64,000 nucleotides of DNA from the NCBI GenBank assembly GCA_048940445.1, contig JBHLON010000015.1, forward strand, positions 1 to 64,000. The letters run 5' to 3'. The notes below the pieces were generated by a model. It saw only the letters and a list, made by a program, of their open reading frames with translations, had not been told where the DNA came from and did not search any database. This DNA comes from Promethearchaeota archaeon (GTDB lineage: Archaea > Asgardarchaeota > Lokiarchaeia > Sigyniarchaeales > SOKP01). The translations under genes and the position numbers were made by a program. The first letter of the stretch is position 1; every line of letters starts with the position of its first letter. Of this stretch, positions 1 through 64,000 are shown piece by piece.

Positions 1-1383
1 ATAGTCCATGTAATGGTTCCTCCATTAGGAGAAGCATATTTAGCATCTTATTTAATTAGTCGTGGCCATGAAGTAAAATTACTTGATTTAACTTTAAGTA
101 ATAACTACAAACAAGATATTTCAAAAGCTATATATAGTTTTAATCCGCATGTAATAGGCTTTTCAATTCGAAATATTGATTCCACTACCTACCCCGGAAA
201 TCTGTTTTTTTATCTACCAGTAAAAAATATTATTCAATATATTAAACAACTAGTTGAGCCCGATATTCCAATAATTTTAGGTGGAGCAGGTTTTTCTATA
301 TTTTCTGAAGAAATTTTACGAGATTTAAACCATGATCTAGGTGTTGTTGGGGATGGTGAATTAGCATTTGCTGAAATATTGGATATGATTGAACATCGTA
401 GAGATCCTAGAAAACTTGATCGTGGTATATGCTTTTTAGGAAATAATGGTGAATACCATCAACGTCCACCATGGCGAGTTGAAGATTTAGATGGACTTCC
501 TTTTCCATTAAGAGAATTACTAGATAATAAAGCATATCTCATCGATCCTATGAAAAAATCTGGCCCTATTTGGGCTAATATTCAAACTAAACGAGGTTGT
601 CCTATGCATTGCATTTATTGTAGTTATAAATTTATAGAAGGCTCCAATGTTCGTTACCGATCTCCAAAAAGTATTGCCGAAGAGCTAGATATAATAGTAA
701 ATAATTATGGGATTAAAAATATTTTTATTGTAGACAGTATATTCAACTTAAATTATAATCACGTGAAAGAAACGTGTCAAGAGATAATTAAAGATAAAAT
801 AGACTTTAACTGGGGGGCAAATTACGTACCTAGTAAAAAATTTCTTGATTTAATGCCAATGATGAAAGATAGTGGTGCAATTCATTTTGCTACTGGGATA
901 GAATCTCTCTCTGAAGAGATGCTTAAAAATATGAATAAAGAAAGATCTTCCGATGAGGCGATTATTACTTCAAAAAAGTGTTTTGATTTAGGAATCGAAC
1001 AATTAATACATATGATTGTAGGCGGTCCGGGTGAAACACTTATAAGCGTTCAAAAGTCATTAGATCGGTTAGAAACTATCCAAAGTTATAGACGAAATTT
1101 ATGGCAAGGTGATGGAGATGTGATTCTATTTATTGGAATGAGGATATATCCGCATACTCCACTTCAACATATTGCCGAAAAAGATGGAATCATACAACCT
1201 CATCAGAATTTGCTTAAACCAAGATTTTATTTATCTCCAAAAATTAAGGAAACAGATTTATTCCAATTACTAAGGCATTATGGTATGAAAAACCCTAGGT
1301 GGATGATGCCAGGTCTTGGTTTCAATAATCCAGAAGGGTTTGCTGAATTGAGCCAAACTCAATTCGCAAAATATCAAAGTTAG
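1..1383 (+). CDS. Cobalamin (B12)-binding radical SAM enzyme, 5'-truncated by the window edge
   Basis: N-terminal B12-binding domain (PPLGEAYLASYL..GHEVKLLDL, IILGGAGFS, VGDGE) and QTKRGCPMHCIYC CxxxCxxC motif. The frame is open from base 1 (ata gtc cat gta atg = IVHVM), matching IHHVMVPP in the paralog, so the true start lies upstream of the window. Confidence 0.9.
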   Translation: MVHVMVPPLGEAYLASYLISRGHEVKLLDLTLSNNYKQDISKAIYSFNPHVIGFSIRNIDSTTYPGNLFFYLPVKNIIQYIKQLVEPDIPIILGGAGFSIFSEEILRDLNHDLGVVGDGELAFAEILDMIEHRRDPRKLDRGICFLGNNGEYHQRPPWRVEDLDGLPFPLRELLDNKAYLIDPMKKSGPIWANIQTKRGCPMHCIYCSYKFIEGSNVRYRSPKSIAEELDIIVNNYGIKNIFIVDSIFNLNYNHVKETCQEIIKDKIDFNWGANYVPSKKFLDLMPMMKDSGAIHFATGIESLSEEMLKNMNKERSSDEAIITSKKCFDLGIEQLIHMIVGGPGETLISVQKSLDRLETIQSYRRNLWQGDGDVILFIGMRIYPHTPLQHIAEKDGIIQPHQNLLKPRFYLSPKIKETDLFQLLRHYGMKNPRWMMPGLGFNNPEGFAELSQTQFAKYQS

Positions 1384-1412
1384 CTAATTACACTAGTAAA
1401 AAGGGAAAAAAA

Positions 1413-2585
1413 ATGAAATGGCAATCAGAAGTAGAAGATCTTTTTGAAAAGATAGTATTAGGAATACCAGAAATGGTAAGACCAGCGGTAAAACCAGCAC
1501 TTTTTGAAGCTGCTGAAAAAAAATGTGTTGAACGTCAAGCAAAAGAAGTAGCTGAGATTGATTTGGTGGTGGCATTATTTGAAGTGACACCACCCGCTTT
1601 CCAACCTACTATGATAGAAGATCTTAGGGAATTTGGTGTAGATTATGATAAGTATGTACCAAAAGTGGAGTCCAATTTTAAGTGTAATACAGATCTCGGT
1701 CAAATGGTTAAAGATATTTTGAAGATCGGAAAAATAACAGGAGTGAGGTGTAATGAGAATGCAATATGGAGAGCCATAAATGTTTATAAGCCCTTTTTTT
1801 CAGGATCTCCTGTATCAATTAGAACAACGACAAAACCCGTAGAAAGAAGAGATATCGCTGTAAGATATGTAGAATTTTTTGTCCCTCACAATCCAGATCC
1901 TTATAAGACAGCTATCAATGAAGGTTTATTAAATAAAAATGGGCATCCTATTCATGAAATGATAGTTGAAGCAATTGAAACTTTTGATATAATGGGTTAC
2001 GGTGTTGATGTTGATGCTAGTACCGGCTTATCGAAAATTTGGCCATTTATTGTTCCTGGTTCAATTGATCCTATTTTCTTAATAAAATCAATACCAGAAA
2101 GTATGAAAAAATATAGAAATTACTTAAATAAACATGGTTTAACTTCATTTAGTCTTTTTGCTTTTGACTTTTTACATAATACGACAAATATATATTTCAT
2201 GCTTAAGCAACCAGCAAAATCAGCATATGGTAATTGTATTGCATTGGTGGAGGATTTAGGATTCAAACCTGCATCAAAAGATATAATGGAAAGTTGTAGG
2301 AATGCTGTACATCTGAATTATACGTTTAATTGGGACTCACCCAAAATAGAACGCTTATGTTTCGGTATGGCATGTGACGATGCTTCAGAGGTTCCAATGC
2401 ATTTACATCCACTGATTAAAGATTTTGCTGAAAATACACCACTTCAAAGTGATTCTCATAAATTTATTTGGGGAGTGACTTTCACAAGAAAGGGTCTATA
2501 TTACAAGATCGAAAACGATTATAATGGAGCTATGGTAGATTTTTTAGGTATGGGTTGTAAAGCAGGATTAGATTCATATTACTAA
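1413..2585 (+). CDS. ABBA-family (NphB/CloQ-like) soluble aromatic prenyltransferase with an N-terminal DUF2621/PCP_red-like helical domain
   Basis: Residues ~90-390 follow NphB motif order: DPYKTAINEGL..GHP, YGVDVDASTGLSKIWPF, SIPESM, NIYF, FNWDSPKIERLCF, WGVTF...YYKIENDY. The first ~80 aa match the C-terminal module of the neighbouring U32 proteins. Confidence 0.85.
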   Translation: MKWQSEVEDLFEKIVLGIPEMVRPAVKPALFEAAEKKCVERQAKEVAEIDLVVALFEVTPPAFQPTMIEDLREFGVDYDKYVPKVESNFKCNTDLGQMVKDILKIGKITGVRCNENAIWRAINVYKPFFSGSPVSIRTTTKPVERRDIAVRYVEFFVPHNPDPYKTAINEGLLNKNGHPIHEMIVEAIETFDIMGYGVDVDASTGLSKIWPFIVPGSIDPIFLIKSIPESMKKYRNYLNKHGLTSFSLFAFDFLHNTTNIYFMLKQPAKSAYGNCIALVEDLGFKPASKDIMESCRNAVHLNYTFNWDSPKIERLCFGMACDDASEVPMHLHPLIKDFAENTPLQSDSHKFIWGVTFTRKGLYYKIENDYNGAMVDFLGMGCKAGLDSYY

Positions 2586-2615
2586 AAAAAGATTCAAAAT
2601 TATAAAAATAAGGAG

Positions 2616-3017
2616 GTGAAATGTGTTATGGAAACAAAAGAAGAATGGAAAGATTATCTAACGCGATTTATGAAAGCTTATAATGAGTTACCTGATTTGA
2701 AACCATTATTGGGTCCAATTGCACCATTAGTTTTTCAATATGAAATAACTGATAAACCTGAGATGAGTTACTGGCAATTTATTGATAAAGATAAAATGAG
2801 CTGGGGAATGGGTCAATATTCTGGTATAGAGGCTCCAACAGTAATCCATAAAACAAATTTTGAGACGATTAAGAAAGTTAATTCGGGAGAATCGGACCCA
2901 ATTCAAGCAACTATGTCCGGAACATATGTTATTGAAGGCGATGTTAGTAAACTCATGGCATGCGCACCTTTGTTGCCACTTAATGCAAAAGCTCACGAAA
3001 TTGCTAAAAATAATTAA
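2616..3017 (+). CDS. SCP2 sterol/lipid-binding domain protein
   Basis: SCP2-like C-terminal signature SGESDPIQATMSGTYVIEGDVSKLM; 133 aa; paralog at 4583. Confidence 0.75.
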   Translation: MKCVMETKEEWKDYLTRFMKAYNELPDLKPLLGPIAPLVFQYEITDKPEMSYWQFIDKDKMSWGMGQYSGIEAPTVIHKTNFETIKKVNSGESDPIQATMSGTYVIEGDVSKLMACAPLLPLNAKAHEIAKNN

Positions 3018-3137
3018 AAAAATAAAAAACAAACATAAGTTGTTTATTTAACAACATAATTAACATTTTTTTTAATAATTAAAGAAATAAATTAAAAATT
3101 CGATATGTAAACCAAATATTTTTAGAGAGCAAGGAAA

Positions 3138-4553
3138 ATGCGTGCGTTAATAATTAATGGGAGTCGAGAAATACATCATGTAATGGTACCCCCAATAGGT
3201 GATGTGTATCTCGCTGCGTATCTTATAAGTCAAGGACATGAAGTAAAGTTAGTTGATTTAGCTCTTAGTAGAGACTTTAAGCGAGATATATCAAACGCGA
3301 TTGACTCTTTCAAACCACATTTAATAGGTATTACTATTCGTAATGTGGACTCCGCAACCTATCCTGGAGTTCTCTACTTCTACTTGTCAGTAAGAAATGT
3401 TATTCTTTATGTTAAACAAATTGCAGAACCTAACATTCCTATAGTGCTCGGAGGTGCTGGTTTTTCCATGTTCTCAGAAGAGATTCTAAGAGATTTAAAC
3501 CACAATTTGGGTGTTTATGGGGATGGAGAATATGTAATTGCTGAGATTTTAAAATATATAAAAGATGGAAGGAATCTTAAAAAAATAGAACGAGGTATAT
3601 GCTTCATCGACAAAAATGGAAAATATTATCAAACTCCCCCTTGGCGTGTCGAAAATTTGGACGATTTGCCTGTTCCAGCTAGACAATTGCTAGATAATAG
3701 TAGTTATTTATATCATCCTGTAATTAATGGCGGAGAAAGTTGGGGAAATATCCAAACTAAACGAGGTTGTCCGATGAATTGTATTTATTGTAGTTACAAA
3801 AACATTGAAGGATCCTCCGTTCGATATCGTTCCCCAGAAATGGTAGCAGATGAGCTTGATTTTATAGTCAATAACATTGGGATCAAAAATATTTTTATAG
3901 TAGATAGCGTTCTCAATTTAAATTATAATCATCTGAAAGAGATATGTCAACAAATCATAGAGTATAAAATTGATATTAATTGGGGGGCAAATTATGTTCC
4001 ATCCAAAGAGTACATCGATTTAATGCCACTAATGAAAAAAAGTGGCGCGATTCATTTTGCTACGGGATTCGAATCGCTATCCGAGGATATGTTAAAAAAT
4101 TTGAATAAAACTGGATCCCCGGATGATGCTATTCTTACTTCAAAGAAATGCGTTGAGTTAGGTATTGAACAATTAATACATATTATGGTAGGAGGACCGG
4201 GGGAAACGATTCAGAGCATCCGAGTTTCATTAGATCGATTAACTACCATTAAAAATTTTAAAGCTAATTTATGGCAGGGAGAAGAAGATGTGTTAATTTT
4301 TGTAGGCTTGAGAATATACCCTAACACGCAACTTAATTTTATTGCTGAACAAGAAGGCGTTATCCCAATAGGAGAAAACCTGCTCAAACCAAAATTTTAT
4401 ATTTCTCCCCAAATCAATGAATTAGATTTATTTAATTTAATAAGAGAATATAGTGAAAGTAATCGCAAATGGATGGTTCCAGGTCTCGGTATTAATCTTC
4501 CAAAAGGTGAAGCCGAACTGAGCCAGATGCAGCTTGAGTTATATCAAAAATAA
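3138..4553 (+). CDS. Cobalamin-binding radical SAM enzyme (paralog of 1..1383)
   Basis: B12-binding N-terminus and QTKRGCPMNCIYC; colinear with the first copy along its whole length. Confidence 0.9.
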   Translation: MRALIINGSREIHHVMVPPIGDVYLAAYLISQGHEVKLVDLALSRDFKRDISNAIDSFKPHLIGITIRNVDSATYPGVLYFYLSVRNVILYVKQIAEPNIPIVLGGAGFSMFSEEILRDLNHNLGVYGDGEYVIAEILKYIKDGRNLKKIERGICFIDKNGKYYQTPPWRVENLDDLPVPARQLLDNSSYLYHPVINGGESWGNIQTKRGCPMNCIYCSYKNIEGSSVRYRSPEMVADELDFIVNNIGIKNIFIVDSVLNLNYNHLKEICQQIIEYKIDINWGANYVPSKEYIDLMPLMKKSGAIHFATGFESLSEDMLKNLNKTGSPDDAILTSKKCVELGIEQLIHIMVGGPGETIQSIRVSLDRLTTIKNFKANLWQGEEDVLIFVGLRIYPNTQLNFIAEQEGVIPIGENLLKPKFYISPQINELDLFNLIREYSESNRKWMVPGLGINLPKGEAELSQMQLELYQK

Positions 4554-4582
4554 AAAAATAAAACCAAATAAAAAGGAAAGAG

Positions 4583-4981
4583 ATGAAAATAGAAATGAAT
4601 ACAAAAAAAGATTGGGAAGCATATCTAACAAAATTTTTTAAAGCATATAACGAATTACCTGGGCTAAAGCCTGGGTTAAAACCAATAGCACCATTAGTCT
4701 TCCAATATATTATATCAGATAAACCAGAAATGAATTTTTGGGAATTATTCGAAAAAGCTGAGGTAAAATGGGGAATGGGGAAATATTTAGGGCCAAATGT
4801 ACCGAAAACAATTCATAAAACGGATTTTGAGACAATAAAAAAGGTAGTCTCAGGTGAGTCCGACCCTGTTCAAGCTACAATAGCTGGGTCATATACTATT
4901 GAAGGTGACTTCACGAAATTAACAGCATGTTCAGCTTTATTGCCACTGAATCCAAAAGCCCACGCAATAGCGATTAAATAA
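4583..4981 (+). CDS. SCP2 sterol/lipid-binding domain protein (paralog)
   Basis: SGESDPVQATIAGSYTIEGDFTKL; colinear with 2616..3017. Confidence 0.75.
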   Translation: MKIEMNTKKDWEAYLTKFFKAYNELPGLKPGLKPIAPLVFQYIISDKPEMNFWELFEKAEVKWGMGKYLGPNVPKTIHKTDFETIKKVVSGESDPVQATIAGSYTIEGDFTKLTACSALLPLNPKAHAIAIK

Positions 4982-5109
4982 AATAATCCGAAAAAAAATG
5001 TCCGAATCTAGCTTAATATAAAATGTAATTAAGAAATCAATATCTCAAAAAAATTAGACAAAAAACTAAATAAATTATGTTTTAAAATTCTAAAAAAAGG
5101 TGAAGAAAA

Positions 5110-6801
5110 ATTAATTTTTATGTAGCAACGAATTGGGACCCAAATCTTATAGATGAATTGGCGAAATTACCTGTTATCGATGTCTACGGTACAGCCCCTC
5201 ATTCGGTCGTAGGATCTGGGCGTCCATCCGTTTTGTTAAAAGATATCGATGAGGAAGAGATTATAGAACATATTAATAAAGTGCATAAGAATAAAATGAC
5301 ATTTTCTTACGTACTGAATGCTCCTTGTATGAATAATATGGAATACGATCCATATTATCATAAAGAGTTGCTCAAACTTTTGCAATGGATTAGCGATATT
5401 GGTGCTGATAATGTTATTGTGACGATTCCTTTATTAATACAACTTATTAAGGAGCAATTCCCTAAACTCAAAGTGCGCGTGTCAACCATATCTCATGTAA
5501 ATAGCGTGAATCGTGCAAAGTTTTACGAATCGCTTGGTGCTGATGAAATTACTCCCGATGTAATGATCAATCGCGACTTTAAGACTTTAGAAAAAATACG
5601 AGAAAATGTAAAATGTAAAATTGTCTTACTCTTAACAGATGGGTGCTTATATCAATGTCCATTTAGGATTTACCATTATAATACACTGGGGCACGCTTCT
5701 CAGAGTTACCAACAGTTTGAACGCCGTTATATTGAAACATGTGTCTTAAATTGTAGTCTTATCAAATTTTCAGATCCTACTGAAGCGATAAAGTGTAGAT
5801 GGGTTCGTCCTGAAGATTTATCTCATTACGAGGCAATTGGAATCAATAATTTTAAAATCGCCGGACGTATTATGCCTACTTCTTGGATTGTTAGATCGGT
5901 TAAAGCTTTTTCATCCCGAAAATATGAGGGAAATCTTATAGATATCATTGAAGGGTTCTCAAATTCGGTTCCCGAAGGATTAGACAATGTTTCTCAAAAA
6001 GGATTTAAAGATACCCTCGGAAAAGAATATAAGTCAAAATTATATATAGACAACACCAAATTAAATGGTTTTATTGACTTCTTTAAGAAACAAAATTGTA
6101 TAGCGATGTGTGATGATTGTAATTATTGCGCAGAATGGGCAAAAAAAGCAGTATATTTGGATAAAGAAGAAGCAAGTAAATATGTCGAATCTGTACGAGA
6201 ATACATGGAAGACATATTAACAAGTCGCGAATTCGGTGTCGCATCTGCTAAACCAAAAAAAGAGAAAAAGACGGAGCTTCCGTGGAATCCGGAAACAGCG
6301 AAAATTTTTAGCGAGATAATAAAATTAATACCTCTTCAATTTCAATCGTTGGCACGAATGACTATTTCTTCGCTAGCAGAAGAAAAAACAAGAAAGAAGA
6401 ACTCTCAAGAGGTAAACAACCAAGAAATGGTGGAAGCATTCATTGAGGGCACGCCAAGTGCATTTCAAGCTAGTATGAGAGAAGGTCTTGAAAAATATGG
6501 ATTGATAACTTGCGAAGTTGGTGTCGAATCTATTAAACCTAAAGAAGAGCAAAAAGCAGGTCTTTCATGGAATTTAGAAACTGCAAAACTATTTGATGAG
6601 CTCGTGAAATTAACGCCTCCTCAATTTCAATCGATAGCAAAGATGGCAATCTCTTCGCTTGCTGAAGAAAAAGCGAAAAAGAGGAGTTCTCAAGAGGTAA
6701 ACAACCAAGATATGATAGAAGCGTTTATGGAAGGCACCCCAAGCACATTTCAAGCTACTATGAGAGAAGGTCTTAAAAAATATGGATTGTTGAATGATTA
6801 A
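5110..6801 (+). CDS. Peptidase U32-family Fe-S protein (putative O2-independent hydroxylase) with two C-terminal DUF2621/PCP_red-like repeats
   Basis: U32-type motifs FSYVLNAPC, GADEIT..INRDF, GCLYQCP, RPEDL..Y..IGI..FKIAGR, plus CIAMCDDCNYC. The frame is open from 5104. The likely start is ATT at 5110, after AGGTGA, giving (M)NFYVATNWDPNL. Confidence 0.8.
   Translation: MNFYVATNWDPNLIDELAKLPVIDVYGTAPHSVVGSGRPSVLLKDIDEEEIIEHINKVHKNKMTFSYVLNAPCMNNMEYDPYYHKELLKLLQWISDIGADNVIVTIPLLIQLIKEQFPKLKVRVSTISHVNSVNRAKFYESLGADEITPDVMINRDFKTLEKIRENVKCKIVLLLTDGCLYQCPFRIYHYNTLGHASQSYQQFERRYIETCVLNCSLIKFSDPTEAIKCRWVRPEDLSHYEAIGINNFKIAGRIMPTSWIVRSVKAFSSRKYEGNLIDIIEGFSNSVPEGLDNVSQKGFKDTLGKEYKSKLYIDNTKLNGFIDFFKKQNCIAMCDDCNYCAEWAKKAVYLDKEEASKYVESVREYMEDILTSREFGVASAKPKKEKKTELPWNPETAKIFSEIIKLIPLQFQSLARMTISSLAEEKTRKKNSQEVNNQEMVEAFIEGTPSAFQASMREGLEKYGLITCEVGVESIKPKEEQKAGLSWNLETAKLFDELVKLTPPQFQSIAKMAISSLAEEKAKKRSSQEVNNQDMIEAFMEGTPSTFQATMREGLKKYGLLND
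6226..6795 (+). repeat. Intragenic tandem duplication (period 285 nt / 95 aa) of the C-terminal helical module
   Basis: cgcgaattcggtgtcgcatctgctaaacc at 6226 vs tgcgaagttggtgtcgaatctattaaacc at 6511. The protein repeats W.ETAK.F...P.QFQS.A.M.ISSLAEEK....SQEVNNQ.M.EAF.EGTPS.FQA.MREGL.KYGL. Confidence 0.9.
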
Positions 6802-6894
6802 GCAAATTAATAAAACATTAATATAAAAATAAACAAAAGTTATTGTAAAAAAAATCGAAAAAAAAATTTAAAACTCTAAAAAAGGTGAAGAAAA

Positions 6895-8298
6895 ATTAGT
6901 TTTCATGTAGCAACGAATTGGGACCCAAATCTTTTAGAAGAATTAGCGAAATTTCCTGTTGTTGATGTCTACGGATCAGCTCCTAAGTCGATTGTAGGAG
7001 GTGGCCGTCCATTCTTCTTGTTAAAAAATGTGAATGATGAGGCGATTACCGAATATATTAGAGAAGTACATAAGAAGAAAATGACATTTTCTTACGCTTT
7101 GAATGCTCCCTGTATGAATAATATGGAATACGACCCAAATTATCATAAAGAGCTGCTTAAATATTTGCAATGGATTAGCGATATTGGTACAGATTATATT
7201 ATTGTGTCTATTCCATTATTAATACAACTTATTAAGGAGCAGTTCCCTAAACTTAAAATACGTGTGTCAACCGTCTCTCATGTAAATAGCGTGAATCGCG
7301 CAAAATTTTACGAGTCGTTTGGAGCGGATGAGATTACCACTGATTATATGATTAATCGTGATTTCAAGACTTTAGAAAAAATACGAAAATCAGTAAAATG
7401 TAATATCATTTTACTCTGTTCAGATGGGTGTTTGTATCAATGTCCGTTTAGATTATACCATTATAATATCTTAGGACATGCTTCTCAAACTTTCCAACAG
7501 TTTGGATGCTACTATATTGACACATGCGTCTTAAACTGTAGTACTATAAAATATTCAAATCCTACTGAGGTTATAAAATGTAGATGGATTCGTCCCGAGG
7601 ATTTATCTCACTACGAAGCTATTGGAATCAATAGTTTTAAAATTGCAGGGCGCTCAATGCCCACTTCATGGATTGTCAGATCGGTAAGAGCATTTTCATC
7701 TCGAAAATACGAGGGAAATCTCACGGATATTCTTGAAGCGTTTCGATTTTCGTTTGGAGATGCACAAGAAAAAGATCCAGCTACAGGATTTAAAGAAACC
7801 CTCGGAAAAGAATCAACAAAATTAATAATCGATAATACTAAGTTAAACGGTTTTATTGAATTCTTTAAGAAACAAAATTGTATAGCAATGTGTGGAGATT
7901 GTAATTATTGTGCAGAATGGGCGAAAAAAGCAGTATATATAGATAAAGAAGAAGCGGGTAAATATGTTGAATCTATTAAAGGATACATGAAAGAAATATT
8001 GACAAGTCGCGAATTTGGTGTAGAATCTGCTAAATCTAAAGAACAGAAAAAATCATGTTTTCCATGGAATCCGGAGACGGCGAAAATTTTTGACGAGCTA
8101 ATAAAAGAAACACCTCGCCAATTTCAATCTATGGCCCGATTGATAATTTCTTCGGCAGCAGAAGAAAAGGCAAAAACTAGGAACTCTCACGAGGTAAACA
8201 ACCAAGATATAATCGAAGCATTTATTGAAGGTACGCCAAACGCATTTCAAACCAGCATGAAAGAAGGTCTTAAAAAGTATGGGCTTCTGAATAATTAA
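6895..8298 (+). CDS. Peptidase U32-family Fe-S protein, paralog with one C-terminal DUF2621/PCP_red-like module
   Basis: Same motifs as 5110..6801. The frame is open upstream of the listed TTG (7018) back to ATT at 6895, giving (M)SFHVATNWDPNLLEELAKFPVVDVYG, again preceded by AGGTGA. Confidence 0.8.
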   Translation: MSFHVATNWDPNLLEELAKFPVVDVYGSAPKSIVGGGRPFFLLKNVNDEAITEYIREVHKKKMTFSYALNAPCMNNMEYDPNYHKELLKYLQWISDIGTDYIIVSIPLLIQLIKEQFPKLKIRVSTVSHVNSVNRAKFYESFGADEITTDYMINRDFKTLEKIRKSVKCNIILLCSDGCLYQCPFRLYHYNILGHASQTFQQFGCYYIDTCVLNCSTIKYSNPTEVIKCRWIRPEDLSHYEAIGINSFKIAGRSMPTSWIVRSVRAFSSRKYEGNLTDILEAFRFSFGDAQEKDPATGFKETLGKESTKLIIDNTKLNGFIEFFKKQNCIAMCGDCNYCAEWAKKAVYIDKEEAGKYVESIKGYMKEILTSREFGVESAKSKEQKKSCFPWNPETAKIFDELIKETPRQFQSMARLIISSAAEEKAKTRNSHEVNNQDIIEAFIEGTPNAFQTSMKEGLKKYGLLNN

Positions 8299-8339
8299 TT
8301 CCTTTAACGTAATTCTATACAAGGTAATTTGTAAGATTA

Positions 8340-8690
8340 AACTCTCCTTATATGAATAATATGGAATAAGATCAGCAATATCATGAATTGCTCTTTAAAT
8401 ACTTAGTAATGGATTGATGTTATTAGTACTAATAATGTTATTGTTTCTATTTTTTCTTAATACAACTTATTAAAGAGTTATTCCCTAACTTTAATTCCTG
8501 GACTAAAGTCCCAATAGTTATTCATAAAACAAACTTTAAAACAATTAAAAAAGTTAATTCAGGAGAGTCTGACCCAATTCAGGTGGTTATATCAGGAACT
8601 TATCTTTCTGAACAAGATGTGAGTAAACCTATGATATGTTCACTTTTGTTGCCACTGAATGTAAAAATTTACTTAAGAGCGATTCAAAAA
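8340..8690 (+). pseudogene. Degraded chimeric remnant: U32 gene fragment joined to an SCP2 gene fragment
   Basis: ~8340-8495 (atgaataatatggaataagat...taatacaacttattaaagagttattccctaa) matches U32 nt ~5325-5470 with stops and indels. ~8500-8685 (ttcataaaacaaactttaaaacaattaaaaaagttaattcaggagagtctgacccaattcag...ttgttgccactgaatg) matches the 3' half of the SCP2 genes. Confidence 0.85.
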
Positions 8691-8873
8691 AAAGAATATA
8701 GAAAAACATTATTACAGAAACATTAAGGTATAAAATTAAGTAGAAATGTTATTTGAACCTATTTAAAGAGAAATTTTTTTTCTAGATTTTTATTTTATAT
8801 TACTTCTAAATATAAAATTTTTATATTCGAAATTTAATAATAATAATAACTAAAATTACAAAAACTTGATACT

Positions 8874-9275
8874 ATGAAAGAAGTTAGAGTGATCACAATC
8901 GATAATAGAGGTAGAATTGTAATTCCTCAGCTAATTCGAAAGAGTTTAGGGCTGAGTACAAATTCACAGCTTATGTTAGTGGCTGATTCAGAAAATAAAG
9001 AGATTAAAATCACGCCTATAGGATTATCAGATGAAAAAAGTCCAATAAAGCTAAGAGTAACTATGAAAGATGCTCCTGGTGCACTTGCCAAACTTGCTGG
9101 TACTTTTGGTGAACAAGGACTTAGTATGATGTATAGTGAAGCTGTGATCATTGAAAGGGATAAGACCGCTGAATGGACAGTCATTGCAGAGAGTCCAGAT
9201 AATCTAGAAGAGCTTAAAAAGGTTTTAAGAGAAAAAGGAGAAGCTATAAAAGTGGAGATTCTTCCGTTAGAATAA
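8874..9275 (+). CDS. AbrB/MazE/SpoVT DNA-binding domain fused to an ACT domain (ligand-responsive regulator)
   Basis: TIDNRGRIVIPQLIRKSLGL (AbrB) and MKDAPGALAKLAGTF (ACT). Confidence 0.85.
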   Translation: MKEVRVITIDNRGRIVIPQLIRKSLGLSTNSQLMLVADSENKEIKITPIGLSDEKSPIKLRVTMKDAPGALAKLAGTFGEQGLSMMYSEAVIIERDKTAEWTVIAESPDNLEELKKVLREKGEAIKVEILPLE

Positions 9276-9306
9276 TATAATAAATATAATGTGTTGATCA
9301 CTTCAC

Positions 9307-10062
9307 ATGGGAAAAAAAAAGAAGAAAGATAAAGGAAAAGAAGGAGATTCGGTTTCTAATTATACCCTTGATGGCGCATTAAAAAGTTCAAAAAAAACTG
9401 AGACAGCTTTGCAAGATTTGCTTAAAGCATTCTCAGAAGATATGGGTTATATAGCATTAAAAGAAGAAGATAAGAAAATTGAACCTCAACTTTCCTATGA
9501 AGCAAAAAAGAAAGTTGCTGAAGATTACGTGATGGAAGAAGTTCCATTATCGGAACGAGACAAAACAAAGGAGAGAATTCCAGTTAGAAAAGACATAAAA
9601 GAGCAAAATATTCAGGCTAAAATTGAAGTTTCAGAAAAAAAGAAGGAAATAATAGCACCAGTAGAAGAACCCATTAAAAAGCCTTCATTTTCTAAGAAGG
9701 ATAATGTGTATCTCAAATTATCTCAATTCTTTGAAGGCATTTTTCAAGGATATAATGAGCGTTATGAGATGTGGGAGAATTCAGTATCAGCAATTTTAGC
9801 AATTCTAAGGAAAATGAGGAAAATTACAAAGAAAAATACTGAAGATTTAGTTAGTTCAATTAATAAACTGCATGAAAAAATTCAATTTAATTTAGAACAA
9901 TTTAAAATTAAGCGAGACGAAGTTGAGAGACTTTCAGATGTGGACATTGAATCCATGTCGAGCGAATTTAAAAAAGTATTAGGTTTATTGGAGTTACAAA
10001 TTAAAGAATACCAACTTAAAAGACTTGCCGATGAATACGTTCATCAGCATAGAATTCTTTAA
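9307..10062 (+). CDS. Hypothetical protein, charged N-terminus and helical/coiled-coil C-terminus
   Basis: 251-aa ORF with operon-like spacing (31 bp) to its upstream neighbour. Confidence 0.7.
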   Translation: MGKKKKKDKGKEGDSVSNYTLDGALKSSKKTETALQDLLKAFSEDMGYIALKEEDKKIEPQLSYEAKKKVAEDYVMEEVPLSERDKTKERIPVRKDIKEQNIQAKIEVSEKKKEIIAPVEEPIKKPSFSKKDNVYLKLSQFFEGIFQGYNERYEMWENSVSAILAILRKMRKITKKNTEDLVSSINKLHEKIQFNLEQFKIKRDEVERLSDVDIESMSSEFKKVLGLLELQIKEYQLKRLADEYVHQHRIL

Positions 10063-10092
10063 TTTTGGAATTAATATGTAATAAGATTATTT

Positions 10093-11235
10093 ATGTCATC
10101 GAAATTAAGAGACCAAACTGCTCCTTTAATAATTGACATTGGGACTTCAAATTCCAGAATAGGATGGGCGGGTGATGACTTTCCAGATATTGTTGCTCCA
10201 AGTGTATATGTTGACGTTTCTGATTATTTATTCACATCTGATGTTATTGAAGGACTAGAAGAATTGTTTTTAAAGAAGGAACAGATCTCTCATTTAGTTG
10301 GACATCAAGCATTAAAATATCAAAATATTCTAAAAGTTCATGAATTTAAAAAAGAAAATAATTTTAACATTCTTCTTAAATTTTTTTTGTATTATTACAA
10401 ACAGTTAAAAATTGATGATGAATATCAATTTAAACAACCTTTAGTTATCTTATCTCCGTTTTTCATATCAGATTTGGAGAAATCAAAATTACAAGATCTG
10501 TTTTTTAATTCCTTAAAATTTCCCTCAATTCTTTTCTTAAATGAAAGTCAAGCTATCCTTTCCACACTTCAAAAAGATAGCGGTGTTATAGTGAGTATGG
10601 GTGAATCCCATACTTATATATCTACAATTTTTCATGGTTTTACAAATATAATGGCTAAAGACGTTTTTCCAATTGCGGGTAAAGATTTAACAAATTATTT
10701 CTTGAATTTGATTTTAACCCGCATTAGTACATCGAAAAATATTTATATAGATAAACCGATTGCAAAAGAAATTAAGGAAAAGCTATCATTATGTGTTTTA
10801 AATCCTCAAGAGGAACAAAAAAGAGTGAAAAGTGGTTTTACAAAATATGATAGAGTGATCGATCTTCCTGATGGATCTAACTTAAAAATAAATTTAGAAC
10901 GTTTCTTACTATCTGAACCCTTATTTAATCCAAAATTAGCTCATATCGATTATATTGATCTTGGGGAAGCAATTTCAAAAGTAATTAAAACATGGGAAAG
11001 AGAAAATTGGGAAGAATTGTTAACTAATATTATATTATCGGGTGGAGGGAGTTTAATTACGGGATTAGATCAAAGAATTCGAATGGAATTACAAAAGCAC
11101 TTTTCCGAAAAATTAAATGATAAAATTAAGGTTATAGCTGCTTCTGGTAGAGAGAATATGGGTTGGATAGGTGCTTCTATCCTATATACAAAAGGAAAGC
11201 TGGATAAAGGCTGGATTGATAACCCTGACTTTTAA
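10093..11235 (+). CDS. Divergent actin-related protein (Asgard ARP)
   Basis: Actin fold motifs: LIIDIGTSNSRIGWAGDDFP (phosphate 1), AGKDLTNY, KEIKEKL, LPDG, ERF..EPLFNP, NIILSGGGS (adenosine), WIGASIL. Confidence 0.9.
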   Translation: MSSKLRDQTAPLIIDIGTSNSRIGWAGDDFPDIVAPSVYVDVSDYLFTSDVIEGLEELFLKKEQISHLVGHQALKYQNILKVHEFKKENNFNILLKFFLYYYKQLKIDDEYQFKQPLVILSPFFISDLEKSKLQDLFFNSLKFPSILFLNESQAILSTLQKDSGVIVSMGESHTYISTIFHGFTNIMAKDVFPIAGKDLTNYFLNLILTRISTSKNIYIDKPIAKEIKEKLSLCVLNPQEEQKRVKSGFTKYDRVIDLPDGSNLKINLERFLLSEPLFNPKLAHIDYIDLGEAISKVIKTWERENWEELLTNIILSGGGSLITGLDQRIRMELQKHFSEKLNDKIKVIAASGRENMGWIGASILYTKGKLDKGWIDNPDF

Positions 11236-11261
11236 CCTAAAATTATAGTGAGTACATAATT

Positions 11262-13838
11262 ATGAACGCAAACTTAAGTAAAAAAAGCAATTTTTTAGAG
11301 GATTTCCAACAGAAAGTAATACAAGGTAGACGTTTATTACAATCAGGAAACCATAGGTGGGCAGATAGATTATTAACTGATCTTTATTTTGAGATTGAAA
11401 AAAATGATTGGTTGGATATTCAGAAAAAACATCAATTGATGATGATCATCTCAAATTCTTGGTGGATGTACATTAATTCCCTGATTCAAAGAAAAGAAGG
11501 AAAAATTGATTTTGATATAATTAAATATATTGATGCGTATAAACGATTCTTTTCATTTTTATCAAAGATTGATGATTTTTATCTTTTTAATAACTTTGGA
11601 ACTATGCTTCTTAAATCATTTATTAACTTAAAAGAATTATCCCAACAAGGGATTACTAAATATATAAATTCGTTTAGTGCAAAAGTTATAGAAAAGGAAG
11701 AATTTCAAAAGTTAATTGAATTGCAGATTTTGCTAATGTATTTGAGAAAATCTGTTCTACCTCAAGAATTTTTTCATTATGCCACAGAAATATTAGGAAG
11801 AACTCTTTTTAAACTAGAACCGAATAAGAGAGCATTATTCTTATTTATTTTTTTAGAAAATGTAAATTATAAATATAATCTTTTGGAAGATTCATCAGAA
11901 TTCGTCCAAATCATAACTAAAATTTTAGCCAATCGTCTCCCAGGATACTTAAAGGATGAATTCAGTAAATTAAGCAGAATTTCGATAAACGAAAGAAATT
12001 TTGAAGAGATTTTAGTAGATCTTGAGGATTTAATTTTTTATTTGAATAATATTGGAGAATTTTCATGGATAATGATCATAATTAAAAATCTCTTCGAAAA
12101 AGTACAGAAATTTCAATCTTTTGTTGATGCAATTTCTTATATAAGAAAATTTATAGATTTTGCCATTACACGTAATAGGTTTGAGATAGCATTCGAAATT
12201 TATGACTTTCTTGAAGATTTATTTATGACACAAACTGATTTAGGATACGATAAGGTCTTAATTGAATTATGGGTTGAAGCTTGTAAGAAATTCGTTGATA
12301 TGAAGGAAAAAAGATATCTCTTACAGGCTCTAGAAAAACTAAACACTCATTTAAAAATACCTCAAACTAACTCTCAATTACTTCATTATTTTTTAACTTG
12401 CAATTATCTATGGCAATTTAATTCGATATTTTTTTCATTAGAATCTAAGGATTTTTGGCGTATGATGTTCTATCGTGCCTTATTTGAAGAAAAAGATTAT
12501 GATCTTGCTCGTAAGATTATTGAATATTTAGATAAAAATATCAGATCTGTTATTTTAGATCCTGCTATTTTATATAATGAAACTGAATCATTACAACAAA
12601 ATATGTATACATTTGAAGAAAAATCCTTCCATTTTGAATTAGAACAATTCTTTATAAAGCAAATAATTTTTCGAATTAATAGAGACGGTTTAATATCTTA
12701 TAGAATGATGTCAGAAGATGGTAAAGTCATCGATGGAAGAGTTTTAAATGAATATTGGAATGATGCACAAATTAATGAAATTTATAATGATATCTTTTCT
12801 GATAATAGAGATAAGAAATATGATTTCGATCTCATGGAATTTGGTAAATTACTATATGTTTTTCTCCCTAAACCGATAAGAAAACTTTTAAGACGATTTG
12901 AAATTAAAACTTTAACATTTGTACCAGAAATCTATTTTATACTCGATCAAATGACGATTCCTTTTGAATTAATTTATGATAATAATTTCTTTTTATTGAA
13001 ATATTCAATAGGATATATAATCGGTGAAACACCTTTAGGAGGAGTCAAATTTGAGAAGGATATAAAAGAAGAAATTACTAATAGTTTACAAAAATATCAT
13101 GTATTATTAATTGACTCTGTAAATTCTCTCGGACCATTCAGGTGGAACGAAACTACGAAGAGTAAAGAATTAATTTTTCCATTTGCCTCTGGTTCTAACG
13201 AGATAAATTTTATTACCGAATTTTTTAATAAAAGAAATGAAGTTGAAAGTATCACAATATTAACAGGAATTAATTCTACAAAAGAAGCTATATTATCAAA
13301 TGTAACAAAGAGTCCAAATCATGTTATTCATTTTGTTGGAAATCTTTTTTACTCACATTGGAATCCAAATGATAGTTTTTTCATCACAAATGATAATCAA
13401 ATAATTACGATAAAGGAAATTCTTTATTCGATAAGAAGAAATTCTTCAAGCATTAAACCATTCTTATTTTTCAATACGCAAGTTTTTGATATTAATGGAA
13501 AAAAGATTAAGAATGCCCCCAACAGTTTAGGAGATGTTGCGAAACAGTTTGATTATGAAGAAATTACTGGTATTGTGACTCGAAATTATCCTATATTTGA
13601 TGATGAGACAAAAGAAATTAACGCTAATTTTTATATTAACTTATTTAGCAAAAACAATCAAGGGATATCACTTTTAAAAGCACGCCAAATTTGTATGTCT
13701 AATAGAGTAACTAAACTTGTAGAAAGCAAAGTTAAAGATTTAAGTGATACAAAAGGAAGTATGAGTATTGATTTGCAAAGCTCTTTAGCTATTTCAAGTT
13801 ACATGCTTTTCGGAAAACCTTGGAAAAAGTTAAGTTAA
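11262..13838 (+). CDS. Large helical-repeat protein with a C-terminal CHAT (caspase/separase-like) domain, catalytic residues apparently lost
   Basis: CHAT-like motifs: FGKLLY, IPFELIYD, VIHFVGN (cf. HFAGHG), FLFFNTQ (cf. VFLNAC), SLLKARQ, SYMLFGKP (cf. YVLYGDP). Confidence 0.65.
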   Translation: MNANLSKKSNFLEDFQQKVIQGRRLLQSGNHRWADRLLTDLYFEIEKNDWLDIQKKHQLMMIISNSWWMYINSLIQRKEGKIDFDIIKYIDAYKRFFSFLSKIDDFYLFNNFGTMLLKSFINLKELSQQGITKYINSFSAKVIEKEEFQKLIELQILLMYLRKSVLPQEFFHYATEILGRTLFKLEPNKRALFLFIFLENVNYKYNLLEDSSEFVQIITKILANRLPGYLKDEFSKLSRISINERNFEEILVDLEDLIFYLNNIGEFSWIMIIIKNLFEKVQKFQSFVDAISYIRKFIDFAITRNRFEIAFEIYDFLEDLFMTQTDLGYDKVLIELWVEACKKFVDMKEKRYLLQALEKLNTHLKIPQTNSQLLHYFLTCNYLWQFNSIFFSLESKDFWRMMFYRALFEEKDYDLARKIIEYLDKNIRSVILDPAILYNETESLQQNMYTFEEKSFHFELEQFFIKQIIFRINRDGLISYRMMSEDGKVIDGRVLNEYWNDAQINEIYNDIFSDNRDKKYDFDLMEFGKLLYVFLPKPIRKLLRRFEIKTLTFVPEIYFILDQMTIPFELIYDNNFFLLKYSIGYIIGETPLGGVKFEKDIKEEITNSLQKYHVLLIDSVNSLGPFRWNETTKSKELIFPFASGSNEINFITEFFNKRNEVESITILTGINSTKEAILSNVTKSPNHVIHFVGNLFYSHWNPNDSFFITNDNQIITIKEILYSIRRNSSSIKPFLFFNTQVFDINGKKIKNAPNSLGDVAKQFDYEEITGIVTRNYPIFDDETKEINANFYINLFSKNNQGISLLKARQICMSNRVTKLVESKVKDLSDTKGSMSIDLQSSLAISSYMLFGKPWKKLS

Positions 13839-13920
13839 AGCTAAATTTCTTTTAACAAATATTTATAAAAATTTGGTATTTTAGATAGTATATAAAAATT
13901 AATTTAATTAAGATTTAGTT

Positions 13921-14460
13921 TTGTCAGAAAATAGACTTATTGAGCTTCGGATTGAAAACCAGAACCTTAAGAGACAAGTACAAGATTTAGAAAGTAAAGT
14001 TTTAACCCTAGTAGGGATGGTGAATTTAGTTTCTTCAGGTGGCCCAGATGTGAAATATCGATTAAATGATGAATTGATTGAATTTTTTAATTCAACAAAT
14101 ACACAGTTGAATATAGTATCTCCAAAAGTGGATAATTTTTACGCTATAGAGTTAAAAAGATTAGCAAAAAGGGAAATTCCAATTTTAATGATTACAAATG
14201 ATAGAGGGGGGATTCCAAAAGGTTATCAAGAAGTTTACGATGATCTAAAACAAACAGAGGGAATAAATATAATAAATAATCCTAATGTAAGATACTTATT
14301 GGTATTTAATTCTGAAAAAGCTATGTATTCGGGGGGATCATTAGATAAGGATGAATTAGAAAAATCCGTATTAATTGTAACCACCGTGAAAGAAACAACA
14401 AAATTAAGAAGCATTGCACAGATTTTTAGTATGATGCTTCCAACTTTTATGAGAAAATAA
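13921..14460 (+). CDS. Coiled-coil plus PLD-like fold protein lacking the HKD motif
   Basis: N-terminal heptads, then LNIVSPKV, ILMIT, NVRYLLVFNSEKAMYSGGSL, where PLD nucleases have H.K....D....GS.N. Confidence 0.5.
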   Translation: MSENRLIELRIENQNLKRQVQDLESKVLTLVGMVNLVSSGGPDVKYRLNDELIEFFNSTNTQLNIVSPKVDNFYAIELKRLAKREIPILMITNDRGGIPKGYQEVYDDLKQTEGINIINNPNVRYLLVFNSEKAMYSGGSLDKDELEKSVLIVTTVKETTKLRSIAQIFSMMLPTFMRK

Positions 14461-14595
14461 TCTAGAGTTAAAGGCTTAAGTTAAGATGATTCAGAATTTA
14501 GATAAAGAGGAAGAAAATAATGAGCATTTTAATGAAACAGAATTAAAAATTAGCTCTGAGGAAAATTTTGACTGGGATTGGATATTTGATAAAGG

Positions 14596-16758
14596 ATGGT
14601 TGAGAATAAAAAAGTAATAAATTCTGATTTCATAGTTAAATATTTTGGGCTAAACTCCCAAATCTATAAAGAAGGTGTTAAAAATCTAAAAAAGATTACT
14701 AAAGAGTCCAATTTGCAAGAAAGGTTCAGGAGTCTCAAAAATCTTTATGGCAAAATATACAGCATTGAACCTACTCAAGATTTACTTATTAAGTATTCTT
14801 ATTATATCCAAGTCCTAAGATTAATCTTAATTAAAAAATTAAGTAGTATAAGAGGAATAGACTTTAAAAAACTTTATTATTCTGATTTAGATACTGATTT
14901 CAATGAATTTAAGGAATTTTATGTTGATTTTTTAGAGAAATCTACATTAGAAAAAATGTTTGTATTATTAGAAAATGTTAATTTTTCAAATGAAGATTTG
15001 TTTCATGAGCTTTATCAAGAAATATTTTTTTCAGCAACTAGACACCAATTAGGAGAGTTCTACACTTGTAAGAATCTAGTAAAGATGATGGTTGATAACT
15101 TTTATGAAATAAGGAAAAAAGTTTTAGATCCTGCTTGTGGTTCAGGCACATTTTTAGTCGAAATACTATTAAAAATAATAAGTTCTGAAGAAACTAAAGA
15201 TGTAAGTAAAATTGATGCAATTAATAATGTTTATGGGTTTGATGTCAATCCAATAGCAGTTTTAACTGCTAAAGTTAACCTTAAAATTATTATTCTTGAT
15301 TATTTTAGACTTGACGTACATAAACTACAAGGACCTATAATATATTTCAAAGATGCTCTTTTTTTTAGTAAAGAAGAAAAACTGAATCTGGAAAATGCAT
15401 TTGATTTAATAATAGGTAACCCTCCATGGCTTACATATAAAGATATTTACAATAAGGATTATCAACAAAAAATAAGAGATTTAGCTGATACTTTAGATAT
15501 TAAACCTCCAAGCCAATATATCACTCATATTGAATTAGCTGCGATATTCTTCTATGCAATTCCAATAAAATATTTAAGAGACTACGGTAAAATATTCTTT
15601 GTAATTACTAAAAGTGTGCTAAATGGAGATCATTGCTATAAATTTAGAAAATTTTCAATTTTTGATAATCTAGAGATTTGGGATTTCCCCAAGAATTATT
15701 TCTTTAATATTGATCACATCTGCCTCAAGGCAAGATATATTGGGAAAAATTATAAAAAAACCTTAGAAGAGAAATTTCCGATCACTGCTAAAATCTATAA
15801 TGATAATTTAAAACTCTTAGAAACAACCAGATACGATAGTATTGGATTAGAAAAAGACGGTGCAAAAATAATACTTCCTAAAACAGAGCGAGATGCCCTA
15901 AATAAACTATCAATCAGCAATTACAAGAAATTATTCTTCCAAGGAGCTACTTTAGTTCCGAGAAGTCTTGTTTTCTTTAAAATTAATAGCGAGAAAGATA
16001 AATTTCTGCAAATATCTTCAGATCCGGATATCTTATCACGCGCTAAGAAAAATTGGATTTTCAAATTTGAGAATAGAGAAATAGAAAAAAATTTTGCTTT
16101 TCAGACGTTTCTTAATAAAGATCTAATTCCTTTTTATATAAAGAAGCTTCGCAATATATTTTTACCTATTAATGAAAATTTTGAATTCAATATGTTAAAT
16201 TTAGAGAAATTTCCAAAAGCATATGAATTTTACAATGAATTAAATAAAATCTATCAGAGCAAAAAGAAAGCTACGAGTAAAATTAAGACTTTATTTTCAA
16301 ACCTTAATTATTGGAATAAGCTTTCGAAGCAATCAAATAATAAACGTTTTATTGTGATATATAATGCAAGTGGATCGATGATTAAATCTGCAGTACTTGA
16401 TAATCAAGAAAAAAATGCATTCATCGGGTCAGAAAACTACTATTTTTCCACAGACTTATCTAATGAAGCATATTTTCTCTCATCAATTCTTAATTCTAAT
16501 ATACTCAGTAAAAACATAAAAATAATTAAATCTAGCAGACATATTCATAAAAGACCTTTTTCGTTTCCAATACCAATTTATAATAATGATAATCTTCTCC
16601 ATCGTAATTTAGCTAATAAGGGAAAAAAATATGAATCTGTTGTTCAAGATCTTTTTTTTAATAATCCTAAGATTAATGCATCAAAAGTCAGGATCTTCAT
16701 TAACAGGAAACTTCAAAAACTTGACACACTCACAAAACAAGTAGTATTTGGATTATGA
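14596..16758 (+). CDS. N6-adenine DNA methyltransferase (gamma class, type IIG/Eco57I-like MTase-TRD), no evident nuclease domain
   Basis: LGEFYT, VLDPACGSGTFL, YGFDVNP, FDLIIGNPPW. Confidence 0.85.
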   Translation: MVENKKVINSDFIVKYFGLNSQIYKEGVKNLKKITKESNLQERFRSLKNLYGKIYSIEPTQDLLIKYSYYIQVLRLILIKKLSSIRGIDFKKLYYSDLDTDFNEFKEFYVDFLEKSTLEKMFVLLENVNFSNEDLFHELYQEIFFSATRHQLGEFYTCKNLVKMMVDNFYEIRKKVLDPACGSGTFLVEILLKIISSEETKDVSKIDAINNVYGFDVNPIAVLTAKVNLKIIILDYFRLDVHKLQGPIIYFKDALFFSKEEKLNLENAFDLIIGNPPWLTYKDIYNKDYQQKIRDLADTLDIKPPSQYITHIELAAIFFYAIPIKYLRDYGKIFFVITKSVLNGDHCYKFRKFSIFDNLEIWDFPKNYFFNIDHICLKARYIGKNYKKTLEEKFPITAKIYNDNLKLLETTRYDSIGLEKDGAKIILPKTERDALNKLSISNYKKLFFQGATLVPRSLVFFKINSEKDKFLQISSDPDILSRAKKNWIFKFENREIEKNFAFQTFLNKDLIPFYIKKLRNIFLPINENFEFNMLNLEKFPKAYEFYNELNKIYQSKKKATSKIKTLFSNLNYWNKLSKQSNNKRFIVIYNASGSMIKSAVLDNQEKNAFIGSENYYFSTDLSNEAYFLSSILNSNILSKNIKIIKSSRHIHKRPFSFPIPIYNNDNLLHRNLANKGKKYESVVQDLFFNNPKINASKVRIFINRKLQKLDTLTKQVVFGL

Positions 16759-16917
16759 ATTTATTAATAAATTATTAAAGAAGGCTCTAAATTGATTTTA
16801 GGAAAATTTCTAATTTTAACCAAATCTAATAGTATAAATTACAAAGGTTTTTCTTTTAAAAACAATTTTAATATTTGACGAGAGAGAAAAAAGAAGAATT
16901 TTAAGGTTATTTTAAAA

Positions 16918-18066
16918 TTGAGTTTCAAAGAATTAGGCATTAGTGAATTTTTAGTTAATGCTTTGCAAAAATTAGAGATTAATCGACCAACTCCAGTGCA
17001 AAAAACTGCTATTCCTGTAATATTAAATGGTCAACATATAATGGTTCAAGCTAAGACAGGAAGTGGGAAAACATTAGCCTTCCTATTACCTATTATTGAA
17101 AGATTAAGTGGCAAATCTAATGAGGTTTTAATTTTAGAGCCTACTAGAGAGCTTGCAAAGCAAGTAGATCAAGTATTAAAGGAATTAGGAAATCATACTA
17201 TTAAATCGACAACTATCTATGGAGGAGTATCAATAGATCGCCAGATTAATGATCTAGAGAATGGAGTTAACTTTATTTGTGGAACCCCGGGAAGACTTAT
17301 TGATATTTATAAAAGAAAGAAATTAGATTTTAAAAATATAAAGTTTGTCGTTATTGATGAGGCAGATCGTTTATTTGACATGGGATTTGCCCCTGATGTC
17401 AACTATATTTTAAGTAAAATTAAAACAAAATATCAATTTATGCTCTTTTCAGCAACACTTTATTCTGAGATTAGAAAATTAGTGAAAAAGCATTCTAAAA
17501 ATGATTTTAAATTCATCAATCTGAGTAAAGATGATTTAACAGTAGGTAATACCAAACAATATTATTATTTAATAGATAGATTCGAACAGAAATTTGGCAC
17601 ATTTCTAAAGATTTTAAAATTTGAGAATCCTAAACATACTTTAGTATTTGTAAATACTAAAAAAACAGCTTCATGGTTGGTAAGCAAGTTAAAATCAAGA
17701 AAAGATTTTAATTTTCAAGTAGATATGATTTCTGGGAGATTAACACAACATATGCGTGAAAAAATTTTAAAATCTTTTAGAGAACATAGAATCAATATGT
17801 TAATTGCCACAGATGTCGCTGCTAGAGGTTTGGATATTGAAGATATTACTCATATAGTTAACTATGATGTCCCGAAGTATCCTGATGTATATATACATCG
17901 GATTGGAAGAACTTCAAGAATGAATAAACGTGGCACGGCTATTACATTATGTTTGGCAGATGAATATGAGTATCTTTGTCATATTGAAGGTTTAATCAAT
18001 AAAGAAATCCAGCAAAAAACCATAGAAAAGAAAGATACTAGGCGATTTCATAATCCTTTCTATTAA
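16918..18066 (+). CDS. DEAD-box RNA helicase
   Basis: PTPVQ, AKTGSGKT, PTRELA, TPGR, DEAD, SAT, ARGLD, HRIGRTSR. Confidence 0.95.
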   Translation: MSFKELGISEFLVNALQKLEINRPTPVQKTAIPVILNGQHIMVQAKTGSGKTLAFLLPIIERLSGKSNEVLILEPTRELAKQVDQVLKELGNHTIKSTTIYGGVSIDRQINDLENGVNFICGTPGRLIDIYKRKKLDFKNIKFVVIDEADRLFDMGFAPDVNYILSKIKTKYQFMLFSATLYSEIRKLVKKHSKNDFKFINLSKDDLTVGNTKQYYYLIDRFEQKFGTFLKILKFENPKHTLVFVNTKKTASWLVSKLKSRKDFNFQVDMISGRLTQHMREKILKSFREHRINMLIATDVAARGLDIEDITHIVNYDVPKYPDVYIHRIGRTSRMNKRGTAITLCLADEYEYLCHIEGLINKEIQQKTIEKKDTRRFHNPFY

Positions 18067-18920
18067 GCATTAACCTGCTTTTCAGAAAATACTCTCTCTA
18101 AAAATTTATGGAATTCTTTAGAGTTTTTTTCTAAGTCTTGTATAGCTTTAGTAAAATGATTTTTTATGAACTCTTTAATGAGTTTGTTTTTCAGAATTAC
18201 TAGATTGTTTATTGTTTTAAATTCTTTCGCTAAATGAACGTTAAAAGGTGCTTCTTTTCTTCCTCTTATCTTTGGAATATAAACAATATAGCATTTAAAT
18301 AAAGTGCTAATAAGATGGTTGAAATTATTATGAGGAAATTTTTTATTATACCAACTTTTTAATTCTCTTATTGGTATGGATTTATTAGATAACAGATTCA
18401 GCGTTTCTATAACTTCTTGTTTTTCTAATAGTGAAGATATATTATACTCTTTTAGATTATTCTCGGTTTCATCTTCTATTGCTAAGTAGAATTCTTGAAT
18501 CCAGTCTTTAATTAAATTAAAATTAGATTCTATTTCCCTATGAGAAGAATGGCCATCTTCTTCTGTATTTCTATAAAAACCCCTAAAAATATATTTCTTT
18601 GCTTTTAACCATTCTATAAATTCAATGCAAATTGTAAATAACGCTTTTTCAAGCTCAACGGAAACAGGCTGTTGAAATATTATTGAAATCATTAAAAACT
18701 CTTTCTTTCCACGAGCCCACTCTGAATCAATTTCAAAATAATAGTTTAATGTATAAGATGAATTGAATGAATGGGTAAAAAATCCTTCTGAAATGATTTG
18801 ATCCATCAAGCTAGAGATAATTGAAGCATTTTCTTCTTTCAATTTATGCTCTGGATAAGAATAGAATACACAAGGTCCCAATTTTCGATCAAAATAGGAG
18901 ATTGCAATTAAGAATTGCAT
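18063..18920 (-). CDS. Longin/uDENN-like domain protein with a probable C-terminal winged helix
   Basis: N-terminal ISYFDRKLGPCVFYSYP resembles the uDENN/NPRL2-type longin start F(D/H)..GP.....P; ARG..E.LMISII follows. Confidence 0.55.
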   Translation of the reverse strand: MQFLIAISYFDRKLGPCVFYSYPEHKLKEENASIISSLMDQIISEGFFTHSFNSSYTLNYYFEIDSEWARGKKEFLMISIIFQQPVSVELEKALFTICIEFIEWLKAKKYIFRGFYRNTEEDGHSSHREIESNFNLIKDWIQEFYLAIEDETENNLKEYNISSLLEKQEVIETLNLLSNKSIPIRELKSWYNKKFPHNNFNHLISTLFKCYIVYIPKIRGRKEAPFNVHLAKEFKTINNLVILKNKLIKEFIKNHFTKAIQDLEKNSKEFHKFLERVFSEKQVNA

Positions 18921-19038
18921 TAAGTTGTTTATGACTTTATTTTAATCTAATTATTTAAGACATATAACCCTCTAATAAAAAACTGAATATTATTTAGATA
19001 CTTATCAACGGGATTTTCTTAGAGAAATAATTGAGAAA

Positions 19039-19350
19039 TTAAATAATTCCTTCTTCATTTTTATCATTCCATTGTCTTTTTTTTTTGGTGTTATCAAAAA
19101 ATAAATTCTTTTTTACTTTAAACTCAATCCTACGTAAGGTATCCTGCAGTTCCAGAGTATCATAATCCTTCATAAGTAAATCTATCAAACTTGTTTTTAC
19201 GGCATTTAAATTATCAACACCACATTTATAATATACGCTATCTGGATCTAACCCTAAGTTTAAAACCTCAAATAACCCATTTAAAGCCTCTTTAAGTTTA
19301 TCATAATACTCCCAAGCATCATCATTACAATCGATATTTGAATCACTCAT
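19039..19350 (-). CDS. Hypothetical protein
   Basis: 103-aa ATG ORF with a GTGAG-like SD upstream. Confidence 0.6.
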   Translation of the reverse strand: MSDSNIDCNDDAWEYYDKLKEALNGLFEVLNLGLDPDSVYYKCGVDNLNAVKTSLIDLLMKDYDTLELQDTLRRIEFKVKKNLFFDNTKKKRQWNDKNEEGII

Positions 19351-19754
19351 ATGTTCTCACTATAAATTAATTTTAATAAGTATTTAAAAAAAATTAGTAG
19401 AAAACTAAAGCATTTTTTTCAAATTCCTTTTGCTTTAAAATTTTTTATAATATGAAAGGTGTAAAACATATTTTAATACAAATTTTTTGTTTCCCAAGCT
19501 TATAAACTAGTGTTTTTAGAATTAATCTAAAGAAAATATATTCTTTGAAATTTTCTAAATTTAAGATCACATCTAAAATTTAAAAATGAATACAAATTGA
19601 AACTAATAAAACAAAGTATGTTTGGTTTTCTCACAATTCGCAAGTATTATAAAGAAATTAATAATTTCTAATAATAAGTAAAGATGGACAATTATTGTTA
19701 TGAAAAAGGAAGCTTTTATAACAATTATTAAACTTAGGAAGTGGTGAACAAGTT

Positions 19755-19991
19755 ATGATTATAAATCAAGAACTAGAGTTTAAATTAACTGATTTAGGAG
19801 AGATTAATAATAAGAATCTTAATGATTTCAAGTTATCTCTAAATAAGTTTCTATCAAAGAATGATTATCCCTTTTTTGATACATTTTTAGTCAAAGGTTT
19901 CGAATATAAAAAAATTGGTCGGAATGGTAATTCTTTGCTTTTAGAATTTGAAGAAGTATTAGAAGAATTAATTAATAGAGTTAAATATTGA
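19755..19991 (+). CDS. Small hypothetical protein
   Basis: 78-aa ORF preceded by a GTGGTGA SD-like sequence. Confidence 0.45.
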   Translation: MIINQELEFKLTDLGEINNKNLNDFKLSLNKFLSKNDYPFFDTFLVKGFEYKKIGRNGNSLLLEFEEVLEELINRVKY

Positions 19992-20192
19992 TTCTTTAGT
20001 AAATTTCGGTTAAAATACGACATTAATTCAATGATTTCTTTAAGTAATATCCAAAAATGACTATAGATACAAATTTACCAATAATGCTTAAAACAATTCC
20101 CTCCCGTCTTGGACGTGAGAATCCCTCCTTAAATCAGAGATTATATGGGTAATATAATATTTAAATTTTAATCATATCAATAAAGCATTACT

Positions 20193-21254
20193 TTATCGCT
20201 TTTTTTGTTTTCCTTCAATTATGGCTCTCCCCATTTCTAAGACTCGATTAAAAGGTTCCTCACGATCATCTCTAAGTATTAAAGAAATCGCTTGTTCTGG
20301 GCAAACGCCTGCACATAAACCGCAACCTAGGCATAAATCTCGATCAATAATAGCGATATCCTCAAGAGATATAGCTTCTACTGGACATCTTTCTATACAG
20401 GTTCCACATGCGATACATTTTTCTTCTTCTATTTTTGATTCAAATAAAGCATTCATAAATCGATGTTTATCTTTACCATATTGAGTAATACCCTTCATTG
20501 AAGCACAGCAACAAGAACAACAATTACATATGTTTGAAAGGTGTTTTGAATTAGCTCCAGCATGAACTAAGCCAGCTTCATCAGCATGTTTAATAATTTG
20601 AATCGCTTCCTCGGATGTTATCTCACGTCCAATACCATTCTCTATATAGTATTCCGCTGCAACACCAAAACTTAGGCACGTCTCTATAGGATGATTACAG
20701 CCTTCTCCTAACAACTGAGCCTCTTTTCTGCAGATACAATCAGTTACGGCGATAACTCTTGCATTTTTTATTGATTCCTGCAACATTTGATAAGGAAAAA
20801 GAGTAGTACCTGATTGAATAGTTTCTTCTAAAGGGATAACTTTAAATCCGGGGATATTACTTACCCCCATCTCCTCAAGACCTGCTTCATTATAATACTG
20901 TCTGTACAATTGAGCTAATTCTTTATCCATGTTCTTAACTGAATATTCATATAACCCTATCATGAACGGAATAGCATTATAAAGGACTTGATTATTTCTA
21001 CGCGTTCGAAAGATAAGTCCTTTTTTTGCCATTGATTCAAGCTTTTCTTCTACTTCATTCAACGGTCTTCTTGTTCTTTTCGCTATAACTCGAGCTTGTT
21101 CTGGTTTTATAGTTAAAAACGTGGTTAATTCAGCTTCCTCTTCAGAGAAAAGCCGTTTTAAAATTTCGATTTCTATTCCAGATGATGTTTTACGAAATCC
21201 TATTGGGAATTGATCGAGAAATTCTCTTAATTTCTTATATGATTCCATTGTCAT
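20193..21254 (-). CDS. 4Fe-4S ferredoxin-domain protein with an N-terminal helix-turn-helix-like region
   Basis: CICR, ICNCCSCCC and two ferredoxin motifs, CIACGTCIERCP and CLGCGLCAGVCP. Confidence 0.85.
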   Translation of the reverse strand: MTMESYKKLREFLDQFPIGFRKTSSGIEIEILKRLFSEEEAELTTFLTIKPEQARVIAKRTRRPLNEVEEKLESMAKKGLIFRTRRNNQVLYNAIPFMIGLYEYSVKNMDKELAQLYRQYYNEAGLEEMGVSNIPGFKVIPLEETIQSGTTLFPYQMLQESIKNARVIAVTDCICRKEAQLLGEGCNHPIETCLSFGVAAEYYIENGIGREITSEEAIQIIKHADEAGLVHAGANSKHLSNICNCCSCCCASMKGITQYGKDKHRFMNALFESKIEEEKCIACGTCIERCPVEAISLEDIAIIDRDLCLGCGLCAGVCPEQAISLILRDDREEPFNRVLEMGRAIIEGKQKKR

Positions 21255-21450
21255 AAAAACACATATCTTATTTCTTTGATAATCTAATATTAAACTCCTT
21301 TTTTTAAAAAGGCTTGAGAATTTAATAATCTTTTTTGGAAAAGAAATTTTTATATAAAATAAGTTTTATATTATTTCTAATAGGTTATTTCTAAACAGAA
21401 TTATAAAGAATTTTAATTACTTAATGAGAACACTATGGAGTGAATAAAAA

Positions 21451-22065
21451 GTGCCTTCACGTAGAGGAGATGGTACATTAGTCTTTAAGATTTGCTTTTA
21501 TGGACCTAGCCTTGGAGGTAAAACTACCGCACTTGAGTGGGTATACCATAAAGAAGGTTTAGCTAGTGGAGACATGCAACAAATACAAGATCCTACTGGG
21601 CGCACTCTCTTTTTTGATCGTGTAGTTGCTCGTGTATCTAACGTTGTATTCCAGGTCTACACTGTGGCAGGACAAAGACGTCATAAATTCCAAAGACAAA
21701 CTGTATTAAAAGGTACAGATGCCGTAATTTTTACTTGGGATTCTCTAATCGATCAATGGCAGGAGAATATCTGGTCGCTTAAGGAATTATTGAAATTTTA
21801 TGGAGATAAACTTATTCCAATAAAAGAATTTGATCCTCCTGAAGTGCCAATTGTTTTACTCGCAAATAAGCGGGATTTGGAAGGAATAGTCGAAATCTCA
21901 AAAATCAGACAAGTTTTGGATACTGCTAAATTGAATCATTGTTTAATATATGAAACAATTGCGATTCAAGGTGTAAATGTAAAGAGAGCATTTGTATATG
22001 CTGCTCGACAAGCAGTATTAAATCATTATAAAAAGCTTTCAGGAAAATCAATTGAAGGCTTTTAG
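21451..22065 (+). CDS. Small GTPase, MglA-like (Ras superfamily)
   Basis: G1 GPSLGGKTT, G2 RTLFFD, G3 YTVAGQ, G4 NKRD, G5 ETIA. Confidence 0.9.
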   Translation: MPSRRGDGTLVFKICFYGPSLGGKTTALEWVYHKEGLASGDMQQIQDPTGRTLFFDRVVARVSNVVFQVYTVAGQRRHKFQRQTVLKGTDAVIFTWDSLIDQWQENIWSLKELLKFYGDKLIPIKEFDPPEVPIVLLANKRDLEGIVEISKIRQVLDTAKLNHCLIYETIAIQGVNVKRAFVYAARQAVLNHYKKLSGKSIEGF

Positions 22066-22111
22066 TTACTAGTTCTTTATATAAAATATAGTCTCTCAAT
22101 AACTGGAGAAT

Positions 22112-22663
22112 TTAAAGATATATAATTTTGGGTTTAACTTCATTTTTAGAAATTTTGAGAAATCCATATGAACTTACTACAGTTAATCGATTATCTATAG
22201 GAGTGGTAGTTCCAGGATTAAAGAATAAGATACCACTTTCTCTTTCATTTACTGGTCTGTGGGTATGTCCAAATATTACAATATCATAATCTGAATCCAT
22301 AAGATTTAATTTCTTTATTAGACGCTTGACTATCATATTTGGTCCTCCCATTCCATGGATCATTAAGACTTTATGACCTAATATTTCCAGTTCTATTTTT
22401 TCTGGTAACTCTCTTGTTAGATTTTTATCAAAATCCATGTTTCCTCGAATTGCGATAACCTTTTCTTTTCCAAAAGTCATTATTAGTTGTTGATAAGCTT
22501 GAAAAGATGTGAAATCTCCTAGATGGAACACGTAATCAACATTTTTTTGAGAAAAGTCATCAATTACTTTCTGTGGAATAACAGAAGTTCTGTGCGGAAT
22601 ATGAGTATCTGAAAGTATTCCAATTAATAGTTCCTCTTTATTTGATTTAATCAATATTTCCAC
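22112..22663 (-). CDS. Metallophosphoesterase, YfcE/MJ0936/Vps29 family
   Basis: SDTHIPHR, HLGD, RGNMD, IHG, FGHTH, NPG. Confidence 0.9.
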   Translation of the reverse strand: MEILIKSNKEELLIGILSDTHIPHRTSVIPQKVIDDFSQKNVDYVFHLGDFTSFQAYQQLIMTFGKEKVIAIRGNMDFDKNLTRELPEKIELEILGHKVLMIHGMGGPNMIVKRLIKKLNLMDSDYDIVIFGHTHRPVNERESGILFFNPGTTTPIDNRLTVVSSYGFLKISKNEVKPKIIYL

Positions 22664-22666
22664 TCT

Positions 22667-23596
22667 CTATTCTTCTTGTATATGTTGTTTTATTCTAAAT
22701 TTTACCACTTTAAGAGCAAAATTAATAACTTCTCGTGTATCTTTCCATCTGCCCTCATCAAGTTTTTCCTTTATCCAATAGTATAAATCTTGTTCAATAG
22801 GAATTGTTATATATATTGGTTGGGTCAATTGAGCTTCTTTTGAGTGTGCCTTGTTCATGAGCCATGAAATTATATTTACAATTAATTTAAAGTTATCCGC
22901 AGCACGAATACCATAGATTTCATGAAAACTGGAAAAGAGAGAGAGATTACCAATTACAACTACTTTCCCAAGGCTATAACGTGCAGCAGCGATTACTGCA
23001 ACTTTCCTTACTGGCTCATCAAACCATTTTCCTTCACTAAAGTATTTATGCCAGGCAGAATCCTCGGATGAAAATGCTACTGCTGTTACGTCTAAATCAT
23101 CATCCTCAATATTTTCAAATATCTCAAGGGTACAACCTGCAGAATGTACAATTTGAGATATATCTTTAGTAATAAAGTGTTTCTTAAAATCTTTAATAAT
23201 TGGGCGAGAATTATCTTTTGAGAAAAATTCATTATCAAATAAATGATCCGAATTAAATTTAATTCCAAAATTTGAAGTTAATTCTGAAAGGTTATTCTTG
23301 TTAGCTTTATCTCCTCCCTTATCATTAAGAATTAATAATGAGCCTCCATTTTTAACATATCTAACTAAATCGTTGATTTCCTCTGGTTGTAAAAAAGCTT
23401 CAGCCATTGGAACTCCGATAATGAATACATTATATCGAGATAATTTCTCATAAGTAATACCCTCCTCAATTTTTCCCAACTTGAAATCGGAATTAAATAG
23501 AAACTCTATAAACTCATTAAAAGCAGGATCTTCAATTATGAATTTATTCTTGTGGGAATAGTCAAATCCAAAATATGGATTTAATTCCGCATTCAT
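22667..23596 (-). CDS. GIFT (GldG/IFT52-like, DUF4350) domain protein with a C-terminal ribbon-helix-helix
   Basis: FDYSH, EEINDLVRYVKNGGSLLI, NLSEL..FGIKFN, HFIT, GKVVVIGN..LF...DNFKLIVNIISWL; C-terminal ITIPIEQDLYYWI...GRWKDTREVINFAL. Confidence 0.7.
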   Translation of the reverse strand: MNAELNPYFGFDYSHKNKFIIEDPAFNEFIEFLFNSDFKLGKIEEGITYEKLSRYNVFIIGVPMAEAFLQPEEINDLVRYVKNGGSLLILNDKGGDKANKNNLSELTSNFGIKFNSDHLFDNEFFSKDNSRPIIKDFKKHFITKDISQIVHSAGCTLEIFENIEDDDLDVTAVAFSSEDSAWHKYFSEGKWFDEPVRKVAVIAAARYSLGKVVVIGNLSLFSSFHEIYGIRAADNFKLIVNIISWLMNKAHSKEAQLTQPIYITIPIEQDLYYWIKEKLDEGRWKDTREVINFALKVVKFRIKQHIQEE

Positions 23597-23638
23597 AATA
23601 TAAGATATTGTTTTAATTGATTATAAATTATTTAATTT

Positions 23639-23986
23639 ATGTTAAAAAAGCATTATAAAGATATAGAAAATGAACCAGCAACTTTAACTAATGGGACTCC
23701 AGTTGATAATGTATTTGTCCGTTGGCTGATTGATGAAAATGATGGTGCTAATAATTTTGCTATGAGAAGGTTTGAGATTAGGCCAAATGGGAAGGTCCCC
23801 ATACATAGTCATCCTCAAGATCACGAGATTTACATATTACAAGGATCTGGAATATTTTTTAACGAGTCGGAGCAAGTTAAGGTAGAGCCAGGTGATGCAA
23901 TTTATATCCCACCTAATGAAGAGCATGGAATTAATAATACAGGGAAAGAGAATCTTGTATTTTTATGTCTTATACCTTACCTTTAA
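23639..23986 (+). CDS. Cupin domain protein
   Basis: HSHPQDHEIYILQG and GDAIYIPPNEEHG. Confidence 0.9.
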   Translation: MLKKHYKDIENEPATLTNGTPVDNVFVRWLIDENDGANNFAMRRFEIRPNGKVPIHSHPQDHEIYILQGSGIFFNESEQVKVEPGDAIYIPPNEEHGINNTGKENLVFLCLIPYL

Positions 23987-23998
23987 TATTAAAAGTAT

Positions 23999-26437
23999 TT
24001 AGTCTTCTTTATCACATTTTCCTATCGCTACTACAGAATCTCCTTCATAAAGCTTGATGACTCTTACTCCTTTAGCTTTTCTATGAGTTATTCTTATTGA
24101 ATCTACTGGAACTCTGATTACTTGTCCTTGTTCAGTACCAATTAACATATCCATGTGTTTTGCAATTTTAATTGCAATGACTTTATCATTTTTTTGATGA
24201 TTTAATGTAATATTTTTCACACCCTTTACACCTCTACCTGTTTTTCTGTACTCTTTTACTGAAGTCCTCTGACCATACCCATTTTCAGTTAAAGTTAAAA
24301 TAATATCATCATTATTTACTAAAAGCGTATCAATTATAGCATCTTTTTCTCTTAGATCTACTCCTTTAACACCCATGGAATATTTTCCTAATTCTCTTAA
24401 TTCGGATTCATCAAATCGAACTGCATATCCTAACTTTGTTGCTATAAAGATATCTTGTAATTCATTTGAGAGCTTTTTTACACTAACTAATTCATCATCA
24501 GAACGAATTCTTTGAGCTCTTACTCCTGTACTTTTAAATTTCGAAAATGCTTTTAAAGGTGTTTTTTTAATTATACCATATTTAGTTGTCATCAAAAGCA
24601 TCTCATTAGTGTCAAAATTATTAATTGGAATCATATCAGCTATTTTTTCATCTTCTTGTAAAGCAATGAAATTAACAATAGGTTTTCCTCTTGCGGTTCT
24701 GGTTTGTAAAGGAATATCATAACACTTTATTGAATACACTCGACCTTTAGAGGTAAATATTAAGATTGTATCATGAGTTGATGCTACGAATAAGTCTGTG
24801 ATAAAATCTTCTTCTCTAATTGTCATACCTTTTTTACCACGGCCTCCTCTTGCTTGAGTTTGATACTCTTGCACTGAAATTCTTTTTATGTACTGATTTT
24901 TAGTGAAAATGACTATCGTTGGTTCATTTTTTATCAAATCTTTCTTTTCAATTTCTTTAAAATCTTCTGATGGAACAAATTCTATTTTTGTTCTTCTTTT
25001 ATCTCCGTATTTTTTGATAAGATCCCTTAATTCTTGCTTAATAATATTAAGTTGTGTAAGTTTATCTGCCAAGATTTTTTTACATAATTTAATATCTTCG
25101 TTTAATGATTTCTCTTCATCAACTAATTTCTGATGTTCCAGATTGGTAAGGCGAGATAAAGGCATTCCTAAAATTGATTGCACTTGAATCTCAGTAAAAC
25201 TATATTTTTCAGTTAATTTGGTCTTAGCTTCACTAACATCTTTTGATTTTTTGATTACATCAACAACATCATCGATATTATCCAAGGCGAGAAGCAAACC
25301 CTCAACTTTGTGAAGTCTTTCTTTAGTTTTTTTTAATTTGTATTCTGTTCTCTTTTGTATTATTATAAGTCTATGTGAAATATATTCCTGAAGGATTTCT
25401 TTTAAAGTCAAGATTTTTGGTTGTTTACCTTCGTTAATTAGAACTAGGTTAGTAATGCTAAAGCTAGTAAGTAAACTCGTTCTTTTAAATAATATATTCT
25501 TTATAATAACTGGATGAGCACTCTTAGTTAATTCTATTACAATTCGCATACCACTCTTATCAGATTCATCCCGCAAGTCTTTTATATCTTTTAGTATTCC
25601 ATTTTTTATCAACTTAGCAATTGATTCTATTAAATTTGATTTATTAACTAAGTAGGGAATTTCCTTAATAACGAGTTGAATTTTATCTCCTTTAGTTTCT
25701 GTTTCTATTTTTCCCTGGACACTAATGGTTGCGTTACCGGTTGAATAGGCATTATATATCCCACTTGTATCTGTAATTATCCCTCCGGTGGGAAAATCTG
25801 GTCCTTTAATAATTTCCAAGAGTTCCTGAATCGATATTTCAGGATCGTCAATTGTTGCGATAACTCCTTCACAAATTTCAGTTAAATTATGAGGTGGCAT
25901 AGAAGTGGCCATTCCAACCGCAATTCCCTTTGTTCCATTTATTAATATATTGGGCAATTTTGCTGGTAAAAATATTGGTTCTATTGTAGAATTATCAAAA
26001 TTAGGTTGAAAATCAACAGTTTCTTTATCAATGTCTTCAATCAATTCCTCTGAAATCTGAGATAGTCGTGCTTCTGTATATCTGTAAGCTGCTGGTTCGT
26101 CTCCGTCAATAGAGCCAAAATTTCCTTGAGGATCAATTAAAAGATATCTTAAAGAAAAATCTTGACCCATTCTTACTAGTGCATTATAGACGGCCATATC
26201 TCCATGAGGATGATAATTGCCAAGAGTATCGCCTACAATTTTAGCACATTTCACATGAGGTCCGGTGTGATTCCAATTATTCTGGGCCATAGCGTAAATA
26301 ATTCTTCGATTGACGGGTTTAAGTCCGTCTCTTACATCAGGTATAGCTCTTCCAACAACCACTGACATGGCATAATCGATATAGCTACTTTTCATCTCAT
26401 TTTTTAACATTATGTCTTCAATATGTTCTGAACTCAA
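23999..26437 (-). CDS. gyrA: DNA gyrase subunit A
   Basis: RAIPDVRDGLKPV, YHPHGD, AAYRYTE (catalytic Tyr), GyrA-box QARGGRGKKG, C-terminal pinwheel repeats. Confidence 0.97.
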   Translation of the reverse strand: MSSEHIEDIMLKNEMKSSYIDYAMSVVVGRAIPDVRDGLKPVNRRIIYAMAQNNWNHTGPHVKCAKIVGDTLGNYHPHGDMAVYNALVRMGQDFSLRYLLIDPQGNFGSIDGDEPAAYRYTEARLSQISEELIEDIDKETVDFQPNFDNSTIEPIFLPAKLPNILINGTKGIAVGMATSMPPHNLTEICEGVIATIDDPEISIQELLEIIKGPDFPTGGIITDTSGIYNAYSTGNATISVQGKIETETKGDKIQLVIKEIPYLVNKSNLIESIAKLIKNGILKDIKDLRDESDKSGMRIVIELTKSAHPVIIKNILFKRTSLLTSFSITNLVLINEGKQPKILTLKEILQEYISHRLIIIQKRTEYKLKKTKERLHKVEGLLLALDNIDDVVDVIKKSKDVSEAKTKLTEKYSFTEIQVQSILGMPLSRLTNLEHQKLVDEEKSLNEDIKLCKKILADKLTQLNIIKQELRDLIKKYGDKRRTKIEFVPSEDFKEIEKKDLIKNEPTIVIFTKNQYIKRISVQEYQTQARGGRGKKGMTIREEDFITDLFVASTHDTILIFTSKGRVYSIKCYDIPLQTRTARGKPIVNFIALQEDEKIADMIPINNFDTNEMLLMTTKYGIIKKTPLKAFSKFKSTGVRAQRIRSDDELVSVKKLSNELQDIFIATKLGYAVRFDESELRELGKYSMGVKGVDLREKDAIIDTLLVNNDDIILTLTENGYGQRTSVKEYRKTGRGVKGVKNITLNHQKNDKVIAIKIAKHMDMLIGTEQGQVIRVPVDSIRITHRKAKGVRVIKLYEGDSVVAIGKCDKED

Positions 26438-26476
26438 GCTATTAACCTCATATCAAGTTAAAAATAAATTAAAATG

Positions 26477-28486
26477 CTAAATATCTAAAACGTTTACCTC
26501 ATCAAAGTTACTTATAATAAACTTTTTTCGAGGTTTTACTTCTTTTCCCATCAATTTTGAAAAGATTAAATCATTTTCTAGGTAATCCTCATAAGTGACC
26601 TTTTTCAATTTTCTAGTTTCTCGATTCATTGTTGTCTGATATAATTCGTCAGGATTCATTTCACCTAAACCTTTATATCTTTGAATTTTTATTGTTTCTA
26701 AGTTCTTTAGTTTATACTTTTTTTTTAATTCCCCGAAAATTTTATCTCGTTCTTGATCAGTGTAAACATAATGCTTCGATTTTTTATAGGAAATTTGATA
26801 TAAAGGGGGACAAGCAATATATAAATGACCCTCATCTATTAATGGTCTCATATATCTAAAAAAGAATGTGAGGAGAAGAGTTTCAATATGTTTTCCATCA
26901 ATATCAGCATCAACCATAATGACGACTTTATGATATCTAAGTTTATTTATATCAAAAGTATCTTCTATATCACCATTTTCTTCATCTTCTCCATTAGTAC
27001 CATTTGTAAAGTCTTCTTCATAAATTCCAACTCCTAGTGCCCTGATAATAGATTGAATTTCATTATTTTTTAAGATTTTATCCATTCGAGCTTTTTCTAC
27101 ATTCAAAATTTTACCTCTAAGAGGGAGTATTGCTTGGTATGTTCTATCTCTACCTTGTTTTGCTGAGCCTCCAGCTGAATTTCCCTCTACAATAAAAATT
27201 TCGGTTTTTTCAGGATTATTTGACGAACAATCTGCTAACTTCCCTGGCATTCTAGCGCTATCTAATGCAGATTTACGGCGAATAAGTTGTCTTGCTTTTT
27301 GTGCAGCTTCTCTGGCTAACTTTGCATTTATGGTCTTTAACACAATTTTCTTACCAGTTTCAGGATGCTCTTCTAAGTATTGAGTTAACCTATCAGTAGT
27401 TATTTGGCTTATAATCTGTCTTAATTCAGGATTACCAAGTTTAATTTTCGTTTGACTTTCAAATTGAGGATCAGGTATCTTTACCGAAATGACCGCTGAT
27501 AAACCCTCTCGAGTATCAGAGCCACTTAATACATGATCCTTATATTTTTTCTCCATATAATTTTCAATATAAGAGTTGAAGGTCCTTGTTAATGCAGATT
27601 TAAAAGCAGTTAGATGTGTTCCTCCTTCGATTGTATTAATGGTATTTGCATAAGTTAGAATATTCGTTTGATATCCTTGATTATATTGTAAAGCAATATC
27701 ACAATATGTAGTAGAACCATCTTCTTCCTGATAAGTATCGCTAATACAAATGATATCATCATGTAAAGGCTGTTTATCTTTATTTAAATAGGCTATAAAT
27801 TCTTTAATACCTCCCTCAAAGTGGAATTCTACTTTATCATCATTACTTTTATTGAGAAGTTCGAATCTCGCTTGTGGAGTAAGAAAAGCTAGTTCTCTCA
27901 CTCTATTAGCTATTAAAGAAAAACTGAAAATAGGTTCTTTTGGATCAAATTCAAATATTTCAGAGTCTGGATAAAATGAGATTTTTGTATAACTTTTTTC
28001 ATTATTAACTTTGATTATTTCTGGTTCAGAAACCTTCTTACCTTTAGAGAATCTCTGCTTATATAATTGCCCATCTCTACAAATTTCTACTTCTAACCAT
28101 TCAGTTAATGCGTTTACAACCGAAAGACCAACACCATGCAAACCACCAGATATCTTATAGCTTTTCTTATCGAATTTACCTCCAGAATGTAAATGCTCAA
28201 GTATTACTTCTAAGGCTGGTTTATTGAATTCAGGATGAATATCAATTGGAATCCCTCGTCCATTATCATGTACTTGAACAGAATTATCTTTATTTAACGT
28301 TATTTTTATTTCATCAGCAAATCCACTAATTGCCTCGTCGACAGAATTATCTAATACTTCAAAAATTAGATGATGCAGTCCTTTTTTTCCTGTATCACCA
28401 ATATACATCGCTGGACGCTTGCGAACCCCATCCAAGCCCTTTAGAACTTTAATATCTACTGCGTCGTAAGTTTCCTTATCAGACAT
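26477..28486 (-). CDS. gyrB: DNA gyrase subunit B
   Basis: VRKRPAMYIG, EVLDNSVDE, DNGRGIP, GGLHGVG, EGNSAGG, PLRGK, DADIDG, RYKGLGEM. Confidence 0.97.
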   Translation of the reverse strand: MSDKETYDAVDIKVLKGLDGVRKRPAMYIGDTGKKGLHHLIFEVLDNSVDEAISGFADEIKITLNKDNSVQVHDNGRGIPIDIHPEFNKPALEVILEHLHSGGKFDKKSYKISGGLHGVGLSVVNALTEWLEVEICRDGQLYKQRFSKGKKVSEPEIIKVNNEKSYTKISFYPDSEIFEFDPKEPIFSFSLIANRVRELAFLTPQARFELLNKSNDDKVEFHFEGGIKEFIAYLNKDKQPLHDDIICISDTYQEEDGSTTYCDIALQYNQGYQTNILTYANTINTIEGGTHLTAFKSALTRTFNSYIENYMEKKYKDHVLSGSDTREGLSAVISVKIPDPQFESQTKIKLGNPELRQIISQITTDRLTQYLEEHPETGKKIVLKTINAKLAREAAQKARQLIRRKSALDSARMPGKLADCSSNNPEKTEIFIVEGNSAGGSAKQGRDRTYQAILPLRGKILNVEKARMDKILKNNEIQSIIRALGVGIYEEDFTNGTNGEDEENGDIEDTFDINKLRYHKVVIMVDADIDGKHIETLLLTFFFRYMRPLIDEGHLYIACPPLYQISYKKSKHYVYTDQERDKIFGELKKKYKLKNLETIKIQRYKGLGEMNPDELYQTTMNRETRKLKKVTYEDYLENDLIFSKLMGKEVKPRKKFIISNFDEVNVLDI

Positions 28487-28774
28487 AAAAGATCTATTCT
28501 TATGTAGATTCTAATGTAAAGTTAAATTAATCAATTCTTAATTGAACTAATAAGATTATTTAACATTATACATATAATGAAAGGTATTACGCTAATTTAA
28601 ATATAAGCACATTTTTGTTTTAACCAAAATTAAATTATGTTCAATTAGTTAGACAGAACCTTAGAAATTTGTTAATAAGTTAAGCTTATTATAAAAATGA
28701 TTGCCAAATTTATGACTTTTTGTTCAAACGGGCTTTCCATTTAAGAATGATTGAAGTTTAAAAAAGAGGTATAA

Positions 28775-29638
28775 TTATCTATTTTTTCTTATCTGATAAG
28801 CCAAATCAACTATTTCAGTCAATTGAGAATTCACATCATGAGTTCGAATTATATGTACACCATTATATACTGCTATAGCTGTAGCAGAAAGAGTACCATT
28901 TAATCTATTCTCTGGGTCAGGAATATTTAAAGCAGTTCCTATAAAAGATTTTCTCGAGATAGCAATAAGAATAGGTTTATTTAAGATTCTTAATTTATTT
29001 AGATTTGCTATTATTTTTAAATCATATTTATATGTTTTTTCTTCAGTCCAGTGTCCAATTCCGGGGTCTAGGATTACTTTATTAATATCATATCCTTTAG
29101 ACTTCAAATGTTTAGTAGTTCTCTTAAATTCATGGATTATTTCTTCTATAGTTAATAAATCGCCTGGTATTTCTTTTGATGCCATTAAAATTGTAGGTAA
29201 ATCTTTTTCATTCACAAAATCAGCTAAGGAAGGATCAGTTTTAAAACAACTTACATCATTGATTATTATTTTCTTTTTATCTTTTTCGGAAATCTCAAAA
29301 GCTTTTTCAGCTACTTGTGTATATTGGGTATCAACAGAGATAATTATATCATTTGGAATGATTTCACATAAAAGCTCCATTGCTGGTTTAAATCTATCTA
29401 TTTCTTCATCAATAGTAATTTTCTTTGACCACGGAGCAGTTGATCTTGCCCCCAAATCCAATATTTTTGCACCGCTTTCAATCATCTCTAAAGCAGCTAT
29501 TTTCATTTTATCAAGAGTTTCATAAACAGAACCTCGATAGAAAGATTCTGGGCTTAAATTTAAAACACCCATTACAACTGGTGAAAAATCATCCCCGATT
29601 TCTAAATATTCAAATAAATTTGCATATATTTTCTTCAA
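28775..29638 (-). CDS. folP: Dihydropteroate synthase
   Basis: VMGVLNLSPESF, LDLGARST, ISVDT, INDVS, LDPGIG, SRKSF, IRTHDV. Confidence 0.9.
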   Translation of the reverse strand: MKKIYANLFEYLEIGDDFSPVVMGVLNLSPESFYRGSVYETLDKMKIAALEMIESGAKILDLGARSTAPWSKKITIDEEIDRFKPAMELLCEIIPNDIIISVDTQYTQVAEKAFEISEKDKKKIIINDVSCFKTDPSLADFVNEKDLPTILMASKEIPGDLLTIEEIIHEFKRTTKHLKSKGYDINKVILDPGIGHWTEEKTYKYDLKIIANLNKLRILNKPILIAISRKSFIGTALNIPDPENRLNGTLSATAIAVYNGVHIIRTHDVNSQLTEIVDLAYQIRKNR

Positions 29639-29709
29639 GGTTATCTATAATTGTAAAAAACTATATCAAATAAGTTTAATTTTTTAATCTCCAAATAAGT
29701 TCTTTACAA

Positions 29710-30627
29710 TTAAATTTCCGATTTTGATCTAATCAAATCAGAAATTTTTACTTCAGGATGGTGATACTTTTTGTTATATGCTACTATCTCACCATAAATT
29801 GCATTATTAGGGCACCATACATAACATGCATAACATGTTTCGCAATGATGCTGCCATAAGGGTTTACCATTCACGATTTCTATATTATCAACTGGACAAA
29901 TTTGAGCACAAATTCCGCAACTATTACACTTATCATTGACTTTGAAGCTTTTATCAGCAAGATGGATAAGTTGCTCGAATGAATAATGGATCTTATCTTC
30001 TGTTTTTTCCTTAGAAACTTCAGAGACTTCAGCAAGTTTTTTATAATGCAAACGAAATATGGCTTTAGATAGTGAAATTAATGGTGAAAGCTTAGATGTC
30101 TCAAATATTCCTTCCTTCAAATCAGAAATATAAATTATTATTTGTTCAAGTTTTTTATTCCATTTCTCATACAATTCTTGCTGTTTATCTGTATCTTTCA
30201 TGATTGCTTCTTTCGAATCAATTTTTTTATGAAAAAAAGAACTTTTTATTTTTAATCCTGGTGAATAAGGAACAGACATTTTTACTGTAAATCCTGCAGA
30301 AAGCTTTCCACCTTGAGTACTGATTAGATATTTAAATTTTTTAATAGTCTTACCTGGTCCTCCTGCATGATTACATATAGCAAATATGTATTTGGGAGTT
30401 AGATTTTTAAGTTTTTTTACAAATCGTTGAACAATGAGAGGAACGCCCCCAAAATCTGCATAATAGACTGGAAAAACAATTCCAACAACATCTGCTTCGA
30501 TCTCTATATTATGTATTTTTTTTAAAGCCACAATAGAAGTTAATTTCCCATTCAATTTTTTAGCAACATCTCTCGCTACAACGTAAGAATTTCCCGTTCC
30601 TGTGAAATAATAAATATGTGTTTTGAT
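29710..30627 (-). CDS. EFR1-type flavodoxin/ferredoxin fusion
   Basis: The frame extends 24 codons upstream of the listed TTG, to ATC at 30627: (M)KTHIYYFTGTGNSYVVA (flavodoxin P-loop), after AGGTG. C-terminal CNSCGICAQICP and CETCYACYVWCP. Confidence 0.85.
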   Translation of the reverse strand: MKTHIYYFTGTGNSYVVARDVAKKLNGKLTSIVALKKIHNIEIEADVVGIVFPVYYADFGGVPLIVQRFVKKLKNLTPKYIFAICNHAGGPGKTIKKFKYLISTQGGKLSAGFTVKMSVPYSPGLKIKSSFFHKKIDSKEAIMKDTDKQQELYEKWNKKLEQIIIYISDLKEGIFETSKLSPLISLSKAIFRLHYKKLAEVSEVSKEKTEDKIHYSFEQLIHLADKSFKVNDKCNSCGICAQICPVDNIEIVNGKPLWQHHCETCYACYVWCPNNAIYGEIVAYNKKYHHPEVKISDLIRSKSEI

Positions 30628-30995
30628 TTGATAACACCTTAATATTAGGAATTTTAATTTTTAATTATATCATAAACATAATTAATCACTCTCTATAAGT
30701 TGTTCTCATTTTCTTAAAAATTCTGGAAGCTATTTAGCCGGTTGCAGTTAGGATACAATTTAAAATACATTATAAATAACAAAATAATAACATGGTCATT
30801 ATATTGAAATATTTAGAGAAAGAAAAAGTTCTTCAAAAACAATTAAGCTGAACTCTTTGATAAAAAATAATGAATTGTAAATCATTTTTAATTCCTTTTT
30901 CATTTTATATTGTAAAGATGTGGATTTTGATCACTAGTCTATACACTTTTATAGGCGAAAATTGATTTAAAATAAGCTTAATTTTTTAATTTAGA

Positions 30996-31778
30996 ATGGA
31001 ACTTTTTGCAATCAAACTGCCACTTATTAAGGAAAATGATGATCTACTCAATATCATTATTGATAATGTTAAAAAGCTAAAAGGATCCTTGCATGAAAGG
31101 GACATTGTGGTTATAGCTGAGAAGGTTGTGGCAACATCTCAAGGAAGAGTGATTAATTTATCAGATGTTAAAAATATCTCAAAAAGAGCTAAAAAACTAG
31201 CGAAAGAGTATGATATGGATAGGAGGTTAGTCCAGCTTATATTAGATGAAGCATCGATGGTTTTAGGAGGTATGAAACACGTAATTTTAACTAAAGTAAA
31301 CGATTTTTTAATTGCAAACTCAGGAATAGATCAATCTAATGCGGGACTGGGTAAAGTTGTATTACTACCAACAGATTTATATGATGTTGTGTGGGATTAT
31401 TGGAAAAGATTGAAAACTGAATTTAATTTAAATAAGCTTGGGATTATAATAGCAGATTCCCGCGTCCAGCCTTTAAGAAAAGGTACTATAGGTATAGCCA
31501 TAGCAACTGCGGGATTTGAACCAATTGAGGATTTACGAGGAAAACCAGATCTTTTTAATAGACCTTTAGAGATAACAATGAGAGCTATAGCTGATGATCT
31601 TGCAAGTGCCGCTCAATTTTTGTTAAGTGAAGCCAACAAACAAACACCAGTTGTAATTATTCGAGGAGTAGATATGGATTTTACAGAAAAACCAAAACTA
31701 ACAATGGAAATGCCTCCAGAAGAATGCCTTTATATGAATATATTCTCAAAATATCTTCTAAAGAAGAAACAAGATTGA
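30996..31778 (+). CDS. cofE: Coenzyme F420-0:L-glutamate ligase family protein
   Basis: DIVVIAEKVVATSQG, ANSGIDQSN, GIIIADS, DLRGKPDLF, AIADDLASAA, PVVIIRG. Confidence 0.85.
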   Translation: MELFAIKLPLIKENDDLLNIIIDNVKKLKGSLHERDIVVIAEKVVATSQGRVINLSDVKNISKRAKKLAKEYDMDRRLVQLILDEASMVLGGMKHVILTKVNDFLIANSGIDQSNAGLGKVVLLPTDLYDVVWDYWKRLKTEFNLNKLGIIIADSRVQPLRKGTIGIAIATAGFEPIEDLRGKPDLFNRPLEITMRAIADDLASAAQFLLSEANKQTPVVIIRGVDMDFTEKPKLTMEMPPEECLYMNIFSKYLLKKKQD

Positions 31779-31811
31779 TTGTATTGAACAATTCTAAAAA
31801 ATTTAAAAGAA

Positions 31812-32801
31812 TTAGATAATTTTTAAACGTTGAAATAAACCAGTAATTAATATAGGTAATGCAATGGTTGCATCACACCACACACTTACATATTTTGATT
31901 CTAAGGAATATTTACCCCACGATTTAGATTCACTAATAGTACACCCAGAAAGGCCTCCATCATACTCAGTTGCAGTATGTATCCTTACAGAATAATTATA
32001 TCCTATAGTTTCCATATTATCAATTTGATCCAACAGTGGAAAGATTTGTTGAGCCCAATTTCGAGGCACTCCTCCTCCAATTATTATAGTTCCATATTCT
32101 TCTGCATTTCTAATGATATTGGCAAACTTTAATACATCCCCAAAAATATCAAGAGTGAATTTATAACCATCTTTAACAGAATATTTAATCATATCTAATG
32201 CAAATTCTGAATCTGAAAATGCTGGAACAAATATAGGAACATTATATTTCGCAGCTAAAGAAAGAATACATCTTGATCCCATTTTTTCGCCTACTTTTTT
32301 AAACAAATCTGAGGGTGTTATTTCAATATTTTTAGAATTAAATGAATCATGAATTATGTGTAATAATAAATCTTCTGCTTTTTTATAATTATCCTCGGGT
32401 AAAAATACATCATATATTCTATTAATACGTACTTTGAATAGCTCTTCATCATCTATATTGGTAGTTCCCATATAATGACCAATATCCGATGCTACGTCAA
32501 CTAAGTCATGTATTACATTTGCTCCAGTACTCACTATAGCATCAATAAGGTTATGTTCGATTAAAGCACATATTATTTCACCCATCCCTGCTGGAACCAT
32601 TGCACCTGAAAGGGTTAAAACAGTTAAAATGTTGTCGTCAGAGACCATTTTATAAAGTATATCAAGAGCAATTCCTAGATTTCTACCTTGAAATCCACAA
32701 TTTTTTAAGGAATTTAGTAAATCTTCTATATTTTTTACATTATAGACATTAAATGGAGTAATTTTTTTAATTAGGTATTCTTCTAAATGATGCTTATCCA
32801 T
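31812..32801 (-). CDS. dys: Deoxyhypusine synthase
   Basis: SGAMVPAG, STGAN..HD, RIYD, PAFSDS, IGGGVPRNW, DGGLSGC...SWGK, DATIALP. Confidence 0.9.
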   Translation of the reverse strand: MDKHHLEEYLIKKITPFNVYNVKNIEDLLNSLKNCGFQGRNLGIALDILYKMVSDDNILTVLTLSGAMVPAGMGEIICALIEHNLIDAIVSTGANVIHDLVDVASDIGHYMGTTNIDDEELFKVRINRIYDVFLPEDNYKKAEDLLLHIIHDSFNSKNIEITPSDLFKKVGEKMGSRCILSLAAKYNVPIFVPAFSDSEFALDMIKYSVKDGYKFTLDIFGDVLKFANIIRNAEEYGTIIIGGGVPRNWAQQIFPLLDQIDNMETIGYNYSVRIHTATEYDGGLSGCTISESKSWGKYSLESKYVSVWCDATIALPILITGLFQRLKII

Positions 32802-33153
32802 AGATTAATAAAAATGCGTTAAATGTTTTAAATAACACTAAAATGTTATATTAGATTAGAAGCCGTAAATATTGTTTTCACTTAATTTTATACTTAAACT
32901 TTCAATATTATTTGCATTTTATTCCGGATGTCTATTTTGTATAAATTTAAAGAAATGAATTGACTCTAAGTAGAAAATTCTAATATATATTAACAAGATA
33001 TAGCAAGTAATATGAAAGATTCAAACATAGGTAAACATTTTAAATTTTATTTTAATAGTATTTTACATTATTCATATGTTTTAATTAAATTTAAATAATT
33101 TTAGTATTTATTATAATAATAATAAATATAAGAATTAAGATTAAAGCTAAGGT

Positions 33154-33702
33154 ATGTCTCTCGTCCCAAAAAAGGTTTTTTTTGTAAAAGGGAAAGGATT
33201 TCACAAGTCGAAGTTAGCAGCATTCGAACAAGCGCTTAGAGAAGCAGGTATTGAAAAATTCAATTTAGTAAACGTTTCTTCTATCTTACCACCATATTGT
33301 ATCGAAATAGATCCTAAGGATGGCTTAAAACAACTTCGTCCGGGTCAGATTGTTTATGCAGTTATTGCCAGAGCAGATTCTAATGAATATAATCGCTTAA
33401 TATGTGCTTCAATCGGAGTAGCGAAACCTGCTGATGCTGGCCATTATGGTTATTTAAGTGAACATCATTCTTTTGGGATAAAGCCTGAAAATGTTGGAGA
33501 TTTTGCCGAGGATTTAGCTGCAGAAATGCTAGCAACGACGTTGGGTGTTCCTTTTGATCCAGATGCTAATTATGATGAAAAAAAAGAGGTTTTTAAAATG
33601 GAAGGCAAAATTGTAGAGACAAAAAGTATCACCGATTCTGCTACTGTTCGAAATGAAAACGAATGGGCTTCAGTAATCGCTGCTGCGATTTTTATAATAT
33701 AG
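33154..33702 (+). CDS. pdaD: Pyruvoyl-dependent arginine decarboxylase
   Basis: FEQALREAGIEKFNLVNVSSILP (Ser-Ser autocleavage site), GYLSEHH. Confidence 0.9.
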   Translation: MSLVPKKVFFVKGKGFHKSKLAAFEQALREAGIEKFNLVNVSSILPPYCIEIDPKDGLKQLRPGQIVYAVIARADSNEYNRLICASIGVAKPADAGHYGYLSEHHSFGIKPENVGDFAEDLAAEMLATTLGVPFDPDANYDEKKEVFKMEGKIVETKSITDSATVRNENEWASVIAAAIFII

Positions 33703-33852
33703 TCTTTGTTTTTAATTTTTCACTTTTTTATCTGTTTTTAAAGTTTTTCTAAAATAAGGTATTTTATGGCATAATTTACTGTTTTTAGTGAAATTTTTTA
33801 GAAATACTATATTTTCATATATATCAACTAACTGAATCGTTAAGTTTTTAAG

Positions 33853-35154
33853 ATGACTGAATTAAAATATATCACGATTGAGGAAGCTCTAAAAAAAGAT
33901 TCTGGAGAGGTAAACCTTAGGGGGTGGGTATATAGACACAGAGCATCAAATAAGTTTGTCTTTATAGTCTTAAGGGATGAATCCGATATTATACAATGTG
34001 TCATTTCTAAGAGTAAAAAACATGAAATATTTGAAGAAGCTGAGAAATTAACAATTGAATCTTCTGTAGAAATTTCAGGTGAAATAAAAAAGGATGAAAG
34101 AGCACCTACAGGTTATGAGGTTACTGTATCTAGGCTAAAAATTATTCAAGTTGCTGAACCATTCCCAATTACAGAACATCAATCTCCTGAACTTTTATAT
34201 GATAATCGGCATTTATGGTTAAGATCCAGAAAATTAACTGCAGTTCTAAAAATAAGGCACACTATTGTTGGAGCGATACATGAATTTTTTAGAAGTCACG
34301 GTTATTATGAATTTGATGCCCCAATATTCCAACCTACTCAATCTGAGGGAGGAGCTACTTTATTTGAAGTGAAATATTTTGAAGATAAGATTTATCTTAG
34401 TCAAACGTGGCAATTATATGCTGAAGCAGGTATCTTTTCACTAGGCAAAATTTACAACATGGGACCCACATTTAGAGCTGAAAGATCAAAGACTTCACGA
34501 CACTTAGCTGAATTTTGGATGGCTGAAATGGAAGCTGCTTGGATGAAATTAGAAGAAATTACAGAAGTAGCTAAATCTGAAATTAGATTTATTCTTCAAA
34601 AAGTTTTAGAAAGCAACGAGAAAGAACTTGAAGTATTAGAAAGAGATATTGAATTATTGAAACATTATGCCAAAGCAGAATATCCCACAATAAAATATGC
34701 AGAAGCATTGGAAATACTTCAACAGAAATATAAAATGGACGTACCATGGGGTAAAGATTTAAGAACAATTGAAGAAGCTAAAATTGCTGACCATTTTAAA
34801 GTACCCGTAGTGGTGACTCATTATCCCACAGAAATTATGGGCTTTTACAAACCACCAAGTAAGGAAAATCCCAAAGAAGCATTATGCTTTGATATGCTAG
34901 CCCCTGAGGGATACTGTGAAATCATAGGTGGTTCAGAAAGAAGTTTATTAGTAGAAGATATGATGAAGAGATTAAAAGCACAAGGAGAAGACCCAAAAAA
35001 TTATGAATGGTATTTCGAATTGAGAAAATATGGAAGCGTTCCTCATTCTGGTTATGGATTAGGTGTAGAAAGAGTAGTATCTTGGATCTGTGGATTGGAT
35101 AATATTAAAGATGCCATTCCATTTCCCAGAACAATGGTTAGAAAGACGCCTTAA
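33853..35154 (+). CDS. asnS: Asparagine--tRNA ligase
   Basis: OB-fold N-terminus, RHLWLR, YLSQTWQLYAE, FRAERSKTSRHLAEFW, PHSGYGLGVER. These are AsnRS-type, not the AspRS QSPQLYKQ. Confidence 0.9.
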   Translation: MTELKYITIEEALKKDSGEVNLRGWVYRHRASNKFVFIVLRDESDIIQCVISKSKKHEIFEEAEKLTIESSVEISGEIKKDERAPTGYEVTVSRLKIIQVAEPFPITEHQSPELLYDNRHLWLRSRKLTAVLKIRHTIVGAIHEFFRSHGYYEFDAPIFQPTQSEGGATLFEVKYFEDKIYLSQTWQLYAEAGIFSLGKIYNMGPTFRAERSKTSRHLAEFWMAEMEAAWMKLEEITEVAKSEIRFILQKVLESNEKELEVLERDIELLKHYAKAEYPTIKYAEALEILQQKYKMDVPWGKDLRTIEEAKIADHFKVPVVVTHYPTEIMGFYKPPSKENPKEALCFDMLAPEGYCEIIGGSERSLLVEDMMKRLKAQGEDPKNYEWYFELRKYGSVPHSGYGLGVERVVSWICGLDNIKDAIPFPRTMVRKTP

Positions 35155-35289
35155 CAATTAGAATTTATCAAATTTAAATTCTTTCTAACTACTTTCAATC
35201 AAATTTTTTAGAAATCCAGAACTATTATCGATGAATTACATAATATTGGCTATAATTTTGTAGTTTACATGAAAGGAAGGTTGTACTAA

Positions 35290-36759
35290 ATGCAACTCAC
35301 TAATCTTATGGGATATGAAATAATCGAAAAAATAAAAAAAAGAGAAATTACAGTTCGAGATGTAATTAGTGAAACCTTTCAAAGAATAGAAAAATATGAT
35401 CATCTCCTTCATTCTTTTGTAAATCTTTCACAAGAAAAAGCATTCGCAAAAGCAAAAGAATATGATGTTAAAATTCAGAATGGTGAAAAGGTTGGAAGCT
35501 TATGTGGATTACCTTTAGCAAATAAAGATTTAATATGTGTTAAAAACTTTCCTACAACCTGTTGTTCAAAGATTTTAAAAGATTATTATCCACCTTATAA
35601 TGCTTATGTAATAAACCGCCTGTTGGAACAAGAAGGAGCAATTCATTTAGGTAACACAAATATGGACGAGTTTGCCATGGGAAGTTCAACAGAGAACAGT
35701 TGCTATGGTCCTACATATAACCCTTGGGATTTAGAAAGAGTTCCAGGAGGCTCAAGTGGAGGATCAGCTGCTTCTATATCAGCAGGATTATCCATCATAG
35801 CTTTAGGAAGTGATACTGGAGGGAGTATCAGGTGCCCAGCATCTTTTTGCGGTGTAGTTGGATTAAAACCTACTTATGGCAGAGTTTCACGTTATGGATT
35901 AATTGCTTTTGCAAATTCATTAGATCAAATTGGTCCAATAACAAAATGTGTTTATGACTCTGCTTTATTACTTGAAATCATCTCTGGCAAAGATATGTTT
36001 GATTCAACTTCAGTAAATGTAAAGATTGATAAATACACAAATGAAATTGAGAAACCATTATACAAAATGCAAATTGGAGTCCCAGAAGAATTTTTTGGTG
36101 AGGGAGTTACTCCTCAAGTAAAAAAATCTGTTAACAAATCAATTGAGAAACTTGAAAATTTAGGAGTCACTATTAATGAAATGACAATTCCACATCTAGA
36201 ATATACTGTTGCGACTTATTATTTACTCTGTATGAGTGAAGCAAGCTCAAATTTAGCTCGATTTGACGGATTAAGATATGGGAAAATGAGTTCAGATTTA
36301 TCTGGCGATGTATTTGATGTCTATGCAAGAACAAGAGCAAAAAATTTTGGGAATGAAGTAAGAAGGAGGATTTTTTTAGGAACCTACGCCTTATCTGCAG
36401 GATATTACGATCAATATTATTTAAAAGCTCTTAAAATTAGAAGTTTAATTAAAAATGATTTTCAAAAAGCTTTCAAAAAATATGACGCAATTGTATGCCC
36501 GACAATGCCTCGTACTGCTTTTAAGATTGGAGAATTAATAAATGATCCAGTTCAGATGTACATCACAGATATTTTAACGTGTCCAGTTAATCTAGCAGGT
36601 CTACCTGCTCTTTCAATCCCCTGTGGTTTTGATAATCTTGGATTACCAATTGGTTTTCAAATAATTGGAAATTATTTTGATGAAAAAAGAATTCTTAATA
36701 TTGGATATCAATTAGAGCAAGAATTAAACATTTTCAGGAAAATGCCGTCCTTGAATTAA
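35290..36759 (+). CDS. gatA: Asp/Glu-tRNA amidotransferase subunit A
   Basis: NMDEFAMGSSTE, PGGSSGGSA, GSDTGGSIRCPA, SSNLARFDG.RYG, EVRRRIFLGTYALSAGYY. Confidence 0.95.
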   Translation: MQLTNLMGYEIIEKIKKREITVRDVISETFQRIEKYDHLLHSFVNLSQEKAFAKAKEYDVKIQNGEKVGSLCGLPLANKDLICVKNFPTTCCSKILKDYYPPYNAYVINRLLEQEGAIHLGNTNMDEFAMGSSTENSCYGPTYNPWDLERVPGGSSGGSAASISAGLSIIALGSDTGGSIRCPASFCGVVGLKPTYGRVSRYGLIAFANSLDQIGPITKCVYDSALLLEIISGKDMFDSTSVNVKIDKYTNEIEKPLYKMQIGVPEEFFGEGVTPQVKKSVNKSIEKLENLGVTINEMTIPHLEYTVATYYLLCMSEASSNLARFDGLRYGKMSSDLSGDVFDVYARTRAKNFGNEVRRRIFLGTYALSAGYYDQYYLKALKIRSLIKNDFQKAFKKYDAIVCPTMPRTAFKIGELINDPVQMYITDILTCPVNLAGLPALSIPCGFDNLGLPIGFQIIGNYFDEKRILNIGYQLEQELNIFRKMPSLN

Positions 36760-36773
36760 GAGTGTGAATTAAA

Positions 36774-38216
36774 GTGAACAATGAAAATTCAGGAATTATC
36801 ATTGGTTTAGAAGTCCATATTCAATTAACCAATTTAAAAACTAAACTTTTCTGCAGTTGTAATAGTGATTATCGAGACGCTACACCTAATACCCATTTAT
36901 GCCCAATTTGCATTGGTCTACCAGGTTCCTTACCAGTGTTAAATGAAAGAGCAATCGAATACGCAACAAGACTTGCTATAGCTCTCAACTGTCAAATCAA
37001 TGATTTCATGTACTTCTTTCGTAAAAATTATTTTTATCCAGACCTCCCCAAAGGATTTCAGATATCTCAATATAATAAGGCAGGAGGTAAAGCATTTGCA
37101 AATGGGGGAACGGTAGCTATTAAAATTAATTCAGATAAAAAGACTATTCTACTTAATAGAATTCATTTGGAAGAAGATCCAGCAAGATTAGTTCATAAGG
37201 GATCTATAAGGACTTCCCCTTATACATTAGTGGACTATAATCGTTCTGGAATAGCGTTAATAGAGATTGTTACAGAACCAGTATTAAATTCACCAGCTGA
37301 GGCAAGAGAGTTCTTAAATCAACTTAAATTGATCGTGCAATATACAGGAATCTCTAATTTGAATTTGGAAGGTTCTTTAAGAGTAGATGCAAATATTTCA
37401 ATTAAAGGACATGCAAGAGCTGAGGTAAAAAACATTTCTAGTTTTAAGGAAGTTGAAAGTGCTTTATTATATGAAATCATGCGCCAAAAAAATGAATTAA
37501 AAAAAGGAAAAGAGATTCTTCAGGAAACAAGGCACTGGGATGGAAGAGTCACAATTGCCTTAAGGACAAAAGAATTTGAAAAAGATTATAGATATTTTCC
37601 AGAACAAGATTTAGTTCCTATCATAATCGATAAAGAATTCATCAATTCGATAAAAGAGAGAATGCCAGAAATGCCATATGATAGAGTTTCTCGTTTCCAA
37701 AGACAATATATGCTTTCTGAGTTTGATGCTGAAAATCTAATTCTTGATAAAGAGATTGCTGATTTTTATGAAAATGGTGTTAACTCGGATCCAACCTTCG
37801 GTCCAGATGAGTTTAAATTATATTGCAACTGGCTAATGAATGATATTGTTGGCTGGTTAAATGAAAATAATGTAAGGATCGTAGACACACAATTAAAGCC
37901 ACATCATATCGTTGATTTAATTTTAAATATTAGGAAAGGGAATATTACGACCAAGATTGCAAAGACACTCATCTCGGATATGATGAAAGGAAAAACTATT
38001 TCAAAAATTATAGAAGATAAAGGCAAGAAACGAATCTCAGATGAAAATATCTTGAAAGAATATTGTATAGAAGTGATTCAAGAAAATCCAACAATTATCA
38101 AGGACTTAGCAAAAAATGAAAAAGCATTTGAAGCACTAGTAGGTAGAGTAATGGGAAAGACAAAAGGTCAAGCAGATCCCAAAATCACAAGAAAAATTTT
38201 AAATAGGTTACTATAA
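36774..38216 (+). CDS. gatB: Asp/Glu-tRNA amidotransferase subunit B
   Basis: IGLEVH, TKLFC, RKNYFYPDLPKGFQISQ, IHLEED, EIVTEP, DYRYFPE, GQADP. Confidence 0.95.
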   Translation: MNNENSGIIIGLEVHIQLTNLKTKLFCSCNSDYRDATPNTHLCPICIGLPGSLPVLNERAIEYATRLAIALNCQINDFMYFFRKNYFYPDLPKGFQISQYNKAGGKAFANGGTVAIKINSDKKTILLNRIHLEEDPARLVHKGSIRTSPYTLVDYNRSGIALIEIVTEPVLNSPAEAREFLNQLKLIVQYTGISNLNLEGSLRVDANISIKGHARAEVKNISSFKEVESALLYEIMRQKNELKKGKEILQETRHWDGRVTIALRTKEFEKDYRYFPEQDLVPIIIDKEFINSIKERMPEMPYDRVSRFQRQYMLSEFDAENLILDKEIADFYENGVNSDPTFGPDEFKLYCNWLMNDIVGWLNENNVRIVDTQLKPHHIVDLILNIRKGNITTKIAKTLISDMMKGKTISKIIEDKGKKRISDENILKEYCIEVIQENPTIIKDLAKNEKAFEALVGRVMGKTKGQADPKITRKILNRLL

Positions 38217-38250
38217 TATTTTTGAGAAAAAAAGAGAATTAGATTATAAT

Positions 38251-38604
38251 CTAAAGTAAAGTCTTAAGCGTTTCTACTGCAGCACTTAATTTCAAATTAA
38301 TTATCCCTAATTGAGCTTCTACGGTTGTTATTATACACAAGATATTACCACCGACTTCAGAAAAAAGAATCCTTCCTTTTTCACTTTCTATAATCGCATT
38401 AAAAAATTGTCCTTGTTCTAATTCTTTTGTAGCTCTTTGAGATGCCTTCAGAATAAGTGTTACCATAGCTGCAACAGCTTCTGGATCCACCCATCCTGGT
38501 AATGCACTACCTTTAATCAACCCAAACTTTTCAATAAGGGCAGCTCCATGAACACCTTTGATTGATTTAAGACTTTCAAGAATTTCTCCTATTCTATCGC
38601 TCAT
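38251..38604 (-). CDS. Roadblock/LC7 (MglB-like) domain protein
   Basis: GVHGAALIEKFGLIKGS, AVAAM, ELEQG...IIESEKG, AQLGII. Confidence 0.85.
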   Translation of the reverse strand: MSDRIGEILESLKSIKGVHGAALIEKFGLIKGSALPGWVDPEAVAAMVTLILKASQRATKELEQGQFFNAIIESEKGRILFSEVGGNILCIITTVEAQLGIINLKLSAAVETLKTLL

Positions 38605-38755
38605 TTAACTCATCTTTTCTACTTTTTCTATCTACTTACTTTTTTATAAATTAAATATATAATTCAATAATTAATCTTATGATAATATATAAGATATCTA
38701 AGATTTAAAAATATTTAACAATCAGATTACTATCCTCCAAAAACAAGGCTAAACT

Positions 38756-39910
38756 GTGAGATTTATGGTCAATATTATTTATCGCTATTATAGAAAAGGA
38801 GATGAGGAACAACTCGCAGAATTATTTAATAAAGCATTTCAAATGAATGGTTTTAGTTTTGTTAGGACGAAGAAGAACTGGAAATGGAGATATTTACAGT
38901 CACCTGACTTTGAACCAGAAATGATCCAAATTGCTGAAGATATCGATAATCATAAGATTGTTGGAATGGTCTGTGTAAATCCAATAGAAAAAATTAATAT
39001 AAATGGGGTAGACTATTTAAATGGAAATATTAATGATGTTTCTTGCCATCCAGATTATATAAAACAAGGTATATCTACAAGTCTTATGCAAAGATCAATA
39101 GAATATATGCGACAAAAAGGATGTGATATTTCTCTTTTGATTACAGATTTTAGTGGTTTTCCAAGAAAAAGGTTGTATTCAAAACTTGGGTATCAAGATT
39201 TCGATATTTCTAATAGTTATATTAGTTTCCCAAACTTTTACCAATTATTCAGAGATATGCCTTTAATTATCTTTCTTTTACCAAGTTTAATTCTTTTTTC
39301 AAGTATACCTCGCTTGATTAAGAAATTTTTTATTAGTTTAAATTCCTATAATAAAGTTTTTAGTCATATAATTGAATATGATAGTCATCACTTCAAATAT
39401 TTAGAATTTTCTGATAAGATTTTAAAACAATATTATACAGGCTATCCAATTACTAGGAAAGGATATCCTATATGGGCAAGGATTAAAGTTCCATCGAAAA
39501 GATATAAACCAACGTATATTCTAATTAAGAAAAAGAATAGAATTGTTGGGGGTGCTATTTTGACCCATGTTAATTTATATCATTTCAAATATGGGCTAAA
39601 ATTACGAATTGGAATAATTCATGAACTTTTTCTAAATCCCAGCCAATTAAATAATAAAAAAGAACTATCCTTTGCTCATGACTATCTAATCGACAAAATC
39701 TTGAAGGCTGCAACTTATAGATCAGTTGGATTATTATTAATCAATCCCAATAGTGATAATTTTCTATTAAAGAAAAGCTTGAAAGAATACAATTTCTTTA
39801 AATTCCAAGATTTGAGCCTTATGATATTGAAATTGAAAACTAATTTGGCACTTTCTAAACCTAAGAAATTTTTTTTCATACCCACGTATTTATCCTTAGG
39901 TTTTCCTTAA
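38756..39910 (+). CDS. GNAT-family acetyltransferase (tandem GNAT, Eis-like length)
   Basis: DVSCHPDYIKQGISTSLM, LYSKLGY. Confidence 0.8.
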   Translation: MRFMVNIIYRYYRKGDEEQLAELFNKAFQMNGFSFVRTKKNWKWRYLQSPDFEPEMIQIAEDIDNHKIVGMVCVNPIEKININGVDYLNGNINDVSCHPDYIKQGISTSLMQRSIEYMRQKGCDISLLITDFSGFPRKRLYSKLGYQDFDISNSYISFPNFYQLFRDMPLIIFLLPSLILFSSIPRLIKKFFISLNSYNKVFSHIIEYDSHHFKYLEFSDKILKQYYTGYPITRKGYPIWARIKVPSKRYKPTYILIKKKNRIVGGAILTHVNLYHFKYGLKLRIGIIHELFLNPSQLNNKKELSFAHDYLIDKILKAATYRSVGLLLINPNSDNFLLKKSLKEYNFFKFQDLSLMILKLKTNLALSKPKKFFFIPTYLSLGFP

Positions 39911-40046
39911 GAATTCTTCAAATTCATGCTAAATTTCTTAATAATAATAAATGAGAATTATTAAGAATCTTTTAAATTGAAAATTGGAGTTTTTTATAGT
40001 TCGTTTAACCTTGAATAGTAGGGAACAATGAAAAGATGATTTATAA

Positions 40047-40331
40047 ATGAGTAAAATTACTAAATGGAAATATAATGACATTTATGAAAGTCAGTTGCGG
40101 AGAGAAAAATTAGTCGATCTCCTCCTAAGTGAAATTATTTTCATTAAAAAAGAAATTAAAAAATATAATATAAAAGACGAGAAGAATAAAGTTAAAAAAG
40201 CCTTGAAAAAACTTGAGTATCTCTTAAATCTCTTGAAAGATAATGATAATAACTTGTCAGATTCAGATTTTCATAAGATAATTTTATTTATTCGTGGGAT
40301 ATTTAAGGATATCGTCGATAATATAGAATAA
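40047..40331 (+). CDS. Hypothetical protein
   Basis: 94-aa ATG ORF, helical. Confidence 0.5.
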   Translation: MSKITKWKYNDIYESQLRREKLVDLLLSEIIFIKKEIKKYNIKDEKNKVKKALKKLEYLLNLLKDNDNNLSDSDFHKIILFIRGIFKDIVDNIE

Positions 40332-40376
40332 TTTTCTTTTAAAAGAAAAATAAAAAATTGATAATTTGAATTAATA

Positions 40377-41318
40377 TTACATTTTAATCATATCTCCTAA
40401 CAGACCCATTAAGTTTTCCTTCTTTGGTGCTTCCTTCATCAGCTCCTTTATCCTATCTGCGATCTGTTGTGGAGTAAATGGTTTGTGATCATTCTTTATT
40501 TGATTAACAGTATGCCATCCTTGGAATAACATAACACGATCTCCAACTACTCGAAATACTTCTCCACTTATCTTTTTAGCATCATCTGATGCCAGAAAGA
40601 CTACCATTGGTGCCACATTTGATGGATGAAACACATCAAACCCAATTTCATCAAGTTTTTTCATAAATGCAGCCGTTTGAGGAGTAGCATCTACAGTTAA
40701 ACGAGTACGTGCTAAAGGAACAATACAATTAACCGTAGCATACTTTTTCAATTCCATAGCAGAAATAATTGTAAAAGCTGCTATACCAGCTTTAGCTGCT
40801 CCATAATTGGATTGCCCCATGTTCCCTAATAATCCAGCATCGGATGCTGTGTTTATGACTCTTCCAAAATTACCTAGTGATTCATCTTCTTTACCTTTTT
40901 CCCTAAAATAAGCTGATGCATGACGCGTCATATTAAAAGTACCTTTTAAATGAACTCCAATGACATCATTAAATTCAGCCTCTGTCATATTAAAGAGCAT
41001 ACGGTCTCTCAGGATTCCAGCATTATTAACTAAAATATCTAGTTTACCAAATTCAGCAATAGCCTGATCGATCATTGCTTTAGCTCTATTAAAGTCAGTT
41101 ACTGAATCGTAATTAGCTACCGCTTTAACGCCTAATTTTTTCATTTCCTCTACTACTTGATCCGCTACCTTGGTTTCTGCTCCTGAACCATCAAAACCAG
41201 CACCAAGATCATTTATTAGTAGATTACAGCCTTCTTTAGCAAAAGCTGTTGCTTCTTCATGACCTAGTCCTCGCCCAGCACCAGTAATTATGGCAACTTT
41301 ACCATCTAACATTCCCAT
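40377..41318 (-). CDS. Short-chain dehydrogenase/reductase (hydroxyacyl-CoA dehydrogenase/MFE-2-like)
   Basis: TGAGRGLG, INDLG, VNNAGILRD, GQSNYGAAK. Confidence 0.9.
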   Translation of the reverse strand: MGMLDGKVAIITGAGRGLGHEEATAFAKEGCNLLINDLGAGFDGSGAETKVADQVVEEMKKLGVKAVANYDSVTDFNRAKAMIDQAIAEFGKLDILVNNAGILRDRMLFNMTEAEFNDVIGVHLKGTFNMTRHASAYFREKGKEDESLGNFGRVINTASDAGLLGNMGQSNYGAAKAGIAAFTIISAMELKKYATVNCIVPLARTRLTVDATPQTAAFMKKLDEIGFDVFHPSNVAPMVVFLASDDAKKISGEVFRVVGDRVMLFQGWHTVNQIKNDHKPFTPQQIADRIKELMKEAPKKENLMGLLGDMIKM

Positions 41319-41462
41319 TTTTTAAATTCAACTCATTTTTTAATTATTTGATTATATTTTTCTAATTTGTTATAATTAGATTTCAATTTCAAAACTTAAA
41401 AAATTTTAAGAATTTTAAATTCTACTTTATTAAAATTTTGTAAACTAAAACAAAATTTACTT

Positions 41463-41969
41463 ATGGAAACAATTACTCATTGTTTTGCTGGAATAATTTG
41501 CCAAATAATTTGTTTTAATTACTTTTTTTTTCCTCTAAATATAATTTTAACAATAATTATAGCAATAGCTTCTCACATAGTAATTGATATATTTGCACGA
41601 AGTACATATCATATGCCAGAACCACAATGGAAAGATAAATTTTGGATTACATGGCAAATAATAACACGTATTAGTGCTGTCATTGTAATTGTTTTCTTCT
41701 TTTTTCCTTTCTGGTTAGGTATGTTATTTGCCAAATTTCCAGACATTGTAGATTGGCGAATCCTAAGAGCGATTCAAAGAAGAATCTATAAAAAGAATTC
41801 TAGTTCAAATAGGGGCTTTATACTAATTTTTCATCCTTTCAAAGATTGGGTAAGCAACAAATTTTTCTTTTGGCTCCCTGATTTAAATCAGAAAAAATAT
41901 GGAATAATTATAGAAATAATATTCATAATAGTGTTGTATATAATCATTTATTTTTTATTTTACTTCTAA
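41463..41969 (+). CDS. Membrane protein (metal-dependent hydrolase-like His motifs)
   Basis: Hydrophobic segments; TH, SH..ID and PD motifs. Confidence 0.55.
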   Translation: METITHCFAGIICQIICFNYFFFPLNIILTIIIAIASHIVIDIFARSTYHMPEPQWKDKFWITWQIITRISAVIVIVFFFFPFWLGMLFAKFPDIVDWRILRAIQRRIYKKNSSSNRGFILIFHPFKDWVSNKFFFWLPDLNQKKYGIIIEIIFIIVLYIIIYFLFYF

Positions 41970-42361
41970 ATAATGATATCATTGAAATTCTTAAACCAAA
42001 ACAAATGACTTATACAGTTACAATCTGATGACCCAAAATCTTTGATGTAACCTTCAGAATTGGCTAAAAGGTCTCTTGCTATTATACATTCTAAAGCTGT
42101 TATTGATGGAATAAGATATACTTTTGTAACCTTAGTAAATGTATCTGCTAATAGATAGTCTATATGCCAGTGGACTCTTTTTGAATTAGAATTTGATAAA
42201 TGCCTTTTTACCCGATTTAATAATGTACTAGAGCCTTTTTCTCCCATTGCAGAGCCTACGTAAAGATAAAAACCTTTAGAGAACAGAATTGCTCCCAATG
42301 AGCCTATTTTGATACTTCTTTCTTTTTCAAGAAAGATTATTAGTAGATATGAACCTTTCAT
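41966..42361 (-). CDS. DUF123 / GIY-YIG (Uri) family endonuclease
   Basis: GSYLL, YLYVGSA, RVKRH, HWHIDYL, FGSSDCNCISHL. Confidence 0.9.
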   Translation of the reverse strand: MKGSYLLIIFLEKERSIKIGSLGAILFSKGFYLYVGSAMGEKGSSTLLNRVKRHLSNSNSKRVHWHIDYLLADTFTKVTKVYLIPSITALECIIARDLLANSEGYIKDFGSSDCNCISHLFWFKNFNDIII

Positions 42362-42561
42362 TTGTTACATTCTTTCTTATGATCATAATAACATCCATCA
42401 CAGAAATAGTCTCCACATTTCCTGCATACATTCGCACAATTATCACATAATGGATTAAAACATTCTGAGCATTCATACATAATTCCTTCAGGTGCTTCTT
42501 CCCCGCAATTTTCACATAAAACTTTATTCAGCTTAATCACTTGCAAGATATATGTATACAT
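42358..42561 (-). CDS. Small Cys-rich zinc-finger protein
   Basis: CENC, CSEC, CDNC, CRKC, CDGC, H...C in about 55 aa; exact start uncertain. Confidence 0.7.
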   Translation of the reverse strand: MYTYILQVIKLNKVLCENCGEEAPEGIMYECSECFNPLCDNCANVCRKCGDYFCDGCYYDHKKECNK

Positions 42562-42633
42562 AATTCAACAATTAAAAATTTTAAAAAATCTTTATTATTA
42601 GTTAATTAAGTCTTAAAAATTCATGATAATATT

Positions 42634-43773
42634 ATGAATAATTTATTCTTCACAGAAAAGCACTATAAATTACAAGATAATTTAAATATATTTTTAGCAA
42701 AAGAGTTAGAACCTATTAAGAACAATTTAAATGGTCAAAACAAAGTTCCTATTTCTCTAATTCAAAAAATAGGAAAAGAAGGATACTTTGGACCTTTAAT
42801 CCCTAAAGTTTATGGTGGAACGGAATTAGGATTAATTGCGCATTGTGAAATTACTGAAGAGATCTCAAAATTTAATGTAGCAGTATCAGTTACTAGGACA
42901 CCCTGTATTCTAGATGGATATCTTTTAAATAAATACGGAAGTCAAAAACAAAAAGAGACGTTCTTACCTAAAATCGCAACAGGTGAAAAATTATGTAGTA
43001 TCTGTGTTACAGAAGATGAAGCCGGTTCAAATGTAGCTGGAATAAAAACAAAAGCAGAAAAATCTGGAAATAACTATATTTTGAATGGCTCTAAAAAGTT
43101 TATCACAAACGCTGGTATCGCAGATTATTATTTCATTTGGTGCGTTACTAATCCAATTGTAAATCCTCGAAATGGTATGAGTGTGTTTATAGTTGAAAAT
43201 GATACCCCCGGGTTATCTATTGAAAATCCATATGAATTAATGGGAATAAATGGAGTTTATAATGGTATTATTCATCTAGATAATGTAAAAGTCTCTGAGG
43301 AGAATCTTATTGGAGAAGAAGGAATAGGGTTTCAAAGCTTAATGGATACTTTCAATATAGAACGCTTAACCTTAAGTTCCGAATGTAATGGAATATCATT
43401 AGCAGCTTTAGAAGATTCTAAAAACTACGCTAAAAATCGGATTCAATTTAACAAGCCTATTTCCACCTTCCAACTTATTAGAATTAAGATTGCTGAGATG
43501 GTTACTAAGCTTCAAGCTGCAAGATTGTTAACTTATAGTGCTGCAGCATTAAAAAACAAACAAGATATTACCAAAGAAGCCTCAATGGCAAAAACTTTTA
43601 GTAGTAAGACAGCATTAGAGATTACATCAGAAGCAGTCCAAATTCATGGAGGGGATGGATATACTAATACCTATTCTGTCGAGAGATATATGAGGGATGC
43701 TAAATTCTTTCAAATTGGTGGTGGGACAACAGAGATACAAAATCTTATTATTGCACGGGAAGAATTAAAATAA
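42634..43773 (+). CDS. Acyl-CoA dehydrogenase
   Basis: VTEDEAGSNV, LNGSKKFITNAG, RIQFNKPI, AVQIHGGDGY, RDAK..QIGGGT.EIQ. Confidence 0.95.
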   Translation: MNNLFFTEKHYKLQDNLNIFLAKELEPIKNNLNGQNKVPISLIQKIGKEGYFGPLIPKVYGGTELGLIAHCEITEEISKFNVAVSVTRTPCILDGYLLNKYGSQKQKETFLPKIATGEKLCSICVTEDEAGSNVAGIKTKAEKSGNNYILNGSKKFITNAGIADYYFIWCVTNPIVNPRNGMSVFIVENDTPGLSIENPYELMGINGVYNGIIHLDNVKVSEENLIGEEGIGFQSLMDTFNIERLTLSSECNGISLAALEDSKNYAKNRIQFNKPISTFQLIRIKIAEMVTKLQAARLLTYSAAALKNKQDITKEASMAKTFSSKTALEITSEAVQIHGGDGYTNTYSVERYMRDAKFFQIGGGTTEIQNLIIAREELK

Positions 43774-43797
43774 ATCTGATTTTATTAATTAGGTAAA

Positions 43798-44943
43798 TTA
43801 AAACCACTTATTACGCCAGTATATTACAGTGGTATGGTGAATTTTTATACCATATTGATTTTTATGTATGTTCGCAATCTCTTGAAGTGTATATTTTGGG
43901 AGTAAGTCTTTTAGTTCTTCTTTAGAGAATTTAAACCGTTTTCTTCCATATTTTCCACTTAATTGCCTTTCAATTTGAGACACTGAAACAAAATCACGCT
44001 TTCTTGGTAAACTTTTATCGAAATTAACAATTATATTATTATATAAAGTAAAACCTAAGCTTAAATCATAAGTTATAGATAGATTACCATCTTTCTTGCA
44101 TTGTCTTTTCTCACGTATTAAATAATCGAGTTTAAATTTAGATTTTATATCCTCTATAAACAATTTGCTATTTGAAAATATACTTATTTCTGTTATCTTT
44201 CCACATTTATTATGTTGAATAGAACCATCACCGTCGTAGAATCCTAAAAGGAAAGCTAAATCAAACTCTTTATTATTAAGCTTAGGAAATCTTAATTTAT
44301 CAGCCTTCTTTCCTACAGGAAAGCCATGAATCATTAATTTTTCAGCAAATAAACGATTCTTTATTCTGACTCTATATATACGAGAATAATATGGTTCTCT
44401 ATTCTTATTATATTTAGTTCTCTTATAATATTCTACTCTTTTAGGATTGAATCCAATATCCTCAATAAATCTCTTAATTAAAATACCATCTTTAACATCG
44501 ATTTGCACACTTACTACTAACTGGCCATCTTTCTTTTTGTATATGTTTCCTTCTGCAAAAAGCCACCCTAACCAATAAGCCTTCTCCTTGCTACTAATAA
44601 TTTCAAAATATTTCAATTGGAGATTTGGATTCTTTTTAAAAATATAATTTCTATTTGAAGGTAAATCGTTATATCTACTATACTTATTAATAACTTCTTC
44701 AATCTTAGATGAATAACAATTATTAACCTTTAAAGCATTGATCCAATTAGATACTAATTCTTTAGTAAGTAAATATTGAGGATTGTCTTTACTATAAACT
44801 AGTTTACGTGTGATATGAGATTTATGTTGATTTAATATCTGAACAGATAAATCTTCTTGACTTATATGTCGTCCAAGTAAAGAATCTATTCTCTTAAGTA
44901 AATCTTTTATAAAGTTCAGAGTAGTATAAATCTCTTTTCTCAT
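43798..44943 (-). CDS. Free-standing double-motif LAGLIDADG homing-endonuclease-like protein with a C-terminal HTH
   Basis: AYWLGWLFAEGNI and AFLLGFYDGDGSI; C-terminal TLQEIA...IHHTTVIYW. Confidence 0.8.
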   Translation of the reverse strand: MRKEIYTTLNFIKDLLKRIDSLLGRHISQEDLSVQILNQHKSHITRKLVYSKDNPQYLLTKELVSNWINALKVNNCYSSKIEEVINKYSRYNDLPSNRNYIFKKNPNLQLKYFEIISSKEKAYWLGWLFAEGNIYKKKDGQLVVSVQIDVKDGILIKRFIEDIGFNPKRVEYYKRTKYNKNREPYYSRIYRVRIKNRLFAEKLMIHGFPVGKKADKLRFPKLNNKEFDLAFLLGFYDGDGSIQHNKCGKITEISIFSNSKLFIEDIKSKFKLDYLIREKRQCKKDGNLSITYDLSLGFTLYNNIIVNFDKSLPRKRDFVSVSQIERQLSGKYGRKRFKFSKEELKDLLPKYTLQEIANIHKNQYGIKIHHTTVIYWRNKWF

Positions 44944-45072
44944 TGAATTTACTTTAGAATTATTGGTTTTTAATTGCCTTAAGATTAGTATAACAATTAT
45001 TTAAGGAATAAGAATATTTATCATTTAAGAGATTGATGATTTATTATTTTTCCAGGCAATAATTAAAATAAT

Positions 45073-45585
45073 TTATATTTTTTTTAGAAATTTTTCCATA
45101 AATAACTCGTCTTCATAAGTATTATCAATCTTTATTTGTCGTTCTAAATCTCCTTTAATAATAAATCCTAAATTTTGATAAAATTGAATTGCTTGTTTAT
45201 TTCTTTTTCTTATGTAAATTACTATTTTTTCATAATGTTTTACACGAGCAAATTCAAAAGTTTGATTTGCCAAAGAATTACCAATATCCTTTCTTCTATA
45301 TTCAGGAAGTATAAAAGTACCAATAGTACCAACATGGGATGTAGAAGTTAATACTCTAGACCAAAGATCTAAGGTTTGAAAGCCAACAACTTTGCCCTCG
45401 ACTTCTGCTATGAAAACTATTTCTCGTTCAGAAAGTGATAAAAGATATTCTCTTTCTTGTTGGGGTGTAAAAGGTTTCTCAACTGCAGAATAGACTTTTT
45501 CAGCACAGATCACTTTCCAAATGTTTGAAATACTTTCAGCATCATTTTCAGAAGCTTTACGTATTTTAATATTCAAAGATATCAC
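45073..45585 (-). CDS. GNAT-family acetyltransferase
   Basis: FILPEYRRKDIG, NKQAIQFYQNLGF. Confidence 0.9.
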   Translation of the reverse strand: MISLNIKIRKASENDAESISNIWKVICAEKVYSAVEKPFTPQQEREYLLSLSEREIVFIAEVEGKVVGFQTLDLWSRVLTSTSHVGTIGTFILPEYRRKDIGNSLANQTFEFARVKHYEKIVIYIRKRNKQAIQFYQNLGFIIKGDLERQIKIDNTYEDELFMEKFLKKI

Positions 45586-45662
45586 TTAAATTAATTATCT
45601 ATTTTTTTTAAATTTACAATTTAATTAGAATCTATAAATATTTTGAAAATTAAATAAATATT

Positions 45663-46577
45663 ATGGAGAAAATGGAAAATGTTTTAGAAAACGTTGCAAT
45701 AATAGGAACTGGAGTTTTAGGAACACAGATTTCTATGATTGCTGCATATAATGGTTATAAAGTTAGGATTTATGATGTGAATCAAGATTCTTTTGCCCAG
45801 AATTTAAAGACACTTAGAGATGAATTAAAGAGTAAAAATGTAGAACCTATCATTCCGTGGGAAAAGTGGCATGAATGTGAAAAAAGTATTAGACGAGAGA
45901 AGAGTATAGAAGAATGTATTAAAGATGCAGAGCTAGTTATTGAAGCAGTATCAGAAAAAATTGAGCTTAAGCAAGATATATTTAAAAGGATCGGAGAAAA
46001 AGCCATGCCGAATGCGATTATAGCAACAAATAGTTCATCAATACCTGTTTCCAGATTAGAAGCAAGCAGTGGAAGAGCGGAATATTGTCTTAATATTCAT
46101 TTTTATTTTCCATTACAGGGGATAAATATAGTTGATGTTATGGGAGGTACTCACACTTTGCCAGAGATATTAGAGAGAGGTGTTGAATGGGTTCGTTCTT
46201 TAAACTTTATTCCTCTTACAGTTAGAAAAGAATTATTAGGTTTTTGTTTTAATCGGGTTTGGAGAGCAATCAAGCGTGAAACTCTATATATGTGGGGAAA
46301 TGGTTTTGTCGATTTTAAGGATATCGATCGGGCATGGATGGTGTTCAATGATTCAATAGAAGGTCCTTTTGGAATTATGGATAAGGTGGGATTAGATGTG
46401 GTATATGATATAGAGATGGTGTATTATAATGATTCTAAGGATCCAAAAGATTATCCACCAGAAGCTTTATTAGAGAAGGTTAAGAAAGGAGAATTAGGGA
46501 TAAAAAAAGGTAAAGGATTTTATATATACCCAAATCCGGAATATCTTGAGTCAGATTTTTTATATTCTAAGAAATAA
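45663..46577 (+). CDS. 3-hydroxyacyl-CoA dehydrogenase family protein
   Basis: IIGTGVLG, VIEAVSE, ATNSSS, HF, GFCFNR, GPFGIMDKVGLD, G.K.GKGFY. Confidence 0.9.
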   Translation: MEKMENVLENVAIIGTGVLGTQISMIAAYNGYKVRIYDVNQDSFAQNLKTLRDELKSKNVEPIIPWEKWHECEKSIRREKSIEECIKDAELVIEAVSEKIELKQDIFKRIGEKAMPNAIIATNSSSIPVSRLEASSGRAEYCLNIHFYFPLQGINIVDVMGGTHTLPEILERGVEWVRSLNFIPLTVRKELLGFCFNRVWRAIKRETLYMWGNGFVDFKDIDRAWMVFNDSIEGPFGIMDKVGLDVVYDIEMVYYNDSKDPKDYPPEALLEKVKKGELGIKKGKGFYIYPNPEYLESDFLYSKK

Positions 46578-46606
46578 AAAGAGTAAAAACAAATATTAAT
46601 CTATTT

Positions 46607-47395
46607 TTATTTTCTAAATTCATTAAAATTAGGTTTCCTTTTTTCTATGAATGCGTTCTTTCCTTCAACAGCTTCATCTGTTCCATAATACAGAGAGAGT
46701 CCACCAACTCCTAATTGAGTAATACCTGTAGTTCCGTCGCTTTCAGCTAAAAATGCGTATTTTAACATCTTGATGGCTGTAGGGCTCTTTTCTAATATTT
46801 CTTGGCACCAGGTATTAACTTCTTCATCTAATTTTTCATATGGAACTACTGCATTTACAAGTCCCATATCTAATGCTTGTTTTGCTGTATAACGACGACA
46901 AAGGAACCAGATTTCCTTGGCACGTTTAACTCCAACGGCTCGCATTAAATCACCAGTTCCATATCCTGGATCAAAGGAACCCACCCGTGGTCCAGCTTGT
47001 CCAAATTGTGCATGTTCTGCTGCAATACTTAAATCACATGCCACATGCCATACATGACCGCCTCCAATTGCATATCCATTAACCCTTGCAATTACTGGTT
47101 TAGGCATTGTGCGTATCAAGTGTGTTACGGTTTGCCATCCTACTTCTAATGGTAACATATATTTGCCTTTATATCCTCCTTTCTCACGAGTTGTTTGATC
47201 TCCCCCAGTACAAAATGCTTTATCTCCAGCACCGGTAAAGACAATTACACCAATTTCGGGATCCATGCACTGATTTAAAGCATCGATTAGTTCATAAAGA
47301 GTGTGTTGTCTACATGCATTATATCGTTGAGGTCTATTTATTGTAATACGAGCAACCCTATCTTTCTTTTCAAAAATAATATCTTCATATTCCAT
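46607..47395 (-). CDS. Crotonase-family enzyme of the MenB (DHNA-CoA synthase)/BadI clade
   Basis: AFCTGGDQ, GYAIGGGH, FGQAGPRVGSFDPGYG, KRAKEIWFLCRRY, LYYGTDEAVEG..AF.EKR.P.F. Confidence 0.85.
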   Translation of the reverse strand: MEYEDIIFEKKDRVARITINRPQRYNACRQHTLYELIDALNQCMDPEIGVIVFTGAGDKAFCTGGDQTTREKGGYKGKYMLPLEVGWQTVTHLIRTMPKPVIARVNGYAIGGGHVWHVACDLSIAAEHAQFGQAGPRVGSFDPGYGTGDLMRAVGVKRAKEIWFLCRRYTAKQALDMGLVNAVVPYEKLDEEVNTWCQEILEKSPTAIKMLKYAFLAESDGTTGITQLGVGGLSLYYGTDEAVEGKNAFIEKRKPNFNEFRK

Positions 47396-47510
47396 TCTAT
47401 ATCATCTTCACATATCAATAAATTGTTAAAATGTAATTAATCAATTAAAATGAATAAAATATATTTAAAGCAATCTCTATATCTTCTAAATTGAAAATGT
47501 AAAAATGATT

Positions 47511-48005
47511 TTATAGCATTTTACAGAGCGTATACCATTTTAATTCCTTATTATATTCTGCTTTATAGCCACGTTTACGACAAATAGATAATGCAGCAGG
47601 ATTATCAGTGTAATATACTATCCTTTTATAGCCCAGACGTAGTAGAAAATCTTCAAAAAAATCAAAAAACTGCTTTCCATAACCTTTACCTCTATATTTT
47701 TTCTTTAACCAAAGCTCATGCAACTCTATTATTTCTTTATTCGTACCAATTAATTTTTCTAGTATTTTTCTATCACTTTCACTGCGTTCTGATCCTTTTC
47801 TATGTTCATTAGTAGATGATTCATGCCATATTGCCCATCCAATCAACTCTTGATTTTCTATCCAAACAATTAGATGAGAAGGGTCTTCCTTGACAATCAT
47901 TTCTTCTGCATCATCGAATATTGCAATATTCTGAAGAAGCTCATTTCTCAATTCAATCAGGCTAATTCCAAATTTTTCTAAATTAAAACCAACTATAAAT
48001 TCCAT
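47511..48005 (-). CDS. GNAT-family acetyltransferase
   Basis: ELWLKKKYRGKGYGK. The in-frame ATG at 48005 avoids overlap with the upstream gene. Confidence 0.8.
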   Translation of the reverse strand: MEFIVGFNLEKFGISLIELRNELLQNIAIFDDAEEMIVKEDPSHLIVWIENQELIGWAIWHESSTNEHRKGSERSESDRKILEKLIGTNKEIIELHELWLKKKYRGKGYGKQFFDFFEDFLLRLGYKRIVYYTDNPAALSICRKRGYKAEYNKELKWYTLCKML

Positions 48006-48063
48006 TTGCCATTTAAAGGATAATTTTATTTTATATAATAGAAAAAGATGGGTTCTTGAGTAA

Positions 48064-49248
48064 TTACTTAAATGGATATAAGTTAGTAAAAGAACTACAT
48101 CCTTTCCCAATTTCTGGAGTTAATCTCCCTGTTATTCGAAATACTATTCCTTCTCTCCCACATTCAGAACATCTATTAAAGTTTATTATTTCTATTATAT
48201 CATCAAGCATGACAGCAACACCAGCATAAGATTCCACACCATAGGGAGTTAACACTTCTAAGATTCCAGGTTCATTTACTTTTTTTATTCTCTCTAGAAA
48301 ATTTAAGTCTCGAATAATCACTTGGGCTTCATTTTTCTCTAGATGGAATACAAAATCTTCATACTTTTTGCTCCAATGACCACCACAAGCAATAGGAATC
48401 TCAGTTGCTCCATAATTATCTGTAATGTTCTCATAAGGAATGTTGAAGAATTCTGAGACAAATTCCATAAATTCTGCTTTATTTATTTTATATCCAAGTT
48501 TTACTCTTCCTTTAACTCCGTCCCAGCCACCTCCTCCAAGCTGAACCCTAAAGGTTTCTGGCATACTAAAGCCTTCTTTATGATGCTTAAAATAATCCTT
48601 AAAATTTTGGTACATTAAAGGTGCGGAATTAGCGATTAATGTAGGAATCTTCTTACGTTCCACTTCTTTAAGGCATTTCTCCATTAATTTTCCATCAATT
48701 TCTATGAATGCTTTCTTTTTAAAATGACTAATCATATGCAATAATGCTTTAGCAAGTTTGAACTTTAAAAGATATTCTATTTTGTACCCATTCCAGATAT
48801 CAGTAATATCTCGATAAAAAAGAAAGCCTCTCTTTCCATACCATGAACCAGGCATTTTATTCATAAATGCTAAAGAAGGAGCAAATAGGATCAATTGTTT
48901 GATTGATTCCATATTGGCATAATCTTCAAATACTCTTCGATAATTTTCTTTAAACAGATCAATATCTTCAGGACCTCTACCTACTAAACTTGGATCACCG
49001 GTTGTTGATGAACTTATTGTCCAATAAGATAGTTGGTTATACGGAATTCGTAATAATTCGGGAAACTTTCCTAAAGATTCTTTAAAATAATTCCAATTAA
49101 CATAAGGGACTTCTTCGAGATTTGACTCTTTAATAGTTTGATCAAAATCATATTCTTGATTTTCACAGATCTGTTTATAAAATTTGCAATCTTTAGAAGT
49201 TTCTTCAACTTCATTTTGTAAATCAGTAAATAGTATTTCTGAAGCCAT
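48064..49248 (-). CDS. LuxE-like acyl-protein synthetase (PaaK/LuxE adenylating family)
   Basis: SSSTTGDPS, GGGW, DNYGATE, GRL....KGCS (LuxE acyl-accepting Cys region). Confidence 0.75.
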   Translation of the reverse strand: MASEILFTDLQNEVEETSKDCKFYKQICENQEYDFDQTIKESNLEEVPYVNWNYFKESLGKFPELLRIPYNQLSYWTISSSTTGDPSLVGRGPEDIDLFKENYRRVFEDYANMESIKQLILFAPSLAFMNKMPGSWYGKRGFLFYRDITDIWNGYKIEYLLKFKLAKALLHMISHFKKKAFIEIDGKLMEKCLKEVERKKIPTLIANSAPLMYQNFKDYFKHHKEGFSMPETFRVQLGGGGWDGVKGRVKLGYKINKAEFMEFVSEFFNIPYENITDNYGATEIPIACGGHWSKKYEDFVFHLEKNEAQVIIRDLNFLERIKKVNEPGILEVLTPYGVESYAGVAVMLDDIIEIINFNRCSECGREGIVFRITGRLTPEIGKGCSSFTNLYPFK

Positions 49249-49347
49249 AATAATTACCTCATTTTCTTATGTATATTATAGTAAATTTAAATTTAATTGT
49301 GAGAGTAAATAAAAAATTAATTTAAAAATTATAGGTATTTGTTGATT

Positions 49348-49369
49348 TCGTGAAACCTAAATTTCACGA
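49348..49369. promoter_or_regulatory. Perfect 8-bp inverted repeat (operator or terminator candidate) upstream of the luxE-like gene
   Basis: TCGTGAAA-cctaaa-TTTCACGA in an otherwise very AT-rich intergenic region. Confidence 0.4.
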
Positions 49370-49411
49370 TTATTAATAATATAGGTAAATAGATAATAAT
49401 AATAGCAAATC

Positions 49412-49936
49412 TTAATGAAGAATCATTTTTTCTTTAATTTCTTGGACTAATTTCATTCCTTCTTTATTAACTTGTGCAAAAATATCCCTTAGAATCTCAT
49501 TGAGTTCAAGATTTTTTAATTCACATGATATAAATAGGAGTGAAATCAATTGTTTAGCGAATAATTCAATATTTTTAGTATCATCAAGAGGTATTCTTAT
49601 TCCTAATGCTTTTATATCCATATGAGTCTCTTTGTCTTGTTGACGAATTACTACAAAAACGTCATTTTTACGACCTTTCCATTCTTCAGTAATAGCTCTA
49701 ATAGATAATACATATCTTTTAGAAGGACTACCGATTCCTATTACATCTTTGGTAAAGCTAAGTGGCTGTGAGTTTCTAATCGAACTTAAGCCAAATGATC
49801 TATTAATTAAATTCGCTTTATCTAGCTTATTTTTCAATTTTGTGACTTCTTCTGTAAGCTGTTCTACTTTTAACGAGAGTTTTTCAAATTTTTCTAAAAA
49901 TAATTCTTTATCTATAAGATTATCCGTATTACTCAT
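49412..49936 (-). CDS. Hypothetical protein, N-terminal coiled coil, possibly with a PC4-like domain
   Basis: 174-aa ATG ORF with AGGTAG upstream; heptads, then EEWKG...VVIRQ...GIRIP. Confidence 0.6.
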   Translation of the reverse strand: MSNTDNLIDKELFLEKFEKLSLKVEQLTEEVTKLKNKLDKANLINRSFGLSSIRNSQPLSFTKDVIGIGSPSKRYVLSIRAITEEWKGRKNDVFVVIRQQDKETHMDIKALGIRIPLDDTKNIELFAKQLISLLFISCELKNLELNEILRDIFAQVNKEGMKLVQEIKEKMILH

Positions 49937-50094
49937 TTGATTTACTACCTTGAATATAAGTATTATACTTTCTGAAAGATTCGTTAATAAAATTAATTAT
50001 TAAAGTATTAATCTCATACGGATTTCTAATTTTTAAATGTGATAAATTTACTGATTCATCATTAAAATATTTTAATAACACCTATGATTAAATT

Positions 50095-51354
50095 TCAATT
50101 GGTCCACTCATTTTCACTTTCTTCGTCATAATCTGTAATGGTAAACTTTTTTTCTGATAATTCAGCATAGTGTTCCATTTCTTGTTTATAACTTAGAGTG
50201 TTTCTAATTTCTTCATCGATTTTAGTCATAAATTTCTTTTCATTAGAATAATACTTTTTAATTTCATATAATCCCAGAATTACTAAAATAGCCACGAAAA
50301 AGACTATGACATAAATGTTTCGCAACACATTTATAATAGCATCATTTAAAAATGCCATAGATTGAATGTAAGGTAAAACTTGTAACCATTCATAAGGAAA
50401 ATAATGGATAAATTCATAAGTTACTTTTGAAAGCACCAACCATATTAAAATAGTATCAAGCCCGAATCGTTTCATTTTCAATTTTTTGCTTAATAATTCG
50501 GCTTGGGAACCCATTAATGTACTAATTGAATAAAGAATAATGAACACATCGAAAAATATCATAACAATTTGAGTAATAATGGGTGAACTCCCTCCAGATC
50601 CCATACTATTAACAGCTATAAATAATTTTACCACAAAATAATATGTATAAATAACAACTAATATAGAAAATATCCCAATCCATGCATTGAGAATCTTTCT
50701 AGATAAGAAGAGCAGACTTAATAATGCAAAGCCAATGATCGCTATTCCAACAACTATAAATAATACTCTAACACCTAAATTCAAGCCAGGATAAAACGAG
50801 AGTTCAGGAATAAATGTATAAATTATATCGAGAATACCTAAGGCAGGAACGAGAAAAATAACCAATAGAAACAAAGATAATAATATTCCCCCAGAAAATG
50901 TTAAGCTACGAGTAATTTTTCGATGATTATGCCTCTTCAATCTATTGTCTACATTTTTAGCTATTAAATAGGCCCCATAAAGTATAAACCAAGATGAGAA
51001 AAAGAAGTAACTGAAGATAGAAAAAGCAAATAAAGCAATTAAAATAACCCCTATTAATGACATTAGAGGCAAGGTAACAATAAAAATTAAAATTACTTTC
51101 CATGAGGGAATCTCTTTTATATCTTTTTTATAAAATATAGATAATAAATATAAGAACATCAGAAAAGTTAAGAACGGTAAAAATAGAACGACTCCAATAA
51201 TATCCCATAAATCTACTTGGAATGGCCCAATTTGGATGGTTATTTGAAGAGGAATTTGGATGAGAATAATGTCAATTAAAAGCCAGATGACTAGAATTAA
51301 ATACTTTCTATTTTCTTTTAGACCTAACTTTCTTAAGTTTTCAATAAACTCCAT
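50095..51354 (-). CDS. Multi-pass membrane protein of unknown function
   Basis: About 10 hydrophobic segments. Confidence 0.75.
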   Translation of the reverse strand: MEFIENLRKLGLKENRKYLILVIWLLIDIILIQIPLQITIQIGPFQVDLWDIIGVVLFLPFLTFLMFLYLLSIFYKKDIKEIPSWKVILIFIVTLPLMSLIGVILIALFAFSIFSYFFFSSWFILYGAYLIAKNVDNRLKRHNHRKITRSLTFSGGILLSLFLLVIFLVPALGILDIIYTFIPELSFYPGLNLGVRVLFIVVGIAIIGFALLSLLFLSRKILNAWIGIFSILVVIYTYYFVVKLFIAVNSMGSGGSSPIITQIVMIFFDVFIILYSISTLMGSQAELLSKKLKMKRFGLDTILIWLVLSKVTYEFIHYFPYEWLQVLPYIQSMAFLNDAIINVLRNIYVIVFFVAILVILGLYEIKKYYSNEKKFMTKIDEEIRNTLSYKQEMEHYAELSEKKFTITDYDEESENEWTN

Positions 51355-51478
51355 AAAAAAAAGATAGACTTGGTTTATTTAAAATTTTTTAATTAGTAAG
51401 GCTTTTTAAAAAGCTTATTCTTAACATAAATATTTAAACAGATACACGATCTAATATTCAACTACATTTTCTAAATAT

Positions 51479-52171
51479 GTGAGAAGATTGATATTTCAGA
51501 CAGATTATTGGACATATTTGCAAGCATTTTTTGAATGGGTTGGACAATCTGCTGGAGTTATGGTTTTCATTAGTGGTTTTATTGCTTTGACATGGTTTGG
51601 ATATGAAAGAAAACGAAGAGGATCTTTTACTAAACGAAAGCTTGAAGAAGGTAAAAAGTTTGATACAACGAAATTCCTAAGGGTACTGTCTTATCTTGGA
51701 TTAGCTGTGGGGATAATGGATATTTGGGCGGGAGCGTGGGGATTGATCTTTAATATTCCTCCAAGCTTCAAATATGAAGATGTATCTGGTGCTAGTGCGA
51801 ATTATTTTACATGTATCTTTTTGATGGTAATAGGAATAGCAATGTTTTTTAAACCGATATCAGACTTACCTCTTTCTAGTATTTTAGCGCTTATTGCTGG
51901 AAGTGCCTCCACTTTTATCCTTGCCTCATTAATACCACCTGACGTAGAAGTAAATATTTCCGAATGGATTAATCCTAAACTACTACTCTTTATTGTGTTT
52001 ATTATAATTACAGCACTAGTAGGAATTACAGCAAAATTATTTATTGGAATTTTACAATGGATTTCAAAGATATTATCATGGCCACCAATAGCTTTCATAA
52101 TCATGGTATTTTGTTTTGCTCAAGGAATAGCTCTTTGGGGATTCGGAGTTTCAATACCAAATTTATTATAA
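51479..52171 (+). CDS. Multi-pass membrane protein of unknown function
   Basis: About 6 hydrophobic segments. Confidence 0.7.
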   Translation: MRRLIFQTDYWTYLQAFFEWVGQSAGVMVFISGFIALTWFGYERKRRGSFTKRKLEEGKKFDTTKFLRVLSYLGLAVGIMDIWAGAWGLIFNIPPSFKYEDVSGASANYFTCIFLMVIGIAMFFKPISDLPLSSILALIAGSASTFILASLIPPDVEVNISEWINPKLLLFIVFIIITALVGITAKLFIGILQWISKILSWPPIAFIIMVFCFAQGIALWGFGVSIPNLL

Positions 52172-52189
52172 TCTTATTTTTTCTCTTTT

Positions 52190-52993
52190 TTAAATATAAT
52201 CTGTCAAGTTTTTCTGGTGATTAAATGATTCAAAAGGTAAATTTAATTCTCTCTTTATATTATTAGCAGATTCAGGAGCAAAACCCTGAAAGTGATTATT
52301 AACAATTATAAAGATTTCAAAGATTTCTGGATTTTTCAAGAGTTTATCAATATTACTGAATAAATCCTTAAAAGCATCTTTCTGCTCTCGTTGGATTCTT
52401 CCAAAAGTAGACAATTCACGATCTCCAATTAATCGGATATAGTAATGTTTTTGATTCGGTAAGTAATATGGTATTATTCCGGGTTGGTAGGTGGTTCCAA
52501 GTATTATGGTTTCTTTATCGATAATATCTATAAGTATTTTGGAATTAAACCAACTATTATCACGTACTTCAATAATGTAGACAATACCTCTCTTTTTAGG
52601 AATGAGATTAATCAATCTTTTTAATTTATTAAGATGATTTTCAGAATATTTAAACCGAGGTGGAAATTGAAAAAGAAATCCAAAAATCTTCGATTGTAGT
52701 GGTTCAAACGTTTCAAAAAACTGATATATACGTTCTTCAAGATTCCCCTCAAAATTGTGAGTTATCTCTTGCCAAACTTTTACAATAAAACGAAAATTGT
52801 CTGGTACAATAGTTTGCCATTTTTTTACCATTTCAATTGAAGGTAGATTATAAAAACTCGAATTAAGTTCAATAACATTGAAATAATTAGAATAGAATTT
52901 TAAATACTGCTGTCTTTCAAGTTTCTTAGAATAAAAAGTACCTCTCCATCCCTTATAATCCCAACCTGCTGTACCTATCGATATTTTAACCAT
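52190..52993 (-). CDS. DUF72 (YecE) family protein
   Basis: IGTAGWDY..W...FY, ELNSSFY, LFQFPP, EVR..SW, YIRLIG, NNHFQG.AP. Confidence 0.9.
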   Translation of the reverse strand: MVKISIGTAGWDYKGWRGTFYSKKLERQQYLKFYSNYFNVIELNSSFYNLPSIEMVKKWQTIVPDNFRFIVKVWQEITHNFEGNLEERIYQFFETFEPLQSKIFGFLFQFPPRFKYSENHLNKLKRLINLIPKKRGIVYIIEVRDNSWFNSKILIDIIDKETIILGTTYQPGIIPYYLPNQKHYYIRLIGDRELSTFGRIQREQKDAFKDLFSNIDKLLKNPEIFEIFIIVNNHFQGFAPESANNIKRELNLPFESFNHQKNLTDYI

Positions 52994-53206
52994 ATTAACT
53001 TAAAAAGATTAATTTGTTTAGGATTATTTAATATTCTATCTAAAGTTAACAATATAGAATGAGTTAAAATAAATTACTTTTATAAATAATTAATTTTATG
53101 TAAAATATATATTAAGAAGTGAAAATTAAAAAGAATAAGAGCTTAAGTATTTTTTAATTCAAGACTTTTGATAATAATAAAAATTTAGTTCTATTATGAT
53201 AAAAGG

Positions 53207-53884
53207 GTGACCCTATTGGATGATCAAATTGATTGGACTAAAGCTGAAGAAAATCCTGAAAAGAGTCAAAAGGTTGATGGAAGGACTCTATTAGATCTTA
53301 GAGCCAAAGTAAATCAGTTAGAGCATGATTTATCTTCTAATAAAGAAGAATTGCGAAAAACAAAGGAAGAATTGAAAGAAACTCAAAAAAAGTTGTCTGG
53401 GAGAGAGAAAAGTTTAGTTAAAGTAACAGAAAAATTTTCTTCTGCTAAAAAGAATTTAGATGATATGGCTGAACAAAAGTTAAATGTTGACATTGAAGTT
53501 ACAAAATTAAGACCAAAGACTGTAGAATTAGAAAAAAAGCTCTCAGAAGCTGAAGTTAAAATAACCCAACAAGAACAAGAACTAGAATTTTCTTCAGAAA
53601 AAATGACTGAATTGGAACAGAATGTTAGTTCTAAAGAAAAAACAATTGAGAATCATAAAGAAGATTTAAAGAATAAGAATATTGAAATAAACAGTCTCAA
53701 GGAACAATTGACTAGTAGCCAAAAAGAAAGGAAGGAATTAATTGAAAAAGTCAAAAATCTTGAAAAAAAATTATCTGAAGTTAATTCTGCATCAAATATT
53801 CTTGAAAAAGTCCGAGAAACTATGGTCCATAAGGGTTTTCTTTCAGACAAAGAACTTGAAGAAATATTAAACGAGTTTGAATAG
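53207..53884 (+). CDS. Long coiled-coil protein (paralog 1)
   Basis: Continuous heptads between the head IDW....PEKSQKVDGR.LLDLR and the tail M.HKGFLSDKE. Confidence 0.8.
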   Translation: MTLLDDQIDWTKAEENPEKSQKVDGRTLLDLRAKVNQLEHDLSSNKEELRKTKEELKETQKKLSGREKSLVKVTEKFSSAKKNLDDMAEQKLNVDIEVTKLRPKTVELEKKLSEAEVKITQQEQELEFSSEKMTELEQNVSSKEKTIENHKEDLKNKNIEINSLKEQLTSSQKERKELIEKVKNLEKKLSEVNSASNILEKVRETMVHKGFLSDKELEEILNEFE

Positions 53885-54006
53885 AATGAAATTTTTTAGG
53901 GTTAATAGTAAATGTAAAAACTACTTGAAAAAATATATATATGATATTGTAAACTTAATAATATAAATTAAAGTAAAATAATCACAAACAAATCAAAAAA
54001 TAGTAG

Positions 54007-54729
54007 GTGTTAAGAAGATTGGCGATAGACTGGGATCGTATATCAGAAAAGCCTGAAAAATCATATAAGGTTGAAGGGCGATTTTTGTTAGACCTTAGAA
54101 CGAAAATTAACGATTTAGAACAACAAGTAAAAATGAAAACAGATAAACTAGATAGAACAATGAATGAATTAAATGAATCTAAGGAGAAGTTAGGTGGAAG
54201 AGAAAAAAGTTTAACTGAAAAAACAGAAGAATTGTCAGCAAATAAAAAGGATTTGGAAAACATCAAGGAAGATAAAGGAAAGATTGATAAAGAACTTGTG
54301 GCTCTTAAATCTAGTTATTCTGAGTTAGAAAAGAAGTTATCTGAGTTGGAGCCATTAAAAGAATTAGAACCAAAAATGAAGAATTTGCAAGAAGACATGG
54401 AACAAAGAGAAAGGGAGCTTGAAAGCGTGAAAAAGGATTTACAACAAACAATATCAGATAAATATGTTGAGATTGAGAGTCTTAAAAGCGATTTAAATAA
54501 AGTGATTCAAGAAAAGGAGGAAGAGATCATAAAAGCAAAAAATGATGTATTATCAAAAGAAAAAGAGATAGAAGCTCTAGACTTAAAAATTAAATCTCTT
54601 GAAGATTACATCGCTGAGGCAAAGGGAGCACCACAAGTTATTGAAGAGATTAAGGAGCTTATGGCTCATAAAGGCTTTCTTTCTGATAAAGAGTTTGATG
54701 AAATTTTAGAAAAGAATTTAACCAAATAA
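54007..54729 (+). CDS. Long coiled-coil protein (paralog 2); start may be TTG at 54019
   Basis: Head IDWDRISEKPEKSYKVEGRFLLDLR, GREKSL and tail MAHKGFLSDKE are shared with 53207..53884. Confidence 0.8.
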   Translation: MLRRLAIDWDRISEKPEKSYKVEGRFLLDLRTKINDLEQQVKMKTDKLDRTMNELNESKEKLGGREKSLTEKTEELSANKKDLENIKEDKGKIDKELVALKSSYSELEKKLSELEPLKELEPKMKNLQEDMEQRERELESVKKDLQQTISDKYVEIESLKSDLNKVIQEKEEEIIKAKNDVLSKEKEIEALDLKIKSLEDYIAEAKGAPQVIEEIKELMAHKGFLSDKEFDEILEKNLTK

Positions 54730-54853
54730 TTCAATACATTTTATTTTAACATAATACTACCTTATTGTAAAGCTCTTTAATTTATTTTTTAATAATTTTA
54801 GAAAATTAAAGTAAGTATTTATTTTAGCAATCTCATTTTAATAAATTAATAAA

Positions 54854-56143
54854 ATGCTAGTACAAATAACTCCGTTTGAGGAGGAATTTTACAAATTTCT
54901 TTTCTCAATTATTATTTCGATTTTTTGTGGATTTCTAATTGGAATCGAGAGGACAAGGGCAAAGAAACTATTTGGAGCAAGAGATCATATCGCATATGCG
55001 ATCTTATCCACAGTATTAATAATATTGTATGAAAACTTTATTTTTGATATAGCTCGTATTGTTATATTTCTAATTTTTGCAGCAATGATAATATTTCTTT
55101 CAATTGGTAGTGTTTATCGTCTTTTTCATACTCAAGAACCGGGTTACACGTCCACTATGTCTATGTTACTAGTAATAGTAGTGGGAATTTTGAGCTATTA
55201 TATGCCTTATCTGGCTATAGCGATTTCAGTTATATTTTTAGTGATTCTATCCACCAAAAAAGAATTTGAAAAGATAAGAGAACTGAAACAAATAGAATGG
55301 ACAGGAACGGTAGAATTTTTAGCAATCGTCATCCTTTTATTTATCTTGATCCCAGAGAATATACAAATTGTAGGGATTAATATAAGAGCTATAATGATAA
55401 TTTTCATCACCATTCTAGCTATTAAATATTTTAGTTATTTTCTATTAAAAAGTTCTAGTAAAAACAACCTTTATTATATCTCATTTTTGGGAGGATTTGC
55501 GCATAGTGAAGCGACCGCTGTTGAACTAGCAGAAAATGGAGCTCCTTCATCATCAATTTGGTTAGTTATTCAGACTATGCTTCTACGTATGTTACTTATA
55601 ATATCGATTGGGGCAATTAATTTATTTTGGTATTCGTTAACTCCAATATTGATTACAACAATCGTAGGTTTGTTTGGTGCTTTTTTGGTTCTAAGAAAAA
55701 AGAAAATAAGTTTAACCCTTTTAAAAATAAAGAATCCGTTATCAATTAAAGGAGCTTTAGTATTTACTGGGACGTACCTACTGGCTATCCTAATCACCCT
55801 CGGTTTACAAGCATATGGAATGTATCTACCTCCTTTAAACTACTATTGGTATTATCTAATTTCTTTTGTTATAGGTTTATTATCGGGAGGTGCATCATCC
55901 TTATTTGTCGTGACTACTTACAGTATCTCCCTGATTAATACGGCTAATGCGTTAATAATGCTTTTAATTGGTTTATCCGCAGCAATAATCAATAAGATCT
56001 TTTATGCTCGAAGAAGTTTGCATAAGAGTAAAAATAAGAGAAATTTTACAATTCACCTATTAATTTATCAAATTTTGACTATTAGTGTATTAGTGGTTTT
56101 TACTTTTATTACGATTATATGGTTTAATTTATCTATTTTTTAA
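54854..56143 (+). CDS. MgtC/SapB plus DUF4010 membrane protein
   Basis: GFLIGIER, FGARDH, PGYTST, LGGFAHSEA, KNPLSIKGAL.F. Confidence 0.8.
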   Translation: MLVQITPFEEEFYKFLFSIIISIFCGFLIGIERTRAKKLFGARDHIAYAILSTVLIILYENFIFDIARIVIFLIFAAMIIFLSIGSVYRLFHTQEPGYTSTMSMLLVIVVGILSYYMPYLAIAISVIFLVILSTKKEFEKIRELKQIEWTGTVEFLAIVILLFILIPENIQIVGINIRAIMIIFITILAIKYFSYFLLKSSSKNNLYYISFLGGFAHSEATAVELAENGAPSSSIWLVIQTMLLRMLLIISIGAINLFWYSLTPILITTIVGLFGAFLVLRKKKISLTLLKIKNPLSIKGALVFTGTYLLAILITLGLQAYGMYLPPLNYYWYYLISFVIGLLSGGASSLFVVTTYSISLINTANALIMLLIGLSAAIINKIFYARRSLHKSKNKRNFTIHLLIYQILTISVLVVFTFITIIWFNLSIF

Positions 56144-56224
56144 AAAAAAATTTCTCAAATTTATTATAGTCAATTAATGTATATTTAATCTAAAGGAAAA
56201 TAGTATATTCAATTTGAAAGAATT

Positions 56225-57331
56225 ATGGTTAACTTAATTTGGAATGGTAAGTCAAACATTTCCAAAGGATTAGATAATGCGAATGAATTATATCATAAAA
56301 AGTACGAAACTTTAAACCTTACTGGTAAAAATCTCGATTGTTCTTATCAGTTTATTGAAGATAATTTATCTTGGAGAAATAAGTTATTTTGGGGAGATAA
56401 TTTAAGTGTTTTATTATATTTATTAGAGAATTTAAAATCCAAAATAAATCTAATATATATTGATCCTCCTTTTTTTTCTGGCAATAATTATCAAATAGAA
56501 ATTAAACAACAGGAGAATATATTTAAAGATACAATATATAGTGATTACTGGGAAAATGATTTAGACTCCTATTTACAAATGCTTTATGATAGATTGATTT
56601 TGATGAAAAAACTATTATCTGATGAGGGTTTAATATTTATCCATTTAGATTGGCATGCATCTCATTATGTTAAAATTCTATTGGATGAGGTTTTTGGTCA
56701 AAAAAACTTTGTAAATGATATAATTTGGTATTATTATAATAAATATTCAGCAGGAAAGATGAATTTACCTCGAGCCCATGATAATATATTGGTTTATGCC
56801 AAATCTAATAATTATACTTTAAATGAAATAAGAATACCCAGAAATAAACCAATAAAGCAATTAAAGAGAAAAATGGTAAATGGTGTATTAAAGAACGTAA
56901 AAGATGAGTTTGGACACGTAGTTTATAGGATAGTAGATGATAAGAAGTTGGATGATGTTTGGAAAATTCCTTGCTTACAACCTGCTTCTAAAGAGTGGAC
57001 AGGTTTTCCGACGCAAAAACATCATGAATTAATAGAGACAATTATCAAGTTAGGTAGTAATGAACAAGATTTAATTGCAGATTTTTTCTGTGGTTCAGGA
57101 ACAACGATTTTATCTGCTGAACGATTAAAAAGAAGATGGATTGGATGCGATATTTCAGCATATTCAATCTATATCTCAAGAAAGCGATTATTGAAATTTA
57201 GGAGAATGCTTAAAAGCAAAGATAAGATTAATATTCCATTTGAGATTGTTACCGAATTAACAGAAGAAAAGAATAAACTTATAGAATCTAGATTCTTTCA
57301 GAATGATTTAAAAATAAGAGCTATTAGATAA
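56225..57331 (+). CDS. Site-specific DNA methyltransferase (beta class N6/N4, Mod-like), orphan
   Basis: WGDNL, LIYIDPPF, FPTQK, ADFFCGSGTT, WIGCD. Confidence 0.9.
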   Translation: MVNLIWNGKSNISKGLDNANELYHKKYETLNLTGKNLDCSYQFIEDNLSWRNKLFWGDNLSVLLYLLENLKSKINLIYIDPPFFSGNNYQIEIKQQENIFKDTIYSDYWENDLDSYLQMLYDRLILMKKLLSDEGLIFIHLDWHASHYVKILLDEVFGQKNFVNDIIWYYYNKYSAGKMNLPRAHDNILVYAKSNNYTLNEIRIPRNKPIKQLKRKMVNGVLKNVKDEFGHVVYRIVDDKKLDDVWKIPCLQPASKEWTGFPTQKHHELIETIIKLGSNEQDLIADFFCGSGTTILSAERLKRRWIGCDISAYSIYISRKRLLKFRRMLKSKDKINIPFEIVTELTEEKNKLIESRFFQNDLKIRAIR

Positions 57332-57337
57332 CTCTTC

Positions 57338-58111
57338 CTAAGTATTTACTAAGACATAATAAAGAGCACCCAATTCACCAATAATAAACAAATTAGGATC
57401 AAGTTCCTGAAACTCTTGATTATAAATTGCTTCAATTTTAAATCCTCCTTTCTGGATTAAATTTTTAAAATCCCTATAAAACCAGAGTCTTAATTCATGT
57501 TTTTCTTCAAAAATATAGGTCTGTGAATGATCCTCTACTTTCATTTTAAAGCGAACATGTCGTATTTTTTTTATTTTATCATATTGATAGGGAGACCAAG
57601 TCGCTTCAATTTTGATACCATTTCTCTCTGCATACCATGTTTCGTCAGGTTTTCTTTCTTTTTTGATATCCCTATATGCACATACAATTTCAACTATGTA
57701 AATACCTCCTTTAACAATCGACTTAGACATAGATTTAAAATGTTCAATTATAGCATCATTAGTGAGTAAATAACCAAGACTATTAATTGATATTATCGCA
57801 GCATCCAATTTAGGGTCAAAGGTTAATATTCTCATATCACCGAGGACTACAGATGCTTTATCATAATAACCATGCTTTTTGATGATTTCTGTTGAATAGT
57901 TTACCATATTGTCACTGATGTCATAACCAGTGATAGAGAAACCATATCTGGGAAAATTAATTAAAAATATACCTGTTCCACATGCTGGCTCTAAGATATT
58001 TTTTACATCGATTTCTGAATATTTTTTAAAACAATCAATATAAAATTCAATTTCTTTTGATACGTCTCTCTCAAAAATGATATCATAATAAAGAGGCATA
58101 TTATATAGCAT
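57338..58111 (-). CDS. Class I SAM-dependent methyltransferase
   Basis: ILEPACGTG, GYDIS, GDMR, GGIYIVE. Confidence 0.9.
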   Translation of the reverse strand: MLYNMPLYYDIIFERDVSKEIEFYIDCFKKYSEIDVKNILEPACGTGIFLINFPRYGFSITGYDISDNMVNYSTEIIKKHGYYDKASVVLGDMRILTFDPKLDAAIISINSLGYLLTNDAIIEHFKSMSKSIVKGGIYIVEIVCAYRDIKKERKPDETWYAERNGIKIEATWSPYQYDKIKKIRHVRFKMKVEDHSQTYIFEEKHELRLWFYRDFKNLIQKGGFKIEAIYNQEFQELDPNLFIIGELGALYYVLVNT

Positions 58112-58247
58112 AGATTCCCCTTTTGGACGTTCTATAGGTATCTCTTCCTTAAAATTTTGTGAATTATCATTATTAACATTAAATTAACCAGCTCCTAATA
58201 ATTTTATATGATTATTAATAGAACTTCAATTTTTTTTAAAATTTTTC

Positions 58248-59684
58248 TTAATGATGGTAAATTACATTCCATCCTAAGTATTTTGTAAGAGCTTCATAAA
58301 CTACTTCTCCGATTTCACTTAAACTAGCCGCGATATGATGAGCAAATCCTTCCTCACATACAGTTTTTAGAGCTTGTTGAAGATTAGGGATTTTTATAAC
58401 ACCATACCCTCCATATGTATCAAGAGGATCATCAGTATAATTACCTTCCGTTAAAAAAGCCTTTATTTCCCCAAAAAGATCATCTGTTTCAATTCTCAAT
58501 AAGGTGCATGGTTTAGACTTTATTCTCCCTTGAATTGCTCCATAAGTAATTTCATCTCCCTTGAGATCTGAAATGATGGGATGAATAGTTATTTCAGTAT
58601 CCTTAAAAAATGATTTTGGTAAATTACTGCAGTGAAAAAGTACCATTTTTTCCGGATCTTCTCCATAATTATTGTTCCAATCTAAAATAGCTGAAGGAGT
58701 ATCTGAAGCTACTTGTAAAATATACATTCCGATCAAACCAGCTATATCAACTTCACATGCAGCAGGAATTAAACCTTCGCTAAATATACTCATAATAGCA
58801 CATGGAACAATTCCAAAATTGTCTTGGATACTTGGCCAACATTGGAAAGCAAAACCGTCTAAATTATAATCTAACACCCATTTTTCAACCACTACAGATA
58901 ATTTTGCTAATTTTAGAACTCCTTCTTCAAGAAAATTTGTTGTAGGTGTATAGGCTTTAATGAATTGTATTTTTTCTTTTACTTTAGGATCATCATTTTT
59001 TAGCTTATTTATTGCTCCAAGTATTTCAGATAAGTCAATTGGTTCGATTGTAATTCCATTAGTTTCTAAAATCTTTTCACTATATCTAACGGTTTCAAAT
59101 GCTGCTGGCCTTGTACCGATTTGGCCAAATCTAGCTCTTTGTAGCATTTTTACTATTCTACAGATTTTTTCAAATCGTCTAATATCATTTTTAAAAATTT
59201 CTGATTTAATTGAGCATGTATGCAATTTTGTTAGAGAAAAAGGGATTCCACGCTGATATAGGACATTACAAATGGAAATTTTTCCACAAAATGCATCTCT
59301 CCGGTTTTTTCGATCCATTTTATTAGGGTCATCTGGAGAGGCTTGAATTAGGATAGGTACTTTAAGATCTGCTAGTTTTAAAGTTACAGCAAATCCTTTC
59401 TCATCAGAGAAATTAGGCATACATAAAATGATCCCTGATATCGAGTCTCGATTTTTTTTGAATAAATCTGCACATTTTATAGCATCTTGATACGACTCCA
59501 CGACTCCATAATGAGTATCTTCTTCATTTAAGATAACATAGTCATATCCCATCTCTTTCATTACCTCAATTATCTCATCTCTCCCTTCTTTTGCGAGATG
59601 ATCTGGAAAAACATCTCTGTTTCCAACCATAATCCCAAATGTTGTTTTATCGACTCGTTTGGTTATAAAGGTCATAGATATCAA
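58248..59684 (-). CDS. L-fucose/L-arabinose isomerase family protein
   Basis: NFSDE, RRDAFCGKIS, FETVRYSE, QCW, ACEVD, FHC, GFAHH. Confidence 0.85.
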   Translation of the reverse strand: MISMTFITKRVDKTTFGIMVGNRDVFPDHLAKEGRDEIIEVMKEMGYDYVILNEEDTHYGVVESYQDAIKCADLFKKNRDSISGIILCMPNFSDEKGFAVTLKLADLKVPILIQASPDDPNKMDRKNRRDAFCGKISICNVLYQRGIPFSLTKLHTCSIKSEIFKNDIRRFEKICRIVKMLQRARFGQIGTRPAAFETVRYSEKILETNGITIEPIDLSEILGAINKLKNDDPKVKEKIQFIKAYTPTTNFLEEGVLKLAKLSVVVEKWVLDYNLDGFAFQCWPSIQDNFGIVPCAIMSIFSEGLIPAACEVDIAGLIGMYILQVASDTPSAILDWNNNYGEDPEKMVLFHCSNLPKSFFKDTEITIHPIISDLKGDEITYGAIQGRIKSKPCTLLRIETDDLFGEIKAFLTEGNYTDDPLDTYGGYGVIKIPNLQQALKTVCEEGFAHHIAASLSEIGEVVYEALTKYLGWNVIYHH

Positions 59685-59759
59685 AATTAAATAAATTTTA
59701 ATTACGAACTTAAATTTTTTATAGAAAATAATTTTAACTAAAAATCAATTTATTTGTTC

Positions 59760-60206
59760 TTACCATTTCCTTATATCAATAAGAGTTATTCCCTTTCTTG
59801 TTCTTTCCCTCTCTTCCTCTAAATGTTTTTCCAATCCGACTTCCTTTACTCTATTGTAATGATCTATTACAAATGGATATCTATCGCGATGATATGAAGT
59901 TTTTGAACATGAAAGAAATTCATTGCACAATAGACAACTTTTTAATTTTTTAGCTTTTTCACATTTAAGTACTTCACACCATGGATTTTTAATTTTTAGG
60001 CAAGTAGGACAACTATCTTTTGAAATCCATTGAAGTCCTTTATATAAATCATCAAAACTAAAATCAACAGAGTCTTTTGCCCAACTATAAGAACCTTCTA
60101 TAATTTTCAGAAGTTCTTTTGCTAAATTTGCAATTTTACCAGTTCCAGTTGGACACATTTCACAAAATACTCCACAAACTCCATAACAATATTCTTTATC
60201 TGACAT
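59760..60206 (-). CDS. DUF3795-like Cys-rich protein
   Basis: CGVFCEMCP, CPTC, C.VLKC, CLLCNEFLSC. Confidence 0.75.
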   Translation of the reverse strand: MSDKEYCYGVCGVFCEMCPTGTGKIANLAKELLKIIEGSYSWAKDSVDFSFDDLYKGLQWISKDSCPTCLKIKNPWCEVLKCEKAKKLKSCLLCNEFLSCSKTSYHRDRYPFVIDHYNRVKEVGLEKHLEEERERTRKGITLIDIRKW

Positions 60207-60269
60207 TATAATGAAGATTTAAGGTTAATTAATAGTTAAATTTTTTTCTTAAACATCATAATAGAAGGT

Positions 60270-61355
60270 ATGAATATCGTTTTTGTAGAAAATATTCAGA
60301 TTTACAAAAAACTTACTAATATTAAGACCGTTGGGGGCATTGAAACTAACACCAATGACATAATTAAGGAAATGCTGAAAAAAGGGCATTATGTGTGGAT
60401 TTTTAATAAACAAGAAAAACCACAATGGGCCGAAAATGGTCAAGTTGACATCATTGCAGCTTCTACATTTGATCCTATCACATATCTACAAGTAAAAAAG
60501 CTAAAAAAAAAGTATAACGCTAGTGTTGTTATGCATGCTCATACAACGGTTCAAGATTTAGCAGGTAATTTTTTACCAGATAAACCGATATTCAATCTAA
60601 TATTTAAGTATTGGCTTAAAATTTTATATGGAAATGCTCATCTTTTAATAACTCCTAGTGAATATTCAAAAAAATGTTTAATTGACATCCAAACTACCAT
60701 GACCTATCCTATTTATGTAGTAAGTAATGGAATTCGGTTAGAGTTTTTTAAAGAAGTAGAAAGCTATAGAGTAAATTTTAGAGAATTTTTAAATAAAAAG
60801 TATAAAATTCCTTTAGATGCAACAATTATTATCAATGTAGGTTTAAGTTGGAAAAAGAAAGGAGTAGATATGTTTGGGAGGATTGCTAAAGCATTTCCAG
60901 AGTACTACTTTGTATGGGTTGGACCTAAAAATAAGAATCCCGATATTGATGAAGCTTTAAAATTGAAAAATGTAATATTTACAGGATTTTATGAAGATAT
61001 TAGAGAAGCCTATTTTGGTGCAGATGTGTTTTTAAATACATCTCTAAATGAAAATCAAGGTATTCCATTAATAGAAGCAGCTATTTGTAGGTTACCAATC
61101 ATAGCCAGAGACATAGCCGCATTTGACTGGGTTAAGCATGACTATTCATGTTATAAGGCTAAGACATTGAATGATTATATTATAGGTATCAAAAAACTAG
61201 TCTCGGATAATGAATTCAGAACAAGAATTGTTGAAAATGCTTACAATAAAGCAGTGGAACTTCATGATTTTAATAAAATTGGAGATAAAGTTGAATATGT
61301 ATATAAAAAAGCTATAAAAGTCAAAAAGATATGGGAAGCTACAAGAAATAATTAA
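60270..61355 (+). CDS. Glycosyltransferase family 4 (GT-B)
   Basis: GGIET, HAHT, PSEYSK, VSNGI, KKG, ENQGIPLIEAA. Confidence 0.9.
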   Translation: MNIVFVENIQIYKKLTNIKTVGGIETNTNDIIKEMLKKGHYVWIFNKQEKPQWAENGQVDIIAASTFDPITYLQVKKLKKKYNASVVMHAHTTVQDLAGNFLPDKPIFNLIFKYWLKILYGNAHLLITPSEYSKKCLIDIQTTMTYPIYVVSNGIRLEFFKEVESYRVNFREFLNKKYKIPLDATIIINVGLSWKKKGVDMFGRIAKAFPEYYFVWVGPKNKNPDIDEALKLKNVIFTGFYEDIREAYFGADVFLNTSLNENQGIPLIEAAICRLPIIARDIAAFDWVKHDYSCYKAKTLNDYIIGIKKLVSDNEFRTRIVENAYNKAVELHDFNKIGDKVEYVYKKAIKVKKIWEATRNN

Positions 61356-61391
61356 AAATATATTCAATTATTCTTTAATTCAAATATTCGT

Positions 61392-62678
61392 GTGAATTTA
61401 AAAGGTATCCCTATCTTGAGTCTTGACGCTTATTTTCGCAGATTTTATACTTGGATTCAAAAATCATTTGCCTTTGCTTTATGGATTCAAATAGTTTTTA
61501 TCATAATATCATTAATTTTAACGTTTACTATTAATCGTAATACTAATGATTTTCTCGTTTTTTATAAATCTGCTGAAATATTTCTAAAAGATTTTGAAAA
61601 TTTGTATAATCCCTCGGTATATGGTTCAGCATGGGAATATAGATATTTACCTTTATCTCCGATTTTATTTATTCCTTTTTACTTAACTGGGTTTGGGTTT
61701 GGATTTATATTATTCACGCTTAGTAACTTTGCTTTGAATATAATAATCTGCTTCCTCCTATTTAGAATAATTAATATAATCAAACCCATAAATACGAAAA
61801 ATCGAAAATTTAAATTTATTTTTTATTTATCTTTGTATTTAATAGGTGTGCCGCAGTTAATGAATTACTTTTTAGGTCAGGTAAATTTATATATTACACT
61901 TTTAATCTTATTTTCACTTTACATTCTACTTAAGTATGATAATATAAAATGGGATTTTCTGGGAAGTCTAATTTTAGGAATAAGTGTTATATTAAAACCT
62001 ATTACAATATTTATGATTCCCTTTTTAATATTAATAAATATTAGCTTTAGGAGAAGACAATTCAATTTCTTTATCAAAAGAAATTTAGTGAGATTAATTG
62101 GGGCCATATTACCCCTTTTTTTTAATATAATTGTTTTCGTGATTTATCCAAAGTTATGGACTGGTTTTTTGGAAACTAATTTTACAGGATCTAACCCCAC
62201 AGATATAAATTTTTCATTTAGTTTAACAAAAATAATATTAAACTTCTTTATATTTTATAACTTAGGTTTTAACCAAATGTTAATATTCTTAATGATCCTA
62301 GGCTTTTTTGGTATAACAGGTTTCCTTGTCTATATTTTTCGAAAACCAAGTAAGAATGCCTTAGTATTTGGTTATACCTTTGGGATTTTAATTACATTTA
62401 TAAGTTATTTTGAAGTGTGGGAGCATCATCTAATAACTCTAATACCCTTCTTAATAATACTTTTATTTATTTTGCCTGATAATACTACTATTACTAGAAT
62501 CTTTATCAAGCCAAGCATTTATGTATACAATTTTCTAAATGTTGTGTTTCTAGGAATTTTTGTGCTCACCATAAACTTCTTTCCTTATAATTTCGTTGGA
62601 ACAATATTTCTAATATTGAATTTTTATGGTTTATGTAAATATTGCTTATCTAAAAGAAACAATACAAATAGAGAATGA
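61392..62678 (+). CDS. GT87/DUF2029 membrane glycosyltransferase (GT-C)
   Basis: NDFLVFY..A...LY...YRYLP, LGQVN, K.I, VWEHH; polytopic. Confidence 0.8.
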   Translation: MNLKGIPILSLDAYFRRFYTWIQKSFAFALWIQIVFIIISLILTFTINRNTNDFLVFYKSAEIFLKDFENLYNPSVYGSAWEYRYLPLSPILFIPFYLTGFGFGFILFTLSNFALNIIICFLLFRIINIIKPINTKNRKFKFIFYLSLYLIGVPQLMNYFLGQVNLYITLLILFSLYILLKYDNIKWDFLGSLILGISVILKPITIFMIPFLILINISFRRRQFNFFIKRNLVRLIGAILPLFFNIIVFVIYPKLWTGFLETNFTGSNPTDINFSFSLTKIILNFFIFYNLGFNQMLIFLMILGFFGITGFLVYIFRKPSKNALVFGYTFGILITFISYFEVWEHHLITLIPFLIILLFILPDNTTITRIFIKPSIYVYNFLNVVFLGIFVLTINFFPYNFVGTIFLILNFYGLCKYCLSKRNNTNRE

Positions 62679-62793
62679 CTCGAGATTCAGAAATCCAATG
62701 ATTTAGAATGGTTAAAATTAAATAATGTTGTTTCACAACCTAAATTGAATTATAATCTATAATGATTCCAATAAGTCAAGTAAGTTTGTAATT

Positions 62794-63504
62794 ATGGTAC
62801 AAGAATTTCTTATTATTTTTTTACCAGCATTCACCTTAGGAATTTTACATACAGCGATCCCATGTGAAGATAAAGCAATATTTTTCTTCTGGTCTTTTGG
62901 AATTGCTAAAAGTCCAAAAAGAAGTGTATTAATTTTGGCGCTTTATGGGATAGGTCTAATGTCTGCGAATATGCTTATTGCTGGTGGAACTATTTTGGCA
63001 AGTACTCTACCTAAACTTGTAATTCCAGGATTTATTCCAAACCCTTATGTTATAAACTTTTTTGGCGCCTTTACATCCATGTTTGCTGGTATCTTTCTTC
63101 TATTCTTTATAACTCGCCGTGATTACATGCCCCATTCCAAGTATGCAAAGAGTATAGTAAATCTAAATTGGGAAAGTATAAAAACACCTTATTTTTTTGG
63201 TGTTTTAGTAGGGTTTGCACCTTGTATTTTTGAATTAATAATATATTCCCAATGTATACAATTTACATTAGGATATGGGTTTATAGAAGGGTTTTTTGTA
63301 GTATTTTACTTCTCTTTTGGAACTTTTATTGGTCTATTTCCTCTTGCTTTAGCAAAGCATGGTACCTCACACATAGTAAAGCCAAAAGATAAGAGTAGAA
63401 AAAGAATTTTCTATATAATGATCTTGATTATTATTGTATTTAACACTGTAGTCATGATTTTATCTTTTTTACAAATTTCTGTTTTTCCAGTACAAAACCT
63501 ATAA
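62794..63504 (+). CDS. NicO/DsbD_2-like membrane protein (metal transport or thiol redox)
   Basis: LGILHTAIPCEDK, GVLVGFAPC, FSFGT; about 6 TM segments. Confidence 0.6.
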   Translation: MVQEFLIIFLPAFTLGILHTAIPCEDKAIFFFWSFGIAKSPKRSVLILALYGIGLMSANMLIAGGTILASTLPKLVIPGFIPNPYVINFFGAFTSMFAGIFLLFFITRRDYMPHSKYAKSIVNLNWESIKTPYFFGVLVGFAPCIFELIIYSQCIQFTLGYGFIEGFFVVFYFSFGTFIGLFPLALAKHGTSHIVKPKDKSRKRIFYIMILIIIVFNTVVMILSFLQISVFPVQNL

Positions 63505-63660
63505 ATAAACTGATAAAATCAATTCAGAGTAATCAAAAAGTTAAAAATTTATCCATAATTCAAAATCAACAGTTGGTCTATGTTAATAATTTATATTAGT
63601 ATTTTTATATATATTATAACCAAATTCACTATCTAAATTAGCAAGGATGAATTTAAAATA

Positions 63661-64000
63661 ATGAATTGTTTATTCTGTGATTCCAAAAAAATTGAATTTA
63701 CATGTGAAAGGTGCCGATCCAGTTTTTGCATCAACCATATGGCTACAACAGAAAATTGGATCTGTAAAAAACATGATCTTGTTTATTCAAAGGCGAGTGC
63801 AGTCGAAAAAAGTTTTAGATGTACGGTTGTTGAAAACAGTAGATGCCCAGAATGCGGTTCTTTATTAAGATTAGAAAGATTATCTTCTGGACAATATTAT
63901 TTAGAATGTATAAATCCTGAAGATGGATGGAATTCATATTTAAAAACTCCCGGCTTATTCTTCCCAACAAAAGAGCAATTAGCTAGAGAAGCAAGTAAAT
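63661..64000 (+). CDS. Multi-zinc-finger protein, 3'-truncated by the window edge (missing from the ORF track)
   Basis: Open frame from ATG 63661 to the end: MNCLFCDSKKIEFTCERCRSSFCINHMATTENWICKKH...RCPECGSLL...; no stop codon. Confidence 0.8.
   Translation, partial: MNCLFCDSKKIEFTCERCRSSFCINHMATTENWICKKHDLVYSKASAVEKSFRCTVVENSRCPECGSLLRLERLSSGQYYLECINPEDGWNSYLKTPGLFFPTKEQLAREASK

Follow-up and report, generated by a model that had tools for sequence, protein, structure and literature searches.

A Loki-type Asgard gene cluster with a probable role in the oxygen-free synthesis or decoration of a hydrophobic prenylated molecule

The UbiT-UbiU-UbiV module for O2-independent hydroxylation in ubiquinone synthesis (Escherichia coli; PMC6747719, PMC10990095) pairs an SCP2 carrier with U32 Fe-S proteins, and in the locus described here and its relatives SCP2 likewise adjoins, or is fused to, such proteins. 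The U32 reactions characterised to date all take place on aromatic or heteroaromatic rings, and for most U32 subfamilies the substrate is not known (PMC10990095). ABBA prenyltransferases use C5-C15 donors in the described cases (PMC3871700, 2013) and are also able to N-prenylate (PMC3871700). The CloQ/NphB family of these enzymes (AmbP1, AmbP3, EpzP, NphB, CloQ) belongs to bacterial meroterpenoid clusters.

The locus opens the window, a stretch of 64,000 nucleotides from a genome of the Lokiarchaeia. Domain searches confirmed the gene content given by a first-pass annotation, namely seven genes on the plus strand, in the same order, and a decayed U32/SCP2 copy:

1-1383, plus strand: B12-binding radical SAM enzyme, copy 1 (PF02310 and PF04055); 5' end cut, about 11 residues missing
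1413-2585, plus strand: predicted ABBA (CloQ/NphB-family) prenyltransferase, soluble, Mg-independent type (PF11468, E 1.6e-51)
2628-3017, plus strand: SCP2 protein a, predicted lipid carrier (PF02036, 30.1 bits, cut-off 21.3)
3138-4553, plus strand: B12-binding radical SAM enzyme, copy 2 (67% identity with copy 1)
4583-4981, plus strand: SCP2 protein b (65% identity with SCP2 a; PF02036 at only 18 bits, below the cut-off)
5110-6801, plus strand: U32-family Fe-S protein a (PF01136, PF11084); inferred ATT start, two C-terminal DUF2621-like domains
6895-8298, plus strand: U32-family Fe-S protein b (PF01136); inferred ATT start, one C-terminal DUF2621-like domain
8337-8494, plus strand: relic, U32 piece with in-frame stops, corresponding to about U32 residues 69-122 (blastn/tblastn)
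8505-8687, plus strand: relic, C-terminal half of SCP2, joined to the U32 piece (blastn/tblastn)
8874-9275, plus strand: AbrB/MazE-ACT regulator, right border of the cluster

SCP2 a starts at ATG 2628, behind GGAGGTGA; the ORF finder instead begins at GTG 2616. For both U32 genes ATT is the most likely start codon, a feature absent from the first-pass annotation. The relic pieces are about 76-78% identical in DNA to the intact U32 and SCP2 copies and were found again in contigs from independent metagenomes. Independent mangrove/sediment metagenome contigs cover positions 43-7130 and 7101-9600, which rules out misassembly as the source of the duplications. Position 1 of the window is the first base of contig C119, so copy 1 of the B12-radical SAM gene is truncated by the contig end. 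The cluster does run off the left edge, as had been proposed: the window holds the 3' part of a longer operon, and one independent contig extends 1,685 nt further. Upstream, the operon of relatives adds two radical SAM/SPASM genes, a second type of B12-radical SAM gene and a membrane ORF. At the other end, the AbrB/MazE-ACT gene lies directly 3' of SCP2 in the closest relatives (loci L021, L026 and L098).

The cluster is real, belongs to Loki-type Asgard archaea and has not been described before. A literature search found no publication describing the gene combination, in agreement with the earlier statement that no such pathway is described. The prenyltransferase is present in 32 of 400 genomes of the phylum, and co-occurrence is widespread, with a U32 of this type in 31 of those 32. 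With shuffled gene order, the operon recurs at 26 genome loci, in metagenome loci and in one Thermoplasmata genome. It is patchy even inside the genus (10 of 42 genomes).

The predicted prenyltransferase scores 175.8 bits against PF11468 (cut-off 22), and its model (pLDDT 96) forms a ten-stranded antiparallel PT barrel. A structural search with this model gave Z scores of 34.6 for AmbP1, 32.1 for NphB, 31.5 for EpzP and 31.4 for CloQ. Residues R137, R151, K208, W210, N259, Y261, R314, K365 and E367 are invariant across 35 Loki-type enzymes. The reference residues of EpzP are R49, R62, K117, N172, Y174, Y220, R232 and K283; by our own mapping from a HMMER alignment, with a two-residue offset, their diphosphate-site equivalents R137, R151, K208, N259, Y261, R314 and K365 are present, and the Y220 position is N302. 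By these residues the predicted Mg-independent diphosphate site is intact, which upholds the assignment as a putative prenyltransferase. In two bacterial relatives that share its N-terminal domain, the enzyme is paired with a type I IPP isomerase. The subfamily is also represented in the cultured bacterium Acetivibrio clariflavus DSM 19732, so its chemistry is testable now.

That N-terminal domain (about 1413-1660), of some 80 residues and DUF2621/PCP_red-like, is also present twice in U32a (HMM matches to residues 394-471 and 489-565, numbered along the open frame) and once in U32b. The same domain occurs in three unrelated enzyme classes, switching between N- and C-terminus. PF11084 scores are 46.8 bits for U32a (cut-off 27.7), 26.2 for U32b and 14.4 for the prenyltransferase, the last two being under the cut-off. 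In the Atlas, DUF2621 clusters match the fold at TM 0.81-0.92 and PCP_red matches it at 0.67. The best PDB match is the BchI AAA+ lid (Z 8.2, rmsd 2.8, 72 aligned), and PCP_red NMR structures give Z 5.2-6.0, both middling for helical domains. No literature was found on the shared domain. The first-pass annotation did not record it.

Both U32 proteins match PF01136 (U32a 47.6 and U32b 52.8 bits, cut-off 22.4), with only model positions 2-65 of 233 aligned, and with at least four conserved cysteines they belong to the U32 superfamily. Eight cysteines are 100% conserved in 118-119 homologues; the invariant positions in U32b are 73, 179, 183 and 215, and 329, 333, 336 and 339. The layout is C-x105-C-x3-C-x31-C plus a second set, C-x3-C-x2-C-x2-C, and the clade has a probable second Fe-S site. 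In a tree, the clade stands apart from RlhA, TrhP, UbiU and UbiV with support of 100/100, joined by long branches. BLAST reached UbiU only at E of about 0.02 and gave no match to UbiV. UbiU/UbiV subfamily membership was ruled out by the separate clade and by motif spacing, the reference motifs being CX6CX16CX38C or CXnCX12CX3C. On a Bacillus plasmid, a member of this U32 clade has pabAB, ADC mutase and aroF as neighbours.

It is extremely improbable that these proteins are tRNA/rRNA hydroxylases in an incidental neighbourhood. Their sole NCBIfam U32 match is indeed to TrhP, but it is weak (29.7 bits against a cut-off of 534), and a grouping with RNA hydroxylases, raised earlier as a way for the proposal to fail, did not appear in the tree. 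Two other U32s of this genome (on C73 and C67) already fall inside the canonical RlhA/TrhP/UbiU/UbiV group, and U32-SCP2 fusions occur at 12 loci. RlhA/TrhP membership was ruled out by the TrhP score, the lack of a DUF3656 match and the tree position, and the RNA reading is largely refuted.

In other genomes SCP2 is fused not only to U32 but also to radical SAM/SPASM enzymes (5 proteins) and to prenyltransferases (e.g. P0050, P0071, P0105 and P0243). Because SCP2 is fused to each of them in different genomes, the prenyltransferase, U32 and SPASM enzymes probably share one hydrophobic substrate. The proposed role of SCP2 as a putative lipid carrier for the enzymes of the cluster fits these fusions. 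Between SCP2 b and a, dN/dS is about 0.12.

The B12-radical SAM copies have the same best NCBIfam models, TIGR04072 (268 bits for copy 1 and 249 for copy 2, cut-off 360) and BzaD, TIGR04385 (210 and 200, cut-off 450). Both copies being under the curated cut-offs, equivalog membership was ruled out. Copy 1 is the orthologue of the single copy of relatives, grouping with that of G017 at support 1.0; copy 2 sits on a long branch, with dN/dS of about 0.14 to copy 1. By search, 22 of 24 positive genomes carry one copy, and a second is atypical of the operon. U32a and U32b are likewise recent sister paralogues (support 97/98), not a pair of the UbiU/UbiV kind. A conserved scheme with two methylations plus two hydroxylations was thus not borne out, the doubled radical SAM, SCP2 and U32 genes being extra copies. 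In this genome their probable effect is a more varied product, not a set of additional obligatory steps. The two radical SAM/SPASM genes of relatives, with best NCBIfam matches to AhbD/AhbC/NirJ at 134-138 bits (cut-off 500), were not found in this assembly; they are probably core steps lying outside the window.

For the cluster, the first-pass annotation proposed a soluble route, independent of UbiA, to a quinone-like electron carrier or meroterpenoid. In favour of a membrane electron carrier, SCP2 with U32 does resemble UbiT-UbiU-UbiV, of which a ubiT-ubiU fusion is found in Zymomonas (PMC6747719), and some relatives have an overlapping pair of divergent U32s, one of them SCP2-fused. The genome has no MqnA/MqnD family, so a futalosine-type route is not already in place. 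However, a search for the NuoH, NarI/HdrE, NrfD and cytochrome b families found none of them in the same genome (G000, 93% complete). NuoH occurs in 6 of 161 genomes of the class, none prenyltransferase-positive, and NarI in none; both are absent from all 32 positive genomes. A respiratory quinone is therefore poorly supported. Moreover, the prenyltransferase was found in only 13 of 90 high-quality genomes, and so not in most near-complete kin, and ABBA donors (PMC3871700) are short for a respiratory quinone. The electron carrier is thus distinctly improbable, and the genomes do not back a claim of a new one near the root of eukaryotes. UbiTUV pathway membership was ruled out, the cluster having ABBA and radical SAM enzymes, not UbiA-type prenylation and UbiE/UbiG methylases. 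Four UbiA-family genes lie elsewhere in this genome.

The genomes instead suggest membrane glycolipid decoration or an accessory metabolite. Within the family, a CDP-alcohol phosphotransferase orthologue is present in 27 of 29 prenyltransferase-positive genomes against 33 of 106 negative ones, and a LuxE orthologue in 23 of 29 against 22 of 106, counts that overstate the association because the genomes are kin. The phosphotransferase is also found in 7 of 7 genomes having U32 without prenyltransferase, a nested distribution covering 34 of 36 module-bearing genomes. Together with GT2 and LuxE genes it is often a neighbour of the operon; of 23 long loci, 16 contain one of the three, and the arrangements number at least four. 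In another family the U32 gene has CDP-alcohol phosphotransferase-GT2 on one side and LuxE-LuxC on the other, all in one orientation. In the genome studied here the phosphotransferase/GT2/LuxE locus is on a separate contig (C101). It is also present in 33 genomes without the prenyltransferase, and no phosphotransferase orthologue was found at E 1e-50 in the positive genomes G060 (94% complete), G057 and G183.

The same chemistry might yield a free meroterpenoid, acting as an antioxidant, a radical scavenger, a signal or an antimicrobial, with glycolipid genes merely sharing a variable region. The nearest solved structures are secondary-metabolite enzymes (AmbP1/AmbP3, EpzP, NphB, CloQ), the distribution is patchy, glycolipid genes are absent from the surroundings of the Thermoplasmata copy, which comprises prenyltransferase, SPASM enzymes and SCP2, and the closest relatives of the window locus adjoin AbrB and an actin-like gene instead. 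This is nevertheless rather unlikely given the nesting with the phosphotransferase, a linkage that survives several rearrangements, and U32 genes interleaved with glycolipid genes in other families.

What is preferred, tentatively, is an accessory O2-independent module that makes or modifies a hydrophobic prenylated molecule, most likely by tailoring within a membrane glyco(phospho)lipid pathway. First, the ABBA enzyme, with the fold and diphosphate site described above, would add a short prenyl group (C5-C15, DMAPP being the most likely donor) to an aromatic acceptor, probably shikimate-derived. Second, SCP2 would carry the hydrophobic intermediate from enzyme to enzyme, as its fusions suggest. 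Third, the two AhbD/NirJ-like SPASM enzymes encoded upstream in relatives might catalyse radical oxidations; decarboxylation or ring closure is a guess. Fourth, by analogy with UbiU/V, RlhA and TrhP, the U32 protein would hydroxylate without O2, the oxygen donor plausibly being prephenate. Fifth, the B12-radical SAM enzyme would perform an optional C-methylation. Sixth, going by gene linkage, the LuxE-like adenylating enzyme, CDP-alcohol phosphotransferase and GT2 may activate or attach the product. It is likely that the first five steps act on one SCP2-bound substrate. Of the first-pass reading, a probable oxygen-free cluster for a prenylated molecule with non-RNA U32s stands; the two-plus-two step count and the electron carrier do not.

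A non-aromatic substrate is unlikely: an archaeal isoprenoid lipid, its sugar or inositol head group, or a small peptide, with O-, N- or C-prenylation as an optional add-on. Module versions without the prenyltransferase exist (G247, G212, G214, G038, G039 and G059). As near-complete G247 and G214 keep U32, SCP2 and a B12-radical SAM gene, prenylation is optional and the core substrate is not necessarily the prenylated one. The nearest B12-radical SAM model is a lipid-biosynthesis family (TIGR04072), and radical SAM/SPASM enzymes often act on peptides. N-prenylation is within the reach of ABBA enzymes (PMC3871700). Against this stand the aromatic or heteroaromatic substrates of all characterised U32 reactions (PMC10990095), the likeness of the prenyltransferase to CloQ/NphB (Z 31-35) and not to the peptide-type PatF/PagF (Z 14-15 only), and the absence of a conserved precursor-like ORF among ORFs of at least 80 aa in the loci.

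In its boldest form, which is doubtful, the proposal is that Lokiarchaeia make a hitherto undescribed membrane glycolipid, or a free lipid, with a prenylated, hydroxylated and C-methylated aromatic group, using an O2-free, SCP2-carried metabolon whose members are joined through a dedicated DUF2621-like domain, a new class of two-cluster U32 hydroxylase, and radical SAM enzymes in place of oxygenases. No paper was found on such a small-molecule or unusual-lipid pathway in Asgard archaea. As a biomarker, the product could point to a subset of Lokiarchaeia; it would also reveal how aromatic lipids are tailored by anaerobes. The locus also provides material that is soluble and expressible: its archaeal ABBA prenyltransferase, its U32 proteins and the small domain that these share.

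With UbiT-UbiU-UbiV the cluster further shares an anaerobic host and a chorismate/prephenate supply, chorismate synthase and chorismate mutase being present in this genome. It differs in its U32s, a distant separate clade with another cysteine layout, in an SCP2 without significant similarity to UbiT (pairwise E 0.16), in an ABBA rather than UbiA prenyltransferase, and in radical SAM enzymes in place of UbiE/UbiG. Its B12-radical SAM enzymes have the B12-binding and radical SAM architecture and intact CxxxCxxC of TIGR04072 (lipid biosynthesis) and BzaD (benzimidazole methyltransferase), but no BzaA/B/F was found among neighbours in the loci examined. The SPASM enzymes of relatives match the alternative haem decarboxylases AhbD/AhbC/NirJ far under the cut-off and additionally carry the DUF2621-like domain; no tetrapyrrole genes are among their annotated neighbours. 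With the CloQ/NphB family, the Loki prenyltransferase has in common the PT-barrel fold (rmsd 2.3-2.7 over about 280 residues), the Mg-independent arginine pair and a Glu at the base position of CloQ E281. Identity is only 21-32%, however, and the Loki enzyme has an additional DUF2621-like domain and an archaeal anaerobe as host. Its neighbours are Fe-S radical and U32 enzymes, whereas those of CloQ/NphB clusters are PKS, oxygenases and halogenases.

The first-pass annotation had placed seven co-oriented genes, a decayed copy and a cluster running off the left edge at the start of the window, and each of these held.

1-8298, co-oriented: genes for B12-radical SAM, ABBA prenyltransferase, SCP2, B12-radical SAM, SCP2, U32 and U32
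8337-8687: relic, a stop-ridden U32 fragment joined to half an SCP2
8874-14460: AbrB-ACT regulator, unknown ORF, actin-like protein, large 858-aa protein and small ORF
10093-11235: the actin-like protein of that run, called by eye from the sequence
48067-49266, minus strand: LuxE-like acyl-protein synthetase paralogue (PF04443), with fatty-acid degradation-like genes nearby

The source genome (G000) measures 3.64 Mb and is 93% complete, and the window starts at base 1 of its contig C119. The repeats are real, since independent sediment and mangrove metagenome contigs cover 43-7130 and 7101-9600 each in one piece. Another metagenome contig extends 1,685 nt further left; Logan contigs attest that a left continuation exists but supply no sequence. 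The G000 assembly holds no contig end overlapping the left edge, and the JGI metagenome matches include no same-species contig for the continuation. The run at 8874-14460 is syntenic with the closest relatives. A promoter and terminator scan, made with a bacterial model on an archaeal host, stayed at chance level.

The operon order was drawn from loci in which the gene combination recurs, 26 in genomes and 8 in metagenomes. It usually begins with a TIGR04190-like B12-radical SAM gene, a poorly conserved membrane ORF and two radical SAM/SPASM genes carrying an 80-residue domain shared with the prenyltransferase and U32s. A B12-radical SAM gene of the window type follows, sometimes a radical SAM/SPASM-SCP2 fusion, and then the prenyltransferase. 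Next comes either SCP2 or a degenerate U32 with a U32-domain-SCP2 fusion, and last a U32 of the window type. In more distant genomes the order is shuffled and the shared domain lies at the C-terminus of the prenyltransferase. Neither the SPASM pair nor the membrane ORF has an orthologue in the G000 assembly; the SPASM pair probably sits beyond the left edge. Across loci, proteins of three enzyme classes occur as fusions with SCP2, and these fusions are the best evidence that the three would act on one hydrophobic intermediate. A second module type (loci L052, on G012:C6, and L029) contains a divergent radical SAM/SPASM protein with the shared domain and a divergent SCP2, and beside its U32 also a FAD-binding oxidoreductase and a CCG-domain Fe-S protein.

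In the closest relatives (G017 and G019) the operon ends with prenyltransferase, SCP2 and AbrB, so that 3138-8687 is extra material between the first SCP2 gene and AbrB. The two U32s are sister sequences (support 97/98), and the second radical SAM enzyme sits on a long branch away from the first. A simple Nei-Gojobori count gives dN/dS of 0.12-0.22 for the three duplicate pairs, each of which is under purifying selection. The extra copies look functional but set no conserved step count, and the scheme of two methylations and two hydroxylations proposed earlier is not supported.

The prenyltransferase has a CloQ/NphB barrel in its predicted fold (Z 34.6 to AmbP1 and 31.5 to EpzP). It retains the residues named for diphosphate binding in Mg-independent members (PMC3485228) and has Glu at the CloQ base position. 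Relatives with 60-78% identity come mainly from Promethearchaeota (Lokiarchaeota) MAGs. The donors described for ABBA enzymes in PMC3871700 are C5, C10 and C15. The N-terminal domain is also found on bacterial homologues. Of the four such loci read, two pair the prenyltransferase gene with one for a type I IPP isomerase, which suggests DMAPP as the donor. These two-gene units, at L070:10001-11716 (Acetivibrio clariflavus CP003065) and in L073, belong to anaerobic bacteria, and with A. clariflavus the subfamily has a cultured member open to testing.

The shared helical domain (predicted with pLDDT 93) is N-terminal on the prenyltransferase and present in two copies on the first U32 and one on the second. 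It bears some likeness to DUF2621/PCP_red proteins and to the lid domains of AAA+ proteins, and may serve as a docking element. A complex prediction with SCP2 scored 0.00, which speaks neither for nor against contact; bacterial prenyltransferases bear the domain with no SCP2 nearby. It is found at 23-36 bits in U32-SCP2 fusions and is absent from SPASM-SCP2 fusions. The idea that it decays wherever SCP2 is fused was dropped because four prenyltransferase-SCP2 fusion proteins keep it at 108-115 bits. Elsewhere in G000 it occurs only on a third U32, at C104:61554-64618 (L053), which adjoins a TIGR04190-like B12-radical SAM gene; the pair is a part of this operon that has become separated from the rest.

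In the tree the window U32s are separated from UbiU, UbiV, RlhA and TrhP as a clade of their own (100/100, long branches), and the other two U32s of G000 cluster with those four. A role of the window proteins in RNA modification is very improbable. Eight invariant cysteines in two sets of four suggest two Fe-S sites. Among solved structures there is no close match, the sole hit being 5d88 (E 7e-7). Prephenate has been proposed as used in U32 hydroxylation (PMC10990095), and G000 encodes chorismate synthase and chorismate mutase. One member of the clade is encoded on a Bacillus wiedmannii plasmid (CP024685, L060:10655-21300) amid genes for chorismate-derived metabolites. Its neighbours there are an MFS transporter, ADC mutase, two ATP-grasp proteins, pabAB and aroF, and the whole may be an uncharacterised cluster for an aminophenyl-derived metabolite. 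A non-aromatic substrate (lipid, sugar or peptide) appears unlikely.

Both window U32 genes (5110 and 6895) most likely start at ATT, 6 nt after AGGTGA; the first standard start codon lies about 16 and 41 codons into their open frames. The corresponding position is ATT, ATA or ATC after AGGTGA in the C104 copy and some 20 orthologous loci, and ATG or GTG in two; four orthologues have an in-frame stop directly before it. Gene callers therefore truncate the U32s (database entries of 426 and 547 aa). A rough genome-wide count of codons 5-7 nt past AGGTGA (n=70) gave ATT 9, ATA 9, ATG 9, TTG 8 and GTG 6, a hint of frequent AUH starts in this lineage.

For the B12-radical SAM enzymes the nearest models are TIGR04072 and BzaD, with scores under both cut-offs; methylation is their likely reaction. 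A tetrapyrrole substrate, considered for the likeness to AhbD and PCP_red, was rejected because scores fell far below cut-off and no tetrapyrrole genes were seen among the neighbours. Three tandem B12-radical SAM paralogues lie at G000:C85:268-4664, and their relatives flank phosphotransferase/GT2 genes in L033, L085 and L091.

Genes from a set comprising a CDP-alcohol phosphotransferase, a GT2 and a LuxE-like adenylating enzyme are found in 16 of 23 long loci, placed upstream-divergent, downstream-convergent, co-oriented or interleaved. Family f3 has the U32 within a run of phosphotransferase, GT2, U32, LuxE and LuxC, in the same orientation. The phosphotransferase orthologue occurs in 27 of 29 prenyltransferase-positive family genomes versus 33 of 106 others, a descriptive contrast only, as kin are not independent; the two positive genomes lacking it are 71% and 89% complete. 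This nested distribution suggests a more widely distributed glycolipid system to which the operon is an accessory; G060, G057 and G183, from other families, run counter to it. In G000 the corresponding locus is on another contig, C101. Its nine genes (C101:137000-145700, L095) encode a CDP-alcohol phosphotransferase, three GT2s, a LuxE-like protein, a radical SAM protein, a hydrolase, an LbH acyltransferase and a polysaccharide deacetylase, together a putative glycolipid pathway whose linkage to the operon is seen in relatives. The LuxE paralogue at 48067-49266 is about 34% identical to the operon-linked LuxE. The likeliest fate of the product, at less than even odds, is as part of a membrane glycolipid; a free meroterpenoid is less likely. 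Versions of the module without the prenyltransferase (G247 and G214) make prenylation optional. Another prenyltransferase-free locus, L050 (G059:C117), holds B12-radical SAM enzymes, a U32 with the shared domain, a protein without a Pfam match, two DUF2284 proteins, DUF362, aldehyde-dehydrogenase-like genes and a second, canonical U32.

The prenyltransferase is found in 32 of 400 phylum genomes, all of one class (29/135 in the family, 10/42 in the genus and 0/14 in family f2), and 31 of the 32 also encode a U32 of the window type. Such patchiness is unlike that expected of an essential electron carrier. NuoH, NarI/HdrE, NrfD and cytochrome b were not detected in G000; among 161 class genomes NuoH occurs in six, none prenyltransferase-bearing, and NarI in none. 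The quinone-like carrier first proposed is weakened by both observations, the enzyme survey having covered only the families named, and now looks improbable.

From the observed genes, folds, conserved sites, fusions and co-occurrence we infer every reaction: without needing O2, the module probably prenylates, oxidises, hydroxylates and methylates an intermediate that is bound to SCP2 and probably aromatic. In aminocoumarin pathways, 4-hydroxyphenylpyruvate is prenylated, oxidised to prenyl-hydroxybenzoate and ligated by an adenylating enzyme. An oxygen-free counterpart of this logic would fit the operon, by analogy and as a lead only. A literature search, with subscription papers mostly outside it, returned nothing relevant on the gene combination, on DUF2621 or on LuxE/LuxC with U32. 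The operon works partly like UbiTUV and partly like bacterial meroterpenoid clusters, but it fails membership of UbiTUV.

What the first reader, a model, noticed from the sequence alone, without database searches (positions are those of the whole stretch)
1413..8298. One ~80-aa helical module shared by different enzymes of the cluster: a possible metabolon docking tag
Seen: the motif W..E...(L/I)F..(I/L)....P......(A)......AE.K...R...EV...D...A..E.TP..FQ..M.E.L..(F/Y)G occurs four times. It is at the N-terminus of the prenyltransferase, twice at the C-terminus of U32-1 and once at the C-terminus of U32-2. It resembles DUF2621/PCP_red modules. A module appended to unrelated catalytic folds in the same cluster is independent evidence that they act together. 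Inference: it mediates homotypic assembly, or binding to SCP2 or an electron donor, analogous to the soluble Ubi metabolon.
Basis: partly seen in the sequence, partly recalled or inferred. Interest (0 to 1): 0.8.

Follow-up and report, generated by a model that had tools for sequence, protein, structure and literature searches.

The report
Shared helical tag on pathway enzymes
Several unrelated enzymes of an uncharacterised oxygen-free lipid-tailoring gene cluster in an Asgard archaeon carry the same small, independently folding helical domain of unknown function, which shows they belong together and offers a handle for testing how they cooperate.

Summary
Four gap-free copies of a ~78-aa module sit at the coordinates given: the prenyltransferase N-terminus, twice at the U32-1 C-terminus, and once at the U32-2 C-terminus. 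A fifth copy lies on a third U32 elsewhere in the genome.

The module folds alone as a four-helix domain (pLDDT 90). Its first ~50 residues are homologous to PCP_red (hhalign 96.5%, E 8.5e-10). It matches the soluble part of Pfam DUF2621.

The family is small: 149 representatives among 1.84 billion proteins. In Asgard clusters the module is fused to every protein type of this pathway:
- ABBA prenyltransferase
- U32 Fe-S enzymes
- SPASM radical SAM enzymes
- B12 radical SAM enzymes
- SCP2 lipid carriers

It is almost as conserved as the catalytic domains.

Function is not settled.
- A fold of the natural tandem gives beads on a string (pTM 0.51), so stable module-module packing gets no support.
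- Some bacteria carry a single free-standing copy.
- Repeated fusions next to SCP2 favour a tethered adaptor that brings each enzyme to a common partner.

Earlier notes of this scan described the same operon type in two other Asgard genomes, but not this module. My verdict is a real, catalogued but uncharacterised domain in a new role, of moderate interest.

The parts
1413..1646 (+). Module copy 1: N-terminal 78 residues of the ABBA (PTase_Orf2) prenyltransferase
   Evidence: Profile hit at 137.6 bits. The Pfam PTase_Orf2 match starts only at residue 95.
1647..2585 (+). Short linker and catalytic PT-barrel of the prenyltransferase (fusion partner)
   Evidence: PF11468, 175.8 bits, residues 95-378. 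Most of the 115 homologues are exactly 390 aa, that is, module plus barrel.
5158..6273 (+). U32-1 catalytic part (fusion partner). The real start is probably upstream of the listed TTG.
   Evidence: PF01136. The conserved VATNWDPNL...LAK.PV sequence lies upstream of the TTG, in frame.
6274..6501 (+). Module copy 2 (U32-1, first of the tandem pair)
   Evidence: 147.1 bits. In the tandem model it folds with block-mean pLDDT 86-98.
6517..6552 (+). Disordered linker between the two U32-1 modules
   Evidence: Residues 82-93 of the tandem model have pLDDT < 50.
6559..6795 (+). Module copy 3 (U32-1, second of the tandem pair)
   Evidence: 150.9 bits. DUF2621 at 27.9 bits.
7018..8055 (+). U32-2 catalytic part (fusion partner). 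The real start is probably about 43 codons upstream.
   Evidence: PF01136. The open frame is 469 aa, against 468-471 aa in homologues. The upstream frame encodes the conserved N-terminus.
8056..8292 (+). Module copy 4 (U32-2 C-terminus); used as the reference for the structure model
   Evidence: 151.6 bits. DUF2621 at 29.2 bits. AlphaFold2 pLDDT 90.2, four helices plus a beta-bridge.
2616..3017 (+). SCP2a, a lipid-carrier-type protein without a module here; candidate partner
   Evidence: PF02036. Homologues elsewhere are fused to the module (P0145, P0189, U32-module-SCP2).
4583..4981 (+). SCP2b, without a module here; candidate partner
   Evidence: PF02036, weak. Same reasoning as for SCP2a.
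13..1383 (+). B12-binding radical SAM 1, without a module here (5' end cut by the contig end)
   Evidence: PF02310 + PF04055. Homologues P0183 and P0239 carry a C-terminal module.
3138..4553 (+). B12-binding radical SAM 2, without a module here
   Evidence: PF02310 + PF04055.

Best explanation
The repeat is an autonomous ~80-residue four-helix domain of the PCP_red/DUF2621 superfamily. Its core is PCP_red with two lengthened helices, followed by an extra helix-turn-helix ending in the TP..F...M...L...G motif.

Shown:
- It folds on its own.
- In the U32-1 tandem the two copies are joined by a disordered linker. On the other proteins it sits at a terminus outside the catalytic-domain match.
- It has been kept under purifying selection on the prenyltransferase and U32 proteins across Asgard lineages.
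- In different genomes it is fused to every protein type of this oxygen-independent prenyl-lipid tailoring cluster, including the SCP2 carriers.

Inferred:
- It works as a tethered adaptor. Each enzyme that carries it is brought to the same partner, so that a hydrophobic intermediate can be handed from prenyltransferase to radical SAM and U32 enzymes without being released.
- The partner is most likely the SCP2-held intermediate or the enzyme-SCP2 unit.
- This is closer in logic to the recognition elements appended to peptide-tailoring enzymes than to a self-associating tag.
For: Identity:
- BLASTP E 6e-15 between the PT and U32 copies.
- DUF2621 hits on profile positions 52-137.
- hhalign of 66 diverse modules against true PCP_red domains: 96.5% probability, E 8.5e-10.
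- The best and third-best PDB sequence hits are the two solved PCP_red domains, 2kru and 2l09, at non-significant E-values of 0.12 and 0.24. Structural Z is 7.5 and 5.7.
- ESM Atlas neighbours are DUF2621/PCP_red clusters.

Autonomy:
- The module alone gives pLDDT 90.2.
- In the tandem both copies fold and the linker has pLDDT < 50.
- It occurs N-terminal, C-terminal, internal and free-standing.

Selection:
- Median identity is 65% for the module against 70% for the barrel in 86 PTs, and 67% against 72% in 83 U32s.
- Nearly all 115 PT homologues are 390 aa.

Shared by the pathway:
- Partners are U32, PTase_Orf2, SPASM-rSAM, B12-rSAM and SCP2.
- Clusters in relatives carry 4-5 module-bearing proteins.

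Link to SCP2:
- U32-module-SCP2 fusions occur in three relatives' loci and in P0250.
- SCP2-module occurs in P0145 and P0189, and both arrangements in P0148.
Against: - No interaction was tested directly. AlphaFold-Multimer is not on hand and coordinates are not returned.
- The window's own SCP2 and B12-rSAM proteins lack the module.
- A third U32-module gene (C104) has no SCP2 nearby.
- The bacterial LuxC-module-rSAM cluster has no SCP2 within 10 kb.
- Omnitrophota hold free-standing copies with no conserved neighbourhood. The family-wide function therefore cannot depend on SCP2 or on this pathway.
- Conserved polar residues shared with PCP_red (R24, E36, R42, D51 of the family consensus) could equally mark a small-molecule site.
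Confidence: 0.4

Rival explanations
1. Module-module docking. Modules on different proteins pair or oligomerise and so assemble PT, U32-1 (two modules, bivalent) and U32-2 into one complex.
For: - Each Asgard cluster carries 2-5 module-bearing proteins.
- Tandem duplication of the module arose several times independently: U32-1, P0218, P0255, P0259 and P0148.
- N-terminal modules (PT, SPASM) and C-terminal modules (U32, B12-rSAM, SCP2) fall largely into different parts of the module tree, as head and tail docking pairs would (weak support).
Against: - AlphaFold2 on the natural tandem gives pTM 0.51 with a disordered linker, so no confident packing.
- There is no charge complementarity between classes.
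- Four Omnitrophota genomes have exactly one intact copy.
- The LuxC-module-rSAM locus has only one copy.
- The solved PCP_red domains were determined as isolated ~60-residue domains by solution NMR (entries 2kru and 2l09). Their oligomeric state was not checked here.
Confidence: 0.2
2. Ligand-binding domain. The module binds a moiety common to all intermediates (for example the prenyl tail or aromatic head) or a cofactor, and acts as a tethered substrate-capture or lid element.
For: - Conserved polar positions are shared with PCP_red.
- All well-defined partners act on hydrophobic or aromatic substrates: PT, U32, rSAM, HpaB, a methyltransferase, PNPOx and LuxC.
- The founding PCP_red domain is part of BchB, which handles a hydrophobic tetrapyrrole (Pfam name).
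Against: - An 80-residue four-helix domain with a mostly alanine and small-residue core has little room for a lipid pocket.
- No cysteine or histidine motif is present.
- No ligand-binding protein stands out among the structural matches, which are AAA+ lid domains.
- Fusion to SCP2, itself the lipid binder, would be redundant.
Confidence: 0.15
3. Cis-acting accessory. The module packs back on its own catalytic domain, as a regulatory or stabilising cap, and does not mediate contacts between proteins.
For: - It is nearly as conserved as the catalytic domains.
- The segment after it is also conserved, about 61% identity.
- It is always at a terminus or a domain boundary.
Against: - The same domain would have to fit five unrelated folds from either terminus.
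- Free-standing forms are the largest class: 71 of about 140 representatives, though some may be gene fragments.
- The linker in U32-1 is predicted to be disordered.
Confidence: 0.12
4. Docking site for a shared electron donor (ferredoxin or flavodoxin) that serves the Fe-S enzymes of the cluster.
For: - Many partners are Fe-S or radical enzymes: U32, SPASM-rSAM, B12-rSAM, and BchB for PCP_red.
- One family of 28 sequences is module-module-[2Fe-2S] thioredoxin-like ferredoxin, named NuoE by its sources.
- An FMN reductase gene follows, one LuxE gene downstream, the LuxC-module-rSAM gene.
Against: The prenyltransferase, SCP2, the class I methyltransferase and the glyoxalase-fold partners need no electrons, yet carry the module. 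The PT fusion is the most strictly conserved of all.
Confidence: 0.08

Closest known systems
Pfam DUF2621 (PF11084), uncharacterised Bacillota proteins
   Same: This is the best family match. All copies align to profile positions ~52-137, and two copies pass the curated cut-off. ESM Atlas nearest clusters are DUF2621.
   Different: - DUF2621 proteins are ~139 aa with about 50 extra N-terminal residues that the module lacks. From memory, unverified here, these form a membrane anchor, as described for B. subtilis YneK in PMC3460841.
- Here the domain is soluble and fused to enzymes.
- No function is known for DUF2621.
PCP_red (PF08369), the C-terminal domain of protochlorophyllide reductase subunit B and small 'PCP reductase family' proteins (solved: 2kru, 2l09)
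   Same: - The first ~50 residues are homologous (hhalign 96.5%, E 8.5e-10).
- The W...E / P.F.R / AE..A..R / V pattern is the same.
- Structural Z is 7.5 (2l09) and 5.7 (2kru).
- Some family members hit PF08369 directly.
- The genome also has a canonical PCP_red on a tandem-Usp protein.
   Different: - The module has two four-residue helix extensions and an additional ~30-residue helical hairpin (AF..TP..F...M...L...G).
- None of the four window copies is listed for PF08369, even at E <= 10.
- The role of PCP_red itself is not established.
UbiT/UbiU/UbiV and the UbiJ-UbiK Ubi metabolon of Proteobacteria (PMC6747719)
   Same: It shares the cast: U32 Fe-S proteins in two paralogues plus SCP2 lipid-binding proteins, acting without O2 on a prenylated substrate. 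From general knowledge, UbiJ has an SCP2 domain plus a helical C-terminal extension used for partner binding.
   Different: - UbiU, UbiV and UbiT carry no PCP_red-like module.
- The U32 proteins here score far below the UbiU model (12.9 bits against a cut-off of 440).
- This cluster adds an ABBA prenyltransferase and B12/SPASM radical SAM enzymes.
- The product is unknown.
RiPP recognition elements (PqqD-like domains) on peptide-tailoring enzymes
   Same: Working analogy only. Both are small portable domains found free-standing or fused to many different tailoring enzymes of one cluster. That includes the N-terminus of SPASM radical SAM enzymes, which is exactly where this module sits in relatives.
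   Different: - The fold differs. The module is four helices with one beta-bridge, and no PqqD-like chain appeared in the fold searches.
- No precursor-peptide gene was seen.
- The cluster contains lipid carriers rather than peptides.
AAA+ lid (small alpha-helical) domains, e.g. BchI 1g8p, MCM, Rpt3
   Same: These are the best structural matches: Z 8.2-9.2 over 57-72 residues. Pfam gives weak MCM_lid hits. Lid domains are protein-contact surfaces.
   Different: There is no ATPase domain and no significant sequence similarity. The Z values are within the range the tool warns is common for small helical bundles.

Membership tests
DUF2621 (PF11084) | Score at or above the Pfam gathering cut-off (27.7 bits) | tested here: met
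   The U32-2 module scores 29.2 bits and the second U32-1 module 27.9 bits. Whole U32-1 scores 46.8 bits. The first U32-1 copy (25.1) and the PT copy (14.9) fall below the cut-off.
DUF2621 (PF11084) | Full-length architecture of the family (139 positions, including the N-terminal ~50) | tested here: not met
   All matches cover profile positions ~52-137 only. The N-terminal third of the model has no counterpart.
PCP_red (PF08369) | Score at or above the Pfam gathering cut-off (32.5 bits) | tested here: not met
   No PF08369 row appears for any of the four copies, even at E <= 10. A whole-genome scan with PF08369 finds only the Usp protein on C131 (57.1 bits).
PCP_red superfamily (remote homology) | Significant profile-profile match and the same fold as solved PCP_red domains | tested here: met
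   - hhalign gives 96.5% probability, E 8.5e-10 over 42 columns.
- Z is 7.5 (2l09, rmsd 2.4, 57 aligned) and 5.7 (2kru).
- The best and third-best PDB profile hits are 2kru and 2l09.
- B12-rSAM-fused members hit PF08369 at E 1.6e-5.
Self-associating docking tag (head-tail docking domains, as in PKS/NRPS) | Confident module-module interface, or complementary surfaces between N-terminal and C-terminal classes | tested here: inconclusive
   The natural tandem gives pTM 0.51 with linker pLDDT < 50. Net charges overlap between classes. No multimer prediction is available.
Self-associating docking tag | At least two module-bearing proteins wherever the module occurs | tested here: not met
   This is met in Asgard clusters. 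It is not met in four Omnitrophota genomes with one intact copy each, nor in the LuxC-module-rSAM loci.
RiPP recognition element (PqqD-like) | Winged-helix fold with a three-stranded sheet, and a precursor peptide gene in the cluster | tested here: inconclusive
   The model has four helices and a single beta-bridge. No PqqD-like chain is listed. No small conserved ORF was looked for systematically.
UbiU/UbiV-UbiT system | U32 proteins matching the UbiU/UbiV equivalog models | tested here: not met
   NF047963 UbiU scores 12.9 bits against a cut-off of 440. The best NCBIfam hit is TrhP at 29.7 bits against 534.
AAA+ lid domain | Follows a P-loop ATPase core | tested here: not met
   No ATPase domain is found in any partner. 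The similarity is structural only.

The most novel reading that the evidence does not exclude
The module is the lipid-pathway counterpart of a recognition element. It would be a portable domain that lets otherwise unrelated enzymes (prenyltransferase, U32 hydroxylase-like, SPASM and B12 radical SAM) each dock onto an SCP2 protein that carries the growing hydrophobic intermediate. SCP2 would then act like a carrier protein and the module like its universal docking adaptor. That would be a new organising principle for anaerobic lipid or quinone-like biosynthesis, and the first function for the PCP_red/DUF2621 superfamily.
Probability: 0.2. Interest if true: 0.8.

Novelty: new variant of a known kind. 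Interest (0 to 1): 0.55.

Why it matters
- **First functional lead for the family.** PCP_red and DUF2621 are catalogued but functionally blank. A full-text search found no paper discussing them as protein domains.
- **Evidence that the cluster is one pathway.** The domain is appended to nearly every protein type of an undescribed, oxygen-independent prenyl-lipid tailoring cluster of Asgard archaea. This is independent, sequence-based evidence that these proteins form one pathway.
- **A practical handle.** The module gives a small, soluble, well-folding bait for pull-downs that could reveal the complex and perhaps the unknown product.
- **If the adaptor reading holds.** It would show how strictly anaerobic archaea channel greasy intermediates between soluble enzymes. 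That problem has so far been solved experimentally only for the proteobacterial Ubi metabolon.

Tried and rejected
- **Aldehyde ferredoxin oxidoreductase as a partner (P0068): rejected.** Its last 144 residues are the 3' end of a U32 gene, including part of the catalytic domain (64% identity to U32-2). It is a rearrangement or an assembly chimera.
- **TPR proteins among the profile hits (P0221, P0245, P0256): treated as spurious.** They give several weak stretches of ~13 bits in repeat proteins.
- **Sequence search of the PDB with the window-only profile:** nothing relevant.
- **Foldseek against the PDB:** no match at E <= 0.001.
- **Looking for BchB/ChlB chains among the structural matches,** to see what PCP_red touches in DPOR. 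None was listed, and the DPOR cryo-EM paper does not discuss that domain.
- **Charge complementarity between module classes:** none.
- **Conserved neighbourhood of free-standing bacterial modules:** none. The neighbours are MFS transporters, pilins, PKD proteins, kinases and the like.
- **A module remnant in the decayed DNA after U32-2:** the fossil holds U32 N-terminal and SCP2 3' fragments only.
- **The look-up of encoding contigs was closed.** Contexts of the ferredoxin, PNPOx, HpaB and methyltransferase fusions could therefore not be read.
- **A first tandem alignment was discarded (A8).** It misaligned U32 catalytic residues onto module A.
Full report
**Observation**

The region holds seven co-oriented genes:
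- a B12-binding radical SAM (13-1383, cut by the contig end)
- a PTase_Orf2/ABBA prenyltransferase (1413-2585)
- SCP2 (2616-3017)
- a second B12-radical SAM (3138-4553)
- a second SCP2 (4583-4981)
- two U32 proteins (5158-6801 and 7018-8298)

The window lies in a Loki-type Asgard genome. An actin-family gene follows at 10093-11235, and homologues are named Promethearchaeota and related groups.

It covers PT residues 1-78, U32-1 residues 373-448 and 468-546, and U32-2 residues 347-425. The four copies align without internal gaps and share 19 invariant columns. PT against U32-2 gives BLASTP E 6e-15.

The three U32 copies are young paralogues (72% aa, 75-80% nt identity). The PT copy is old (31-35% aa). 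A profile search of the whole 3.64-Mb assembly finds one further copy. It is at the C-terminus of a third U32 next to another B12-radical SAM on contig C104.

**What the module is**

Folded alone with 51 aligned sequences, it gives a confident model: pLDDT 90.2, pTM 0.75. The model has four helices (6-17, 21-41, 49-59, 62-74) and a one-residue beta-bridge between the invariant Trp region and the conserved Val.

Pfam places all copies on positions ~52-137 of DUF2621. Two copies are above the curated cut-off.

I then built an alignment of 66 diverse modules. I compared it with canonical PCP_red domains taken from Asgard universal-stress proteins, one of them in this genome. hhalign gives 96.5% probability, E 8.5e-10. 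The first ~50 residues of the module are PCP_red with two four-residue insertions.

Other lines agree:
- The best and third-best hits of the diverse profile in the PDB are the two solved PCP_red domains, 2kru at E 0.12 and 2l09 at E 0.24. Neither is significant on its own.
- The model superposes on them with Z 7.5 and 5.7.
- The ESM Atlas neighbours are DUF2621/PCP_red clusters.

The highest structural scores go to AAA+ lid domains (BchI, MCM, Rpt3; Z 8-9). That range is what the tool says small helical bundles reach by chance, so I treat it as a fold resemblance only.

The module is therefore an extended PCP_red domain. It has the PCP_red core plus a C-terminal helical hairpin carrying AF..TP..F...M...L...G.

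**Distribution and partners**

The family is small. An exhaustive profile search of 1.84 billion representatives returned 149 proteins at E <= 0.001 and 40 at E <= 1e-10.

Classifying them by homology to the window's proteins and by Pfam gives the following picture:
- about 71 are free-standing proteins of 60-120 aa, some surely fragments
- 23 are U32 proteins (module C-terminal)
- 17 are ABBA prenyltransferases (N-terminal, but C-terminal in two)
- 10 are SPASM radical SAM enzymes (N-terminal)
- 2 are B12-radical SAMs like those of the window (C-terminal)
- 2 are SCP2-module proteins
- there are also U32-module-SCP2 fusions

Single cases include:
- LuxC-module-rSAM/SPASM
- an HpaB C-terminal domain
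- a PNPOx-like protein
- a class I methyltransferase
- a glyoxalase-fold protein
- a family of 28 sequences with two modules in front of a thioredoxin-like [2Fe-2S] ferredoxin

An apparent aldehyde-oxidoreductase fusion is a chimera carrying the last 144 residues of a U32 gene. TPR hits are spurious.

**The Asgard cluster**

In 151 sampled genomes of the phylum, 10 carry clear copies of the module, all in the window's own GTDB family (G000 plus 9 of its 25 other sampled members). One further match, in another family, is weak and partial (E 2.7e-5). Each of the ten has 2-10 copies lying in one or two clusters.

The fuller clusters of relatives read as follows:
- two module-SPASM radical SAMs
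- a B12-radical SAM
- module-PT
- a module-less U32
- U32-module-SCP2
- U32-module

One relative also has SPASM-rSAM-SCP2 fusions.

The PT subfamily is strikingly uniform. Most of its 115 homologues, from Loki, Thor, Hod, Hermod and Odin lineages, are exactly 390 aa. Only a few distant ones (about 300 aa, 39-46% identity) lack the module.

The module is almost as conserved as the catalytic domains. Median identity is 65% against 70% in 86 PTs, and 67% against 72% in 83 U32s. So it is a selected, functional part of these proteins. It marks all protein classes of the pathway in one genome or another.

**Tests of mechanism**

1. *Homotypic packing.* I folded the natural tandem of U32-1 (window 6274-6795). 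Both modules are confident, residues 82-93 between them have pLDDT < 50, and pTM is 0.51. AlphaFold2 sees two independent beads. Copy B had only three aligned rows, and a negative result of this kind is weak. It nevertheless gives no support to self-association.
2. *Charge complementarity.* Net charges of N-terminal and C-terminal module classes overlap.
3. *Is more than one module-bearing protein always present?* No.
   - Of five Omnitrophota genomes reached through loci, all have 2-3 dispersed free-standing paralogues.
   - In a wider sample of 81 genomes, seven have the module. Four of these have a single intact copy, and two more hold only a copy broken by stop codons.
   - The neighbourhoods of these genes are not conserved.
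   - A high-GC bacterial locus carries just one module, between LuxC and a SPASM radical SAM. It sits in a LuxE/LuxC/FMN-reductase cluster.
4. *Link to SCP2.* The module and SCP2 are joined in one polypeptide in at least three architectures: U32-module-SCP2; SCP2-module; and P0148, which contains both. By Rosetta-stone logic this points to a functional coupling of the module with the lipid carrier.

**Interpretation**

Identity and autonomy of the domain are shown. Its role is inferred.

My preferred reading is a tethered adaptor. It would bring each enzyme to a common partner that itself need not carry the module. That partner is most likely the SCP2-bound intermediate or the enzyme-SCP2 unit. 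I give this about 0.4.

The rivals are:
- direct module-module docking (0.2)
- binding of a common small-molecule moiety (0.15)
- a cis-acting cap (0.12)
- docking of an electron donor (0.08)

The electron-donor idea fits the many Fe-S partners and the ferredoxin fusion. It does not fit the prenyltransferase, SCP2 and methyltransferase fusions.

The family-wide function must be something a single free-standing copy can also perform. This is the main argument against a pure self-association tag.

**Comparison with what is known**

- The cast (two U32 paralogues plus SCP2, no O2) recalls UbiU/UbiV/UbiT (PMC6747719). However, the U32 proteins fail the UbiU model by a wide margin, and Ubi proteins carry no such module.
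- The behaviour resembles RiPP recognition elements: a portable domain on many tailoring enzymes, including the N-terminus of SPASM enzymes. The fold differs, though, and no precursor peptide was seen.
- A full-text search found no paper that discusses PCP_red or DUF2621 as protein domains. For B. subtilis YneK, which I recall (unverified here) to be the DUF2621 type protein, a two-hybrid study reports only membrane foci and an interaction through its N-terminal 44 residues, not the module (PMC3460841).

**Limits**

- No multimer prediction and no coordinates were available.
- Many 'free-standing' representatives may be fragments of longer genes from short metagenomic contigs.

Earlier notes of this scan describe the same operon type in two other Asgard genomes as an undescribed anaerobic prenyl-aromatic tailoring operon. 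My cluster comparisons agree with that. Those notes did not address the module.

Noticed in passing
window 5104-5157 and 6889-7017: Both U32 genes continue upstream of the first ATG/GTG/TTG. The frames encode (N/S)F(Y/H)VATNWDPNL..ELAK.PV.DVYG, which matches the conserved N-terminus of homologues (468-471 aa). The true starts must therefore use a non-canonical codon, or the ORF calls are about 18 and 43 codons too short.
   Followed up: partly
window 8344-8666: The intergenic DNA after U32-2 holds decayed gene fragments. About 145 nt are 77% identical to the 5' part of the U32 genes (5321-5465, 7106-7254). About 156 nt are 78% identical to the 3' half of SCP2a (2835-2990). There is no module remnant.
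   Followed up: yes
L007:7573-10622 (G000 contig C104): A second mini-locus in the same genome pairs a B12-binding radical SAM-like gene (490 aa) directly with a third U32-module gene (469 aa). No PT or SCP2 lies nearby.
   Followed up: partly
L015:6525-7742 (-) (G000 contig C131): A 405-aa protein that looked to me like a tandem universal-stress protein (not run through Pfam) ends in a canonical PCP_red domain (57.1 bits). The same architecture occurs in a congener and in another Asgard family.
   Followed up: partly
L016:12048-14099; L017:6256-8262 (-); L018:14924-16993: Relatives encode U32-module-SCP2 triple fusions of 668-689 aa with a divergent internal module. They also encode a module-less U32 paralogue just upstream.
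   Followed up: partly
L018:9398-10975 and 11007-12515: Two adjacent SPASM radical SAM proteins in a relative show strong similarity to the window's SCP2 proteins, presumably as a C-terminal SCP2 domain, and carry no module. They mirror the rSAM + SCP2 gene pairs of the window.
   Followed up: no
L086:8790-16205 (metagenome contig, 58% GC): A bacterial cluster reads LuxE, LuxC, LuxC-module-rSAM/SPASM (about 950 aa), LuxE, FMN reductase. It is an unrelated fatty-acyl context for the same module.
   Followed up: partly
protein P0068 (ENA contig, 711 aa): An aldehyde ferredoxin oxidoreductase is joined in frame to the last 144 residues of a U32-module gene. It is a rearrangement or an assembly chimera, not a clean domain fusion.
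   Followed up: yes
G141:C1:300267-300467: A congener has a module-coding stretch interrupted by an in-frame TGA, in a 65-aa frame next to an intact U32-module gene. It is possibly a decaying prenyltransferase gene.
   Followed up: no
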